Source: Myxococcota bacterium (lineage in GTDB: Bacteria; Myxococcota_A; UBA9160; UBA6930). From it: a DNA stretch of 64,000 bases. The stretch lies in contig OZ245002.1 of assembly GCA_965223415.1 (NCBI GenBank), positions 5,216,001 through 5,280,000 on the forward strand. Direction: 5' to 3'. Under the pieces are notes generated by a model. The model saw only the letters and a list, made by a program, of their open reading frames with translations, was not told where the DNA came from and searched no databases. Positions 1 through 64,000 of this stretch are shown here, in pieces. Each line of letters starts with the position of its first letter. Positions within the stretch are counted from its first letter, which is position 1. Made by a program: the position numbers and the translations under genes.

Positions 1-1578
1 GACGAGGATGCGGAGATCGCCCGGGGCGCGCGTCGCGCTGGGGCCCGCGGCGCCTCCGCGCAGCAGCCCCTGGATCGCCACGCCCTGGGTGATGGCCGCC
101 GCGGGCCGGCGCGCCGCCTGAAGCTCCTGCCAGCGAGGATGGAGCTCGCCCAGCACCTCCGCGGCGACCGGGTCGGGCTCCACCGTCGTCGTACGCACCC
201 GGGCCGCCGCCGCCTCCCCGAGATCCCGCCATCGCCCCGCGGCCACACCTGCGCACAGCGCCGCACCGAGACCCGTCGCGTCCGAGACCGCGCCCACCTC
301 GACCGGCCGGCCCAGCACCGCGGCCACCGTCTCCGGCCAGAGCGCGCTCTCCACCATCCGCCCACCGAGAACGATGCGCCCCGCATCGACGGGCCGGAGC
401 TGCTCGAGGTTCGCCCGCAGGGCGAAGGCGAGCCCCTCGACGACCGAGCGCGCCAGGTGGGCGCCGGCCCGCCGCGGGTCGGCCTCCAAGAGATGGGAGA
501 GCGAGAGCTCGCCGATCGGGAACGCCATCGCGCGCCCGTCCATCACCTGGGCACCGAAGGTCGAGAGCATCCCGCCCGCACCCGGCTCCGAGACCGCGGC
601 CTCGGCGAGGAGTCGCGCCGCACCGCTCGCGTCCTCGTGAGCGCGATCCAGCAGCCGGCCGAGCCAGTCGAGGGCATCGCCGGCGGGCCCCGCGTTGCTC
701 TCCAGGACCAGCGCGCCCGGCGCCGCGTGGGCCTCGAGCCAGAGCCCCGGATGCGCGGCGGGCGCCGGATCCACCACCGCCTGCACCGGCATCGTCGTGC
801 CGCAGATCGCCGCCGCGTCCGGCGCGCCGAGCACACCGAGCCCAACCAGGCCGAGCTGGGTGTCGCCGCCACCGACGGCCACTGGCGTCCCCGCCGTCAG
901 CCCGAGCGCCTCGGCCGCATCGGCTCGCAGCCCACCGAGCCGCGTGCCGCACGGGCACACCGGCGGGAGCGCCTCCGGATCGAGGCCCAGCCGCAGCACC
1001 CAGTCCCGCGCCCACGCCCCCTCGCGCGGATCGAAGAGCAGCATGCCGCTGGCGTGGGTCGGATCCGTCGCCACCTCGCCGGTCATGCGCCAGGCGAGCC
1101 AGTCGTTCAGGCTGAAGATCCAGCGAACCCGCTCCCGCGCCTCGGGCGCGAGGGCGAGCCAGCGCGGCGTCGCCCCGATCGGTGCGGGCCAGTGGCCGGT
1201 CTCCCGCTCCAGCGCTTCGCCGTGCTCCGCCGCCAGCGCCAGGCCGGCACCGACGCCCCGCGCGTCGTTGTTCGGCGCAGCGAGCACCACCTCCCCCGCC
1301 GCGTCGAGCGCGACGCTGCCGAAGCGAAAGGACGCCGCCCCCACGCCGACGACGCACTCGGGCCCCGCCTGCGCACGGGCCAGCCCCTCCCGGATCACCT
1401 CGCCCACCCGCGCCCAGGTGCTCTCCAGGTCGAGATCGACGCCGCCGCCCTCGGCCGGACGCCCGCTCGAGGTGCGCACGCTGCGCACCACCTCGCCGGA
1501 CCCGACATCCACGAGCAGGCAGCGGACGCCGCTGCCGCCGAGATCGAGACCGAGCAACAGCTCCGGCGTGCCGTTCAA
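1..1578 (-). CDS. FGGY-family carbohydrate kinase (xylulokinase/LsrK-like), open at the left edge and probably fused to a further domain
   Basis: Absent from the ORF track because it has no stop in the window. Manual translation from TTG 1578 (GAGGAG RBS) gives MNGTPELLLGLDLGGSGVRCLLVD. C-terminal motifs GGRMVESALWPETVAAVLGRPV and EPDPVAAEVLGELHPRWQEL are present, then a linker and DLRILV at the edge. Confidence 0.85.
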   Translation of the reverse strand, partial: MNGTPELLLGLDLGGSGVRCLLVDVGSGEVVRSVRTSSGRPAEGGGVDLDLESTWARVGEVIREGLARAQAGPECVVGVGAASFRFGSVALDAAGEVVLAAPNNDARGVGAGLALAAEHGEALERETGHWPAPIGATPRWLALAPEARERVRWIFSLNDWLAWRMTGEVATDPTHASGMLLFDPREGAWARDWVLRLGLDPEALPPVCPCGTRLGGLRADAAEALGLTAGTPVAVGGGDTQLGLVGLGVLGAPDAAAICGTTMPVQAVVDPAPAAHPGLWLEAHAAPGALVLESNAGPAGDALDWLGRLLDRAHEDASGAARLLAEAAVSEPGAGGMLSTFGAQVMDGRAMAFPIGELSLSHLLEADPRRAGAHLARSVVEGLAFALRANLEQLRPVDAGRIVLGGRMVESALWPETVAAVLGRPVEVGAVSDATGLGAALCAGVAAGRWRDLGEAAAARVRTTTVEPDPVAAEVLGELHPRWQELQAARRPAAAITQGVAIQGLLRGGAAGPSATRAPGDLRILV

Positions 1579-1608
1579 CGGGTTCTCCTCGCCGCCTCCC
1601 CTCGCCCG

Positions 1609-2838
1609 TCAGGCGTCGAGCACGACGGGAAGCGCCATCGGAGAGCGGAACATGCGGCCGGTGATGTGGACGTCCTCCGCCTCCGGATCCAGCCGCAGCC
1701 CGGGCAGCTCGAAGAGGGCCTCGAGGAGCACCCGCGTCTCCATCCGCGCCAGGTGCATGCCCATGCAGGTGTGGGGACCGAAGGCGAAGGCCGCATGATG
1801 CCGGTGCGGCCGGTGGATGTCGAACCGGTCCGGGTCGGGCCAGCGGGCCTCGTCGCGGTTGGCAGCGCCGAGACACACGTGGACCGGCGTGCCCGCCGGG
1901 ATCGGCACGCCGCACACAAGGGCATCTCGCGTGGCCGTGCGCTGGATGCCCGTGAGCGGGCACTCCCAGCGCAGGCCCTCCTCGGTGGCCGCAGGGATCA
2001 GGGACGGATCGCGCTTCACCGCCTCCCACTGGGCGGGATCCGAGAGCAGGCCGAAGAGCAGGTTGCTCGACGAGCGGTAGGTGGTCTCCGCACCCGCCGG
2101 TGCGAGCAGCCGCAGGAAGGCGTAGATCTGCTCGTCGTCGAGTCGCGTGCCGTCGAGCTCGGCGGTGGCCAGCACGCTCATCAGGTCGTCTTTCGGCGCG
2201 CGCCGGCGATCCGTCAGCACGTCCGCGAACAGCTCGCGCAGCCCCTGGGAGGCGGCGACGCCGAGCGGCGGATCGAAGGCGATGCTGATCAGCTCCACCG
2301 CCAGGCGGTGGAAGGTGGCATGGGTCTCCTCGGGGAGCCCGATCATCCCGCACACCACCCGCACCGGAAACGGGAAGGTCAGCTCGCGCACCAGATCGCC
2401 GCGCCCCCGCTCCCGCAGCGGAGCGAGACAGCGCTCGACCAGCGGCCGCACCAGCTCGTCCTCCCAGCGCTTAAGCTGCCGGCGGTTGAACGCCGTCTGG
2501 AGGAGCGCGCGGTAGCGATGGTGCTCCGGCTCGTCCATCTCGAGGATCGAGTGGCCCATCACGAGCCCCATCGTGTTCGCGTAGCCCGCCGACGAGAAGG
2601 TGGCGCCGTCCCTCAAGACCTCGCTCACCGCCTCGAAGGTGAGCGGCACCGCGAGGCGCTCTGGCGCGCCGGGCCCGGCCGGAAGATTCAGGAATTCCGA
2701 CGGCGAGACCACCCACACCGGCGTCTCGCGCCGCTTCACCGCCCACTCGGGATACGGGTCGCGCACGGTGCCGGCGCCCTGGATGCGGTTGAAGCGATCG
2801 AAGGCATCGCTGGCGGCGGCGTGGTCGGCTGCATCCAT
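1609..2838 (-). CDS. Cytochrome P450
   Basis: I-helix AGAETT, ExxR (EGLR), heme motif FAFGPHTCMG. Confidence 0.96.
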   Translation of the reverse strand: MDAADHAAASDAFDRFNRIQGAGTVRDPYPEWAVKRRETPVWVVSPSEFLNLPAGPGAPERLAVPLTFEAVSEVLRDGATFSSAGYANTMGLVMGHSILEMDEPEHHRYRALLQTAFNRRQLKRWEDELVRPLVERCLAPLRERGRGDLVRELTFPFPVRVVCGMIGLPEETHATFHRLAVELISIAFDPPLGVAASQGLRELFADVLTDRRRAPKDDLMSVLATAELDGTRLDDEQIYAFLRLLAPAGAETTYRSSSNLLFGLLSDPAQWEAVKRDPSLIPAATEEGLRWECPLTGIQRTATRDALVCGVPIPAGTPVHVCLGAANRDEARWPDPDRFDIHRPHRHHAAFAFGPHTCMGMHLARMETRVLLEALFELPGLRLDPEAEDVHITGRMFRSPMALPVVLDA

Positions 2839-2856
2839 GAGGGGAGGACCTCGTCG

Positions 2857-3492
2857 TTAGTCGTCGCTGTCTCCCAGCAGACGGCGGGTGATCCGGAGCA
2901 GCTCCCGGCGGTGGGCCTCGAGCTGCTCGGGGGCGAAGGGGTCGGCGGCCAGATCGGGGACGAGGGCGGGCATTGCGCCGAGGAAGAAGAGCGTCCCGCC
3001 GGCGATGGCACTGGCCACGTGGGCCGGATCGAGGGGACGCTTGGGACTCCGCGCCCGAGGGCGCCCGGTGAGCAGTCGCTCCGCGAGGGCACGGAAGGGC
3101 TCGGTGAGCGCCACCAGCCGCGGCGCCGCGCCGGGCTCGGCGTCGACCGCGTCCCGCAGCAGCAGCCGGGCGAGCGTCGGCCGCTCCGCCAGGTAGGTGA
3201 CCCAGGCCCCCGCGGCGGCCTCGACCCGAGGCTCGAGCCCGTCGGCGCCGGCGACCGCCGCCTCGAGCCGAACCAGAAGGCCGGCCAGCGCGTCCTCCAG
3301 GACGGCGTCGTAGAGGGCGGCCTTGTCCTTGAAGTGGTAGACGATCGAGGGCCGCCGGATCCCGACCACCTCCGCGACGTCCGCGAGCCGGGTGCCCCGG
3401 AAGCCGCGCTCGGCGAACAGTCGCTCGGCGGCGAGCAGGATGGAGGCACGGGTGCGCTCGGCCTTGGGGGTCGGCTCCAGGCAGGCGGCCAT
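2857..3492 (-). CDS. TetR/AcrR family transcriptional regulator
   Basis: N-terminal HTH ILLAAERLFAERGFRGTRLADVAEVVGIRRPSIVYHFKDK. Confidence 0.95.
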   Translation of the reverse strand: MAACLEPTPKAERTRASILLAAERLFAERGFRGTRLADVAEVVGIRRPSIVYHFKDKAALYDAVLEDALAGLLVRLEAAVAGADGLEPRVEAAAGAWVTYLAERPTLARLLLRDAVDAEPGAAPRLVALTEPFRALAERLLTGRPRARSPKRPLDPAHVASAIAGGTLFFLGAMPALVPDLAADPFAPEQLEAHRRELLRITRRLLGDSDD

Positions 3493-3498
3493 GTCTAA

Positions 3499-3522
3499 TT
3501 TCTACCTTTCTGAAGGTAGAAA
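3499..3522. promoter_or_regulatory. Probable TetR operator (perfect 10-bp inverted repeat)
   Basis: TTTCTACCTT-TCTG-AAGGTAGAAA, an AT-rich palindrome 6 bp upstream of the TetR start in a very GC-rich background. Confidence 0.75.
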
Positions 3523-3805
3523 ATCAACCATCCGATCGAGCCTCCTCGGAGCGTCGAGATTCCTGGGCCTCGGGAGCACTCTCCCGCCCGCAGGGGGCCG
3601 GGGCCCGCCGCCCCGAGCCCGGGAGGCGAACGGCGGTGACCCACCGGCCCTGCGAACGCCGCGTTGCGAACGACCGATGGGGTGGCACGCACCGCGCCAC
3701 CCAGCCTGAATCGGTGCGCTCCGGCTCGCGATCGACTCGCGTTGTCCGTCCTCCCGCCGATTCGTCACCTCCGCGGAGGAGTCCGCCGCGGAATCGCCCC
3801 GGTTG

Positions 3806-3833
3806 TCAAGGCCCTCCCCGCGAGGGCCGATAG
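3806..3833 (+). promoter_or_regulatory. Putative sigma28 (FliA/SigD)-type promoter
   Basis: TCAA(G)-N16-GCCGATAG about 90 bp upstream of the EAL gene; consensus is TAAA-N15/16-GCCGATAA. Confidence 0.55.
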
Positions 3834-3925
3834 ACCGGCGGGATGGTGCCGCGAATGGAACACGGCCCGCTGCGATGGATTGCCGTCGTCCAGCGCAGGC
3901 GCGAGATGCGAACGGGCGAGAACCG

Positions 3926-6286
3926 ATGAGTCTGGGGGCCAGTGCGCTTCTGCTCGCCGTGCTCGTCTCGGCCTTCCATGCGACCGTCGTGCTGCTGGTT
4001 CGGCTCGTTCACGCGGACCGGTCGCGGCCCGCGTTCCTGGCGCGGCCCGCCGGTCGCTCGCCGATCGTGTTGTTGGTCGCGATCGCCGCGTGGATCGCGC
4101 TCTACGCTGCGGAGCTCGTGGTCCCGGGCGAGCAGCTCTCCGTGCGGCTCCACCAGGGGGTCCACGTGGCCATCGCGATGCTGCCGGTGGCGACTCTCAG
4201 CCTCGCGCTGCGCCTCTCGATCGGCACGGTGCGCCGCTCGTGGATCGCTGCGATCTGCGTGATCCCGGCGACCTCCGTGGTACTCAACCTGCTTCAGAGC
4301 CCGACCTTCTGGGTCGCCGAGGGCACTGCGCTCGTGGGCCTGCTGACGCCCGTCCTGACCGCGCACGGCCCCTGGTTCTGGGTCCATGTTTCCTACGCCT
4401 ACCTGGCCCTGGCCAGCTGTCTCGCGGTGATCGGCATGCGGTTGCGGCACCATGCCACGCGCTCCGATCGGCAGGGCCTCATCCTGCTGCTCGCCGTCGT
4501 GACACCGTGGGTAGCCAACGCGGTCTCGCTCTTCACGGGCCTGAGTCCGCACCTCGATCTCACGCCCCTGGGGTGTGCGGTGTCGGCAGCTTGCCTGATG
4601 CGGATCGCGGACAAGAGCCCGTCCCTCTCGCCGAGGCCGGCGGCGAACGCTCTCTCTCTCGACACCCTCGACGAGGGACTGCTCCTCGTCGACGGAGCCG
4701 GGAAGCTCCTCGACGCCAACGCCGCCGCTCTCCGGATGCTCGCGGAGTCGCGCTCCGCGTCCCTGGATGCGCAGCCCGCGCAGCTGGAGCCGGTGTGGTT
4801 TCCCTTGCTGGAGCGGTTGGTGCGAGGCGGTGCCGAAAAGCGACCACTCGAGCTGCCACTGCCCGAGAGCAACATGACCCTCCAGGTCGTCGGAGGCGCT
4901 GTGGAAGACGCCCTGGCCCCGGACCGCCTGCATTCCCTCCTGCTTCGCGACGTCTCGAGGCTCCGGCAGGCCCAGGCGAACCTCCGCAGCCTCCAGGGAA
5001 CCGACGCCGTGAGCGGGACTTCGAGCCGCGCGGCCTTCATGGAAGAGCTCCGCGCCGAGGTCGCTCGGTCCCGCGAACCCGGCGCGGAGCTCGGCCTCAT
5101 CGTCGTGGGCCTGGACGACCTGCGGACCATCAACGAGATCGCCGGGCCTGGCGCCGGTGACTCCCTGCTGGGGCGCACGGGGGCTGAGCTACAACGCCTC
5201 TCCCAGGAAGCCAGCGGCCCCGAGGCCAAGCCGAAGCTGGTCGCGCGGCTCGGTAGCGCGACCTTCGGCGTCGTGGTCGGCCCGGGCATCTCCGAGGTGG
5301 AGCTCCTCGACCTGGCAGGGGAACTCGTCGAAGCGGTCGCCACGGAGCTTCCGGGGCGCGACCGCAGCCTCCGTTCCACGGCACGCGCCGGCATCGCGCG
5401 CTTCCCTCTGGACGCCTCGGATGCCGCTTCGCTCGTGCGAGCCGCGGAGTTCGCGCGCCGTTCCGCACGGGAGGACGGACTCCCGGTGGCCCCCTACCAG
5501 CGGCGGCTCGACATGCGTGCCCAACGCGCCGCCACCCTGACCCGGGATCTCGTGGGCGCCGCTCACCGGGCCGAGATGCGCCTCGTCTACCAGCCTCGTC
5601 TCAATCTCGCGACGGGGCGGCCTTCTCGTGCTGAGGCGCTGCTGCGCTGGCACCACCCGGCGCTGGGCGAGGTCTCACCCGCCGAGTTCATACCCATCGC
5701 CGAGGCGTCGGGAAGCATCGCCGAGGTGGGAGCGTGGGCGCTCACCCGCGCACTGGAACAGCTTGCCACCTGGCGCGCCGAGAAGGTCCCCGTCGATGGG
5801 CTCGCAATCAATCTCGCAGCGCCCCAGCTCTCGGATCCCGGTCTGTTCGGCCTGCTGACGGACTCGCTTCGTGCACTCTCCCTCGATCCCAGCACGATCG
5901 AGCTGGAGATCACGGAGACCTCGCTGCTGCGGCTCGGCGTGGACTCCGCCACCGCCCTTCGCGATCTCCGTGCCATCGGTACGCAGGTCTTCCTGGACGA
6001 CTTCGGCACCGGCTACGCATCGCTGGGCTACCTCAACGAGATCACGCCGGATGGTGTGAAGATCGACCGCTCGTTCGTCACCGATGTCGACCGCATCACC
6101 AACCGGAGGCGGATCTGCTCTGCATTGCTCGCGCTGAGCCGCGAGCTCGGCCTTCGCAGCGTCGCCGAAGGCGTAGAGCGCAGCGAAGAGCTCGATGTCG
6201 TGAGGGGCCTGGGGTGCCACGAGGTCCAGGGCTTCCTCTACTGCGCGCCGATCTCGCCGAACGAGTTGGCCCAGTTCGTGAAGTGA
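3926..6286 (+). CDS. Membrane c-di-GMP phosphodiesterase: 7TM sensor + PAS-like + degenerate GGDEF + EAL
   Basis: Hydrophobic N-terminus with HGPWFWVHVSYAY (HisKA_7TM-like). GGDEF position reads ARLGSATF. EAL motifs AEALLRW, ELEITET, DDFGTGY, KIDRSFV, AEGVE, QGF are intact. Start set at ATG 3926. Confidence 0.9.
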   Translation: MSLGASALLLAVLVSAFHATVVLLVRLVHADRSRPAFLARPAGRSPIVLLVAIAAWIALYAAELVVPGEQLSVRLHQGVHVAIAMLPVATLSLALRLSIGTVRRSWIAAICVIPATSVVLNLLQSPTFWVAEGTALVGLLTPVLTAHGPWFWVHVSYAYLALASCLAVIGMRLRHHATRSDRQGLILLLAVVTPWVANAVSLFTGLSPHLDLTPLGCAVSAACLMRIADKSPSLSPRPAANALSLDTLDEGLLLVDGAGKLLDANAAALRMLAESRSASLDAQPAQLEPVWFPLLERLVRGGAEKRPLELPLPESNMTLQVVGGAVEDALAPDRLHSLLLRDVSRLRQAQANLRSLQGTDAVSGTSSRAAFMEELRAEVARSREPGAELGLIVVGLDDLRTINEIAGPGAGDSLLGRTGAELQRLSQEASGPEAKPKLVARLGSATFGVVVGPGISEVELLDLAGELVEAVATELPGRDRSLRSTARAGIARFPLDASDAASLVRAAEFARRSAREDGLPVAPYQRRLDMRAQRAATLTRDLVGAAHRAEMRLVYQPRLNLATGRPSRAEALLRWHHPALGEVSPAEFIPIAEASGSIAEVGAWALTRALEQLATWRAEKVPVDGLAINLAAPQLSDPGLFGLLTDSLRALSLDPSTIELEITETSLLRLGVDSATALRDLRAIGTQVFLDDFGTGYASLGYLNEITPDGVKIDRSFVTDVDRITNRRRICSALLALSRELGLRSVAEGVERSEELDVVRGLGCHEVQGFLYCAPISPNELAQFVK

Positions 6287-6463
6287 CCGAACGCGGAGCA
6301 CGCGCTCAGGGGAGGCACCGCCCTCCGCCCTGCACGTCCATCCCCGGCCGCCCCACGACGCCTGGGCTTCGGCCCGCACACGTGGGCACGCCGCATCGCC
6401 CGACGGCCCTGGTGGGCCACTCCGCGCCAGGCGATCGGGATGCCGGCGCCGTGGAACCCTCCG

Positions 6464-7660
6464 CTACAGGACCTCCAGCCCGGGAAAGGCCGCATTCTCC
6501 GGCGCCATGCAGTGGTGCACGAACACCGCCAGCCCCCCGTCCCCGGTCCAGAGCGTGTACCGGCCCTGCCCGTACCGCTCGCGAGCCCTCCGCCGCTGGC
6601 GGACGCCGTGCATGGCGAAGGACCGCGCCCGGTCGAGCCAGCGGGCTTCGCCAAAGCGGCGGGCCAGGGCGAGCAGCGCGTAGCCGTTCCCCGCGGTGCC
6701 GTGGCACAGGCCGGGGCCCTTGCGCAGCGGCCCGGCCTTCCACACCAGCTCACCCGCCCCGCGCAGCAGGTCGTCGAGAGCGTCCTCGCGCGGAGCGTCC
6801 GCCAGGGCGGCCACGATCCCGGGAACGCCGTGGCACCACTGGACGAGGCGTCGCGTGCCGTCCGGGTCGGCGCTCACCGGCCAATTCACGTCTTCGCCGT
6901 CACGGATCGCTCCGCCTAGCAAGGTTCGCGTGGCACGAGACGCAAGGGTCTGCGGGTCCGGCCCGGCCAGGAGTGCACCGGCCCTCAGCAGTGCACCGAC
7001 GTTGCCGGCGACGCCGTGGCAGGCACCGTAGTAGGAGCGCACGAAGCCGAAGACGTGGCTCGTCCAGTGCCAGGCGCCATCCGGGCGCTCCTCCCAGCTC
7101 GCGAGGAGATCGGCGGCGAGACGCGCGGCGTGCTGCCGCCACAGGGGGCTCCCGGTCTGGCGCCACAGGGTGAGGGCAGCGTGCAGGGCGCCGGTCTGGC
7201 CGCAGGTGATCTCGCGGGCGGGGTGGCCCACGAGCTGGTCCATGGCAACGGCGAGCCGGTCGGCCAGCGCGGCATCGCCGGGGAGCCCGAGAACGGCGGG
7301 GGCCAGGATGCCCACTTCCCCGACCTGGAGTCCGTGACCGAACTCGCCATCCGGCTCCTTCCGGTAGCCCTCGGCGATGGCGACGAGGGATGGGGAGAGG
7401 TCCGGCGCGTCGTAGCCCGCCGCGGCGAGAATGCGAAGGCTGCACACGGCGCCGGCCGCGCCGCCGTAGGCGTTCCAGCGCCGCTCCATGCCAGGCTGCT
7501 CGCCACCGTCCAGCAGGTGGGTCGGCCAGGTGCCGTCGCCGCGGCGGGCGTCGCGGAAGTCGGCCACGATCTCGTCGATCGCGGCCCGTGCCTGGCCGGC
7601 CGCCCACGGCTCGCCGGCAAGGGGCTGGTGCCGCCCGGGATCGTAGACGGGGCCGCTCAA
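6464..7660 (-). CDS. LanC-like (lanthionine synthetase C family) protein
   Basis: Motifs YYGACHG, VQWCHG, GPGLCHGTAGNGY. TTG start overlaps the thiolase stop (TTGA); corresponds to the C-terminal part of track ORF 6464..8611. Confidence 0.88.
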   Translation of the reverse strand: MSGPVYDPGRHQPLAGEPWAAGQARAAIDEIVADFRDARRGDGTWPTHLLDGGEQPGMERRWNAYGGAAGAVCSLRILAAAGYDAPDLSPSLVAIAEGYRKEPDGEFGHGLQVGEVGILAPAVLGLPGDAALADRLAVAMDQLVGHPAREITCGQTGALHAALTLWRQTGSPLWRQHAARLAADLLASWEERPDGAWHWTSHVFGFVRSYYGACHGVAGNVGALLRAGALLAGPDPQTLASRATRTLLGGAIRDGEDVNWPVSADPDGTRRLVQWCHGVPGIVAALADAPREDALDDLLRGAGELVWKAGPLRKGPGLCHGTAGNGYALLALARRFGEARWLDRARSFAMHGVRQRRRARERYGQGRYTLWTGDGGLAVFVHHCMAPENAAFPGLEVL

Positions 7661-8847
7661 GAGGCGGTGAGAAGCAGGCAGCCCGCGAGGGGTCCGCCGC
7701 CTGCCGCGGCCACCGCCACCTCCGGGTCGCCCGGCACCTGGCGCTCCCCTCCGTGGCCTCGCAGCTGCACGCAGGCTTCGTGGAAGAAGCCGTAGCCGTG
7801 GAGCCGGCCGGCCGAGAGCTGGCCGCCGTGGGTGTTCAGGGGCAGCTCGCCATCGCGGGCGATGCGCGTGCCGCCCTCGATGAAGGGCCCGCCCTCCCCT
7901 CGCTTGCAGAATCCCAACGCCTCGAGCCAAGCCAGGGTGATGAAGCTGAAGCCGTCGTAGAGCTCCACCACGTCCACGTCGGCCGGCGTCAGCTCCGTGT
8001 CTTCCCACAGCGCCGCGCCCGCATCCCGCAGGGCCATCGTGGTGAGGTCGTCGAACTGGTCCCAGGACGGCCGGCCTTTCAGCGCGGTGCCCACGGCCTC
8101 GACGAAGATCGGCGGGTGCCGCAGGTCTCCAGCGCGCTCGGCGCACGACACCACGAAGGCGGTAGCGCCGTCCGCCGGCACGTCGCAGTCGAACAGGCAG
8201 AGCGGCGTCGAGATCATGCGTGCGGCCAGGTAGTCGTCCAGGCTCATCGGGTCGCGGTAGATCGCGTTCGGGTTCAGGGCCGCGTTTCTGCGGGCGTTGA
8301 GCGCGATCCAGGCGAGCTGCTCGCGGGTCGTGCCGAACTCGTGGAAATGGCGCTGGGCGAACATCGCGATCCAGTTCGCCGCCGAGTAGGCGCGGAATGG
8401 GATCGTGTACTCCATCATGCCGGTCATGCGGCCGCCGCCGCCGGCTCCCCCGCCTACGCCGATCCCCGCGCGCTTTCCCTGGCCCTGGAAGGTGGCCTCC
8501 CACACCGCGCGGAAGCACAGCACGTGGTTCGCGACGCCGGCGGCCACCGCCAGACAAGCCTCGACCACCGAGCCCAGCTGGCCCGGGTGCTCCGGTCCGC
8601 CGTTGAACCAACGCAGCGGCAGGCGCAGGGCGTCGTGCACCTCGCTGATGCCGGCGCCGGAGAAGCCGCCGGGACCCATGGCGCCCGGGTAGGTCGAGAG
8701 CCCGTCGATATCGTCCCGGGTGAGACCGGCGTCCTCGATCGCCGCCACGCAGGCATCGAGGGTAAGGTCCAGGGGGTCGCGTATCAGCCGCCGGCCGATC
8801 TGGGACTGGCCGAGCCCCGTGACGGCCGCCTTGCGCCGCAGGCTCAC
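7657..8847 (-). CDS. Thiolase-fold protein (lipid-transfer/Ltp2-like)
   Basis: AAVTGLGQS, PLCLFDCDVPADG, ELYDGF, NTHGGQLSAGRLHG. GTG start overlaps the DUF35 stop. Confidence 0.9.
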   Translation of the reverse strand: MSLRRKAAVTGLGQSQIGRRLIRDPLDLTLDACVAAIEDAGLTRDDIDGLSTYPGAMGPGGFSGAGISEVHDALRLPLRWFNGGPEHPGQLGSVVEACLAVAAGVANHVLCFRAVWEATFQGQGKRAGIGVGGGAGGGGRMTGMMEYTIPFRAYSAANWIAMFAQRHFHEFGTTREQLAWIALNARRNAALNPNAIYRDPMSLDDYLAARMISTPLCLFDCDVPADGATAFVVSCAERAGDLRHPPIFVEAVGTALKGRPSWDQFDDLTTMALRDAGAALWEDTELTPADVDVVELYDGFSFITLAWLEALGFCKRGEGGPFIEGGTRIARDGELPLNTHGGQLSAGRLHGYGFFHEACVQLRGHGGERQVPGDPEVAVAAAGGGPLAGCLLLTAS

Positions 8848-9278
8848 GCCGCGGCCTTCGCGCGCAGGGCCGCGTCCGTCGGCTCGAAGAGCGGAATCCA
8901 CACGTCCTCGTGCGGCTCGAACACCACCTGCACCAGCAGGCCGATGGCGACGTCCTCGGGCGCGACGTTCACCAGGTTCGTCATCAGCCGCACGCCTTCC
9001 TGCTCCTCGATCTCGACGATGGCGATCGGATACGGATGGTCGGAGCTCGGCACCCAGGGCTGATGGTTGAAGGTGAAGGTGAGCACGGTCGCCCGCCCCG
9101 AGGCTGCCGCCACCTCCAGGTCCTTGCCGAGGCAGGCGGGGCAGCGCGGCGACGTGGGATGGATCCAGGTGCCGCAGGGCTTGCAGCGCAGGAACTGGAG
9201 CCGGCCGTGCTCGCCGCCGCGCCAGAAGTGGGCGTTGGCGTCGGTCACCTTGGGCAGAACGCGAAAGGGCTTGTCCAC
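8844..9278 (-). CDS. Zn-ribbon/OB-fold DUF35 (ChsH2-like) protein
   Basis: CKPCG...CPAC Zn ribbon, YPIAIVEIEEQEGVRLMTN; adjacent to a thiolase-fold gene. Confidence 0.92.
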   Translation of the reverse strand: MDKPFRVLPKVTDANAHFWRGGEHGRLQFLRCKPCGTWIHPTSPRCPACLGKDLEVAAASGRATVLTFTFNHQPWVPSSDHPYPIAIVEIEEQEGVRLMTNLVNVAPEDVAIGLLVQVVFEPHEDVWIPLFEPTDAALRAKAAA

Positions 9279-9281
9279 CCG

Positions 9282-9977
9282 CTAGCGCCCCAAGCTCTTG
9301 ACGATCACCTCGGAGAGCGGCGTCGAGTGCATCGACTCCATGTCGCCGTAGAGGGGCAGCTCCTCCACGGTGCGCTTCAGGGCGTCCGGCGAGCCGTAGA
9401 GCCGTGCGGGATCCGTGTAGTCCTCGAGGCTGCGGAAGCGCTCGGCGACGATGGCGCGAATCGGCGGCGAGCCGGGCGTCAGCACCCGAGCCACGGCGTT
9501 GCGCACGTACTCCCAGCGCAGCGGGTGCAGCTCGAAGGAGGCGGGCGTGTGGATCTCGTGCCAGCCGTGGTAGAAGGCCTCGTCGGTCAGGCGCTCGGGC
9601 TTCGGGAACCAGGTGAAGTGGGTGACGCCCGGGCTCTGCGCGCCGTCCGGCCAGTCGCGATCCTCGCAGGGCTGGGGCACGGACTCGGTCACGAGGTAGC
9701 CGTCAACCCGGGGCGCCTGCTCGCGAAGCGCCGTCTCGATGGGCCCGCGGTCGTCGAGGCTTCGCATCCACAGGCCGACGGCGGCGGAGACGGTCGCGCC
9801 CTCCCCCATCAGGAGCGTCGGCTTCGGAATCGCTTGCTGGGTGTCGGCAAGGCTCACGTTCAGGGCCAGGGCCCCGGCGTCGAGCATGCGCGGCGCCAGC
9901 TCCTCGAGGAGATGGGCGCGGTAGGCGCCGATCGCCAGCCCGTCGCGCTTCCAGGTGAGGTAGATCAGCTTCTCCAT
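9282..9977 (-). CDS. EthD-domain protein (two EthD-like repeats)
   Basis: MEKLIYLTWKRDGL and FPKPERLTDEAFYHGWHEIHTP...YVRNAV are EthD-like patterns. Confidence 0.7.
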   Translation of the reverse strand: MEKLIYLTWKRDGLAIGAYRAHLLEELAPRMLDAGALALNVSLADTQQAIPKPTLLMGEGATVSAAVGLWMRSLDDRGPIETALREQAPRVDGYLVTESVPQPCEDRDWPDGAQSPGVTHFTWFPKPERLTDEAFYHGWHEIHTPASFELHPLRWEYVRNAVARVLTPGSPPIRAIVAERFRSLEDYTDPARLYGSPDALKRTVEELPLYGDMESMHSTPLSEVIVKSLGR

Positions 9978-9987
9978 CGGGCCCTCG

Positions 9988-10932
9988 CTAGTAGCCGCGC
10001 ACCGGGTCGACCGGGTTGCGGACCGGCTCTCCGCGCTCGACCCGTGCCACGTTCTCGGCGAAGAGCGCCACCACGTCCGGGAGGTAGGCGGGATACCCGC
10101 CGGCTACGTGGGGCGTGACGATCAGGTTCGGCGCCTCCCAGAAGGGGTCGTTCGGCGGCAGCGGCTCGCTGGCGAACACGTCGAAGGCGGCCCCGGCCAG
10201 GCGACCCTCCTCGAGGGCCCGGTGCACCGCCCGCTCGTCGGCGATGCCCCCGCGCGCCAGGTTCACCAGCCGGGCGCCGGGCTTCATCTTCGCGAGCCGG
10301 GCCTCGCCGAGGAAGCCGCGGGTCTCGTCGGTCAACGGGAGGAGGAGCACCACCACGTCGGCCTCCGAGAGCACCGCGTCGCTGCCTTCGGGGCCGAACA
10401 CCTCCTCCAGGGCGGGATGGGGCTTCGGCGTGCGCTGGGTCGCCATCACCCGCATGCCCAGGGCGGCTGCCTTCTCCGCGAGGGCCAGACCGATCGCACC
10501 ACAGCCGAGGATGCCCAGGGTGCGGCCGGCCACTGGCTCCGCCAGGAAGCGGGTCCAGGTGCGCTCGCGCTGGGCCTGCACGGCGAGGGGCACCTGCTTC
10601 AGGAGCGCCAGCACCAGCGCGAGCCCGAACTCGCTCATGGTCGGGGCCGCAGCACCGCGGTTGTTGGCGATTGCCACGCCCGGCGGGAGGCCCTCGGCGG
10701 GCACCACGTCGTCCACCCCGGCGCCCATGCACTGGATCAGCCGCAGGCGCTTCGCCCGGTGCCAGTGGTTGCGGGGCGCGCCCAGGGTGAGCAGGAACTC
10801 CGCTTCGGAGAGGCCGGCCACCAGCGCGTCCTCCTGCTTCCAGCACACCACCTGGCGGCCGGGAAACGCCTCCGCCAGGAGGGGCTCCAGCGCGGCGGCG
10901 AAGGCGGCGAAGCCGTGGACCATGGAGCTCAT
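9988..10932 (-). CDS. D-2-hydroxyacid dehydrogenase
   Basis: GILGCGAIG, VNLARG, FDVFASEPLP, TPHVAG. ATG 10932 lies 8 nt after a TAGAAT box. Confidence 0.93.
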   Translation of the reverse strand: MSSMVHGFAAFAAALEPLLAEAFPGRQVVCWKQEDALVAGLSEAEFLLTLGAPRNHWHRAKRLRLIQCMGAGVDDVVPAEGLPPGVAIANNRGAAAPTMSEFGLALVLALLKQVPLAVQAQRERTWTRFLAEPVAGRTLGILGCGAIGLALAEKAAALGMRVMATQRTPKPHPALEEVFGPEGSDAVLSEADVVVLLLPLTDETRGFLGEARLAKMKPGARLVNLARGGIADERAVHRALEEGRLAGAAFDVFASEPLPPNDPFWEAPNLIVTPHVAGGYPAYLPDVVALFAENVARVERGEPVRNPVDPVRGY

Positions 10933-11012
10933 CGCGGGCCATTCTATGGAAGGCCGGCCCCGTCCGCCCCGGGACGCTTGTGGAACCGGGGTCGGCACGA
11001 CACCTTCCCCCG

Positions 11013-12143
11013 GTGCGCTGGCTGACGAGACTCCTTCCGCTCCTTCTCTGGCCGGCCGTCGCGGCAGCGGACGTGGCGGTGCCCCTGCCTCCGCAGCCCC
11101 CCGGCGTCGCCTGGCCCGCCGCGGCCTGGCCCGAAGGCGAGCTTCCGGCCGAGGTGGACGACGACGCCGTATCCGCCGCCCTGGACACGCTCTTCACGAG
11201 CGTGGGCCGCGGCGGTGTCCCGGACACCCGCGCTGTCCTCGTCGTCCGCGGCGGGGAGATCGTCGCGGAACGCTATGCGGAGGACTTCGGTCCGGAGACC
11301 CGCTTCCACTCCTGGTCGATGGGCAAGAGCGTCGTCCAGTGCCTCGTCGGCATCCTCGTCCGAGAGGGCCGGCTGGAGGTGGACGCGCCGGCACCGGTGC
11401 CGGCCTGGGACGGGCCCGACGATCCCCGCGCTCGGCTCACCCTTCGCCACCTGCTGCACATGACCACGGGCCTCGACAACGCCGACGGCGGCGCCGACCC
11501 CGCCGCGTTCGTCGGGCGGCTCCTGTTCGGCCCTCTCGCCCGGGACATGGCCGGCGCCGCGGCCGACGTCCCCCTCCTCCACGATCCCGGCACCCACTGG
11601 GCCTACTCGACCGGAACCAGCGCGATCCTCGGCGGGATCGTCTCTCGCCTCACGGGCCCGGACCGCGGGAGCACGCGACGCTGGATGGAGCGCGAGCTCC
11701 TCGAGCCGCTGGGCATCCGCTCCCTGGTGGCGGAGTTCGACGAGCACCAGCAGCTCGTCGGGGGAAGCCACGTGTGGGCCACGGCCCGCGACTGGGCCCG
11801 GCTCGGCCTCCTCTACCTCCGCGACGGCGTCTGGGACGGCCGCCCCATCCTGCCCGGCGGCTGGGTCGACTTCACGCGCGCCCGGGCCCCGGCCGAGAAC
11901 AACGGCACCTACGGCGCTCACTTCTGGCTGAACCGGAAGCCGCGGGAGGACCAGTTCCAGCCCCTGCCCGGCGCCCCCGAGAGCGCCTTTCAGATGAGCG
12001 GCAACGGCGGGCAGTACGTCGCCCTGGTTCCGGACCGCGACCTCGTCGTCGTGCGGCTGGGCGAGATGAGCGGCACCGACTGGTCGACCCTCGGCCGCCA
12101 GATGGGGGCGCTCGTCGCGGCCTTCCCGGCGGTCATGCCGTGA
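11013..12143 (+). CDS. Secreted serine hydrolase (beta-lactamase/class C-like family)
   Basis: Signal peptide, SWSMGKS (SxxK), LLHMTTGL, WAYST, SGNGGQ. Confidence 0.9.
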   Translation: MRWLTRLLPLLLWPAVAAADVAVPLPPQPPGVAWPAAAWPEGELPAEVDDDAVSAALDTLFTSVGRGGVPDTRAVLVVRGGEIVAERYAEDFGPETRFHSWSMGKSVVQCLVGILVREGRLEVDAPAPVPAWDGPDDPRARLTLRHLLHMTTGLDNADGGADPAAFVGRLLFGPLARDMAGAAADVPLLHDPGTHWAYSTGTSAILGGIVSRLTGPDRGSTRRWMERELLEPLGIRSLVAEFDEHQQLVGGSHVWATARDWARLGLLYLRDGVWDGRPILPGGWVDFTRARAPAENNGTYGAHFWLNRKPREDQFQPLPGAPESAFQMSGNGGQYVALVPDRDLVVVRLGEMSGTDWSTLGRQMGALVAAFPAVMP

Positions 12144-12436
12144 AGCGCTTCGTCCTCGTGCTGCTGCTGGTCGCCGGGGCGGCCGGCGCCTGGTACCTGA
12201 CGAACCTGCGCGCCATGACCGACGTGGGCGCGGGCTTCGTCGCGAAGCAGATGTGCTCCTGCATGTTCATCGGCCAGCGCAGCTTCGCCTCGTGCCGGCC
12301 GGACATGCTGGAGTCGATGGACCCGATCGAGGCGGAGGTGCTGCCCGGCGGTGACGGCGTGCGCGCCTGGGTGCCGCTGTTGGCGGAACGCATCGCCCGC
12401 CATGAGGCCCCCTTCGGCTGCACCCTGGAGCCGTAG
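12140..12436 (+). CDS. Small membrane-anchored Cys-containing protein coupled to the serine hydrolase
   Basis: GTGA overlap with the hydrolase stop. Sequence [20 protein letters not shown]...[18 protein letters not shown]...FGCTLEP, 98 aa. Confidence 0.75.
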
Positions 12437-12489
12437 CCCTCCCACCCGGCGCGCTCAGGCGCCACCCCCGGCCCTCCGATGCATCCCGC

Positions 12490-13839
12490 ATGGGAGAGAA
12501 CCCCTTCCCCGAGGCCCCGCCCACGGTCCTCCTCGTCAGCCGGGACCCGGAGGCGGCCAAGTGGCTCGATGCGGCTGTTGGCGGCGAGCTGCAGGTGCGC
12601 CAGGCCGAGCCCTCCGAGGTCGCCCGCGGCGCCACCTGGGTCGACGCGGCGGTCGCCGTCGCCCACTGGCGCGAGGAAGACGGCCCTGCAGCCCTCGACG
12701 CCCTGGGCGCCCTGCGCGAGCTGCCGATCGCAGAGCGCGTCGTGCTGGTGGCCGACGTGGAGCCCGCTGAGCTCGATCGCGGCCTCCAGGTCCTCCAGCC
12801 CCAGTGCTGGCTGCCGGATCCGCCTCCGGCGCCGGCCCTGGCCCGTGCCCTGCGGCAAGCCCTGCCCACCCGGCCCGGCGCCGGCGCCCGCCGTGGCCAG
12901 CGCCCGACGGCGGCCCTGCTCGGGGTCAGCGCCGCGCTTCGCGACGTGACCAAGGAGATCCGCCGCGTGGCGCCGACCCAGGCGTCCGTCCTGATCCTCG
13001 GCGAGACCGGCACCGGCAAGGAGCTCGCCGCGCGGGCCGTCCACGACCAGAGCACCCGGGCCGGCGGTCCGTTCGTCGCGATCAACTGCGGCGCGATGCC
13101 GGAGACGCTGCTCGAGAGCGAGTTGTTCGGGTCCTTGCGGGGCGCCTTCACCGGCGCCGAGCGCGACCGCGACGGGCTGTTCCGGGAGGCGGACGGAGGC
13201 ACCCTGTTCCTCGACGAGATCGGCGACACCACCCCCGCCCTACAGACGAAGCTGCTCCGGGTGCTCGAGGAGCGCGAGATCCGCCCGATCGGCGGCTCCG
13301 AGACCCGGCCGGTGAACGTGCGCATCGTCTCCGCCACCCACCGGGACCTGCCCGCGGCGATCGAGGCCGGCGAGTTCCGCCAGGACCTCTACTACCGGCT
13401 CAACACCGTCACCCTCGAGCTGCCTCCCCTCCGACGCCGCCGGGTCGACATCCCCTTCCTGGCCCAGCACTTCGCGGAGGCCTTCGGCGAGGAGAACGCC
13501 CGCCAGATCACCCTGAGCGACGAGTTCCTGGATGCCCTCTCCGCCTACGAGTTCCCGGGCAACGTGCGCGAGCTTCGCAATGCGGTGGAGCGCGCCATCG
13601 CGCTCACGCGGCCCGGCGAGGACGTGCCGGTCTCCGCGCTGCGCGCCGGCCCGACCGGCGGCGCCTCCACCTCGATCCCGACCGGTGGGGGCAGCCTTCG
13701 CGAGCAGGTGGAGCGTCTCGAAGTACAGCTCCTCCGGGAGGCCCTCGCCGAGCACGGCGGCAACAAGACCCGCGCAGCGGAGGCCCTCGGGCTGTCGAGG
13801 GTGGGGCTCGGCAAGAAGGTCAAGCGCTACGGCCTGTAG
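12490..13839 (+). CDS. Sigma54-dependent Fis-family activator (bEBP) with degenerate receiver domain
   Basis: [37 protein letters not shown] and a C-terminal Fis HTH. The N-terminal REC-like region lacks the acidic pair, phospho-Asp and Lys. Confidence 0.95.
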
Positions 13840-13871
13840 CCCGGGCCTCACGCGCGCCGCTCCGCAGCCAC

Positions 13872-13912
13872 CGCCAACCAGGTTGGCGAAGCCGCCGCCA
13901 ACACCGTGAGCG
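13872..13912. promoter_or_regulatory. Candidate bEBP upstream activator sites (two palindromes)
   Basis: Perfect CGCCAACC-A-GGTTGGCG (13872-13888) and imperfect copy CGCCAAC-ACC-GTGAGCG (13896-13912), about 145-185 bp upstream of a sigma54 promoter. Confidence 0.55.
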
Positions 13913-14056
13913 GTGGCGTCCTGGACGCGGCGCTGGGCGACTTCGGGCGGAGCTGCGCAGCGGAGATGCCAGGCGCGACGAATTGCGGCCACCCGGCGCT
14001 CCGCGCCCGCCGAGCCGCCGGGCCGGAGACCGCGGGGTTGCAGGCGCAGCTGCACG

Positions 14057-14072
14057 TGGCACGTGCCTTGCT
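14057..14072 (+). promoter_or_regulatory. Sigma54 -24/-12 promoter
   Basis: TGGCACG-TGCC-TTGCT is an exact match to TGGCACG-N4-TTGCW. Confidence 0.85.
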
Positions 14073-14081
14073 CTAGTCAGA

Positions 14082-14165
14082 GGTCACGAACCAACGAGTT
14101 CCCCCCCAGAGCCCCCCCGACGGACCCGGTCGCCCCCCAGCGGCCGGGTCCACCCCTTCTGGGGG
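14082..14165 (+). ncRNA. Putative sigma54-dependent C-rich small RNA (Pxr-like architecture)
   Basis: Starts at the expected sigma54 +1. Contains C7, C7 and C6 runs and a 12-bp stem GGACCCGGTCGC/GCGGCCGGGTCC (14122-14151) with a CCCCCA loop. No credible ORF. The downstream gene has its own TATACT box. Confidence 0.5.
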
Positions 14166-14188
14166 CGTGCGCGTATACTCGCGCGCCC

Positions 14189-15280
14189 ATGGCAGATCTC
14201 GAGCCGAACGTCGACGCGGCACAGCTGGCGCCCCGCGGCCAGCCCCTCCACACGCGTACGTTGGTCGTGGACGTGATGCGGCACGATCCGGAGACCCTGC
14301 GCGCCGAGGGCCAGATCCTCGACGTCCGCAAGTGCGGCTTCGTGCCCGGCGCCGGTGATCTCCAGACCGCGGGCTTCATCCACCTGATGAAGATCGGCCT
14401 CGGGCTCGACCGGGAGGATCTGCGCATTCGCCGCCTCGAGGTGGACCAGCCGACCGTCGCCTACGAGCCGGACGCGGAGACCACCGGCGGTGAGTGCTGT
14501 CGGGACCCGGCGCCGCGCCTCCAGGCGCTGGTGGGCGAGCGACTGGACGACCGCTTCGCCGCCCGGCTGCGGGAGGTGTTCGGCGGCCCGCTCGGCTGCT
14601 CCCACCTCCTCACCCTGGCCCAGCTGATGGGCTCGAGCCTGCCCCCGGGCCTGGAGCAGGACCAGGCGATCGCCCCGAAAGGCCTTTCGGAACGAAGGGA
14701 TGGAGAACGTCTCTTCAAGCGCACCCTGATCCTCGACGGCCTGGCCGCAGGGCCGGGCCACATGGAGGTGACGGCCCAGCTGAGCGCCTTCCACATGCGG
14801 CCGCGGGAGCGTGTGGACATGCCCCTCGAGCGCCTGGCCCGGCTCCACGAGGTGCACGTGGACGCCCGGATCGGCCTCGAGGAGATGCAGCTCGTCGCTC
14901 TCGACGCGGCGGAGCGCGTGCGGAGCTGGGCGAGCTTCGGGGACGAGTCCTGGACGTCCCGCGCCGACGCGGTGGCTCCGTTCGTCGGGGGCCCTGCCCT
15001 GCGCGGGCTCTCCCGGGCCGTGCTGGAGCGCCTCGGTGGTCGCCCCGAGCACGAGCTGCTGACCGACGTGCTGCTCAACCTGGGACCGTGCCTGATCCAG
15101 TGCCTGGCGGCGACGTCGATGGAATGGATGGCCCGCGCCGCGCGCGGGCCGAAGGATCCCGCGCCGGAGTCCGCGCGCAGCGGACCGGACATGCAGTCGA
15201 TGGGCGGCTTTCCGGACTCCTGCTACGTGTGGCGCCGCGACGGCGCGATGGGCCGACGACGGTTCGGGGGCGACGGATGA
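14189..15280 (+). CDS. DUF2889-domain protein (tandem domains)
   Basis: PLHTRTL, IHLMKI, GGPLGCSHLLTL, a second repeat beginning LFKRTL, and C-terminal DSCYVW. Confidence 0.75.
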   Translation: MADLEPNVDAAQLAPRGQPLHTRTLVVDVMRHDPETLRAEGQILDVRKCGFVPGAGDLQTAGFIHLMKIGLGLDREDLRIRRLEVDQPTVAYEPDAETTGGECCRDPAPRLQALVGERLDDRFAARLREVFGGPLGCSHLLTLAQLMGSSLPPGLEQDQAIAPKGLSERRDGERLFKRTLILDGLAAGPGHMEVTAQLSAFHMRPRERVDMPLERLARLHEVHVDARIGLEEMQLVALDAAERVRSWASFGDESWTSRADAVAPFVGGPALRGLSRAVLERLGGRPEHELLTDVLLNLGPCLIQCLAATSMEWMARAARGPKDPAPESARSGPDMQSMGGFPDSCYVWRRDGAMGRRRFGGDG

Positions 15281-15302
15281 TGCATCGGACGACGAGGGAT
15301 CC

Positions 15303-16202
15303 ATGACACGACGACAGCTCCTCGGACTGGCACTCGCGGCCGCCACCGTGCTCGGGTGTGCGGCCCTGCCGGCGGCGACGTCTTCCGCCGATGCTCGCGC
15401 CGCGGACGCGGTGCCGGCGCCCCTGCGCATCCTCCTCACGAACGACGACGGCGTAGACGCTCCGGGTCTCGCCGCCGTGCGCGCCGCCCTGGTGGCGGCG
15501 GGGCACGAAGTGGTCGTGGTCGCGCCCGCTGGCAATCGCAGCGGCAGCAGCGTGAGCATCACCACCGAGGGCACCCTGGCCGCCGAAGAGCGGGAGCCCG
15601 GCGTGTGGAGCGTCTCCGGCACGCCGGCGGACTGCGTGCGGGTGGCCCTCGGTGCCGTGCTGGACTCGCCCCCGGACCTGGTGGTGTCCGGCGCCAACTT
15701 CGGCCAGAACGTGGGCGGCGGAACCACCTCCTCCGGCACGGTGGGCGCCGCGATCACGGCGCTGCGCCTGGGGGTGCCGGCGCTGGCGGTGAGCCAGGCG
15801 GTCGACTTCCGCGATCCCCGCGCCACGCTTCAGTTCTTTCCCGACGCGGCCGCGTTCACGGCGCGCCTGGTCGGCGCCCTGGCCGCCCGTCGCGGGGAAG
15901 GCCCGGTGCTTCCGCTGGGCCTGATCCTGAACGCGAACCATCCCACCCGCCACGCCGATGCGGTGGCCGGCGTGCGGCTCACCCGCCAGGGCGCGACGGC
16001 GGGTTTCGACCTGGCCTACGAGCGCAACGACGCCGGCTTCGAGATCGGCTTCCGTCCCGACGTGCGGGAGGAGACCGTGCCGAACGCCGACATCTCCGCC
16101 CTCAACGAGGGATTCGTCACGATCACGCCCCTCGACGGGGACTGGACCGCTACGCCGAGCACGGGGGCGGATCTCGCGGCCCTCGTCGACGCGCTGAACT
16201 AG
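15303..16202 (+). CDS. surE: SurE 5'/3'-nucleotidase, exported
   Basis: RILLTNDDG, VAPAGNRSG, GTPADCV, VSGANFGQN, SGTVGAA. N-terminus TRRQLL...VLGC. Confidence 0.9.
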   Translation: MTRRQLLGLALAAATVLGCAALPAATSSADARAADAVPAPLRILLTNDDGVDAPGLAAVRAALVAAGHEVVVVAPAGNRSGSSVSITTEGTLAAEEREPGVWSVSGTPADCVRVALGAVLDSPPDLVVSGANFGQNVGGGTTSSGTVGAAITALRLGVPALAVSQAVDFRDPRATLQFFPDAAAFTARLVGALAARRGEGPVLPLGLILNANHPTRHADAVAGVRLTRQGATAGFDLAYERNDAGFEIGFRPDVREETVPNADISALNEGFVTITPLDGDWTATPSTGADLAALVDALN

Positions 16203-16229
16203 ACTGCCCTCCCGAACGAGGGAGGCACG

Positions 16230-17870
16230 ATGGCGGAGATTCACGGCGGGCAGGTCGCGGCGCGGCAGCTCGAGCTGGCGGGCATCGACACGATCTTCGG
16301 AGTGGTCGCCGGGCCCATGATCGAGGTGTTCGCCGGCGCGCAGGAGGCGGGCATCCGCTCCATCGGCTGCCGGCACGAGATGAACGCCGGCTTCGCCGCC
16401 TCCGCCTGGGGGTACCAGAAGCGCAAGCCGGGCGTGCTGGTGGTGGGCTCGGGGCCCGGCATGACCAATGCGGTGACGCCCATGCACGTCGCCACCGAGA
16501 GCGCGATGCCGCTCGTCGTCCTGGGCGGCTCGGCGTTCGCGAACACCCGCGGCGTCGGCGCCTTCCAGGAGGCCGACCAGACGGCCTTCGCCGCGCCTGG
16601 CTGCAAGTGGGTCGGCCAGGTCGACTCGACCGAGCGCATCGGCGAGTGGGTGCACCTGGCCCTCGGCAAGGCGCTCGAGGGGCGGCCCGGCGCCGTGTAC
16701 CTCGACTTCCCGGGCCAGCTCGTGAGCCAGCGCATCCCGGAGGAGAGCGCCGTGCTGCGGCGGCGGGCGCCGGAGCTCTTCCGGCCCCACCCGGACCCGA
16801 ACGCCATCGACCGGCTCGCCGATCTCGTGGCGGAGGCGGAGCGCCCGCTGCTCCTCGTCGGCAAGGGCGCCGGCTGGGCGGAGGCCGGCGGGGCTCTCGC
16901 ACGGCTCGCGGACCGCGGGCTGCCCTACGTGTGCTCGCCAATGGGACGCGGCGTCATCCCGGACGACCACCCGAACTTCGCGAACGCCGCCCGCTCCGCG
17001 GCCCTGGGCGGCGCGGACCTCGTCGTCCTGTTCGGCGGCCGCTTCAACTGGATCTTCGGCATGGGCCGCCGCTTCGCCCCGGACGCCACCCTCGTGCAGG
17101 TGGACGTCGAGGCGGAGGAGATGTTCTCCGGCGCGGACCTCTCCCTGGGCCTTGTCGCCGACGCCGCCGCCACGGCCGAGGCCCTGGACCGCGCCCTCGA
17201 CAGCCGGACACTCCGCTCCGAGGGCACGGGCTGGCTGACCGGCCTGCGGGAGCAGGCGGAGCGCAACGAAGGCGGAGCGCGCCAGGCGCTCGGCGACGAC
17301 GCCATCCCGATCAACCCCTACCGGCTCGTGGCCGAGGTTCGCGAGGCCCTGCCCCGCGACGCCATCGTCACCGCCGAGGGCGAGACGATCATGGGCATCT
17401 GCCGCGCCATGCTGCCGAGCTACGGCGAGCGCTCGCGGTTCAATGCCGGCACGACAGGCTGCATGGGCACCGGCGCGCCCTACGCGCTGGGCGCCAAGCT
17501 CGCCTGCCCGGAGCGCCCGTCGGTGGCGGTGCTGGGCGACTACGCCTTCGGCGCCGCGGCCATGGTCGTGGAGACCGCCGCCCGCGTCGGCGCGGCGCCG
17601 GTCTACGTCGTGGCCAACAACGAGGGCATCGCCGGCCACATGATCCAGGACCACATGCTGCCGCCGGACTCGCCGCGCATCGCGAGCCTGCTGCCGGCCC
17701 ACTACGAGAAGATCGGCGAGCTGGTCGACGCCCACACCGAGCGGGTGGACCGGCCCGACGAGATCCGCCCGGCCCTAGACCGCGCCCTCGCCGCCGACCG
17801 CGTGGCGGTGGTGCACGTGCGCTGCAACCCGAAGGCAACGCGCCTGTCCGGCGCCAACTACCTGCAGTAG
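16230..17870 (+). CDS. ThDP-dependent enzyme, 2-hydroxyacyl-CoA lyase/oxalyl-CoA decarboxylase-like
   Basis: GCRHE, SGPGMTN, GAFQE, NAGTTGCMG, GDYAFG...NN. Confidence 0.88.
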   Translation: MAEIHGGQVAARQLELAGIDTIFGVVAGPMIEVFAGAQEAGIRSIGCRHEMNAGFAASAWGYQKRKPGVLVVGSGPGMTNAVTPMHVATESAMPLVVLGGSAFANTRGVGAFQEADQTAFAAPGCKWVGQVDSTERIGEWVHLALGKALEGRPGAVYLDFPGQLVSQRIPEESAVLRRRAPELFRPHPDPNAIDRLADLVAEAERPLLLVGKGAGWAEAGGALARLADRGLPYVCSPMGRGVIPDDHPNFANAARSAALGGADLVVLFGGRFNWIFGMGRRFAPDATLVQVDVEAEEMFSGADLSLGLVADAAATAEALDRALDSRTLRSEGTGWLTGLREQAERNEGGARQALGDDAIPINPYRLVAEVREALPRDAIVTAEGETIMGICRAMLPSYGERSRFNAGTTGCMGTGAPYALGAKLACPERPSVAVLGDYAFGAAAMVVETAARVGAAPVYVVANNEGIAGHMIQDHMLPPDSPRIASLLPAHYEKIGELVDAHTERVDRPDEIRPALDRALAADRVAVVHVRCNPKATRLSGANYLQ

Positions 17871-17882
17871 GAGAAGCCCTCC

Positions 17883-19100
17883 ATGCCCATGCCCCTCGAA
17901 GGAATCCGCGTCCTCGACTGGACGATCTGGCAACAGGGTCCGATCTGCTCGGCCATGCTGGGGGATCTCGGCGCCGAGGTGATCAAGCTCGAGCAACGCG
18001 GCAGCGGCGACCCTGGGCGCTACCTGGCCGCGGCCGGAGGGGCGTCGGGCAGCGGCGAGCGGCCCAACTGGTACTTCGAGGCCAACAATCGCAACAAGAA
18101 GAGCCTCACGCTCGACCTGAAGCGGCCGGAGGGCGTGGCGGTGGTGCACGACCTGGTGCGTCGCTCGGACGTGTTCGTGCAGAACTTCCGCTTCGGCGTC
18201 GCCGACCGGCTGGGCATCGGCTACGAGGCGCTCCGGGAGATCAACCCGAAGCTCATCTACGCCAGCGCCACCGGCTACGGACCGGAGGGGCCCGAGCGCA
18301 CCGAGCCCTCCTTCGACCACCTGGGCCTCGCCCGCTCCGGCATCATGAACGCGGTGGGCGAGCCCGACATGCCGCCGCTGGGCATCTCCGGCGGCATCGC
18401 CGACCAGATGGGCGGCGTCATGCTGGCCTACGGCATCCTCGCCGCCCTCATGGCCCGCGAGCGCCACGGTGTCGGTCAGGCGGTCGACGCCTCCCACCTG
18501 GGCAGCATGATGTGGCTCCAGGGCCTGTCCCTCGGAATGCTCTGCATGGCCGGAATCCCCATGCCGCGCAGCTTCCGGGCCCGCTCCTTCAATCCGCTCT
18601 GGAACCACTACCGCTGCAGCGACGACCAGTGGCTGGCCCTCGCCATGCTCCAGCCCGACCGCTACTGGGCGGACTTCGCCCGGGCGGTCGACCGGCCCGA
18701 GCTGGTCACCGACGAGCGCTTCGCCGACATGGCGGCCCGCTCCCGGCACGCCGCCGAGGCGGTGGCCATCCTGGACGAGGCCTTCGCCACCGCACCGCGG
18801 GACGAGTGGATTCGCAGGCTGCGGGAGGCGCCCGGCGACTTCATCTTCACGATCGTGAACTCCGTCGACGACCTGCCGAACGACCCGCAGGTGCAGGCGA
18901 ACGACTACCTGGTCGAGGTCGACCATCCCCAGCACGGGCCGACGCCGATGGTGGGGGTCCCGGTCCGCCTGCGCGAGACGCCGGGCCGCATCCGCGAGGT
19001 GGCCCCGGAGCTCGGCCAGCACACGGAAGAGGTGCTGATGGACGTGCTCGGCTACGAGTGGGGCCGCATCAGCGAGCTGCGCGAGAAGGAGATCCTGTAG
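17883..19100 (+). CDS. Family III (CaiB/BaiF) CoA transferase
   Basis: PLEGIRVLDWT, LGDLGAEVIKLE, NRNKKSLTLDLK, IADQMGG, APELGQHT. Confidence 0.95.
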   Translation: MPMPLEGIRVLDWTIWQQGPICSAMLGDLGAEVIKLEQRGSGDPGRYLAAAGGASGSGERPNWYFEANNRNKKSLTLDLKRPEGVAVVHDLVRRSDVFVQNFRFGVADRLGIGYEALREINPKLIYASATGYGPEGPERTEPSFDHLGLARSGIMNAVGEPDMPPLGISGGIADQMGGVMLAYGILAALMARERHGVGQAVDASHLGSMMWLQGLSLGMLCMAGIPMPRSFRARSFNPLWNHYRCSDDQWLALAMLQPDRYWADFARAVDRPELVTDERFADMAARSRHAAEAVAILDEAFATAPRDEWIRRLREAPGDFIFTIVNSVDDLPNDPQVQANDYLVEVDHPQHGPTPMVGVPVRLRETPGRIREVAPELGQHTEEVLMDVLGYEWGRISELREKEIL

Positions 19101-19113
19101 GCGCGGGTCGGGA

Positions 19114-20310
19114 ATGCGCCGCGTCACGGTTCCCGAAGCCCGCGCCCTCCTGCTGGCGGGGCAGGGCCTCGCCAAGGCACCGGTCCGCGCCACGCCAACC
19201 GCGGTGCAGCGTGGCATCGAGCGGCTCGGCTTCGTGCAGGTCGACTCGATCCAGGTGGTGGAGCGCGCCCATCACCTGATCCTCGCGGCGCGCTTCCGGG
19301 GCTACCGCCCCAGCCAGCTCACCCGCCTCCTGGAGACGAAGCGGAGCCTCTTCGAGCACTGGACCCACGATGCCGCCGTGCTGCCGGCAGCGCTGCTGCC
19401 GCTCTGGACCTTCCAGTTCCGGCGCTTCGAGGAGACCCGGCGAGCGCGCTACGCGAAGGGCAGCGGCTCGCCCCGCCGCTTCGACGAGCTCCTGGCGCGG
19501 GTGCGCGGACGCATCGAGCGGGAGGGCCCCCTCCTCTCCTCCGACTTCGAAGCGCCGGCGGGGAAGCGGAAGAGCAGCTGGTGGAGCTGGAAGCCCGCCA
19601 AGCGGGCCCTCGAGTACCTGTGGCGGACCGGCGAGCTGGCCATCGCGGGGCGCGACGGCTTCCAGAAGCGCTACGACCTGCTCCGCCGCGTGCACCCGGA
19701 GTGCCGCGACGCCCCGCCGGTCGAGCTCGCGGAATGGCTGGACTGGGCCTTGCCCGCCGCCCTCGAGCGGCTCGGCGTCGCCACGCCCCGGGAGCTGGCC
19801 GCGTTCTGGGGCGGCGTCACCGCCGCGGAGGCCCGCGGCTGGTGCGAGGCGGCCCTGCGCGACGGCCGTTGGGTCCAGGTCGAGCAGGACGCCGGCGACG
19901 GCAGCGGCGCCCTCCCAGGCCTGCGCGTCGCCCTACCGAACCTGGGCCGCCGCCTGGCCTCCCTTCGCGCGGCCCCCGACGAGCTCCGTTTGCTGTGCCC
20001 CTTCGACCCGCTGCTGCGCGATCGCGAGCGCACGGCGCGGCTGTTCGACTTCGACTATCGCTTCGAGGGCTTCGTCCCGGCGGCCCAGCGCCGGGACGGC
20101 TACTACGTGATGGCGGTGCTCGACGGCGACCGGCTCGTCGCGCGCTTCGACCCGCGCCTCGATCGGGCGGCCGGCGTGCTCGAGATCCGCCGCCTGCGCT
20201 GGGAGCGCGGCGCCCGCTCGCCGAGGCGCCGCGAAGCCCTGGCAGGAGCACTCGATGCGCTGGCGGCCCAGGTGGGCGCCGAACGGGTGGCCCAGCGTCG
20301 AGCGGGGTGA
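19114..20310 (+). CDS. YcaQ/AlkZ-family (HTH_42) crosslink-repair DNA glycosylase
   Basis: GFVQVDSIQVVERAHHLIL (QxD), LFEHWTHDA, LLCPFDPLLRDRER, DYRFE. Confidence 0.88.
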   Translation: MRRVTVPEARALLLAGQGLAKAPVRATPTAVQRGIERLGFVQVDSIQVVERAHHLILAARFRGYRPSQLTRLLETKRSLFEHWTHDAAVLPAALLPLWTFQFRRFEETRRARYAKGSGSPRRFDELLARVRGRIEREGPLLSSDFEAPAGKRKSSWWSWKPAKRALEYLWRTGELAIAGRDGFQKRYDLLRRVHPECRDAPPVELAEWLDWALPAALERLGVATPRELAAFWGGVTAAEARGWCEAALRDGRWVQVEQDAGDGSGALPGLRVALPNLGRRLASLRAAPDELRLLCPFDPLLRDRERTARLFDFDYRFEGFVPAAQRRDGYYVMAVLDGDRLVARFDPRLDRAAGVLEIRRLRWERGARSPRRREALAGALDALAAQVGAERVAQRRAG

Positions 20311-20402
20311 ATTGCCCCACTCGGTTCGGCGGCTCGTCGGAACCCGCCTAGCCCTCGCGGTACATTCCACACCTCCCCCTTTCCCGATGCGGAGCCCCAC
20401 CG

Positions 20403-22562
20403 GTGTCCGAGCCGATCGTGCCCCCGACCGACGAGCCCTCCGAGGACTGGACCTCGAGCCCGGACCTGCTGCTCAATCGGGAGCTCACCTGGCTCGCCTT
20501 CAACTCCCGGGTGCTGCACGAGGCCGAGGACGAACGCACGCCGCTCCTCGAGCGGGTGAAGTTCCTGGCGATCGTCGGCTCGAACCTGGACGAGTTCTTC
20601 ATGAAGCGGATCGGCGGCCTGAAGCAGCAGCAGGCTGCCGGGGTTCGCGAGCTCTCGGTGGACGGGCGCACCCCGGCCCAGCAGATCGAGGAATGCCACG
20701 AGGTCGTGCTCGAGCTGGAGGCGCGGCAGCGTGGGCTCCTCGCGAACCTCATCCGGGAGCTCGGGCAGCACGAGATCTCGCTGACGCCCTTCGACGCGCT
20801 CCCGGAGGCGCTCCAAGGCGAGCTCCGCGCCCAATACACCGAGAACATCTTTCCCCTGGTGACACCCCAGGTAACGGACCCGGCCCATCCCTTTCCCTTC
20901 GTCTCGAACCTTTCGCTGAACCTGCTCGTCGAGCTGCGCGAGAGCCGCGAGGCCGCGCCCTCCCTGGCCCGCGTGAAGGTGCCGGTGGGCGCCGGCATCC
21001 CCCGCTTCCTGCGCTGCGGCGAGGGCACCTTCGTCTCCCTCGAGAGCGTGATTGCCGCCAACCTCGACCTGCTCTTCCCCGGTGCCGTGATCGAGAGCTC
21101 CGCCCTCTTCCGCGTCACCCGCAACGCCAACACCGAGCGGGACGAGGAAGGCGCCGACGACCTGATGGCGCTGATCGAGACGGAGATGCGCGACCGGCGC
21201 TTCGCCCCGATCGTCCGCCTCGAGGTCTCGCCGGAGCTGTCGAGCTATCACCGCGGGCTGCTGGCCGCGGAGCTCGGGCTCGACCAGGAAGCGGACGTCT
21301 TCGAGATGGAAGGCCTGCTCGCCACCCGCGATCTGCTCGAGCTCTCCCGCCTGCCGATCCCGGAGCTCCACGACCCGCCCTTCGCGCCGGTGGACCACCC
21401 CGCCTTCGTGCGGGCCACCCGTTCGATCTTCCACATCATCCGCGAAGCCGGGTCGCTCCTCCTGCACCACCCCTACCAGTCCTACGCCACCTCGGTGGAG
21501 CGCTTCCTGCGCGAGGCCAGTGAGGACCCGAAGGTCCGCGCCATCAAGATGACGCTCTACCGCACGGACACCGAATCGAAGGTCATCGAGCACCTGATCG
21601 ATGCGGCGGACAACGGCAAGCAGGTAGCCGTGGTCGTCGAGCTGAAGGCGCGCTTCGAAGAGGAGCGCAACATCCGTTGGGCCGGGCGGCTGGAAGAGGC
21701 GGGCGTCCACGTCACCTACGGCGTGGTCGGTCTCAAGACCCACTGCAAGACCGTGCTGGTCGTACGCCAGGACTTCGACGGGCTCCGCCGCTACGCCCAC
21801 GTCGGGACGGGCAACTACAATGCGGAGACCGCACGCCTCTACTCCGACCTGGGCCTCCTCACCTGCGACCCGGCGATCGGCCGCGACCTGACCGAGCTCT
21901 TCAACTACCTCACGACCGGCATCCGCCCCCGGCGCTCCTACGGCAAGCTCCTGCCCTCGCCGAAGCACTGCAAGGCCGCCCTGCTCCAGAAGATCCAGCG
22001 GGAGATCGACCTCCACCGCAACGAAGACCCGGGCCACATCCAGATCAAGACCAACGCCATCGAGGACGCCGACATCACCCGCGCCCTCTACCGCGCCTCT
22101 CGCGCCGGCGTTCGCATCGACCTGATCGTGCGCGACACCTGCCGCTTCCGCCCCGGAATCCCCGGCCTCTCCGAATCCGCCCGCGTCGTCAGCATCGTCG
22201 GCCGCTTCCTCGAGCACACCCGCGTCTACTACTTCCGGGCCGGCGGCGAGGAGGAGTACTTCCTCGGCTCGGCGGACTGCATGAGCCGCAACCTCGAGAA
22301 CCGCGTCGAAGTCCTCGCCCCCGTCGAAGCCTCCCTCCTCCGCCGCGACCTCCGCTTCTTCCTCGACACCCAGCTCGCCGACCCCCGCAGCGCCTGGGAC
22401 ATGCAGCCCGACGGCAGCTACGTCCAGCGCAAGCCCGCCGGCGACGGCCTCGTGGGCTCCTCCCAGGAGACCTTCATCGAGTGGGCGGTGAAGCGGTACC
22501 GGCAGGCGACCCGGCTGAAGCGGCGCGGGCTTCGGGGTGGAGTCGACCGGCGGAGCGCCTAG
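20403..22562 (+). CDS. ppk1: Polyphosphate kinase 1
   Basis: NRELTWLAFNSRVL, DPAHPFPF, HHPYQS, IKMTLYR, ELKARFEE, KTHCK, GTGNYN, GRFLEH. Confidence 0.97.
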   Translation: MSEPIVPPTDEPSEDWTSSPDLLLNRELTWLAFNSRVLHEAEDERTPLLERVKFLAIVGSNLDEFFMKRIGGLKQQQAAGVRELSVDGRTPAQQIEECHEVVLELEARQRGLLANLIRELGQHEISLTPFDALPEALQGELRAQYTENIFPLVTPQVTDPAHPFPFVSNLSLNLLVELRESREAAPSLARVKVPVGAGIPRFLRCGEGTFVSLESVIAANLDLLFPGAVIESSALFRVTRNANTERDEEGADDLMALIETEMRDRRFAPIVRLEVSPELSSYHRGLLAAELGLDQEADVFEMEGLLATRDLLELSRLPIPELHDPPFAPVDHPAFVRATRSIFHIIREAGSLLLHHPYQSYATSVERFLREASEDPKVRAIKMTLYRTDTESKVIEHLIDAADNGKQVAVVVELKARFEEERNIRWAGRLEEAGVHVTYGVVGLKTHCKTVLVVRQDFDGLRRYAHVGTGNYNAETARLYSDLGLLTCDPAIGRDLTELFNYLTTGIRPRRSYGKLLPSPKHCKAALLQKIQREIDLHRNEDPGHIQIKTNAIEDADITRALYRASRAGVRIDLIVRDTCRFRPGIPGLSESARVVSIVGRFLEHTRVYYFRAGGEEEYFLGSADCMSRNLENRVEVLAPVEASLLRRDLRFFLDTQLADPRSAWDMQPDGSYVQRKPAGDGLVGSSQETFIEWAVKRYRQATRLKRRGLRGGVDRRSA

Positions 22563-22682
22563 GGACGGAGCAGGGCCTGCTCGATCGGGAGCGCCGTGAC
22601 GGTGCGGGCTTGGTTCGGCTTGGACTGGGGCGGCCTTGGAGGTGCGGGGCGGTTCAGACCTGCCGCGATCGACCCCACCCCC

Positions 22683-23645
22683 CTACCGAGGCGCCAGCAA
22701 CCTGGCCGCCTCCCGCACATCCATCGCCTGCTCGACGAGTCCAATGATCGGCGTCTCGAGGCCGGCCTCGCGGAGAGCGTCGATGCGCTCGCGGCAGTAC
22801 TCGGCGGAGCCGTGGATGTAGTGGCGGTCGACCGCTTCGTCGCTGAGGGCGGCGCGGGCGGCCTTGCGGTCGCCGGCGTCCCAGGCATCCCACATGGCCT
22901 GGTAGTGGTCGGCGTGGCCGAGCCATTCCTGATGGGCGCGATAGGTCGGGACGTTGAAGTAGGCGGCGATCGAGTGGCGGGCGACGGCCCGCACGTGGTC
23001 GGCGCCGTCGCGTGTGGGGCAGACGTAGATGCGGCCTGCGATCTCCTTCGAAGCCCCGTGCTGGCGAACGTGGGGGATCACCTTGGGGAGGTCTTCGGCG
23101 GTGACGTAGTTGAGGATCACGCCGTCGGCCTCGCGCCCGGCGAGCTCCAGCATCCCCGGGCGCAGGGCGGCGACCAGGATCTTCGGCGGCACGCCGACCT
23201 TGCGTTGGAGCTGGAAGCCGTGGACGGCGAAGGTCTCGTAGCGTTCGTCGATCCGCTCTCCGGCGAGTGCGGCGCGCAGGAAGCGGGCCATGTCCCGCGT
23301 GGCCGCATACGGCTTCTCGAAGGGGCGCGCGTTCTGGAAGCGGACGACGTACTCGGAGGAGGAGCCGATGCCGAGGGCGAAGCGCCCGGGTGCGGCGAGG
23401 GCCAGGGTCGCCGCACTCATCGCGAAGGCCGCCGGGCCGCGGGTCTGCACCGGCAGCACCGCGGAGCCGAGGCGCAGTGCGGGCGCCCACTCGGAAGCCA
23501 GGGCCAGGGGAAGCAGACCGTCGAGATCCTGGGCCTCGCTGGTCCAGACGTCCGTGTAGCCCAGGGCCTCCAGCTCGCGAATGGCGTCGCGATGGACGTC
23601 GAGGGGAAGGCTCTCGAAGGGAATGGTCATTCCGATACGCGTCAT
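22683..23645 (-). CDS. LLM-class (F420/flavin-dependent) oxidoreductase
   Basis: GYTDVWTSE, GRFALGIGSS, VAALRPGMLELAGREADG. Confidence 0.9.
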   Translation of the reverse strand: MTRIGMTIPFESLPLDVHRDAIRELEALGYTDVWTSEAQDLDGLLPLALASEWAPALRLGSAVLPVQTRGPAAFAMSAATLALAAPGRFALGIGSSSEYVVRFQNARPFEKPYAATRDMARFLRAALAGERIDERYETFAVHGFQLQRKVGVPPKILVAALRPGMLELAGREADGVILNYVTAEDLPKVIPHVRQHGASKEIAGRIYVCPTRDGADHVRAVARHSIAAYFNVPTYRAHQEWLGHADHYQAMWDAWDAGDRKAARAALSDEAVDRHYIHGSAEYCRERIDALREAGLETPIIGLVEQAMDVREAARLLAPR

Positions 23646-23716
23646 GGCGCTCCTCGCAAGACCCGGGAGGATACATGCGGCCCTCGCCCAGAGGGGGTCC
23701 GCTACCCTCGGCCGCC

Positions 23717-24775
23717 ATGGCGAAGAAGCAAGAGCAGGAGGACGCCCGGACCGAGGTCACCGAGGTCGGCCGGAACATCCTCCGCATGGAGCTCCCGATC
23801 AACATGCCCGGCCTCGGGCACGTGAACATGTATGCCCTCACCGACGACGACGGCGCCGCCGTCGTCGATCCCGGCTTGCCGGGGCCCGCGACCTGGAAGG
23901 CGATCAAGGACCGCCTGGGGCAGGCCGGGCTGCGGGTCAAGGACGTCCACACGGTCATCGTCACCCACTCACATCCGGACCACTTCGGTGGCGCTGCCCG
24001 CTTCGCGAAGGAGGCCGGCGCCGAGGTCATTGCCCACGCGGACTTCCGCTTCGGCGTGCTCGAGTCGAGCGACGCGGCCGAGGTGTCGGTCGACGACCTC
24101 TCCGCCCGGGAGAACGACGAGGACCACCGCCGGGTGATCCGGGGCTGGAATCACAAGACGCCCTGGGGCGGCGAGCACCCGAAGCCCGGCTTCCGCACGC
24201 GACTCAAGTGGCGGGCGGCCCGTTGGTTCGGCAGCTCGTTCATCCCGGCCGTCTCCAAGCCGGTCGCCGAAGGCGACGCGCTGCGCCTGGCCGGTCGCGA
24301 GTGGTTCGTGACCCACACGCCGGGGCACACCGAGGACCACATCTGCCTGCACTCGCCGGAGGAGGGTCTCTTCCTCGCCGGCGATCACGTGCTGCCGACG
24401 ATCACGCCTCACATCTCGGGCCTCGCCCTGTCGAAGGACCCGTTGGACGCCTTCTTCGACTCCCTGGACCGGGTCGGCGCCCTCCAGAACGTAGAAACCG
24501 CCCTGCCCGCCCATGGCCACCCTTTCGGCGACCTCGCGGGACGCACCGAGGCGATCAAGCAGCACCACTACGACCGGCTCGACACGGTGAAGCGCATCGG
24601 GCGGGAGCTCGGTCCCGCCACCGTCCAGGCCTTCTCCAAGAAGCTCTTCAAGCCCCGCAGCTGGGGCGGCATGGCCGAGAGCGAGACCTTCGCGCACCTC
24701 GAGCACCTGCGGATCGCCGGCGAGGCCGGTGTGCACCGCGACCCCGAAGGGATGCTCATCTACGAGACGAGCTAG
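23717..24775 (+). CDS. Metallo-beta-lactamase-fold hydrolase
   Basis: THSHPDHFG, TPGHT, GDHVLP, PAHG. Confidence 0.92.
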   Translation: MAKKQEQEDARTEVTEVGRNILRMELPINMPGLGHVNMYALTDDDGAAVVDPGLPGPATWKAIKDRLGQAGLRVKDVHTVIVTHSHPDHFGGAARFAKEAGAEVIAHADFRFGVLESSDAAEVSVDDLSARENDEDHRRVIRGWNHKTPWGGEHPKPGFRTRLKWRAARWFGSSFIPAVSKPVAEGDALRLAGREWFVTHTPGHTEDHICLHSPEEGLFLAGDHVLPTITPHISGLALSKDPLDAFFDSLDRVGALQNVETALPAHGHPFGDLAGRTEAIKQHHYDRLDTVKRIGRELGPATVQAFSKKLFKPRSWGGMAESETFAHLEHLRIAGEAGVHRDPEGMLIYETS

Positions 24776-24805
24776 AAGAGCACCTACAGCATCCGCCAGC
24801 GCCCG

Positions 24806-25537
24806 CTAGAAGAGCGTCTGCAGCATCCGCGATACCGACTCGAAGAAGTTGCCGGTGAGGGGCTCGCTGCGCAACCAGCCCGGGGGCAGGGTCGGTACGC
24901 CCTGGAAGGGGCGCGCGAGCCAGGAGAGCTCGGCCCCGGCCAGCAGGGCGACGCCCATCCACGCCAGCCATACGGCGCGGGCGCGCAGCGGATCGCCGAT
25001 CACCCGGGCGAGCCCGGTGCGGAGCCGTAGCATTCCGGCGGTGGCGCAGACGGCGATCGCCGCCGTGTGGGCCAGGAGCAGCGCGTGGTGCACGCGCAGC
25101 GAGGGTCGGGTCGCCGGCTGCCAGGCCTCGAGGCCCACGATGCCCGGCTCCGGCGGCGGCGCCTGCAGGACGAACAGGGCCGCGACCGGAGCGAGGGCCC
25201 CGAGCAGGGCCGCGCCGCAGGCCAGGCCCACCAGCAGGAGGGTCAGGCTCTGGCGGGCCGTGAGGCCCGAGCCCAGGACCGCCGCCAGGGCCGCGCCGGC
25301 CCCGGCACTGGCCGCGGCCACGCCGAAGAAGACGAGGGGCAGCTTCACAGCGGCGATCAGCGCCTGCTCCGGCGCCCGCCACAGGCCGAAGGCCGCGCCG
25401 TAGCTGCCGGCGCCGGCAACGATCACCGCGCTCGCACCGGCTGCGACGCCCGAGAGCCGCCGGCCCGAGGCGAGGCGCGCGACCAGTGGCCCGTCGAAGC
25501 GGGTGAGCTCTCCCGGACCGGGCCAGGTCGTCATCAT
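24806..25537 (-). CDS. Multi-pass membrane protein (paralog 2)
   Basis: ATGA overlap with paralog 1. YGAAFG...AAVKLPLVF...ELSWLARPFQG...GNFFES. Confidence 0.75.
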   Translation of the reverse strand: MMTTWPGPGELTRFDGPLVARLASGRRLSGVAAGASAVIVAGAGSYGAAFGLWRAPEQALIAAVKLPLVFFGVAAASAGAGAALAAVLGSGLTARQSLTLLLVGLACGAALLGALAPVAALFVLQAPPPEPGIVGLEAWQPATRPSLRVHHALLLAHTAAIAVCATAGMLRLRTGLARVIGDPLRARAVWLAWMGVALLAGAELSWLARPFQGVPTLPPGWLRSEPLTGNFFESVSRMLQTLF

Positions 25538-26238
25538 TCGAGGGCCTCGGTCCAGTGGGCGAGGAAGAACTGGCGCTCCTGCAGCCCCCAGCCGTCGAAC
25601 GGACCGACGAGGGGACGCAGGGTGGTGGTGAGCTGGGCCAGCACCAGCAGGAAGACGGCCGCCCAGAGCCGCACCACCGGGAGCGGCCGACGGCTGAGGC
25701 GCTCGAGGCCGCCCCGCACGAGACGCACGCCGAAGGCCGCACTGACCGCGACGAACACGAGATGCAGCCCGCCGAGGAAGGCGGGCGACGCGGTCGCCTG
25801 GCTGAACACGAAGCCGACCGGTGCGAAGCCGACCAGCAGGATCGCCAGCACCGCCACGCCCATCAGCAGGACGCCCGCCGTCTCTCGGAAGCTCTGGGTC
25901 CCGCCGCCGAGGCAGGTAAGGATGTAGAGACTCGGGAGACAGATCCCGGCGGCGAAGAGCAGGCCCAGCGCGGCGCGCAGTGGAACGGCCAGGAGTTGCA
26001 GGCCGCCGGCGTGGAGCGCCATCACGAAGCCCGTGGCCGCGGTGGCCGCAAGGGCGATCCCCACCAGCGGCAGCGCCACCGGCCCGCCCTGCACGATCTC
26101 GTGCAGGATCCGGGTGGGGCTCTTCAGGAGCGCGTCGACGATCCGGCCCAGGCCGTGCTCTTCCAGGGCGGCGAGCTCGCCCTCCAGGCCGGGCACGGCA
26201 GGCGAGCGAGGAGGCGGCGGGGGGGTGGCGTCGGTCAT
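25534..26238 (-). CDS. Multi-pass membrane protein (paralog 1)
   Basis: ICLPSLYIL, FAPVGFVF, QLTTTLRPLVG; about five TM segments. Confidence 0.8.
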   Translation of the reverse strand: MTDATPPPPPRSPAVPGLEGELAALEEHGLGRIVDALLKSPTRILHEIVQGGPVALPLVGIALAATAATGFVMALHAGGLQLLAVPLRAALGLLFAAGICLPSLYILTCLGGGTQSFRETAGVLLMGVAVLAILLVGFAPVGFVFSQATASPAFLGGLHLVFVAVSAAFGVRLVRGGLERLSRRPLPVVRLWAAVFLLVLAQLTTTLRPLVGPFDGWGLQERQFFLAHWTEALE

Positions 26239-26391
26239 CGGGTCCTCCGGTGTGGAGGCCCGACGTTAGGCACCGGTGGTGGCGGGCCTGCGGTCGCCCG
26301 ATGGCCGACCCGGGGCAGAGCCCGGGCGGACCTGTGCAAGCGCTCCCACCGCCCCCTGGGCTCCGCCGGCGCCGGCCAGCGGGCGAAGCGC

Positions 26392-26688
26392 TCAGATCCG
26401 CGGTTGCCGGCGCGCCTCTTCGCGGGCGATCGAGAACACGAAGCGCGCGACCGCATCCGCGTCGGCGAAGGGAGCGGACGGCATGTCCTCGACCAAGCGC
26501 CGCATCACCGTTCGCGTGAGCCGCCGGGCGTCCGCCAGCCCCGGCGCCGCGACGAGGGCGAAGCCGTGGACGGGGGTGTACCAGCGCTCGAAGAACGCCT
26601 GGAACGCGTCCGGCTTGGCGGCGAGGAGGCCCTCGATCTCGTCGAGAGCCGGTTCGCTCGGAGCAGGGTGGAACTGGGGGTTGCCCAT
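26392..26688 (-). CDS. Small protein resembling ECF sigma factor region 2 only
   Basis: AFQAFFERWYTPVHGFA...ADARRLTRTVM...RFVFSIARE matches the ECF sigma2 pattern; the ORF ends before any region 4. Confidence 0.6.
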   Translation of the reverse strand: MGNPQFHPAPSEPALDEIEGLLAAKPDAFQAFFERWYTPVHGFALVAAPGLADARRLTRTVMRRLVEDMPSAPFADADAVARFVFSIAREEARRQPRI

Positions 26689-26882
26689 GCTCGGTCTCGG
26701 TGGCGGCTGTGGGGGGAAGACCGGATGGCCGCCGGAAAAACGCTACCACGCCAGCGACCCCTGGGGCGACACTTACAAACGCTGTCTCGAAAAACCTGAG
26801 GAGCCCCGGGGCTCGAGGCTCCCCGCAGGGAGGCCCGTGGGCGGGGCGGATCACCGATCCGACATCGGTATCCTCCCTTTCG

Positions 26883-28466
26883 ATGGCCGAGGCCCCCCGC
26901 GCCCCCGAAGAAATCGAGCTGAAGCTCCAGATCGAGGCCGACGACCCGGCACGCGTCCTGGCGCACCCGCTCATCCGGCGCCTCGCCCGGGGCCGGAGCC
27001 AGCGCCGCCGTCTGCGGAGCGTCTACTTCGACACTCCCGAGCTCGCCCTCTACCAGCGCGGACTGGCGGTGCGACTGCGGGACGCCGAGCGCGGGCGAAT
27101 CCAGACGGTGAAGTCGCGGGGGGAGGCCCGTGCCGGGCTCTACCGCCGGGCCGAGGACCAGACCGAGGTGGCGGGCACCTCTCCGGAGCTTTGGGCCATC
27201 ACCGATCCGGAGCTCCGGGCGGCGGTCTACGCCGAGACCGAGGAGCGCGGCCGAACCCTCCATCCGAGCGTCGAGACCGAGGTGCGGCGGGTGACGCGCC
27301 AGCTGATCGCGGGCGAAACGGAGATCGAGCTGGCCCTCGACGTAGGCGAGCTGCGCACCCACCGGGGCGCGGAGCCGATCCGCGAGCTCGAGCTGGAGCT
27401 CGTGCACGGTGATCCGATCGAGCTCTACGACCTCGGCCTGGAGCTCGCAGCGGATCTCCCCCTGCGGCTCTCCACCCAGAGCAAGGCCGAGCGCGGCTTC
27501 GCCAGCCTGCTCGGCCTGACACCGGCTCCGAGCCGCGCCCGCCGGGTCGAGCTGGACGCCGACGCCACCCTCGACGACGCGCTGGCCGCCATCTTCGCCG
27601 AGTGCCTGCGCCAGATCACGGCCAACCTCGAGCCCGCCGCAGAGGGCGCCGACCCGGAGGGCGTCCACCAGCTACGGGTCGCCACCCGTCGCCTTCGCTC
27701 CGCCCTGAGCCTGCTGCGCGCCCAGCTGCCGGCGGAGCTCGGTCGGGAGCTGCGGGACGAGCTGCGGGGGCTGGCGAGCGCGCTCGGTCCCGCCCGCGAC
27801 CTCGACGTCTTCCTGGCCGAGACCCTCGAGCCGATCCTGGCCCTCCAGCCCGCCGAGGCGCACCTGAAGCGGCTGCGCGACGCCGCCCTGGAGGCGCGAG
27901 CCGACGCCTACGATCGCGTCCGCGAGGCGGTGACCTCACCGAGGACGACGCGGCTCCTGCTGCGCCTGGGCCGCACCCTCTCCTCCCGGGCGTGGCGCGA
28001 CCAGCCCCTCTCGCCGGAATCGGCCAGGCTCTTCTCGCCGGCCCGCGCGCACGCCGCCGAGCTGCTCGGCCGACACCACCGCAAGGCCCTGCGTGGCGGT
28101 CGCGATCTCACGCACCGGCCGGTCGAGGATCTCCACCGCCTGCGCATCACGCTGAAGAAGTTGCGCTACCTGGGCGAGTTCTTCGCCGGCCTCTACCCGC
28201 GCAAGCCTGCACGGCGGGTGCTGCGCCGGGCCGCCCGGCTGCAGGACGCCCTCGGGCACCTGAACGACAGCGCCAACGCCGAGGCCCTGCTCTCCCTCGT
28301 GCTGTCGCGGCTGGGCAGCGAGCTGGGCCCCGACCACCACCGGGCCGCCGGCTTCGTGATGGGCTGGATCCAGCGCGGCGGCAGCCAGGAGATCGGGCGC
28401 ATCGAGGCGCGCTGGCGGCGCTTCGCGGCCGCGGCGCCGTTCTGGGTCGATGGCGACGGCCGTTGA
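26883..28466 (+). CDS. CYTH + CHAD domain protein (YgiF-like triphosphatase)
   Basis: EIELKL, YFDT, IQTVK, ELELEL, SKAERG; CHAD motifs VHQLRVATRRLRS, HRLRITLKKLRY, LQDALGHLND. Confidence 0.93.
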   Translation: MAEAPRAPEEIELKLQIEADDPARVLAHPLIRRLARGRSQRRRLRSVYFDTPELALYQRGLAVRLRDAERGRIQTVKSRGEARAGLYRRAEDQTEVAGTSPELWAITDPELRAAVYAETEERGRTLHPSVETEVRRVTRQLIAGETEIELALDVGELRTHRGAEPIRELELELVHGDPIELYDLGLELAADLPLRLSTQSKAERGFASLLGLTPAPSRARRVELDADATLDDALAAIFAECLRQITANLEPAAEGADPEGVHQLRVATRRLRSALSLLRAQLPAELGRELRDELRGLASALGPARDLDVFLAETLEPILALQPAEAHLKRLRDAALEARADAYDRVREAVTSPRTTRLLLRLGRTLSSRAWRDQPLSPESARLFSPARAHAAELLGRHHRKALRGGRDLTHRPVEDLHRLRITLKKLRYLGEFFAGLYPRKPARRVLRRAARLQDALGHLNDSANAEALLSLVLSRLGSELGPDHHRAAGFVMGWIQRGGSQEIGRIEARWRRFAAAAPFWVDGDGR

Positions 28467-28497
28467 GCCGGCGATCGGTGCGACGAGTCGGGCTCCG

Positions 28498-29289
28498 ATG
28501 AAGACCACGCGACGCGGTCACCGCCTGGCGCCCTCCCTGGCGGACGTCGACCTGGACGTCTCCCTCGGGCGGGAGGCCTACGAGCGACGGCTCGCCCGCG
28601 GGCAGCTCCGGCTCCTCTACCTCCAGCGCCATCTCCTGGAGACCGGGAACCGCGCCGTCTTCGTCTTCGAGGGCTGGGACGCCGCCGGCAAGGGCGGCGC
28701 GATCCGGCGCCTGACCGAGAAGCTGGATCCGCGCAGCGTCCGCGTGCATCCCATCGGCGCACCGGACCTGCTCGACCACGGGCGCCACTACCTCCACCGC
28801 TTCTGGGCGCGCTTGCCCCGGGCGGGACGGCTCGTGATCTTCGACCGCAGCTGGTACGGACGAGTCCTCGTGGAGCGGGTCGAGCGACTGTGCACGCCTG
28901 CCGAGTGGCAACGAGCGTACGCAGAGATCGAGGACTTCGAGCAGCTGCTGATCCACGACGGAGTCCCGATCCTGAAGTTCTTCCTGCACATCTCCAAGCG
29001 CGAGCAGCTGAAGCGCTTCCGCGAGCGCGAGAAGGACCCGTTCAAGCGCTGGAAGATCACGCCGGACGACTGGCGCAACCGCGAGAAGTGGGCGGCCTAT
29101 CGCAAGGCAACGGACGAGATGCTGGCGCGCACCCACACTCGCCTCTCCCCCTGGCACGTGGTGGCCGGGGAGAGCAAGAAGCACGCCCGCATCCAGGTGA
29201 TCGAGACCACCATCGAGCGGCTCGGACACGCCTTCGGCGTGGACACGGAGCGGCTGCCGCCGGCCTGGCGCGCGAAGGACCGGGCGTGA
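28498..29289 (+). CDS. ppk2: Polyphosphate kinase 2 family protein
   Basis: FEGWDAAGKGG, FDRSWYGRVLVERVE, KFFLHIS, WKITPDDWRNR. Confidence 0.93.
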   Translation: MKTTRRGHRLAPSLADVDLDVSLGREAYERRLARGQLRLLYLQRHLLETGNRAVFVFEGWDAAGKGGAIRRLTEKLDPRSVRVHPIGAPDLLDHGRHYLHRFWARLPRAGRLVIFDRSWYGRVLVERVERLCTPAEWQRAYAEIEDFEQLLIHDGVPILKFFLHISKREQLKRFREREKDPFKRWKITPDDWRNREKWAAYRKATDEMLARTHTRLSPWHVVAGESKKHARIQVIETTIERLGHAFGVDTERLPPAWRAKDRA

Positions 29290-29816
29290 GCGCGAAGCGA
29301 GTGCTCCTGTGGCGCCACGCGAAGGCCTCGGCCGGCGATCCCCGGCAGGAAGACGCGGAGCGTGTGCTCGCGCCGCGGGGCGAGCGCAACGCGGCCACGG
29401 TGGCGGGGCGGCTGCTGACCGAGCCGCCGGGACTCGTCCTGTGCTCGCCGGCCGTGCGCGCCCGCCAGACCCTCGCCGCCGCCGAAGCGGGCTGGGCGAA
29501 GCGGCCGGAGCTGCGCGTCGAGCCGGGGCTCTACCTGGCGGACCCCCTCGCCCTGCTGGAGCGCCTGGCGCGGATCGAGGAGGACACGGACGACGTGCTG
29601 ATGGTGGGCCACAACCCGGGCCTCGAACTGCTCGTGCGGCTGCTCGTCAGCAACGGTGAGCCAGCGGCGCTCGCGGGCTTTGCCGAGGGATTCAAGACCG
29701 GCGCGCTCGCAGACCTGCGGCTCGAGGTCGCGCTCTGGCGCGAGGTCGGCGCCGGTTGCGGCTACCTGCGCGCCTTCGACCGCCCGCGGGATCTCGAGGC
29801 GGCCGAGGCCCCTTGA
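29286..29816 (+). CDS. sixA: SixA-like phosphohistidine phosphatase
   Basis: LWRHAKA, CSPAVRARQT, MVGHNPG; GTGA overlap with ppk2. Confidence 0.88.
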   Translation: MSAKRVLLWRHAKASAGDPRQEDAERVLAPRGERNAATVAGRLLTEPPGLVLCSPAVRARQTLAAAEAGWAKRPELRVEPGLYLADPLALLERLARIEEDTDDVLMVGHNPGLELLVRLLVSNGEPAALAGFAEGFKTGALADLRLEVALWREVGAGCGYLRAFDRPRDLEAAEAP

Positions 29817-31168
29817 ACCGCAGCGTTCACCTGTACCGGAACGCGCGGGCGGTGCGCCGGGTGGCCTGGAACGGTCCGGAGGCCCTGCGCCCGTTGGCCT
29901 CGGAAGGCCTTCGCCAAGCGCGCCGCATCGGGCGCGAGGGCCCGCCGGAGATCGCCGCCATCTGGACCAGTCCGGCCCTGCGCTGCCGGCAGACCGTCGA
30001 GCCCCTGGCCCGGCGCCTCGGCCTGCCCGTCCGGGTGTGCGACGTCCTCGCCAAGGGCGGGGACCCCGGCAAGGCCTCGGCGCGAGTACGCAGTGCCACC
30101 CAGGAGCGACCGCTCCTGTGCTGCACCCACACGGACCTGGAGGCGGCCCTCGCGGCCCAGCTCGAGGACGACGGCGTGGCGATCGTGCGCTGGCCGCGGA
30201 CACCGGAGCCCGGCCCCGACGAGGTCCACCGGATCGGCGTGCTCGACCTGGGCAGCACGTCGTTCCATCTGCTGGTGGCAGATGCGACGCCCAGCGGTCA
30301 CATCCGCCCGGTCGACCGGGAGCGGGTGCAGCTCCGGCTGGGCGCGGTGATCGCGACCCGGGACGCCATCCCCGGTGAGGTCTTCGATCGCGCCGTCCGC
30401 ACCGCCGAGACCCTGCGCGCCGAGGCGGATGCCCTCGGGACCGAGACCCTGATCCCCGTCGGCACGGCCGCGTTGCGGGAGGCGACCAACGGCGAGGCCC
30501 TCGCCCGCGCCCTCGGCGACGCGATCGGCGCGCCGATCCGCCTGCTCTCCGGCGCGGAGGAGGCGCGCACCATCTTCCGCGCCTTCCAGCGCCGCGTGCT
30601 GCTGCCGCACGATCCAGTGCTCGGCGTGGACCTCGGCGGCGGGAGCCTGGAGCTCGTCGTCGGCGACGAGGATGCGGTGCGCTTCGAGGCCACGCTCCGC
30701 CTCGGGGCGGCGCGGCTCCACAGCCAGCTCGTGGCCACGGACCCGATGCGCAAGCGCGAGCTGCGGGCCGTGGCCGAGCGGGTCCATGAGCACCTGGATC
30801 CCCTGCGCGAATCGCTCCTCGAGCGGCCCCCCCGGGCCGCCGTGGCCACCGGCGGAAGCGCCCGCGCACTGGGCCAGCTGGCCCTCGGCCTGCGCGGCCG
30901 GCCTCCGGCATCCCATGTGAACGAGCTCGAGCTCTCGCTCGCAGAGCTGCGAGAAATCAGCGAAATCCTGATTCACTCCACTTATGAGGAGCGGCTCGCC
31001 CTGCCCGGCATCCGGCGCCGGCGCGCGGACCTCTTGCCCACCGCGGCCCTGATCCTGCTGGTGCTGGCGGAGGCCCTCGCCCTGGACGCCTACACCCTCT
31101 GCGACTGGGGCCTGCGCGAGGGCGTGATCCTGGCCCACCTCGAGGCCGCGACCGCCGGAGCGGCCTAG
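29813..31168 (+). CDS. ppx: Histidine-phosphatase-like domain fused to Ppx/GppA exopolyphosphatase
   Basis: N-terminal LYRNA...RPL...TSPALRCRQTVEPL. C-terminal DLGSTSFHL, TAALREATN, SGAEEAR, DLGGGSLE, RADL, GLREG. TTGA overlap with sixA. Confidence 0.88.
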   Translation: MNRSVHLYRNARAVRRVAWNGPEALRPLASEGLRQARRIGREGPPEIAAIWTSPALRCRQTVEPLARRLGLPVRVCDVLAKGGDPGKASARVRSATQERPLLCCTHTDLEAALAAQLEDDGVAIVRWPRTPEPGPDEVHRIGVLDLGSTSFHLLVADATPSGHIRPVDRERVQLRLGAVIATRDAIPGEVFDRAVRTAETLRAEADALGTETLIPVGTAALREATNGEALARALGDAIGAPIRLLSGAEEARTIFRAFQRRVLLPHDPVLGVDLGGGSLELVVGDEDAVRFEATLRLGAARLHSQLVATDPMRKRELRAVAERVHEHLDPLRESLLERPPRAAVATGGSARALGQLALGLRGRPPASHVNELELSLAELREISEILIHSTYEERLALPGIRRRRADLLPTAALILLVLAEALALDAYTLCDWGLREGVILAHLEAATAGAA

Positions 31169-31965
31169 CGAGGCAGCCGGACCGGATCCTCCCCGCCCTG
31201 GATGCGCCGCTCGAGCTCCTCCAGGTCCAGGTCCTCGGCGCGGACGGTGAGGCCCACCCGGATCCAATCGAACACGAGGCGGGTCTCCGCCAAGGTGATC
31301 TCGTCCCGGAAGGCGAGCCGGGTCGGGAAGGGATGACCGGCGAAGGCCTCGACCCCGTCGAAGCGCAGCTCGCGGATGCGGGCCTGGGTGTGGTCGTACA
31401 CGTCGACGACGGCGGGCAGGCGTGTGCTGGGATCGACGTGGGTGACAACGCGCCCGTAGTAGTGGTACGGCGGGCTCGAGAGCGCCACCAGCTCACGGCC
31501 GTCTCGCTCGGTACGGCGAGCGCTGCCGGCCTTGCGGGTGCGCAGGTCCGTGAAGCCCAGGTCTTCGAGCCGGAAATGGGTGCCGGCGAACACCTCGGTG
31601 CCCTTCAGTCCGCGCATGCGCACGAAGCGCTGGAAGCGCACGTCCCAGCTCCAGCTCGCGAGTTCGCCCCCGTCCGGGGATTCGATCTTGAGCACGCCGG
31701 GCGCCGGCGTTCCCTCCTCCCGCATTTCCACGACGGCGACGAGGCGTCCGGGGCGGCTCTGGCGCAGCAGCTCGATCTCGAAGCGGCGCTCGGAGCCGGT
31801 CTCGTCCTTGGTCCAGGCGGCGATGTGTGCGCCCATGGTCTCCCCCGGGCGCAGCGCCGTGACCATCTTCTCGATCCACGGCGCGGGCTCGAGCGGCGTC
31901 TCGGCGCGGCCTCCCTGGGGTGCGAGCGCCAGGAGCGCTGCGCCGATCCAACCGATGCGTCCCAC
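31165..31965 (-). CDS. LolA-like outer-membrane lipoprotein-sorting family protein
   Basis: Signal peptide from GTG 31965 (GGAGG RBS); RFVRM...FAGTHFRLEDL motif. Confidence 0.7.
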   Translation of the reverse strand: MGRIGWIGAALLALAPQGGRAETPLEPAPWIEKMVTALRPGETMGAHIAAWTKDETGSERRFEIELLRQSRPGRLVAVVEMREEGTPAPGVLKIESPDGGELASWSWDVRFQRFVRMRGLKGTEVFAGTHFRLEDLGFTDLRTRKAGSARRTERDGRELVALSSPPYHYYGRVVTHVDPSTRLPAVVDVYDHTQARIRELRFDGVEAFAGHPFPTRLAFRDEITLAETRLVFDWIRVGLTVRAEDLDLEELERRIQGGEDPVRLPR

Positions 31966-32030
31966 GTCGTCCTCCGGGCCGGAAGGGTAAGCCTGCTCTA
32001 CCATCGCCGCCCGCCTGCAAGGAGAGCGCG

Positions 32031-33206
32031 ATGGACCTGCACTTCACCGAGGACCAGCTCCGCTTCCAGCGCGACGTGCGCGAGTGGATCGCCGCCAACC
32101 TGGAGCGCCCCTGGAGTGCCGAGCTGCGCGATCCGAAGCACGACCCGGATTCCCTGGTCGAGGTGCGCCGGGCCTGGCAGCGCAAGCTGCACGGCGCCGG
32201 CTTCCTCGGCATGGGCTGGCCCGAGGAGTGGGGCGGCCGGGGCGCCACCGAGGTGGAGAGCGCCCTCTTCGAGGCCGAGCTGGCGCGAGCCGACGCGCCG
32301 GCCATCCCGAACTCCCTCGGCATCGGGCTCCTGGGCCCGGCCCTCATCCACCACGGCAGCGAGGAGCAGCGCCGCCGCTTCATCCCACCCATGCTCAGTG
32401 CCGACGAGATCTGGTGTCAGGGCTTCAGCGAGCCGGGCTCCGGAAGCGACCTGGCCTCGCTTCGCACCCGCGCCGAGCCGGACGGCGACGACTACCGCAT
32501 CACCGGCCAGAAGGTCTGGACCACCTTCGGCCCCTGGGCGAACTGGATCTTCGTGCTCGCCCGCACCGACCTCGAGGACCGCTACGGCGGCATCTCCTTC
32601 TTCCTCGTGCCGATCGAGCAGGAGGGCGTCGAGGTGCGCGGCATCCGCCAGATCACCGGGGAGAGCGAGTTCGGCGAGGTGTTCTTCGACGGCGCCCTGG
32701 CGAGGCGCGAGCACCTGGTGGGCAAGCCCGGCGAGGGCTGGCGGATCGCCATGACCGTGCTCGGCTACGAGCGCGGGGCCACGACCCTGGCCAACCCGGC
32801 CCAGAACGACGGCTACCTGCGCGACCTGATCGAGGGCCTCGCCGCCCGCGGCGACCTCCCGCGCGCCGACGTGCGCGAGACCCTGGGCCGGCTCGTGGTC
32901 GAGAACGAAGTGCTGCGGGCCAACGGGCTGCGCACCCTCGCCAACCTGGCCTCCGGCGCCGCGCCGGGTCCGGAATCGTCGATCGACAAGATCTTCTGGT
33001 CCGAGTACGCGAAGCGGCAATCGGACGCGGCCCTCGACCTGCTCGGGCCCCAGGCCCAGCTGCTGGCCCGATCTCCAGGCGCCCGCCCGGCCGTGGACTG
33101 GGCCTACGCCCACCTCTGGGATCGGGCCGGGACGATCTACTCGGGCTCCTCGGAGATCCAGCGCAACATCATCGCCAAGCGCGTGCTGGCGATGCCGACG
33201 AAGTAG
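32031..33206 (+). CDS. Acyl-CoA dehydrogenase (alpha-type subunit)
   Basis: WCQGFSEPGSGSDLASL, GQKVWTT, TIYSGSSEIQRNIIA. Confidence 0.95.
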   Translation: MDLHFTEDQLRFQRDVREWIAANLERPWSAELRDPKHDPDSLVEVRRAWQRKLHGAGFLGMGWPEEWGGRGATEVESALFEAELARADAPAIPNSLGIGLLGPALIHHGSEEQRRRFIPPMLSADEIWCQGFSEPGSGSDLASLRTRAEPDGDDYRITGQKVWTTFGPWANWIFVLARTDLEDRYGGISFFLVPIEQEGVEVRGIRQITGESEFGEVFFDGALARREHLVGKPGEGWRIAMTVLGYERGATTLANPAQNDGYLRDLIEGLAARGDLPRADVRETLGRLVVENEVLRANGLRTLANLASGAAPGPESSIDKIFWSEYAKRQSDAALDLLGPQAQLLARSPGARPAVDWAYAHLWDRAGTIYSGSSEIQRNIIAKRVLAMPTK

Positions 33207-33220
33207 AGGGGGGAGATCCG

Positions 33221-34300
33221 ATGCAGTTCGAGCTCGACGACGATCGCGCCCTCCTGCGCAGCTCCACCCGGGAGCTGCTCGAGGCGGAGGCCGATCTCGC
33301 GGAGAGCCGCGGTCTGATGGAGGACTCGGCGGAGGGCTACTCGAAGGCCTTCCACGCCCAGCTGGCCGAGCTGGGCTACCTGGGCCTCCTGCTCACGGAG
33401 GAGGAAGGCGGCGCCGGCATGGGCGCCGTCGGTCTGGCTGCGGTCCTGGCCGAGATGGGTCGGGTGGCCCTTCCCGGCCCCTTCCTCGAGGCGGTCCAGG
33501 CCGTGGAGCTGCTGCGCCGCTGCGAAGACGACGTCGCGCGCAGCTGGTGCCAGCGCATCGTGGCCGGTGAGGGGCTCGTGGTCTTGGCGGAGCGCGAGGC
33601 CACGGAGGGCGCCGCTCATGGGGCGCCCGAGACGACCTTCGGCGACGGCCGCGTCCGCGGGAGCAAGACCTTCGTCCCGTTCGGCGCCCAGGCGGACGCC
33701 CTGCTGGTGACCACCAGGGACGGCGTCGTGCTGGTGGAACGACCCGACGCGGGCTTCGAGGCCACCGCCCTCCCCACCCTCGACCACGCCCAACGCTTCG
33801 CAGCCATCGCCCTCGACGGGCCCGGGCTGCGGCTGGCCGGCGACACCGCCTCGGCGCTCGACGCGGCCCGGCAGGTCGGCACCCTCGGCGCGGCCGCGCA
33901 GCTCTTCGGTCTGATGGAGCGGGCCCTCGAGCTGACCCTCGCCTACACGGCGGAGCGCGAAGCTTTCGGTGCGCCGATCGCGAGCTTCCAAGCCCTGCAG
34001 CACCGGGCCGCGGACATGCTGCTGAAGACGGAGAGCTCCCGCGCGGCGGTGTTCCGCGCGGCCTGGGCCGTGGACGCGGGGCTCCCGGAGGCGGCGTACC
34101 TGGTGGCGGTGGCGAAGGCCTGGGCAGGCGACGCTGCCAGGCTCGTGTGCGGCGAAGCCATCCAGATGCACGGCGGGGTGGGTTTCACCTGGGAGTACGA
34201 TCCCCACGTGTTCTACAAGCGCGTCAAGACCCTCGAGGCCTTCCACGGCTCCACCCGGGAGCAGGTGGAGCGGGCCCTCGAGCTGGCACCCCAGGCCTAG
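33221..34300 (+). CDS. Acyl-CoA dehydrogenase (short beta-type subunit)
   Basis: REAFGAPIASFQALQHRAAD and IQMHGGVGFTWEYD; lacks the canonical N-terminal FAD motif. Confidence 0.92.
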   Translation: MQFELDDDRALLRSSTRELLEAEADLAESRGLMEDSAEGYSKAFHAQLAELGYLGLLLTEEEGGAGMGAVGLAAVLAEMGRVALPGPFLEAVQAVELLRRCEDDVARSWCQRIVAGEGLVVLAEREATEGAAHGAPETTFGDGRVRGSKTFVPFGAQADALLVTTRDGVVLVERPDAGFEATALPTLDHAQRFAAIALDGPGLRLAGDTASALDAARQVGTLGAAAQLFGLMERALELTLAYTAEREAFGAPIASFQALQHRAADMLLKTESSRAAVFRAAWAVDAGLPEAAYLVAVAKAWAGDAARLVCGEAIQMHGGVGFTWEYDPHVFYKRVKTLEAFHGSTREQVERALELAPQA

Positions 34301-34686
34301 TGCAGGATCGGCCCACGGCCGCCGAGCTGCTCGAAGCGATCGCCGACCTGCTGGAGCAGCAGGTGCTCCCGGCGACCGACGGGCCCCTGCGCCATCAGGT
34401 GCGCGTCGCCGGCAACCTGTGTCGCATCCTCGAGCGCGAGGCGCGGCTGGGCGGCCCCCAGGAAGAACGCGAGATCGCCCTCCTGCGCGAGGTGATCGCC
34501 GAACCGACCGGCGCCGACGATGCGGCGAGCCTGACCGAGCAGCTCGCCCGCGCGCTGGCGGAGGACGAGGACCCGGAGCTCGAGGCGCGCGCGTGGCCCG
34601 CCCTGCTCGAGATCGTTCGCGGCAAGCTCGCGGTCGCGAAGCCGGCCCACGACGCGTGGACCTTCGAGGGGGAGATCCCGGAGTGA
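34300..34686 (+). CDS. DUF6285/LvaB-like small protein
   Basis: VQDRPTAAELLEAI...RVAGNLCRILERE...KLAVAKP; translationally coupled on both sides. Confidence 0.75.
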   Translation: MQDRPTAAELLEAIADLLEQQVLPATDGPLRHQVRVAGNLCRILEREARLGGPQEEREIALLREVIAEPTGADDAASLTEQLARALAEDEDPELEARAWPALLEIVRGKLAVAKPAHDAWTFEGEIPE

Positions 34687-35693
34687 GCCCGGAGGACCTG
34701 GCCGCCGGACTCGCCCGGGCGCTCGGCGAGCGCTGGCAGACCCCGGTCGACGTGAAGCTGGTCGGCGTCGCCTCCGCCGGCGCGCGGCGGCGCAACGTGC
34801 TCTTCGATGCGAGCCGGGCCGGCGAGACCCTGCCGCTCGTGGCGACGATCATCCCGAGCCGCGCCATGCAGGTGATGGACATCGCGGTGGAGGCGGCGAG
34901 CCTGCGCCTCGCCTTCGAGGCGGGCATGCCGGTGCCCGAGCTCCACGGCGTGTGGGAGGACGATGCCCACGTCGGCGGGCCCTTCTTCGTGACCACGCGC
35001 ATCGAGGGCGAGACGATCCCGCGCCGCATCCTGCGCCTGGTCGAGGCGGACCCGACCCTGGGCCCGCAGCTGGCCCGCCAATGCGGCAAGGCCCTGGCCC
35101 GGCTCCACGGAGCGGACCCGGCCGCCGCCCACCCCGATCTCGCGCGGCCCGCCGCCGGCAGCGACCCCATCGCCCAGGCCCTCCTCGGGTTGGAAGCCCT
35201 CGTCCGCGAGCTCCTCCAGCCGTCGCCGAGCTTCTCCCTGGGCCTGCGTTGGCTCGAGCGCCACGCGCCGCCGCCCCCTGCCGCGCCGACCCTCGTCCAC
35301 GGCGATTTCCGCAACGGCAACCTGATCGTCGCGCCCGATGGCCTGCGGGCAGCCCTCGACTGGGAGTTGACCCATCTCGGCGACCCGATGCGCGATCCCG
35401 CCTGGCTCTGCCAGCGCATGTGGCGCTTCCGGAACGACGCCCTCGAGGTCGGGGGCTTCGGCGACCGCGCGTCGCTTCGGGAAGGCTACGAGGCGGCGGG
35501 TGGCACCTGGCGGGACGACGCCTTCCACTGGTGGAAGGTCCACGGCACCCTCAGCTGGGGCCTGGGTCTAGCGAGCCAGGCGAAGGCGCACCTGGACGGC
35601 AGCGTGCCCTCCATCATCATGGCCGCCAGCGGCCGCCGGGTGGCAGAGCTCGAGTACGACCTGCTGATGCTGATCCAGCGAGACTACCGTTAG
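34683..35693 (+). CDS. APH-family phosphotransferase (LvaA/ACAD10-kinase-like)
   Basis: VHGDFRNGN, LDWELTHLGDP, WRF, GRRVAELEYDL. Confidence 0.9.
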   Translation: MSPEDLAAGLARALGERWQTPVDVKLVGVASAGARRRNVLFDASRAGETLPLVATIIPSRAMQVMDIAVEAASLRLAFEAGMPVPELHGVWEDDAHVGGPFFVTTRIEGETIPRRILRLVEADPTLGPQLARQCGKALARLHGADPAAAHPDLARPAAGSDPIAQALLGLEALVRELLQPSPSFSLGLRWLERHAPPPPAAPTLVHGDFRNGNLIVAPDGLRAALDWELTHLGDPMRDPAWLCQRMWRFRNDALEVGGFGDRASLREGYEAAGGTWRDDAFHWWKVHGTLSWGLGLASQAKAHLDGSVPSIIMAASGRRVAELEYDLLMLIQRDYR

Positions 35694-36559
35694 GCGGGCG
35701 CGGTCCGCCGGGGCTGCGTCCCCCGCGCCTGCGCCAGCACCCGGCGCGCGGCCTCGGCGCAGCGCTGCGCCGCCTCGCCCGGGGGAAGCGCGTGGAGCTC
35801 CTTCGAGAACACCTCCACGCCGATCGGCGCGTCGGCACCGATCCGGTCGAGGCTGCGGATCACGTTGGCGATCGGGATGTCGCCCTCGCCGGGGAGCCGC
35901 CGCGCCTCCATCGTCTCCACCAGCAGATCGTCCGCCGCGGCGCTCGGGGCGTCGTTGAGCTGCACGCCGCCCACCCGTGCGCCGGGCAGCGCCTCGAGTT
36001 GGGCGAGGTCGGAGGGCCCGCGGAACCAGTGCCAGGTATCGACCATCACCGTCCCGTTGGCACGCCCGGCCCGCCGCACGAGCTCCTGGGCCGCGGCCAC
36101 GTCGGGGATGCCCGACCAGGGGAGGAACTCGATCGTCACCAGCAGGCCGTGCTCCTTCGCCCGATCGCACACACCCGCGAAGGCCTCCGCCCCGGCATCC
36201 AGATCCAGGCTCGCGCCCAGGCCCTGGGCCAGGTTCAGCGAGCGCGCACCCAGCGCCTCGGCGATCTCGTAGAAGTCCGCCTCGACCGCGTCGGCGTACG
36301 GACCGGGGTCGACGCCCGCGGTGGCTTCCGGCGGGAGCCAGGTGAGGAGCGGATCCAGGTCGGCGACGACCAGGCCGTGATCGTCCAGCCGCGCCCGGAT
36401 CTCCGCGGCGTCGTGTCCCGCAGCCCGGGCGCCCCGCCAGTCCTGGGGCCAGACCGTGATGGCCTGGAAGCCGGCGGCCGCGGCGGCCTCGATCATTTCG
36501 ACCAGACCGGTCTGCAGGAGGCTCCCGGAGCAGAGCACGAGGTCGTCGCGGGTGAGCAT
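35690..36559 (-). CDS. Sugar phosphate isomerase/epimerase (AP-endonuclease-2 TIM barrel)
   Basis: IEFLPW, VDTWHW, QLND, RRLPGEG, VEVFS. Confidence 0.88.
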   Translation of the reverse strand: MLTRDDLVLCSGSLLQTGLVEMIEAAAAAGFQAITVWPQDWRGARAAGHDAAEIRARLDDHGLVVADLDPLLTWLPPEATAGVDPGPYADAVEADFYEIAEALGARSLNLAQGLGASLDLDAGAEAFAGVCDRAKEHGLLVTIEFLPWSGIPDVAAAQELVRRAGRANGTVMVDTWHWFRGPSDLAQLEALPGARVGGVQLNDAPSAAADDLLVETMEARRLPGEGDIPIANVIRSLDRIGADAPIGVEVFSKELHALPPGEAAQRCAEAARRVLAQARGTQPRRTAPA

Positions 36560-36587
36560 GGGCGGAGGGTATCCTCTGCCCATGCTC
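36554..36587. promoter_or_regulatory. Symmetric bidirectional leaderless promoter
   Basis: GAGCATGGGCGGAGG-GTAT-CCTCTGCCCATGCTC. TATCCT (+) and TACCCT (-) each lie 6 nt before an ATG. Confidence 0.65.
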
Positions 36588-37028
36588 GTCGGCATCCACC
36601 ACACCGCGCTCTCGACGCGGGACCTCGACCGCTTGGTCGCCTTCTACCGGGACCTGTTCGGGTTCGAGGTCGAGTTCGACTTCCCCTGGGACGAGGCCAA
36701 CGAGGCCTTCCGCACCACCCACGCCCAGCCGGAGACCCGCGGCCGCGTGGTGATGCTCCGGCACGGCGATCACCGCCTGGAGCTGTTCCAGTACGAGAAG
36801 CCGGCGCCCTGCCCCGACATCCCGAACCGCCAGAACGCGGACCTCGGCATCTGCCACTTCTCCTTCGAAGTGAAGGACATCGAGGAGGAGATGGCGCGGC
36901 TGCACGCCGCGGGCATGCCCTTCCAGAGCGGGCCGGTGGCCCAGGCGAACATCAAGAACGCCTACGGCCGGGATCCAGACGGCAACTTGATCGAGCTGAT
37001 CGAGTTCTTCGAGACCTCGGCCGGCTGA
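36582..37028 (+). CDS. VOC/glyoxalase family protein
   Basis: IHHTALSTRDLDRLVAFY, LELFQY, CHFSF, RDPDGNLIELIE. Confidence 0.93.
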   Translation: MLVGIHHTALSTRDLDRLVAFYRDLFGFEVEFDFPWDEANEAFRTTHAQPETRGRVVMLRHGDHRLELFQYEKPAPCPDIPNRQNADLGICHFSFEVKDIEEEMARLHAAGMPFQSGPVAQANIKNAYGRDPDGNLIELIEFFETSAG

Positions 37029-37064
37029 CGTCACCCACCGGAGCTTCCGAAGCACCCACGGGCG

Positions 37065-37448
37065 ATGGAAACCCGAACGCTCCTGGTAGTGGACGACTCG
37101 CAGGCGGTGCGCGAGGCGCTCTGCCTGCTCCTCCGCTCCCGGGGGCTCCCGGTCCGCGCCGTCGGGACCCCGAGCGAGGGGCTGCGCGAGGCCCGCCGGC
37201 AGCGTCCGGCGGCGATCCTTGTGGGCCACAGCCCACTCGGAGGCGGCCCCCTCGGCTTCGGAGCCCGACTGCGAGCCGCACCCGAGCTCGGGGACGTGCC
37301 GGTCGTGGAGGTCGCCCGGGTCGACGAGATCGTCCGGGAGATCGCGGACGGCTGGGACCGCTGCGGCTCCGCGGCGCGGGATCTGGTCGCCCGGCTCCGT
37401 CCCTACACGGGCACCGGGCTGCTCGGCACGAGCCCTCTCGCCACGTAA
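37065..37448 (+). CDS. Single-domain pseudo-receiver protein
   Basis: LLVVDDSQAVREAL...RPAAILVG (Gly at the phospho-Asp position), DVPVV. Confidence 0.65.
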   Translation: METRTLLVVDDSQAVREALCLLLRSRGLPVRAVGTPSEGLREARRQRPAAILVGHSPLGGGPLGFGARLRAAPELGDVPVVEVARVDEIVREIADGWDRCGSAARDLVARLRPYTGTGLLGTSPLAT

Positions 37449-37490
37449 CCTCCCGGGACACCCGGCATCGGATGGGCCAGGAGGAACACG

Positions 37491-37937
37491 ATGTCCGTTC
37501 GTCTCGCCCTGTCCGCCATCCTTCTGCTCGCGGCCTCTCCCGCGCTGGCGGTGGATCCCGTCTACACCGGCCGCTTCAGCTCGCTCGCGGTGAGCGGCTA
37601 CGACCCGGTCGCGTACTTCACCGAGGGCCGCCCGGTCGAGGGCACAAGCGATCACACCCTCGAATGGAACGGCGCCACCTGGCGGTTCGCCAGCGACACG
37701 AACCGCGCGGCCTTCCAGGCCGACCCGGCCGCCTACGCCCCCCAGTACGGCGGCTACTGCGCCTGGGCGGTCAGCCAGGGCAAGACCGCCTCGGCGGACC
37801 CGGAGCGCTGGAAGATCGTCGACGGCAAGCTCTACCTGAACTACAACGCGGCAATCCAAGAGCGCTGGGAGAAGGACGTCCCGGGGCACATCACGCGCGC
37901 CGACGCGAACTGGCCGGGAATCCTCGCGGGCGAATAG
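37491..37937 (+). CDS. Secreted YHS-domain protein
   Basis: Signal peptide; GYDPVAYF, YAPQYGGYCAW, DGKLYLNY. Confidence 0.9.
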   Translation: MSVRLALSAILLLAASPALAVDPVYTGRFSSLAVSGYDPVAYFTEGRPVEGTSDHTLEWNGATWRFASDTNRAAFQADPAAYAPQYGGYCAWAVSQGKTASADPERWKIVDGKLYLNYNAAIQERWEKDVPGHITRADANWPGILAGE

Positions 37938-37962
37938 GAAGACGTGGTACATGTGGCGGGGC

Positions 37963-38874
37963 ATGAGCCCCGCCGCCCCCGTGATCCTCGAAGCCGCCCT
38001 CAACGGCATGACCTCGAAGGAGAAGAACCCCCACGCTCCGCGCGAGCCCGGGGAGATCGCCCTGGACACGTTTCGCTGCCTCGACGCCGGCGCGGCCATC
38101 ATCCACGCCCACAACCGGGACATCGCGCTGACCGGCGAAGCCGCGGCGGCCGACTACCTCGAGGCCTGGCGACCGATCCTGACCGAGCGACCCGACACGC
38201 TCTGGTATCCCACCCTCGGCATCGCCCCGGACATGACCGGCATGATGGCGCACCTGGCCGTCCTCCAGGCGGAGGTGCCGCTGCGCATCGGCGCCTTCGA
38301 TCCCGGCTCGACCAACATCGGTGCTCCCGGCGCGGACGGGCTTCCGGAGGGCGGCGTCTACGGCGTCTCTTACGACGCGGTCCGCACCGGCTTCGAGACC
38401 TGCCGCACCCTCGGCCTCGGCCCGAGCCTCGGCATCTACGAGGCCGGCTCCCTGCGCACGACCCTGGCCTGGCACCGGGCCGGAAGGCTCCCCCGCGGCA
38501 CGATGGTGAAGCTCTACTTCGGTGGCGAGTACGGCCTGATGGGCACGCAGCCGGGGGCCACCTTCGGCCTGCCGCCCACCGAGCACGCGCTCCTAGCCTA
38601 CCTGGACCTCCTGGAGGGCACCGGGCTCCCCTGGTCCGTCTCGGTCTGGGGCGGCGACCTGATGCAGACCCCCATCGCCCGTCTGGCCCTGGAGCGCGGC
38701 GGCCACCTGCACGTCGGCGTGGAGGAGTTCTACTCGCCGGATCGCTCGCCTTCGAACCTCGAGCTGGTGCGGGAGGCCGCGGAGCTCGCGGGCAAGGTGG
38801 GCCGGCCCCTCGCCAGCTGCAGCGAGACGGCGGAGCTGCTCGACCTCCCCCCCGCTCGCCAGGAGGCCCCGTGA
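37963..38874 (+). CDS. Beta-keto acid cleavage enzyme (BKACE/DUF849)
   Basis: ILEAALNG, AGAAIIHAH, GGHLHVGVEE, SNLELV. Confidence 0.88.
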   Translation: MSPAAPVILEAALNGMTSKEKNPHAPREPGEIALDTFRCLDAGAAIIHAHNRDIALTGEAAAADYLEAWRPILTERPDTLWYPTLGIAPDMTGMMAHLAVLQAEVPLRIGAFDPGSTNIGAPGADGLPEGGVYGVSYDAVRTGFETCRTLGLGPSLGIYEAGSLRTTLAWHRAGRLPRGTMVKLYFGGEYGLMGTQPGATFGLPPTEHALLAYLDLLEGTGLPWSVSVWGGDLMQTPIARLALERGGHLHVGVEEFYSPDRSPSNLELVREAAELAGKVGRPLASCSETAELLDLPPARQEAP

Positions 38875-40115
38875 CCGACGCCCCGGGCGCGCTCGCCCGC
38901 TACCGCATCTGCGACTTCACCGGCCAGCTCGCCGGCGCCGGCGCCACCAAGTGGCTGGCGGCCTTCGGCGCCGAGGTCATCCGCATCGAGGATCCGGTGC
39001 GCCAGGGCAGCTGGGACATCCTGCGCGCCATGCCGCCCTACGTCGACGAGCGCCGCGGCATGGACTTCGGCGGCGGCTTCAACAACCACAACGTGGGCAA
39101 GCGCGGCATCACCCTGAACCTGCGCACGGACAAGGGCAAGGAGCTCCTGGCCGAGATCGTCAAGCGCTCGGACGTGGTCTCCGAGAACTTCGCCGCCGGG
39201 GTGATGGAGCGCTTCGGCTTCGGCTACGAGCGGCTGAAGGAGCTGAAGCCGGACATCGTCTACGTGTCCAACTGCGGCTTCGGCCACACGGGCCCCTACG
39301 CCGCCTACAAGACCTGGGGCCCCATCGTGCAGGCCATGTCGGGCCTCACCTTCACTTCCGGCCTGCCCGACCAGCCGCCGGCCGGCTGGGGCTACTCCTA
39401 CATGGACCACACCGGCGGCTACTACATGGCGCTCGCGATCCTGCTGGCGCTGGTGCACCTGGAGCGCACCGGCGAGGGGCAGTGGGTGGACCTGTCCTGC
39501 ACCGAGGCGGGCCTCACCCTGAACGGGCCGGCGCTCCTCGACTACAGCGTGAACGGGCGCGGCTTGCGACGCGAGGGGCAGCCCCACAGCAACCGCAACG
39601 AGTGGCCGCCGATGGCGCCCCACGGCGTCTATCCATCTCGGGGCGAGGACGAGTGGGTGGCGATCGCCTGCCGGAACGAGGACGACTGGAGCGCCCTCGG
39701 CGCGGTGGTCGGCGAGAGCTGGACCGGCGAGGCGCGTTTCCGCAGCCTCGCCGCGCGTCTCGAGCACCAGGACGCCCTCGACGAGGCGATCGCCGGCTGG
39801 ACCCGCGAGCGCGACAAGGTCGACGCGGCCGAAGCCCTGCAGGCCGCCGGCGTTCCCGCCGCCGCGGTCGCCCGCCCGGCGGAGCGCATCGACCACGATC
39901 CGAACACGGCGGCCTGGGGCCTGTGGCCGACGGTGCACCACACGAAGATGGGCAACGTCCGCGTGGACGGGCTGCCAGTTCACTTCTCGCGGACGAACTG
40001 GAAGATCGAACGCGGCGGGCCGTGCGTGGGAGAGCACACCGACGAGGTGCTGCGCGAGCTCCTCGAGCTGTCCGACGACGAGCTGGCCCGGCTCCACGAG
40101 GAGGGCGTGGTGTGA
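38871..40115 (+). CDS. Family III CoA transferase (retains catalytic Asp)
   Basis: RICDFT, FGAEVIRIE, NVGKRGITLNL, YSYMDHTGG, PCVGEHT. Confidence 0.92.
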   Translation: MTDAPGALARYRICDFTGQLAGAGATKWLAAFGAEVIRIEDPVRQGSWDILRAMPPYVDERRGMDFGGGFNNHNVGKRGITLNLRTDKGKELLAEIVKRSDVVSENFAAGVMERFGFGYERLKELKPDIVYVSNCGFGHTGPYAAYKTWGPIVQAMSGLTFTSGLPDQPPAGWGYSYMDHTGGYYMALAILLALVHLERTGEGQWVDLSCTEAGLTLNGPALLDYSVNGRGLRREGQPHSNRNEWPPMAPHGVYPSRGEDEWVAIACRNEDDWSALGAVVGESWTGEARFRSLAARLEHQDALDEAIAGWTRERDKVDAAEALQAAGVPAAAVARPAERIDHDPNTAAWGLWPTVHHTKMGNVRVDGLPVHFSRTNWKIERGGPCVGEHTDEVLRELLELSDDELARLHEEGVV

Positions 40116-41344
40116 GCGTGCTCCAGGGTGTTCGGGTGGTCGAGCTGGCGAGCGAGCGCAGCGGCCTGGCCGGCAAGCTGCTGGCCGACATGGGGGCGGA
40201 CGTGGTGCTGGTAGAGCCGCCGGAGGGCGACCCCTCCCGCGGCCATCCGCCGTTCGTCGGCGATCGGCCGGATCCCGAGCAGAGCCTCTTCTTCTGGAGC
40301 CTCCACACCAGCAAGCGCGGCGTCACCCTCGACCTGGAGGATGCGGAGGGGCGTGCGCGCCTCGTCCGGCTCGTCGACGCCGCCGAGCTGGTGATCGAGA
40401 GCGAGCCGCCGGGACGCCTCGCCAGTTTGGGACTCGACGGCGCCCGCGCCTGCGAGCAGCGGCCCGAGCTGATTTGGGCCTCGATCACGCCCTTCGGCGG
40501 CCAGGGGCCGCGGCGCGACGAGCAGAGCACCGATCTCACCGTCCTGGCAGCGGGCGGACCCGTCTGGAGCTGTGGCTATGACGATCACCGCCTTCCGCCG
40601 ATCCGCGGGGGCGGGAACCAGGGCTACAACATCGCGTGTCACTACGCCGTGCTCTCCCTGCTCACGGCCTACCTGCACCGCCTCGCCACCGGCGAGGGGC
40701 AGTCCCTGGACGTGAACATGCACGCCGCCGCCAACGTGACGACGGAGATGGCGTCCTACCACTGGCTCATCCAGCAGGGGACGGTGCAGCGGCAGACCGG
40801 GCGCCACGCCATGGAGGTGCCCACCCTCGACACCCAGATCCGCTGCGCCGACGGCCGCTATGTCACGACCGGCGTGCCACCGCGCACCCCGAAGGAGTTC
40901 CGGCACCTGCACGAGTGGGTCGTGGAGCTCGGGATCCAGGACGACTTCCCGGAGGCGGTCTTCCTCGAGATGGGCGCCAAGCGGGACGGGATCGACCTCT
41001 CGCTGATCGGCCAGGACGACGAGATCACGGCCATCTTCGGCGCCGGCCGCGAGGCCATGAACGCCATCGCCTCGCGGGTCTCGGCCTACGAGTTCTTCCG
41101 CGGCGCCCAGGAGCGGGGCATGGCCGTGGGCGTGGTCTACGCGCCGGAGGAAGCCTTCGACGACGAGCACTTCCGGGCCCGCGGCTTCGCTGTGGAGCTG
41201 GAGCATCCGCGGCTCGGCCGCCGCGTGACCTATCCCGGGGCACCCTACCGCTTCGAGAAGTCGCCCTGGACACTCCGACGACCGGCGCCGGCCCTGGGCG
41301 AGCACAACGAGGAGGTATTCGCCGAGCTCGAGGCGCCGGCGTAG
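40112..41344 (+). CDS. Family III CoA transferase homolog (partner subunit)
   Basis: LQGVRVVEL, LADMGADVVLVEP, SKRGVTLDL, APALGEHN; no Asp at the catalytic position (GNQGYNIA). Confidence 0.9.
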   Translation: MSVLQGVRVVELASERSGLAGKLLADMGADVVLVEPPEGDPSRGHPPFVGDRPDPEQSLFFWSLHTSKRGVTLDLEDAEGRARLVRLVDAAELVIESEPPGRLASLGLDGARACEQRPELIWASITPFGGQGPRRDEQSTDLTVLAAGGPVWSCGYDDHRLPPIRGGGNQGYNIACHYAVLSLLTAYLHRLATGEGQSLDVNMHAAANVTTEMASYHWLIQQGTVQRQTGRHAMEVPTLDTQIRCADGRYVTTGVPPRTPKEFRHLHEWVVELGIQDDFPEAVFLEMGAKRDGIDLSLIGQDDEITAIFGAGREAMNAIASRVSAYEFFRGAQERGMAVGVVYAPEEAFDDEHFRARGFAVELEHPRLGRRVTYPGAPYRFEKSPWTLRRPAPALGEHNEEVFAELEAPA

Positions 41345-41348
41345 GGGA

Positions 41349-42638
41349 TCAGCTGACGCCGACGTAGCGGAGCGCCACCTCCGTGAGCTCGTCGACGAGT
41401 ACCTCCGGTCGCATGTCGGCGGTGAGTCCGAACAGAGCGGGCCGGTCGATCGAGGTCCGGAGCGCCGCCGCAATCGTGGCCATGGCCCGGAAGAAGGGCT
41501 CGTCACTACCGATGTGGCAGGCCAGCGTGGGCTCGATGCGAATCGCGAGCGCCCGGATCCGGGCCGCCACGGCGAAGTCGAGGTCGCGATGGCGCCGTAG
41601 CAATGCGTCGTCGGACCGCTCCTCCAGGCGAAGCGTGCGCACCGTACCGCCCCAACGACGCCAGCCGTCGGCGTAGAGCTCGATCGCCTCGCGGACCATT
41701 GCCCCGAGGCTGCGGCCCTCCCAGCGCTCCCACACCGCGCGCTCCTCGATCCAGGCCACGCTCTCCCGATGGACTCGGTCCAGGCAGGCGTGGAGCAGGC
41801 CGCGGAGATCCTCGAAGTGGAGCCTGATGGTCTCCGCGTCGACCTGGGCCAGCTCGGCGATCTCCTCCATGCGAATCGACGCGAGGCCTCGCCCGTCGAA
41901 GACCCGCTCGGCGGCATCGAGGATGCGCTGTCGGGTGGCGGCGCTCATGCGATCGGTGCGGGCCCTCGTCGAAGACGGCAGAGCCGGCGCTTCCCTGCGC
42001 GGCTCCGGCGAGCATCCCACGGCGCGGAGCAGCAGGTCGCTCAAGGTGTCGACCAGCTCGTCCGTACCCGCCTCGTCGTCCGGCGCGTGGCGGATCATCT
42101 CCGGCGCCGCCGCCACGACCAGGCGTAGCACCGACTCCACCTCGCCCTCGCGAGGGGACAGGCCGTGCCGCTCGAGCTGGCGGTGGACGAAGCTCCGTAG
42201 CAGATCCATCCGGCGGGCCTGAAAGCGCTCCTCCCGCAGCCGGATGCTCTCGGAGCCGTGGGTCGCGGCGTGGAAGGTGTGTTCGAGCCCACCGTGCTCG
42301 CGGGCCGCCACCACCATCACCCGCACACCGTCGCGAGCAATGCGATCGAGGGAGAGGTCGGCCTGCGCCAGGGCCTCCACCACGCTCGTCACGTGGGCCA
42401 GACGCTCGTCGCAGAAATCCTGGTGCAGGTGGTCCACCAGGACCTCCTTGCTCGCGAAGCGGGCGAACAGGCTGCTCAGCGACACCCTGGCCGTCTCGGC
42501 GATCTCCCGGAGAGAGACGTCGCGCACCTCGCGCTCCGACAGGAGGCCCCGGGCCGCCTGGAGGATGCGCTCCAGGCTACGGCGGCTTCGTTCCTGCTTC
42601 GGCGGCCGGAGGCCCCGGTGTGCTGCGAGCTCGGGCAT
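41349..42638 (-). CDS. Tandem double-TetR regulator
   Basis: Two TetR HTH modules, KQERSRRSLERILQAA...LFARFASKE and TRQRILDAAERVF...IRLHFED, each followed by a ligand-binding domain. Confidence 0.85.
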   Translation of the reverse strand: MPELAAHRGLRPPKQERSRRSLERILQAARGLLSEREVRDVSLREIAETARVSLSSLFARFASKEVLVDHLHQDFCDERLAHVTSVVEALAQADLSLDRIARDGVRVMVVAAREHGGLEHTFHAATHGSESIRLREERFQARRMDLLRSFVHRQLERHGLSPREGEVESVLRLVVAAAPEMIRHAPDDEAGTDELVDTLSDLLLRAVGCSPEPRREAPALPSSTRARTDRMSAATRQRILDAAERVFDGRGLASIRMEEIAELAQVDAETIRLHFEDLRGLLHACLDRVHRESVAWIEERAVWERWEGRSLGAMVREAIELYADGWRRWGGTVRTLRLEERSDDALLRRHRDLDFAVAARIRALAIRIEPTLACHIGSDEPFFRAMATIAAALRTSIDRPALFGLTADMRPEVLVDELTEVALRYVGVS

Positions 42639-42728
42639 CGGTCCCCCGCGCGTGAATCGATCCGATCCAAACGCCGGAAACCGGAACGTTCAAGCCACTT
42701 CGCGTCCGCCCCCTGGGAGGAGCGTGGC

Positions 42729-46199
<3,471 letters not shown>

Positions 46200-46254
46200 G
46201 GTGGAGCATCGGGAGGGTTCGCGTCAACTCGCACCTAGCATCGGCGGCGGCGCG

Positions 46255-46331
46255 TGGTGACCCAGGCAGGATTCGAACCTGCGACCCCCAGCTTCGGAGG
46301 CTGGTGCTCTATCCAGCTGAGCTACTGGGCC
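46255..46331 (-). tRNA. tRNA-Arg(CCG)
   Basis: GGCCCAGTAGCTCAGCTGGATAGAGCACCAGCCTCCGAAGCTGG...GGTTCGAATCC...GGGTCACCA; cloverleaf with encoded CCA. Confidence 0.97.
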
Positions 46332-46385
46332 ACGCGAGGGAGCGGAGCCTACCGGAATCGGCCCCCTGTCGCGAACCGGGGGCCT

Positions 46386-46781
46386 TCAGCGGACTCCGAT
46401 CTCCTCGGTGCCGTGACGCGCGCCCCAGCTCTGGACGATCCCGTCCGGATCGAAGAGGACCAGAAGCGTGTCGTCCCGCTGCTCGTTGCGGGTGAAGGAG
46501 AAGAGGGTCAGGTTGGTGAAGACCGGCTCTTCCAGCTCCAGCGCGTCGACGTTCCGGCGTACGAAGCGGTAGAGGAAGGCGTCGCCGTCGTGCTGACGGA
46601 CGATCCGGTCCGGCGGTCCCAGGACCTGGAGGACCTGGGCCTTGGTGGTGACGCCCGCGGAGAGCACCTGGTCGGGAACGGCGCGCAGCGGCGTCCCGCG
46701 GTAGACGCGGGTGATGCTGCAGCCGACGCCGGCGGAGAGCAAGAGGCCCGCGACGAGGGCGAACAGAAGCGGTCGCCTCAT
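46386..46781 (-). CDS. SmpA/OmlA (BamE)-like lipoprotein
   Basis: Lipobox GVGC; GVTTKAQVLQVLGPP...LLVLFDPDGIV. Confidence 0.75.
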   Translation of the reverse strand: MRRPLLFALVAGLLLSAGVGCSITRVYRGTPLRAVPDQVLSAGVTTKAQVLQVLGPPDRIVRQHDGDAFLYRFVRRNVDALELEEPVFTNLTLFSFTRNEQRDDTLLVLFDPDGIVQSWGARHGTEEIGVR

Positions 46782-47188
46782 TCACGCACCCGGCTCTCGC
46801 GGAAGCCGTGGTACTTCACGACGTCCGCGTCGTCGAAGAAGACCACGAGCAGGTCCGAATCGGACCGGATCTCCAGCATGTTGAAGAAGATCGTCACGAC
46901 GCCGGAGAGGCGGGCCTCGTGGGCCTCCCAGGCCAGGATGTCCGAGAACTGGCGCGGCGCGGCGCCGCCCAGATCGTTCTCCTCGGCCAGGATCAGCTCC
47001 TCGAGCAGCGAGGCATCGGAGAAGTTGGCCGGCGGGCCGAACCAGTCCAGGAGCTCGGCCCTGGTCGTGATGCCGGCGCGGATCTCCCCCACCTGGGCCG
47101 AGTCGAGCCGCGTGCCCTCGGAGTAGGTCCCGATGGCACAGCCGGTCAGCAGGCAGAGCGCTGCGAGGAGCGCCCCCGAGATGCGCAT
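46778..47188 (-). CDS. SmpA/OmlA (BamE)-like lipoprotein
   Basis: Lipobox LTGC; GITTRAELLDWFGPP...LLVVFFDDADVV; ATGA-coupled to its paralog. Confidence 0.75.
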   Translation of the reverse strand: MRISGALLAALCLLTGCAIGTYSEGTRLDSAQVGEIRAGITTRAELLDWFGPPANFSDASLLEELILAEENDLGGAAPRQFSDILAWEAHEARLSGVVTIFFNMLEIRSDSDLLVVFFDDADVVKYHGFRESRVRE

Positions 47189-47259
47189 GGTGAATCCCCC
47201 GGGCCGCAGCCTAGCCCAGATCCGGGCCGCTATGTTCGCCGCCCACCACAGGACCCAGC

Positions 47260-48609
47260 ATGGAACACGCCAGCTCCGGCCTCGACGCTCTCGGCATCGC
47301 GTGGCGCCTCGGCGCCACCCTCTTCTTCGTCGCACTGAACGGCTTCTTCGTGGCCGCCGAGTTCGCGCTGGTCAAGGTGCGCTCGGGCCGCATCGACCAG
47401 CTCGCCGGCCAGGGCCGCGCCGGCGCGCGGGCCGTCCAACACATCCTCGGCCACCTGGACCGCTACCTCTCCTCCTGCCAGCTGGGCATCACCCTGGCGA
47501 GCCTGATCCTCGGCGCTCTGGGCGAGCCCGCGGTCTCCGTGTTGATCCTCGCCGCCGCGGCCGGGATGGGCATCGGCGTGGACAGCGAGGCCGCCTGGCT
47601 GCCCTTCGTCTCCATCGGTCTGGCCTTCGCGGTGATCACCGCCCTGCACATGACCGTGGGGGAGCAGGCGCCGAAGATGTGGGCGCTTCGCCGTGCCGAA
47701 TCGACGGCGATCCAGACGAGCTACGCGCTCCGGGCCTTCACCTTCGCCTTCGGCCCCTTCATCACCGCCATCAACGCCATCTCGAACTGGATGCTCCGGC
47801 TGGCCGGCCTTCCGCCGGACGCCGGCCACGAGGCCTCCCACACCGCCGAGGAGATCCGCAGCATCCTCTCCCTCTCGGCCAGCGCCGGGGCCATCTCGGA
47901 GCGCGAGTACGAGCTCACGGCCAACGTCTTCCGCATGATCGAGCTCGAGGTGCGCCACATCGTCGTACCCCGCATCGACGTCGAGTACCTCTCCCTCGAG
48001 AAGCCGCCCGAGGAGAACCTGCGGCGCCTACGCGAAATGCGACACAGCCGCATGCCGCTCTGCGAGGTGGCGCTCGACACGGTCGTCGGCTTCGTCCACG
48101 CCAAGGACGTCCTGGATCGCACCCTCACCGGCGAGACGCCGGACCTTTCCGCCATCGCCCGCCCCGCGGTCTTCGTGCCCGACACCATGTCCGTGTCCGA
48201 CTTCCTGCTCGAGCTGCAGGGCCAGCGGGCCCACTGCGCCGTGGTGGTCGACGAGCGCGGCACCGCCCTGGGCCTGGCCTTCCGGGAGGACGCCCTGGAG
48301 GAGATCGTGGGGCCCCTGGGCGACGAGTTCGACGAGGACGAGCTGGGCCTCGTGGATCTCGGCGACGGCCGCTTCGAGCTCTCGGGCCGCCTCGCCCTGC
48401 CGGAGGCGTGCGACCGCCTCGGCGTCGCCCTCTCTCCGGAGGAGGAAGAAGCCGAGGACACGATCGGTGGGCACGTCACCGCCCGGCTCGGCCGGCTGCC
48501 GCGCAAGGGTGACACGGCGGAGGTGGGGGACTTCCGGGCCACCGTGGTCGAGGTGAGCCGCCGCCGCATCCAGCGCCTGCTCATGGAACGCACCGCGGAA
48601 GCGGATTGA
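47260..48609 (+). CDS. HlyC/CorC (CNNM-CBS-CorC) family transporter
   Basis: NGFFVAAEFALV, QLGITLASL, GEQAPK, HSRMP, VVDERG, EEIVG. Confidence 0.95.
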   Translation: MEHASSGLDALGIAWRLGATLFFVALNGFFVAAEFALVKVRSGRIDQLAGQGRAGARAVQHILGHLDRYLSSCQLGITLASLILGALGEPAVSVLILAAAAGMGIGVDSEAAWLPFVSIGLAFAVITALHMTVGEQAPKMWALRRAESTAIQTSYALRAFTFAFGPFITAINAISNWMLRLAGLPPDAGHEASHTAEEIRSILSLSASAGAISEREYELTANVFRMIELEVRHIVVPRIDVEYLSLEKPPEENLRRLREMRHSRMPLCEVALDTVVGFVHAKDVLDRTLTGETPDLSAIARPAVFVPDTMSVSDFLLELQGQRAHCAVVVDERGTALGLAFREDALEEIVGPLGDEFDEDELGLVDLGDGRFELSGRLALPEACDRLGVALSPEEEEAEDTIGGHVTARLGRLPRKGDTAEVGDFRATVVEVSRRRIQRLLMERTAEAD

Positions 48610-48631
48610 CGCGCCTCCGGACGCGACCGGA

Positions 48632-49804
48632 TCAGCGCCTGCGGCGCTTGCGCCTCTTCCCCTTCTTCTTGGGAAGGGCGTACGGCGAGCTGAGCTCGCT
48701 GGCCACCTGGTTGCCGCTGCCGTCGTAGGCCTGGAGGAGGAAGCGGAGACGGCTCTTGCGTTTTCGGCTGCCGACGTTCGGCACGGTCCAATTGTGGCGG
48801 CCGTCGCCGTCGGCGGCGGAAAGGACGTGCCAGGCAGTCTTCTTCCAGCGACCGCTCTTCCGGCGTTCGATGCGGAAGAGCAGGTCCACGCTCGCCACGT
48901 CGGCGGTCCCCTGCCAGGTGAAGGTGGTCGCTGTGTTCGGAACGAGGGTTCCCGCGGGCGGCGCGGTGAGCGACACGCTGCTGGTCGGCACCGGCGGCGT
49001 GACGGGCGGCGGCGGCTGGGGCGGCGGCGGCGCCACGCTCGCCGTGTAGGCGGCGATCTGGGTGCGGCCGTGCTGGAGCGTGTGCACGGCGTCGGCCCCG
49101 TTCACCGGATCGTTGCGGTCGACGCCGCAGGGCAGGCCGTTGCAGGTGAGATTCGGACTCGAGAAGAGCGAGACCCTCGGCGCGCCGAAGGCCTGGGCGT
49201 AGGCCATCACCGTGGCGAAGCGGTTGTCGACCCCGTGCCCGAGCGCCCAAGGGAAGGTCCCGCCGCTCCCGTCCTGCCGGCGGGAGTGGGTGAGGCCCAT
49301 GTTGTGGCCGAGCTCGTGGGGGAGCACCACGTCCGAGCAGTCGATGGAAACGTGGCTGTAGCCGTAGCGACGCGAACGCGAGAAGTTGCCATTCGCCAAG
49401 TAGCCACCCACCCAGGCGACGCCGCACACGCCGTCGCCCACGTAGGGCCGCAGGAGCACCACCAGGTCCGCCCCGACCTGGCTCCGCTGGGCGTCGACGC
49501 CCTGGAAGACGCCCTGGTTCATCGTCACCTGGTCGAGGGCCGCATCGGAGCTGATCGTGTCGCTGACCGCGACCTCCTCGCGGTGAACGACCCGCAGGCG
49601 CAGGCCCGCCTCGCTGAGCCGATAGGCGTCGTTGGCGACGTTCACCACGTGGTTCACCCGGGTGTCCACGCCGCTGCCGTAGCGGGCCGTCACGCCCGGC
49701 GAGTAGAGCACGAGCAGGTCGATGGTCACCGGCGTCGGCTCCACCGCCTGGACGGCCGGACCGGCCACGAGGATCGCCAGGAGGACCAGCAGGCCACGCG
49801 TCAT
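48632..49804 (-). CDS. Secreted reprolysin-like (M12B-type) zinc metallopeptidase
   Basis: Signal peptide, TIDLLVLYS, ADLVVLL, CGVAW, HELGHNMGLTH, Met-turn TVMAY, Pro linker and polybasic tail. Confidence 0.92.
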   Translation of the reverse strand: MTRGLLVLLAILVAGPAVQAVEPTPVTIDLLVLYSPGVTARYGSGVDTRVNHVVNVANDAYRLSEAGLRLRVVHREEVAVSDTISSDAALDQVTMNQGVFQGVDAQRSQVGADLVVLLRPYVGDGVCGVAWVGGYLANGNFSRSRRYGYSHVSIDCSDVVLPHELGHNMGLTHSRRQDGSGGTFPWALGHGVDNRFATVMAYAQAFGAPRVSLFSSPNLTCNGLPCGVDRNDPVNGADAVHTLQHGRTQIAAYTASVAPPPPQPPPPVTPPVPTSSVSLTAPPAGTLVPNTATTFTWQGTADVASVDLLFRIERRKSGRWKKTAWHVLSAADGDGRHNWTVPNVGSRKRKSRLRFLLQAYDGSGNQVASELSSPYALPKKKGKRRKRRRR

Positions 49805-50493
49805 CCCGACACCTCCGGCGGCACCCGCTCGTCCGTGCGCGTCGGATCCACCAGCACCTGTTCGAGATCGTCGTAGAACACGGCCGCGGCACCGCCAACC
49901 CCTTCCACGAGGAAGCGGCCCTGGGCGGTGGCCACCTGGGCGAAGAGCGCGCGCTCGCCGAGGGTGAGGGTGAGGGCGTACTCGTCGTCGCTTCCGTCCA
50001 TCACCGCGCCCACGCCCCGGTCGCCGTTGGCGTGCTCGTTCACCCAGGACACGGTGCCCTCGACCTCGCCGATCCCAGGCAGCGGGATCGTGAAGTTGTC
50101 GCCGACCTCCAGGGCCAGGATCGCCTCCGGGTCGAGGCGCAGGCCGAACCGGGCAGGCCGGTAGTCGCCCACCGGGTGGTCGAAGAGGAAGGAGGCGCCC
50201 TCGTCGAGCTGCCACAGGCTGGGCAGCGGGCCGAGCTCGGGCGGGAGGGCCGCGAGCAGCGCCGGGGGCGCGCCTGCGGCGGGCTCACGCCGATCCGAGG
50301 GGGGCTCCCGCGTCGGCTCGTCGGGATCGGCGGCGACCCGCCCCTCGGAGGAACGCGATGCGGCGCCCTCGCGCGCGCCGGAGGCAGATGCCCCGGAAGC
50401 CGCGCTCTCCGGGCTCAGGGACGGCCGCTGGCCGGCCGCCAGGGCCAAGCCGACACCCAGGATCAGGGCCATCAGCCACCACGCCCGCGTCAA
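49801..50493 (-). CDS. Membrane-anchored protein resembling a reprolysin pro-domain/CpaB-like chaperone
   Basis: TTG start with GGAGG RBS, N-terminal TM, low-complexity linker, then FTIPLP...VNEHANGD...LTLTLG...FAQVATAQGRF. ATGA-coupled to the protease. Confidence 0.65.
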   Translation of the reverse strand: MTRAWWLMALILGVGLALAAGQRPSLSPESAASGASASGAREGAASRSSEGRVAADPDEPTREPPSDRREPAAGAPPALLAALPPELGPLPSLWQLDEGASFLFDHPVGDYRPARFGLRLDPEAILALEVGDNFTIPLPGIGEVEGTVSWVNEHANGDRGVGAVMDGSDDEYALTLTLGERALFAQVATAQGRFLVEGVGGAAAVFYDDLEQVLVDPTRTDERVPPEVSG

Positions 50494-50617
50494 TCCGCAC
50501 CTCCCTGGGGAACCTCCAGGAGCATCGGGAAGTGGAGCGACCCGGGACGTGAGCCAGGGCACTTTCTGCCCCGATTCGGCCTCCGATGGACCCGAGACCT
50601 CACCGCAAGGAGTCTCC

Positions 50618-51061
50618 ATGCGTCTTTCCCGCCCCACCCGGATCCTGCTCGTCGTGAGCCTCTCTTTCTGCCTCCTGGCTCCCAGCCTCGCCATGGCCAA
50701 GAAGAGCAAGAAGGCTCGCCGCCGCGCGGCCGCTGCGGCCCAGCACGGCATCGGCCCCGGGGGTGTGCCCGCCATGCGGGACATGCTGCTCGGCCGCATC
50801 CAGGAGCTCGACACCACGGTCCTGCTCCTCGACGCGCGGGTCACCGACCTCGAGATGCGCCTCCAGGCCCTCGAGGGCTTGGCCACCGACGACGACATGG
50901 ACGGCTTCAGCGAGAACCAGGGCGATTGCGACGACACGATGGCCGGCGTCTACCCCGGAGCCCCCGAGGATCCGGCCAACGGCATCGACGACGACTGTGA
51001 CGGCCTGATCGACGAGGCCGCGCCGGCGCCGGGCACGGGCACGGGCACGCCGACCCCTTAG
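50618..51061 (+). CDS. Secreted protein with coiled coil and MopE-related metal-binding motif
   Basis: Signal peptide; DDDMDGFSENQGDCDDTMAGVYPGAPEDPANGIDDDCDGLIDE. Confidence 0.8.
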   Translation: MRLSRPTRILLVVSLSFCLLAPSLAMAKKSKKARRRAAAAAQHGIGPGGVPAMRDMLLGRIQELDTTVLLLDARVTDLEMRLQALEGLATDDDMDGFSENQGDCDDTMAGVYPGAPEDPANGIDDDCDGLIDEAAPAPGTGTGTPTP

Positions 51062-51141
51062 GTCGCCTCCCCCCCGGTGAATGCACGGGGCGGTCGCCGC
51101 GTCGGATCCCGTGGGCCACGGCCCACTCGAAGGGAGCTTCC

Positions 51142-51360
51142 ATGCGCACGCAACGAGCCCGAACCCTCCTCCTCGCGACCCTCCTGGCCGGCAGCGTCGG
51201 CCTGATGGGGTGCCACCATCTCGTGCACCATCCCGGTCACCGCGGACATGGCCACGGGCACGGCAAGCACCACGGCAAGCACCACAAGAAACACCACGGG
51301 CATCACGGGAAGCACGGCGGCGGTCACCACCACGGTGGCGGCCACCACCACGGCAAGTAG
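51142..51360 (+). CDS. Small His/Gly/Lys-rich lipoprotein
   Basis: GGGAG RBS, lipobox LMGC, 23 His in a 49-aa mature region. Confidence 0.7.
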   Translation: MRTQRARTLLLATLLAGSVGLMGCHHLVHHPGHRGHGHGHGKHHGKHHKKHHGHHGKHGGGHHHGGGHHHGK

Positions 51361-51574
51361 CGGAGTGGCGCCTTCCGTCCGTCCCGCGTCCAGGCCGCCG
51401 CGGCGAGAGCGCGCAGGGCGTCGGTCTCCGAGAGCACGCCGACCAGCCTCCCCCGCCCGTGGACCACCGGCGGGCAGCGACCCGCCCGTCGCCGTTTCGC
51501 CGCCGACGGTCGAGGCGAATTGCCTCACTGATTCCCGCGCACTGGGGTGCGATACTCCGCAACGGAGGAACCCC

Positions 51575-53284
51575 ATGGCCGAGATCACCGGCGGCGAGCT
51601 GCTCGCTCGCTGCCTCGCCGCCGAGAACGTCCGCTTCGTGTTCGGGCTGCCGTGCCCGGAGATCGATCCGCTGCTCGCGTCGCTCGAGGCCCATGGCATC
51701 CGCCACGTCCCGCTGCGCCACGAGGCTGCGGGCGCCCACATGGCCGAGGGGGTCTACAAGACGACCGGCGCGGCCTCGGTCGTGCTCGGCAACCCGGGGC
51801 CCGGCTCGGCGAACCTGCTGCCGGGCGTGATCACCGCCCGCCACGAGGGCGTGCCGATGATCGCCCTCACCTCCCAGCACCGCCTCGGCCTCGTCTACCC
51901 CTCGCCCCCCTCCACCTTCCAGGGCCAGGACCAGCTCGACGCCTTCGGCCCCAGCGTGAAGTGGGGCGGCCCGATCCTCGAGTGGGCGCGCATCCCGGAG
52001 GTGACGCGGCTCGCCTTCCGCGAGATGTGGAGCGGCCGGCCCGGGCCGGTGCAGCTCGAGATCCCCGCTCCCGTCCTGTACGCGACCGGCGAGGAGGCCA
52101 GCACACCGGTCTGGGCGCCGGGGCAGTACCGGGCGGAGCCGCCCCAGGCCTCGGAATCCCAGCTCGAGCAGGTCGCCGGGCTCCTCGCAGCCGCCGAACG
52201 ACCCTTCGTGCTGGCCGGCTCCGGTGTCGACCGCGCCGGCGCCAACGCGGCGCTGCTGCGCCTCGTCGAGCTGCTCGATTGCCCCGTGCTCACCACCATG
52301 GCCGGCCGCGCCGTCGTCCCCCGCGACCACGGCCACGCCTTCTACCCCTACAGCAGCGCCGCCGACCGGGTGCGTCGCGAAGCCGACGTGGTGCTCGTGG
52401 TGGGCTCGCGGCTCGGCAACCTCGACCTGCCCTACGACAAGTACTGGGGCGACCCGGCCCGCCAGCAGATCGTGCAGATCGACGTGGACCCGCTCCACAT
52501 CGGCGTCACCCGCCCGGTGACCCTCGGCGTCGTCGGCGACGCGGCGCAGACCCTGGACGGGCTCGTGCGCGTGCTCGAGAAGCGGGGCGTGCAGCGCCAG
52601 GGCGCCGGCGACCTCACCCGCTACCGGGAGACCGAGGACGCCTGGTGGCAGGAGCAGCTCGCGGGCGTCGACGCCTGGAAGGAGGGCGGCCTGCATCCCG
52701 CCCACGCCATGCGCGCCATCGGCGAGGTGTTCGGCGGCGAGGCCATCTACGCCACCGACGGCGGCAACACCTCGCTGTGGGCCCACTGGCTGCTGCCCTC
52801 GACTCGCCCCCGCTCCTACCTGAACATCCTCGAGCTCGGCATGCTCGGCACCGGCATCCCCTCGGCGATCGGCGCCAAGCTGGCCAACCCGGAGCGCGAG
52901 GTCGTCTGCACGACCGGCGACGGCGCCGCCGGCTTCAACATGATGGAGATGCAGTCCGCCGCCCGGGAGGGCCTGAAGCTCACCACCATCGTCTTCGCCG
53001 AGGGCTCCTGGTCGATGGAGGAGCCGAACGAGCGCCTCACCTGGGGCAAGACCTTCGGCACCGACCAGGGCACGATCCGCTGGGACGTGGTGGGCGAGGG
53101 CCTCGGCTGCCGCGGCTACTACGTCGACTCGCTCGAAGGCCTGCGTCCCGCACTGGAAGCCGCCCGGGACGGCGACGGCCCCGCCGTCGTGTGCCTGCGC
53201 ACGAGCCGCGAGGCGAACCTGGCGACGCCGGGGGATCCGGCGATGCGCTTCGTGGAGGTGTATCAGGGGCCGATGGGCGGCTGA
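51575..53284 (+). CDS. ThDP-binding protein (acetolactate synthase-like superfamily)
   Basis: RHEAAGAHMAEG, PGPGSAN, TDGGNT, LGMLGTG, GDGAAGF; GGAGG RBS. Confidence 0.92.
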   Translation: MAEITGGELLARCLAAENVRFVFGLPCPEIDPLLASLEAHGIRHVPLRHEAAGAHMAEGVYKTTGAASVVLGNPGPGSANLLPGVITARHEGVPMIALTSQHRLGLVYPSPPSTFQGQDQLDAFGPSVKWGGPILEWARIPEVTRLAFREMWSGRPGPVQLEIPAPVLYATGEEASTPVWAPGQYRAEPPQASESQLEQVAGLLAAAERPFVLAGSGVDRAGANAALLRLVELLDCPVLTTMAGRAVVPRDHGHAFYPYSSAADRVRREADVVLVVGSRLGNLDLPYDKYWGDPARQQIVQIDVDPLHIGVTRPVTLGVVGDAAQTLDGLVRVLEKRGVQRQGAGDLTRYRETEDAWWQEQLAGVDAWKEGGLHPAHAMRAIGEVFGGEAIYATDGGNTSLWAHWLLPSTRPRSYLNILELGMLGTGIPSAIGAKLANPEREVVCTTGDGAAGFNMMEMQSAAREGLKLTTIVFAEGSWSMEEPNERLTWGKTFGTDQGTIRWDVVGEGLGCRGYYVDSLEGLRPALEAARDGDGPAVVCLRTSREANLATPGDPAMRFVEVYQGPMGG

Positions 53285-53844
53285 GCCGGAGACGGCCCGC
53301 GGGCGGGCCTAGCATGGCGGGCGTGCTCCCCACGCGCCCCGCAACGCGCCAGCTCTCCGCCTGCTCTGGGCTCGCCGCCCCGCTCCCGATCGGCGCCGGC
53401 GAAGACGCGCTCCCGGATGCGGTCGTCGCCGAGCGGACGCCGCGCGCCGCTCCGAGTCTTCCCCTCCCCGCAACGTGGGCCGGTGCAAGTCCCGCGGCTA
53501 CCCGCCTCGCTGGCACGTAGAATGACGCCATGGCCCCGGGCCCGGCGGACCGCTGATGGCGCTCCATGGCGCCAGGCCATGCCCCGGACATCCCTTCCGG
53601 CTCGACTTGGGCGGCCTCCGGGACCCTCTTCGATCGCTGGGGAGCCGAAGAGAGAAGATGGATTCCGTCCCACTGGCCCCTGCACGCCTGCGCAGCCAAG
53701 GCGATCGGTGGGCAGGTCGACAGGGGAGCGCTTCCTCGAGCCAGTGCCCAGCGGCTGACCTCGAGACGGAGTTCCCGGGGGCCACGCTCGCCCCACGAGA
53801 CAGGGCATGACCCTCGCCGCGTGGGCTAGAGATCGCGGCCACTC

Positions 53845-53921
53845 TGGTGGGGCGTACTGGACTCGAACCAGTGACCTCCGCGGTGTGAACACGGCGCTCT
53901 AGCCAACTGAGCTAACGCCCC
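53845..53921 (-). tRNA. tRNA-Val(CAC)
   Basis: GGGGCGTTAGCTCAGTTGGCTAGAGCGCCGTGTTCACACCGCGG...GGTTCGAGTCCAGTACGCCCCACCA. Confidence 0.97.
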
Positions 53922-54020
53922 GGGAGGGCCAAGGCCCTGCGGGTCGAGGGGTTTTAGGCGAGGGACCGGGGCGATGCAAGAACGGCCCGAGCGCGGCCGG
54001 GGCCTCGGCAGCGCCCGCGC

Positions 54021-54383
54021 TCAGCGAGGCGGCGGCCCCATCGGGATCACCTCGCGCACCTCCACCGGGCCGATCTCGGCGTGGGGGCACTGCTTCGCGA
54101 TCTCGATGGCCTGGGCCCGGTCCTCGGCCTCGATCATGAAGAAGCCGGCGATCATCTCCTTCGTCTCGGCGAAGGGGCCGTCGCTCACCAGGGGCTTTCG
54201 GTCCCGGATCTGGACGCGGGCTGCCTGGTCCATGCCGGTGAGGGGGTTGCCGCCGCGCATCCGGCCTTCCCGGGCCTGGGCGGCGGCGAACTCGCCCATC
54301 CGCTTCATCTCGGCCGCCTGGGCCTCCGGGCTCCCCCACTCGCGGGCGGGGTCGTCGACGACGATCAGCATGAAGAGGGGCAT
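54021..54383 (-). CDS. YciI (DGPF) family protein
   Basis: SDGPFAETKEMIAGFF, VEVREV. Confidence 0.92.
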   Translation of the reverse strand: MPLFMLIVVDDPAREWGSPEAQAAEMKRMGEFAAAQAREGRMRGGNPLTGMDQAARVQIRDRKPLVSDGPFAETKEMIAGFFMIEAEDRAQAIEIAKQCPHAEIGPVEVREVIPMGPPPR

Positions 54384-54437
54384 CGGTGGTGGTCCTCCAC
54401 GAGCCCGACGATTCGACCCGGCGGAACCGGACGTTTC

Positions 54438-56063
<1,626 letters not shown>

Positions 56064-56080
56064 GAGCTCTCCTGTGGAGT

Positions 56081-56548
56081 CTATCGGATGGCCGGGGCAG
56101 CTTCGGCGCGGGCGTCGTCGATGCGGATCTGGTGGATGGGCACGAAGGGCGAAGGGAGCCCAGCGGGCGGGAAGTAGCCGATCTCGAGGGTCTCCTCCGG
56201 CGTCGTGGGCTCGCCCTGCCCCACCGGTGTGGCCTCGAAGCACAGGTTCACCGCCTGGACCCGGTTGCCGTCCGGGTAGGCGATCACCTGGCGGGCCGGG
56301 TCGGAGTACACGCCGATCAGCCGGCCCACGTCGATCTCGACACCGGTCTCCTCGGCGACCTCCCGGGCGGCGGCGGCCGCGACCGTCTCGCCGGCCTCGA
56401 CGTAGCCGCCGGGGAGCCCCCAGTGGCCGTTGTCGCTCCGGCGCATGAGCAGGAGCTCGCTGCCGGGACCGCCCTTCCAGACGACGGCCGAGACCGAGAG
56501 GCGGATCTCCGTCGGATCGGCGGCGAAGTACGACGTCGTGGACGTCAT
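56081..56548 (-). CDS. NUDIX hydrolase
   Basis: [23 protein letters not shown]udix box. Confidence 0.93.
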
Positions 56549-56695
56549 CGGCCTGGCGATCCGGGTCTTGCCGCGCACGGCTGCGCCGTGGGGGAATGCG
56601 ACGGGACCGATCGGATGTCTCTCACCCCGAAGGAGTTCGGAGGGTTGTAGCGACCGGCCCGGGGCGCCGCAATTTCGCCCGCCGGAAACGGCGTT

Positions 56696-57730
56696 TCAGA
56701 GCGCCAGGGGCGCCTCCAGCAGGCCCTCGGTCTCGCCGAAGCCCGCCATCAGGTTGAGGCACTGCACGCCCTGCCCGGACGCACCCTTCACCAGATTGTC
56801 GATCGCCGAGAGCAGCACCACGGTGCCCGCGCGCTCGTCGGCGAAGACGTTCACGTCGCAGAAGTTGCTGCCCCGAACACTCGAGAGCTGCGGGGTCTCG
56901 CCGGGCGGCAGGATCCGCACGAAGGGCTCGTCCCCGTAGGCCCCGGCCAGGACGTCCCGCGCTTCGTCCTCGCCGAGGGGCCGCGTCGTGCGCAGGTAGA
57001 CCGAGGAGATGATGCCCCGGACCGTCGGCAGGAGATGGGGCACGAAGGTCACCCGCACCTCGCTCCCGGCAGCGGCCCCGGCCTCCTGCTCGATCTCCGG
57101 CGCGTGCCGGTGGCTTGCCACGGCGTAGGCCCGGGCGTTGCCGTCGAGCTCCGCCATGAGGAAATCCGCGTCCAGCTTGCGGCCGGCGCCGGAGACGCCG
57201 GACTTGCTGTCGACGTGGACGGCGTCGGTGAGGGCCAGGCCGGCCCGCAGGAACGGGATCATGGGGATCAGGACCGAGGTGGGATAGCAGCCGGCGGCCG
57301 CCACCAGGTCAGCCCCCCGGATCGCCTCCCGGTAGAGTTCCGGCAGGCCGTAGACGCCCTGGCCGAAGAGCTCCGGAGCGCCGTGGGGGCCGTAGGTGGC
57401 CTCGTAGACGGCCTTGTCGGTGAAGCGGAAGTCTGCCGAGAGGTCGACGACCCGCACCCCGGCCTTGCGCAGGCCCGCAGCCATGGGGGCGGCGGTGGCG
57501 TGGGGCAGGCACAGGATGGCCGCGTCGGCCCGCCGGGCCAGGGCCTCCGGATCGGCGCTCTCGAAGTGGAGGTCGACCACCCCGCGCAGGGCCGGGTAGG
57601 CCTCGCCCACCGCCTCCCCCGCCCGCTGCTCGCTGGTGGCGGCGACGATCTCGCAGTGGGGATGGCGATGCAGGATGCGCAGGGATTCGAGCCCGGTGTA
57701 CCCGCTCGCTCCGACGACGGCGATCCGCAT
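56696..57730 (-). CDS. argC: N-acetyl-gamma-glutamyl-phosphate reductase
   Basis: VGASGYTG, DLSADFR, YGLPE, GCYPT, SGVSGAG, DNLVKGASG. Confidence 0.97.
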   Translation of the reverse strand: MRIAVVGASGYTGLESLRILHRHPHCEIVAATSEQRAGEAVGEAYPALRGVVDLHFESADPEALARRADAAILCLPHATAAPMAAGLRKAGVRVVDLSADFRFTDKAVYEATYGPHGAPELFGQGVYGLPELYREAIRGADLVAAAGCYPTSVLIPMIPFLRAGLALTDAVHVDSKSGVSGAGRKLDADFLMAELDGNARAYAVASHRHAPEIEQEAGAAAGSEVRVTFVPHLLPTVRGIISSVYLRTTRPLGEDEARDVLAGAYGDEPFVRILPPGETPQLSSVRGSNFCDVNVFADERAGTVVLLSAIDNLVKGASGQGVQCLNLMAGFGETEGLLEAPLAL

Positions 57731-57752
57731 GGTCCTGTCTCCCTTGTGCTCC

Positions 57753-57785
57753 AAAACGAAACGGGAGGCCCGAAGGCCTCCCGTT
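57753..57785 (-). terminator. Intrinsic terminator after rpsI
   Basis: Minus strand AACGGGAGGCC-TTCG-GGCCTCCCGTT followed by TCGTTTT. Confidence 0.8.
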
Positions 57786-57809
57786 CGAGTGCGAACTGCT
57801 GGCGGAGGC

Positions 57810-58208
57810 CTAGCGCTTCGAGAACTGGAAACGCGCACGGGCGCCGCGCTGCCCGTACTTCTTCCGCTCGATCTTGCGCGCGTCCCGGGTGAGGAAGCCG
57901 GCCTTCTTCAGGGCGGCCCGCTGGGCCGGGTCGAGCTTCTCGAGGGCCCGGGCGATGCTGTGGCGCAGGGCGCCGGCCTGGCCGGCCACGCCGCCGCCCT
58001 TGATGCTGGCGGTGATGTCGTACTGGCCGCCGAGCCCCGTGGTGTCGAGGGGCTGGTGGATCATCTTCACCAGGCTCTCGCGCGGGAAGTACTCGCCTAT
58101 GGGCCGGCCGTTCACGATGATGTTGCCGACGCCGAGCTTCACGCGCACCCGCGCCACGGAGGTCTTGCGCCGGCCGGTGGCGGCGGCTTCGGTCTGGACT
58201 TCACTCAA
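57810..58208 (-). CDS. rpsI: 30S ribosomal protein S9
   Basis: [32 protein letters not shown]. Confidence 0.98.
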
Positions 58209-58653
58209 GGACGAGCTCCTCGGGCTTCTGGGCCGCGTGGGGATGATCCGGGCCGGCGTATACCTTCAGCTTGCCGAGCATCTTCCGGCCGAGGTTGTTC
58301 TTCGGCAGCATGCCGCGCACCGCCCGGCGCACGACCCGATCGGCGTAGGGACCGGAGAGCAGCTTGTCCGCGGTGATCTCGCGCAGGCCGCCGGCCCAGC
58401 CCGAGTGGCGGTAGTAGGTCTTCGCCTCGCGCTTGCGGCCGGTGAGCTTCACCTTCTCCGCGTTGACCACGATCACGTAGTCGCCGGTATCGACGTGGGG
58501 CGTGAAGGACGGCTTGTGCTTGCCGCGCAGGATCGTCGCGACCCGGGTGGCGAGCCGGCCGAGCACCTGGTCCTCGGCGTCCACGACCAGCCAGCGCCGC
58601 TCGACCTCGGCGGACTTGGCACTGCGGGTGGCCTGGTGGGCCTGGACTCCCAT
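58201..58653 (-). CDS. rplM: 50S ribosomal protein L13
   Basis: [39 protein letters not shown]. Confidence 0.98.
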
Positions 58654-58804
58654 GGGTGCGGTCCTCTTCTTCTGGCCACACGGGTGGCGAGCGGTGTTCG
58701 ATAGCAAGCCGGCCCCCCAGGGTCAAGCGAGGGGCACCGGTAAGCCGCCGGGATCCTGAGGGATTCTCGGCTCCGGCCTCCCCTCGGAGCCGCCGGCGAC
58801 CGGC

Positions 58805-59545
58805 TCAGGCCTCTACGCGGACCAGGGTCAGGCCGCGGGCGGGAGCCGTGGGACCGGCGGCGGACCGCTCGCGGGCGACCAGCGCCGCGGCGGCCCAGCC
58901 GGGCTCCCGGCGGCCGAGGCCGATCTCGAGGAGCGTCCCGACCAGGTTGCGGACCATGTGGCGCAGGAAGCCGTCCCCCTCGGCCAGGAGGACGACCTCG
59001 CCGCCGGCGAAGCCCCGCACCTCGAGCCCACGCAGGCTCCGGACCGTGTCGGACACGCTCGAGCCCGCGGCCTGGAACGAGGCGAAGTCGTGGGTGCCCC
59101 GGAGGGAGGCGGCGCCCTCCTGCATGGCCGGAAGGTCGAGGGGCGGGGGCACGTGGTGCCAGCGGCGCGCGCGCAGGGGCGAGGCCTCCCGCCCGTTCCA
59201 GACCTGGTAGCGGTAGAGCTTCCCCCGGGCCGCGTAGCGGGGGTTCCAGCCGTCCGGCGCCGCCGCGCACGCCACCACCGCGAGGTCCGCCGGGAGCTTC
59301 GCGTTCAGGGCGCGCATCAGCGTCGGAGGATCGAGGCGGGTCGCGAAGCTCGCCGCCGCGAGCTGGCCCTCCGCGTGGACGCCGGTGTCGGTGCGCCCCG
59401 CGCCCTTCGCCACCACCGGCACGCCCGCGATCGCGGCGAGCGCGCCCTCCAGCTCCGCCTGCACCGAGCGGTGGCCGTCCGGCTGGCGCTGCCAGCCCTC
59501 GAAGTCCGTGCCGTCGTACTCCACGGTCAGGCGGAAGGTGGGCAC
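58805..59545 (-). CDS. truA: tRNA pseudouridine(38-40) synthase
   Basis: YDGTDFEGWQRQ, GRTDTGVHA, GTHDFASF, FLRHMVR, GPTAPARGL. Confidence 0.97.
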   Translation of the reverse strand: MPTFRLTVEYDGTDFEGWQRQPDGHRSVQAELEGALAAIAGVPVVAKGAGRTDTGVHAEGQLAAASFATRLDPPTLMRALNAKLPADLAVVACAAAPDGWNPRYAARGKLYRYQVWNGREASPLRARRWHHVPPPLDLPAMQEGAASLRGTHDFASFQAAGSSVSDTVRSLRGLEVRGFAGGEVVLLAEGDGFLRHMVRNLVGTLLEIGLGRREPGWAAAALVARERSAAGPTAPARGLTLVRVEA

Positions 59546-59548
59546 GGA

Positions 59549-60556
59549 TCAGGCCCCGAAGAAGCGTTGCTGCGCCAGCTCGAGACCGTTGGCGGCGGCG
59601 AGCCGAACCGGGTCGCCGGCGATCCACAGGAGCAGGCCGCGCTCAGCGGGAACGCTCGGGTCGCTCCGCACCCGGCCCACACCCACGTCGTCCGATCCCA
59701 CGCTGGTTCGGGTAGTGGGCGCGTCGCGGCGGTCGCTGACCACCACGCCGGGCGCCTTCGACAGCGCGTCCGCCGCCTCGGCGGCCGCCAGCGGTGCCTC
59801 GGTCTCCACGGCGAGCTGGATGCCGCAGCCGGCGAAGGTTGGCACGCGCAGCGCCGAAACCGAGAGCGGCGGCGGATCCCGTAGGAGGCGGGTGAGGTGC
59901 CCTTCGATCTGCGCCTCCCGGTCCGGGGCGAAGTCCACGCCCGGGGCGTCCGCCGAGGGCAGGCAGTCGAAGGCCAGGGGGCGCGGGAAGACGTCGGAGG
60001 CGTCGGGCTCCTGCTGCTGGAAGAGACCCAGGGTCTCCTGCTGGAGCGCCTCCACTCCCGAGCGCCCGGCGCTGGACGCGGACTCGAGCACGGTGGCGTG
60101 GAGCCGGACGATCCCCGCCCGCTCGCGCAGCGCCGCCAGCACCCGGGCCAGCAGCAGCACCGGGCCCGCGGGCCCCGCCACCAGGGGCTGGTCCGGGGCC
60201 CAGGCCCGGCCGCCGGGGCCAGCCAGGCCGAGGGGCACCTCGCCCCGATCGGCGAGGGCTCCCGAGAGATCGATGCAAGGCACCTCGGCGCGCAGGGCGT
60301 CGCGGATCCACTCGACGGCGGCGCCGGCCGGCGCGCACAGCCACAGCAGGTCGAGCTCGCGCAGGGGCGGCGGATCCACCTCCACCGGCAGGTCGTGGCC
60401 CAGCCACGCGACGTCCTGGCCGAGGGACGCGTCCGTCGCCAGGGGGACGAGGCGCTGGATCGGGAAGCGCCGCTCCTGGAGCAGCTCCAGCAGCTCGCGG
60501 CCGACGTGGCCCGTCGCCCCGACGACCGCGACCCGCAGCAGCTCGGCCGCGTTCAC
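59549..60556 (-). CDS. Aspartate-semialdehyde dehydrogenase homolog, degenerate (Usg-like)
   Basis: [28 protein letters not shown] are present; the catalytic NPNC motif is replaced by GPAG. GTGA overlap with leuB. Confidence 0.85.
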
Positions 60557-61641
60557 CCGGCGGGCTCCAAGTGACGCAGGACGGCGTCGCCCATGGCCCG
60601 GCAGCCGAGGGTGGGCCGCTCTTCGCCTTCCAGGACGAGATCGCCGGTGCGGTGGCCCTCGCCCAAGACGGCGGTCACGGCCGCGCGCACCTGGCCGGCC
60701 ACGTCCTCGCGCCCGAAGGTGTGCTCGAGCAGCATCGCCACGGAGAGGATCGCCGCCAGCGGGTTCGCCTCGTCTTGGCCGGCGATGTCCGGCGCCGAGC
60801 CGTGGACCGGCTCGTACAGGCCGACCCCGCCCTCGCCCAGGCTGGCCGAGGGCAGCATGCCGAGGGAGCCGGTGATCATGGCCGCCTCGTCGGACAGGAT
60901 GTCGCCGAACAGGTTGCCCGTGACCATCACGTCGAAGCGGGCCGGCTCGCGGACCAGCAGCATGGCGCAGGAGTCGACCAGCTGATGGGCGAGCTCGACG
61001 TCGTCGTAGTCCTTGGCGACCTCGTCGACGACCTCCATCCAGAGCTGGGACACCTCGAGGACGTTGGCCTTGTGCACGTGGGTCACGTGGTGGCGGCGCC
61101 GGCGGGCGGCATCGAAGGCCACGCGGGTGATGCGCTCGATCTCCACCTCGTCGTACACCATGGTGTTGCGCGCCTCGCGGCGGCCCTCGACGAGGGCGCG
61201 GCCGCGGGGCTCGCCGAAGTAGATGCCGCCGGTCAGCTCGCGCACGACCAAGAGATCGATGCCGTCCACCACCTCCGGGCGCAGGGTCGACGCGGCCGCC
61301 AGGGCTGGGAAGACGGTGGCGGGGCGTAGGTTCGCGAACAGCCCCAGCTCTTTGCGGATGCGCAGTAGGCCCTTCTCGGGGCGGGTGTCCACGGGCATCG
61401 CGTCCCACTTCGGCCCGCCCACCGCGCCGAGCAGCACCGCCCGGCTGGTGCGGGCCCGTTCGACGACCTCGTCGGCCAGGGGCGTGCCGTGGCCGTCGAT
61501 CGACGCGCCGCCGATCAGCCCCTCCGAGAGCTCGAGCTGCAGCCCGGCCCGATGCCCCGCCACCTCGAGGACGCGGACCGCCTCGCGGGTCACCTCGGGG
61601 CCGATGCCGTCGCCGGGAAGTACCAGGATCTCGTCCGTCAT
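60553..61641 (-). CDS. leuB: 3-isopropylmalate dehydrogenase
   Basis: [50 protein letters not shown]. Confidence 0.98.
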
Positions 61642-61650
61642 CTTGCTCCG

Positions 61651-63201
61651 TCAGATGCCACGGGGGGCGTCGGGCTCGCGGTGGGCCTTGTGGCCTTCGA
61701 GGCGGTTGATGGCGTTCACGTAGGCGCGGCCGCTGGCGACGATGATGTCGGTATGGGCGCCGTGGCCGATCACCCGGCGTCCGTCCTCGGTGATGGTGAC
61801 GGTCACCTCGCCCTGGGCGTCCATGCCGCCGGTGATCGCCTTCACCTGGTACTGGAGCAGCTCGGCCTTCGTGTCCGTGAGCTCGGTGATGGCCTTGAAG
61901 ACCGCGTCCACCGGGCCGTCGCCCTGGGCGGTGGCCTTGCGGGCCTCGCCGTCGACGATCAGCTCCACCGTGGCGTTGGGCGTAGCGAAGGTGCCGCTCT
62001 GGATCACCAGGTTGCCGAGCTGGAAGCGGCCGTCGTCGATCGTGACCGAATCGGCGACGATGGCCTCGAGATCCTCGTTGTAGATGGTCTTCTTCTTGTC
62101 GGCCAGGTCCTTGAAGCGCCGGAAGGCCTTCTGGAACTCCTCGTCGGCGAGCTGGTAGCCCAGCTCCCCGAGCCGCTCCCGGAACGCGTGGCGCCCCGAG
62201 TGCTTCCCCAGCACCAGCTCGTTGGAGGGCCGGCCGATCGACTGGGGCGTCATGATCTCGTAGGTGATCGCCGCCTTCAGAACGCCGTCCTGGTGGATGC
62301 CCGCCTCGTGGGCGAAGGCGTTGTCGCCGACGATCGCCTTGTTGGGCTGCACCGGGATGCCGATGATGGACGAGAGCAAGCGGCTCGTCGGGTAGATCTC
62401 GGTCGTGCGGATCCCCGTGTCGAGCCCGTCGAAGGCGTCCTTGCGCACCTTCAGCGCCATCACCACCTCTTCCATGGCGGTGTTGCCGGCCCGCTCGCCG
62501 ATGCCGTTCACCGTGCACTCCACCTGACGGGCGCCCGCTTGGATGGCCGCCAGGCTGTTCGCCGTGGCCAGCCCCAGATCGTTGTGGCAGTGCAGACTGA
62601 ACACGACGTTCTCGCTGCCCGGGACGTGCTCGCGCAGGTAGCGGATCAGCTCGTGGTACTCGACCGGCGTGGTGTAGCCCACCGTGTCCGGCACGTTCAG
62701 GGTCGTCGCGCCGGCCTTCACCGCACAGCCGAACACCTGGACGAGATAGTCCCAGTCCGAGCGCGTGGCATCCTCGGCCGAGAACTCCACGTCGTCCGTG
62801 TACCGGAGGGCCTGGCGCACGGCCCGGTCCACCTCCTCCAGCACCTGCTCCCGGCCCATCTTGAGCTTGTGCTCCAGATGGATGTCGCTGGTCGCGATGA
62901 AGGTGTGGATGCGCGGGCGCCGCGCCTTCTCGAGGGCCTCGCCGGCGCGGGCCACGTCCGCCTCGGCGGTGCGGGCGAGGCTGCAGACCGAGGTCTGCTC
63001 CAACGCCTCCGCGATCGCCCGCACGGACTGGAAATCGCCCTCGCTGGCGATCGCGAAGCCCGCCTCGATGATGTCGACGCCCAGGCGCTCGAGCTGGCGG
63101 GCGAGGGTCACCTTCTCGTTCAGGTTCATGCTGCAGCCCGGCGCCTGCTCGCCGTCGCGCAGCGTGGTGTCGAAGATCCGGATTCGTTTGTCGTCGTTCA
63201 C
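61651..63201 (-). CDS. leuA: 2-isopropylmalate synthase
   Basis: IFDTTLRDGEQ, HCHNDLG, GERAGN, HEAGIHQDG, GKHSG and regulatory domain; GTG start with GGAGG RBS. Confidence 0.98.
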   Translation of the reverse strand: MNDDKRIRIFDTTLRDGEQAPGCSMNLNEKVTLARQLERLGVDIIEAGFAIASEGDFQSVRAIAEALEQTSVCSLARTAEADVARAGEALEKARRPRIHTFIATSDIHLEHKLKMGREQVLEEVDRAVRQALRYTDDVEFSAEDATRSDWDYLVQVFGCAVKAGATTLNVPDTVGYTTPVEYHELIRYLREHVPGSENVVFSLHCHNDLGLATANSLAAIQAGARQVECTVNGIGERAGNTAMEEVVMALKVRKDAFDGLDTGIRTTEIYPTSRLLSSIIGIPVQPNKAIVGDNAFAHEAGIHQDGVLKAAITYEIMTPQSIGRPSNELVLGKHSGRHAFRERLGELGYQLADEEFQKAFRRFKDLADKKKTIYNEDLEAIVADSVTIDDGRFQLGNLVIQSGTFATPNATVELIVDGEARKATAQGDGPVDAVFKAITELTDTKAELLQYQVKAITGGMDAQGEVTVTITEDGRRVIGHGAHTDIIVASGRAYVNAINRLEGHKAHREPDAPRGI

Positions 63202-63238
63202 GAGGAGATCCCTCCTGAAGGCGGCTTGTCGTCGTTCA
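63188..63238. repeat. 13-bp direct repeat duplicating the leuA start region
   Basis: TTGTCGTCGTTCA at 63188-63200 and 63226-63238. Confidence 0.8.
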
Positions 63239-64000
63239 TGCCGACTCCTCCGGCTCCGCGGGCGGGATCTCCTCGAGGGCGCGCCCGGTCCGCCAGCGCC
63301 AGAGCCACTCGATCGGGCCCGAAGCCACATAGGCAATCCCGACCAGGAAGAAGGTGACCGACGGCTTGGAGAGGATCACCGCCAGGGCCAGCACCATCAG
63401 CACTGTCGTCCCGTAGGAGCCATTGACCCGCAGGTCCTTGAAGCTGCGGTAGGGGACCGGGCTCACCATGAGCACGCCGAGCAGCGCGATTCCCACGCCG
63501 GCCAGGGGCGCCGGCACGTCGAGGGGCAGCCCGCTCTCGCGCAGGAAACCCGCGAACCACACCGAGGCCAGCACCATCCCCGCGGCGGAAGGCGTGGCGA
63601 GGCCCTCGAAGCGCCCGCGGTATCTCTCCGGCGTCACGTTGAAGCGCGCGAGGCGCAGCGCCGCGCAGGCGGCGTAGAGGAAAGCCAGCACCCAGCCGGT
63701 CCAGCCGAGCTGCTGGAGCGCGCCGGCCTGGTAGGCGAGCATCGCCGGCGCCACCCCGAAGGAGACCGTGTCGGCGATGGAGTCGTATTCGGCGCCGAAG
63801 CGGCTGGTGGCCCTGGCCATCCGCGCGACCCGCCCGTCGAGCACGTCGAAGATCCAGGCGATGAAGATGGCGAGGGCGGCCCGATCGAGATCCCCCCGAG
63901 CGGCGAGCGTGATCGACCAGAAGCCCGCCGCCAGGTTGCCGGTGGTAAAGAGCTGGGGGAGCAGCGCGACGCCGCGGTGGGGCTCACTCGCCCCCCGGCG
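63236..64000 (-). CDS. pssA: CDP-diacylglycerol-serine O-phosphatidyltransferase (5' end beyond window)
   Basis: LPQLFTTGNL, DGRVAR...SRFGAEYDSIAD, LRLARFN. Confidence 0.93.
   Translation of the reverse strand, partial: RRGASEPHRGVALLPQLFTTGNLAAGFWSITLAARGDLDRAALAIFIAWIFDVLDGRVARMARATSRFGAEYDSIADTVSFGVAPAMLAYQAGALQQLGWTGWVLAFLYAACAALRLARFNVTPERYRGRFEGLATPSAAGMVLASVWFAGFLRESGLPLDVPAPLAGVGIALLGVLMVSPVPYRSFKDLRVNGSYGTTVLMVLALAVILSKPSVTFFLVGIAYVASGPIEWLWRWRTGRALEEIPPAEPEESA

Follow-up and report, generated by a model that had tools for sequence, protein, structure and literature searches.

Among the small RNAs of the myxobacteria the best studied is Pxr, a regulator of fruiting-body development, and little is known so far about its partners. 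Small RNA genes under the control of sigma-54 and its activators (bEBPs) include Qrr, GlmY, NfeR1 and the Campylobacter flagellar sRNAs, while RepG of Helicobacter pylori is a small RNA that reportedly targets a G-repeat in an mRNA leader. In M. xanthus, Pxr is described as lying 262 nt behind the gene of its sigma-54 regulator (PMC5568312). It is 108 nt long with three stem-loops, the first loop being reported as necessary for function (PMC5568312, PMC5684412) and accumulation being said to depend on 8 bp of the third stem (PMC5684412). Its direct targets are given as unknown in PMC11928866, and ligation data are reported to place Pxr contacts near SD sites (bioRxiv 10.1101/2025.09.11.675593). 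A precedent for C-rich pairing is the 6C RNA, described as acting through C-rich loops and without chaperones (PMC6486639).

Here we examine a locus of comparable layout in the window, by which we mean the whole stretch of 64,000 nucleotides that was analysed. The source genome, G000, measures 5.83 Mb and forms with five relatives (G001–G005) a set of six genomes from one uncultured, presumably myxobacteria-like genus. The best explanation of the locus, to which we assign a probability of roughly two in three, is a real and genus-restricted cassette of activator, enhancer and RNA, most likely yielding a C-rich, trans-acting small RNA that would repress mRNAs by seed pairing at their ribosome-binding sites. 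No description of this RNA was found in the open-access literature searched.

The locus shares several features with Pxr. In both, a bEBP gene is followed by a gap that holds a sigma-54 promoter and measures 262 nt in M. xanthus and about 243 nt here, and the host is without Hfq, none having been found in a genome that is 97% complete. The terminal stems of the two RNAs are similar, with CCCGG/CCGGG and a pyrimidine tail, and Pxr scores 13.1 bits against R1, our model of promoter plus RNA. An 11-nt stretch, GTTCCCCCCCA, is common to window positions 14098-14108 and loop 1 of Pxr at locus L107, but the seed is of low complexity and the CCCGG/CCGGG pair occurs also in 25 of 640 intergenic G000 hairpins. 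The differences are equally clear. Pxr has three hairpins and here there is one; its seed sits in the SL1 loop, whereas the seed here is unpaired and linear; the shared motifs are not collinear; and its 108 nt compare with about 76 nt here. The activator here also falls outside PxrR's branch and has a different HTH, a pseudo-receiver and no adjoining kinase in the manner of PxrK, the cognate kinase of PxrR. With the Pxr-side bEBP of L107 as query, the window bEBP is the 8th-best match of 21 in G000; this comparison used one PxrR-like sequence and the AAA+ and HTH domains.

The Pxr family model, RF01812 (gathering cut-off 80 bits), did not match the locus even with E values up to 10 allowed, and it recovered the Pxr copy of a Myxococcaceae record (G320) used as positive control at 106.2 bits. 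A 26.9-bit match elsewhere in G000, located downstream of a gene resembling that of the ATP-synthase c subunit, was set aside as unrelated. The earlier note had called the locus analogous, not necessarily homologous, to Pxr, and both the missing RF01812 match and the differing architecture agree with that view. By its sequence the RNA is not a member of the Pxr family; by analogy it may work as Pxr does.

Other known families are no closer. Rfam finds two tRNAs at gathering score in the window and no family, Pxr included, at the RNA. The best weak match is 6C (RF01066; 20.5 bits, E = 2.2, gathering cut-off 47). Common to 6C and this RNA are C-runs of six or more and a proposed chaperone-free pairing, but this RNA lacks the first 6C hairpin and is sigma-54-driven. 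RepG can be likened to it by description alone, a G-repeat target being reported for RepG and none established for this RNA. Qrr, GlmY, NfeR1 and the Campylobacter flagellar sRNAs resemble it, again by description, as bEBP-controlled small RNA genes, and the RNA matches none of them in Rfam.

Anatomy and conservation of the cassette

A check of the sequence found every feature that the earlier note had claimed at its position. The cassette opens with the activator's predicted promoter, TCAGG-N16-CCGATG (12455..12481, plus strand), putatively of the sigma-28 (FliA/WhiG) type and supported as a promoter by a spacing peak and by its conservation in the genus. The activator gene (12490..13839, plus strand) encodes a 449-aa bEBP for which Pfam and the predicted fold give a receiver-like N-domain, an AAA+ domain with GAFTGA and a Fis-type HTH. 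Behind it lies enhancer site 1 (13872..13888; consensus CGACAAC-N3-GTTGTCG), a predicted activator site present in all six genus loci, followed 24 nt downstream by a weaker copy, site 2 (13896..13912), assigned from its identity across the genus. The palindrome occurs as a single exact copy in the 5.83-Mb genome. The sigma-54 -24/-12 promoter, TGGCACG-N4-TTGCT (14057..14072, plus strand), is an exact box in the window and one of 16 perfect boxes in G000, and it is kept in 6/6 genus loci.

The predicted small RNA of about 76 nt (14083..14158, plus strand) stands out as a conserved block without a start codon; its start follows from the spacing to the -12 element and its end from the pyrimidine tail, so that both ends are inferred. 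A single-stranded double C-run (14098..14118, plus strand), single-copy in the genome, is the predicted seed, on the evidence of folding and of the comparison with Pxr. The C-runs lie at 14101-07, 14112-18 and 14133-38 of the same strand, the first C of the last run being part of the stem. The 12-bp hairpin (14122..14151, plus strand) has a C-rich loop (CCCCCA in the window) and a CCCGG/CCGGG core, and pairs in all 5 sequences compared. The folding of the RNA has z = -3.04, with 2/200 shuffles equally stable. Outside the RNA unit, a TATACT -10 box (14174..14179, plus strand), predicted from genus and outside orthologues to be a leaderless promoter, stands 9 nt before the ATG of the DUF2889 gene (14189..15280, plus strand), a downstream neighbour defined by Pfam and locus comparison and probably not in the module. 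Public contigs from two runs of one study, which may itself be the source of the window, span the stretch without a differing letter; this checks the assembly only.

A search of 41 genomes found close orthologues of the activator in 5/5 other genus genomes. Among 30 loci examined, a sigma-54 box stands behind the activator gene in the six genus loci and in L006, and in 0/23 others. Palindrome, promoter, RNA 5' sequence, both C-runs and hairpin recur across the genus, where the RNA 5' part is 77-91% identical to the window, the hairpin 86-90% (3 complete copies) and the promoter 79-95%, against 40-50% for the spacer. The distance from enhancer centre to promoter is 177 nt in four of the six genus loci and 178 nt in two. 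Site 2 has 53-71% identity within the genus and is clear in G003, G004 and G005 and degenerate in G001 and G002. The unit of bEBP, enhancer, sigma-54 promoter and RNA, which the earlier note had held to be distinct from DUF2889, is thus kept in 6/6 genus genomes, and its -24/-12 box and C-runs proved to be conserved at the orthologous loci. For the stem the outcome is divided. Pairing is retained in 60/60 cells of 5 sequences, with G-U pairs and two pairs showing double changes, but 39/500 shuffles score as high, a covariation that is consistent with the hairpin and not significant alone.

Model R1 gives 62-131 bits to the six genus copies, while across 145 further genomes of the order no score exceeds 28.9 bits; 18 of its 24 weaker matches belong to a second sigma-54 RNA family, here called family B. 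The element has no match in viral contigs. The genome collection returned 34 exact matches, of which 3 had a sigma-54 box and a bEBP and 31 were discarded as unrelated, and none of 8 metagenome matches carried the element, so that neither scan added a further lineage. A loose C-run pattern run over 193 genomes returned mostly poly-C noise and was abandoned. The evidence for conservation is that of six related genomes of one genus, in which the G001 and G005 loci are interrupted by contig ends and the 3' half of the G005 locus is the start of L151. These two of the six assemblies break inside the C-runs of the RNA (G005 at the L003 end and L151 start, G001 at the L005 end), and such RNAs may for that reason often be missing from metagenome assemblies.

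The activator, its kin and a second promoter

Pfam matched the AAA+ and HTH domains of the activator and no receiver family. Its N-domain is nevertheless predicted to adopt a (beta-alpha)5 fold (block pLDDT 69-89), and by eye none of the acidic pocket, the Asp at the end of beta3 and the Lys is conserved among 11 aligned orthologues. With a predicted receiver-like fold and without conserved phosphorylation residues, the protein falls outside the phosphorylated NtrC-type response regulators, which upholds its earlier description as a pseudo-receiver activator. GAFTG is replaced by GSFTG or GAYTG in 5 of the 11 orthologues, and Foldseek returned generic bEBPs only. The reading frame of the G002 gene (L007) breaks near codon 314, through either an assembly error or a true lesion, and the gene was for that reason kept out of the protein alignment and the tree.

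In a tree of 35 AAA+/HTH sequences, the five intact genus activators cluster (100/100) and form a clade with the cluster-linked and other orthologues (100/99), with the Pxr-adjacent bEBP of L107 outside. The label of orphan given to this bEBP describes its location well, no kinase gene lying beside it in the window; it does not extend to the activator family, which sits in kinase clusters in other genomes.

Upstream of the activator gene, TCAGG-N16-CCGAT[AG] is found in 6/6 genus loci, and N16 is kept in 1/6 other orthologue loci. Motifs of the TCAGG type upstream of genes show 41 matches at N16 against 0-7 at other spacings. The wider class TCA[AG]G-N16-[CT]CGAT[AG] precedes about 50 G000 genes, among them pilin-, PilB-, PilT-like and response-regulator genes (named by eye), and the TCA[AG]G-N16 class also occurs upstream of window position 3926. 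The genome holds one FliA_WhiG gene and one rpoN gene over cut-off. From the consensus of that class we take the motif to be of the sigma-28 type, and propose that a sigma-28-type factor transcribes the activator gene. This predicted, conserved promoter is a correction to the earlier reading of the activator.

The activator's enhancer has a counterpart elsewhere in the genome. When 103 sigma-54 boxes were scanned with a weight matrix of the enhancer, just two promoters exceeded 13 bits, that of the RNA and that of a secreted-protein gene in a kinase cluster of G000, where a second site pair (G000:C1:1182357-1182398) lies 179 and 154 nt before the sigma-54 box. G004 has the same arrangement, with sites 178 and 153 nt before the secreted-protein box. 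Recurrence of the site pair at a second sigma-54 promoter gives independent support to the enhancer assignment, and it counts against the notion of a switch dedicated to the RNA, which the earlier note had proposed. At least in these two genomes, the activator probably serves more than the RNA and may also drive the secreted-protein gene of the kinase cluster.

The secreted-protein gene is present in 9/193 genomes of the order and in one of five genus relatives, with a sigma-54 box at all 10 loci; the query used did not find it in the other four relatives. In four genomes (L238-L241), a bEBP of the activator's family stands directly before the sigma-54 box and the secreted-protein gene, and the kinase cluster carries such a bEBP in six other genomes, not in G000 or G004. 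The cluster in G000 (G000:C1:1176600-1186530; L139, L234) comprises a Lnt-like protein, a membrane sensor kinase, the secreted protein, a sensor-only membrane protein and a hybrid regulator-kinase. The secreted protein matched no Pfam or NCBIfam family. A protein behind the bEBP orthologue of L006 looks like the secreted protein by eye, gave no tblastn match at 1e-3 and was not counted. The best-scoring enhancer-like palindrome of the genome, with a weaker copy, lies between convergent genes at G000:C1:982032-982080, with no sigma-54 box within 320 nt.

In relatives, an activator with this enhancer and promoter appears to drive a secreted protein; in the genus they stand before a predicted non-coding RNA, flanked by two genes that adjoin each other in other genomes. 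It is likely that the non-coding RNA came to lie behind one copy of this set of activator, enhancer and promoter, though the sequence in which this happened is presumed. Read in this way, the cassette is an unusually clear case of the origin of a regulatory RNA gene.

Proposed action of the RNA and rival readings

In the mechanism that we propose, the activator likely binds the two palindromes behind its own gene and, once bound, likely switches on the predicted 76-nt RNA through the sigma-54 promoter. Lacking phospho-acceptor residues, it would be controlled by its amount or by a partner, not by phosphorylation. The RNA would end at the hairpin and pyrimidine tail, an end made either by weak termination or, as in Pxr, by trimming of the 3' side. 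Its exposed C-runs would base-pair with several mRNAs at their G-rich ribosome-binding sites and block translation without Hfq. A small peptide encoded by the RNA was rejected, there being no ATG, GTG or TTG before 14167.

The locus could also be read as the 5' leader of an operon of DUF2889, SurE, TPP enzyme and CoA transferase genes, with the RNA as a cis attenuator and its C-rich part as a Rho loading or protein site. Such a leader is favoured by the position of DUF2889, which adjoins in the same orientation in 5/5 genomes with a visible locus, by the lack of any canonical terminator behind the RNA, and by the ability of the window's first C-run to pair beyond the hairpin. An RNA ending at 14160 leaves the three C-runs open (unpaired 0.85, 0.88 and 0.83), whereas read-through to 14170 pairs the first with 14158-14166 and lowers its mean unpaired probability to 0.17. 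DUF2889 has, however, a -10 box of its own, as the earlier note had held: TATACT stands 9 nt before the ATG, with no SD site, in 5/5 genus copies. A similar -10 pattern occurs in 6/16 orthologues from other genera, all of them without the RNA, and among the 10 unmatched ones several had starts beyond the stretch examined. The pattern matches a leaderless-type signal of the genome, in which TANNNT peaks 6-10 nt before starts (628 matches among 5252 genes called by a simple gene caller). The spacer between hairpin and DUF2889 also varies in length and sequence, and the downstream G-run is missing in G003.

The gene order points the same way. In 3/16 outside loci (L155, L156 and L159, from other genera) the beta-lactamase-like gene, the 97-aa gene and DUF2889 follow one another directly, with no cassette; in the genus it sits between the 97-aa gene and DUF2889. 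Since relatives of the activator are found at other places, it is simpler to assume that the cassette was inserted in the genus than that it was lost in other genera. The leaderless-type box of DUF2889 and the adjacency of the gene pair without the cassette favour a separate RNA, and we consider the leader reading unlikely. Nor is the weak terminator fatal to a discrete RNA, since RNase D is described as shortening a longer Pxr precursor (PMC10217877) and an rnd-like gene, below cut-off, is present in this genome.

If the RNA is discrete, silencing of mRNAs through G-rich ribosome-binding sites, as proposed for Pxr, is its likely mode of action by analogy. The 16S 3' end carries a canonical anti-SD. 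The one target suggested earlier, a G-rich ribosome-binding site at 33206-33215, did not hold up: it ranks 965/5252 by duplex energy, and its six-G run is absent in both orthologues of the gene behind it that were found across 5 genomes. Perfect seed matches of 9-11 nt occur at 11/5252 starts, including fabH-like, RomR-like, PseB-like and rpoA genes (named by eye). Seed-complementary sites before starts are not enriched, with 7-12 per genus genome and 5-20 in relatives of similar size without the RNA. For the best candidate, the fabH-like gene, a run of at least six G at the ribosome-binding site is found in 4/6 genus and 5/15 other genomes (p = 0.33). The longest perfect match (11 nt, at a sigma-54 regulator gene) was dropped, no orthologue being found at E <= 1e-110 in 5/5 genus relatives, as was a ranking by whole-seed duplex energy, which placed GC-rich noise first. 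No candidate is established as a target. The start of the presumably RomR-like regulator gene at G000:C1:4600179-4602188 (minus strand) is preceded by GGGGGGAAC, and the string GGGGGGAACATG is present in several genomes of the order by string match.

The want of a target signal suits a different role for a discrete RNA, in which it would bind a protein (a poly-C binder, Rho or a reader of CCCGG/CCGGG) or sponge another RNA without blocking ribosome-binding sites. The CCCGG/CCGGG core is constant in 5/5 hairpins, and in family B GCCCGG/CCGGGC is constant in 18/18 while neighbouring pairs covary, as expected of a protein site. Pure C seeds, however, have many weak targets, so that absent enrichment has little power, and the C-run RNAs treated in PMC6486639 are described as pairing with messengers. 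We therefore regard a protein-binding or sponging role as improbable. Less credible still is an element that acts as DNA or is a relic, whether as a terminator hairpin for the activator gene or as a G-quadruplex tract on the template strand. Three or four G-runs on the bottom strand would fit the latter, but conservation extends to the promoter, to the spacing of the enhancer and to the single-stranded 5' part, and the hairpin, its stem including G-U pairs, lies 280 nt behind the stop codon and after the promoter; we hold this reading to be very improbable. Repression by seed pairing at ribosome-binding sites remains our preferred account.

A second sigma-54 RNA family and wider meaning

Family B is represented in the same genome at G000:C1:1522721-1522825 (L146, L178) and has the bulge ACCCCUCC. 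Its 22 base pairs include 13 with double changes, a score reached by 0/500 shuffles, and it has an invariant CCCCUCC bulge, its own palindromic enhancer and a convergent gene downstream. It occurs in 23/24 sampled genomes of the order, 4/4 of one other family of the class and 0/123 other genomes of the phylum that were sampled, and it matches no Rfam family. In addition to the genome, it shares with the cassette RNA a sigma-54 promoter, an A/C-rich leader, a GCCCGG/CCGGGC stem and an exposed C-rich motif. It differs in being widespread in the order, in having an inner hairpin and another enhancer, and in having no bEBP adjoining. A promoter-free model of family B, R2, scores its members at 40-88 bits and four genus copies of the cassette RNA at 10.1-11.0 bits, and at the window's copy it gives no match at E up to 3; at these scores, homology of the two RNAs is not established. 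R2 also matches the 3' half of Pxr (15.3 bits, E = 0.069), which is suggestive only of a kinship between family B and Pxr.

These likenesses allow a broader reading, which we regard as doubtful. The cassette RNA, family B and Pxr would be offshoots of one sigma-54 RNA scaffold of myxobacteria-like lineages, made up of a GUCAC start or linker, an A-rich spacer, a CCCGG/CCGGG terminal stem and an exposed C-seed, with the invariant stem read by a protein that substitutes for Hfq. The copy studied here would be young, having taken over the secreted-protein enhancer and promoter and joined a cascade from sigma-28 to sigma-54 to RNA. Should the cassette act as we propose, its sigma-54 C-rich RNA, wired independently of Pxr and carrying the Pxr loop sequence, would be a second case of the design and would indicate that it recurs beyond the fruiting myxobacteria and in an Hfq-less host.

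Two further elements of similar appearance were seen. A 14-bp hairpin between convergent genes at G000:C1:3407913-3407948 has the loop ACCCCTCC, which is the family B bulge motif, and no sigma-54 box was seen there. On an unrelated metagenome contig (L105:2501-2590), a sigma-54 box is accompanied by a pair of C-runs, a long T tail and a hairpin whose loop is rich in C, and this is probably another C-rich sigma-54 RNA.
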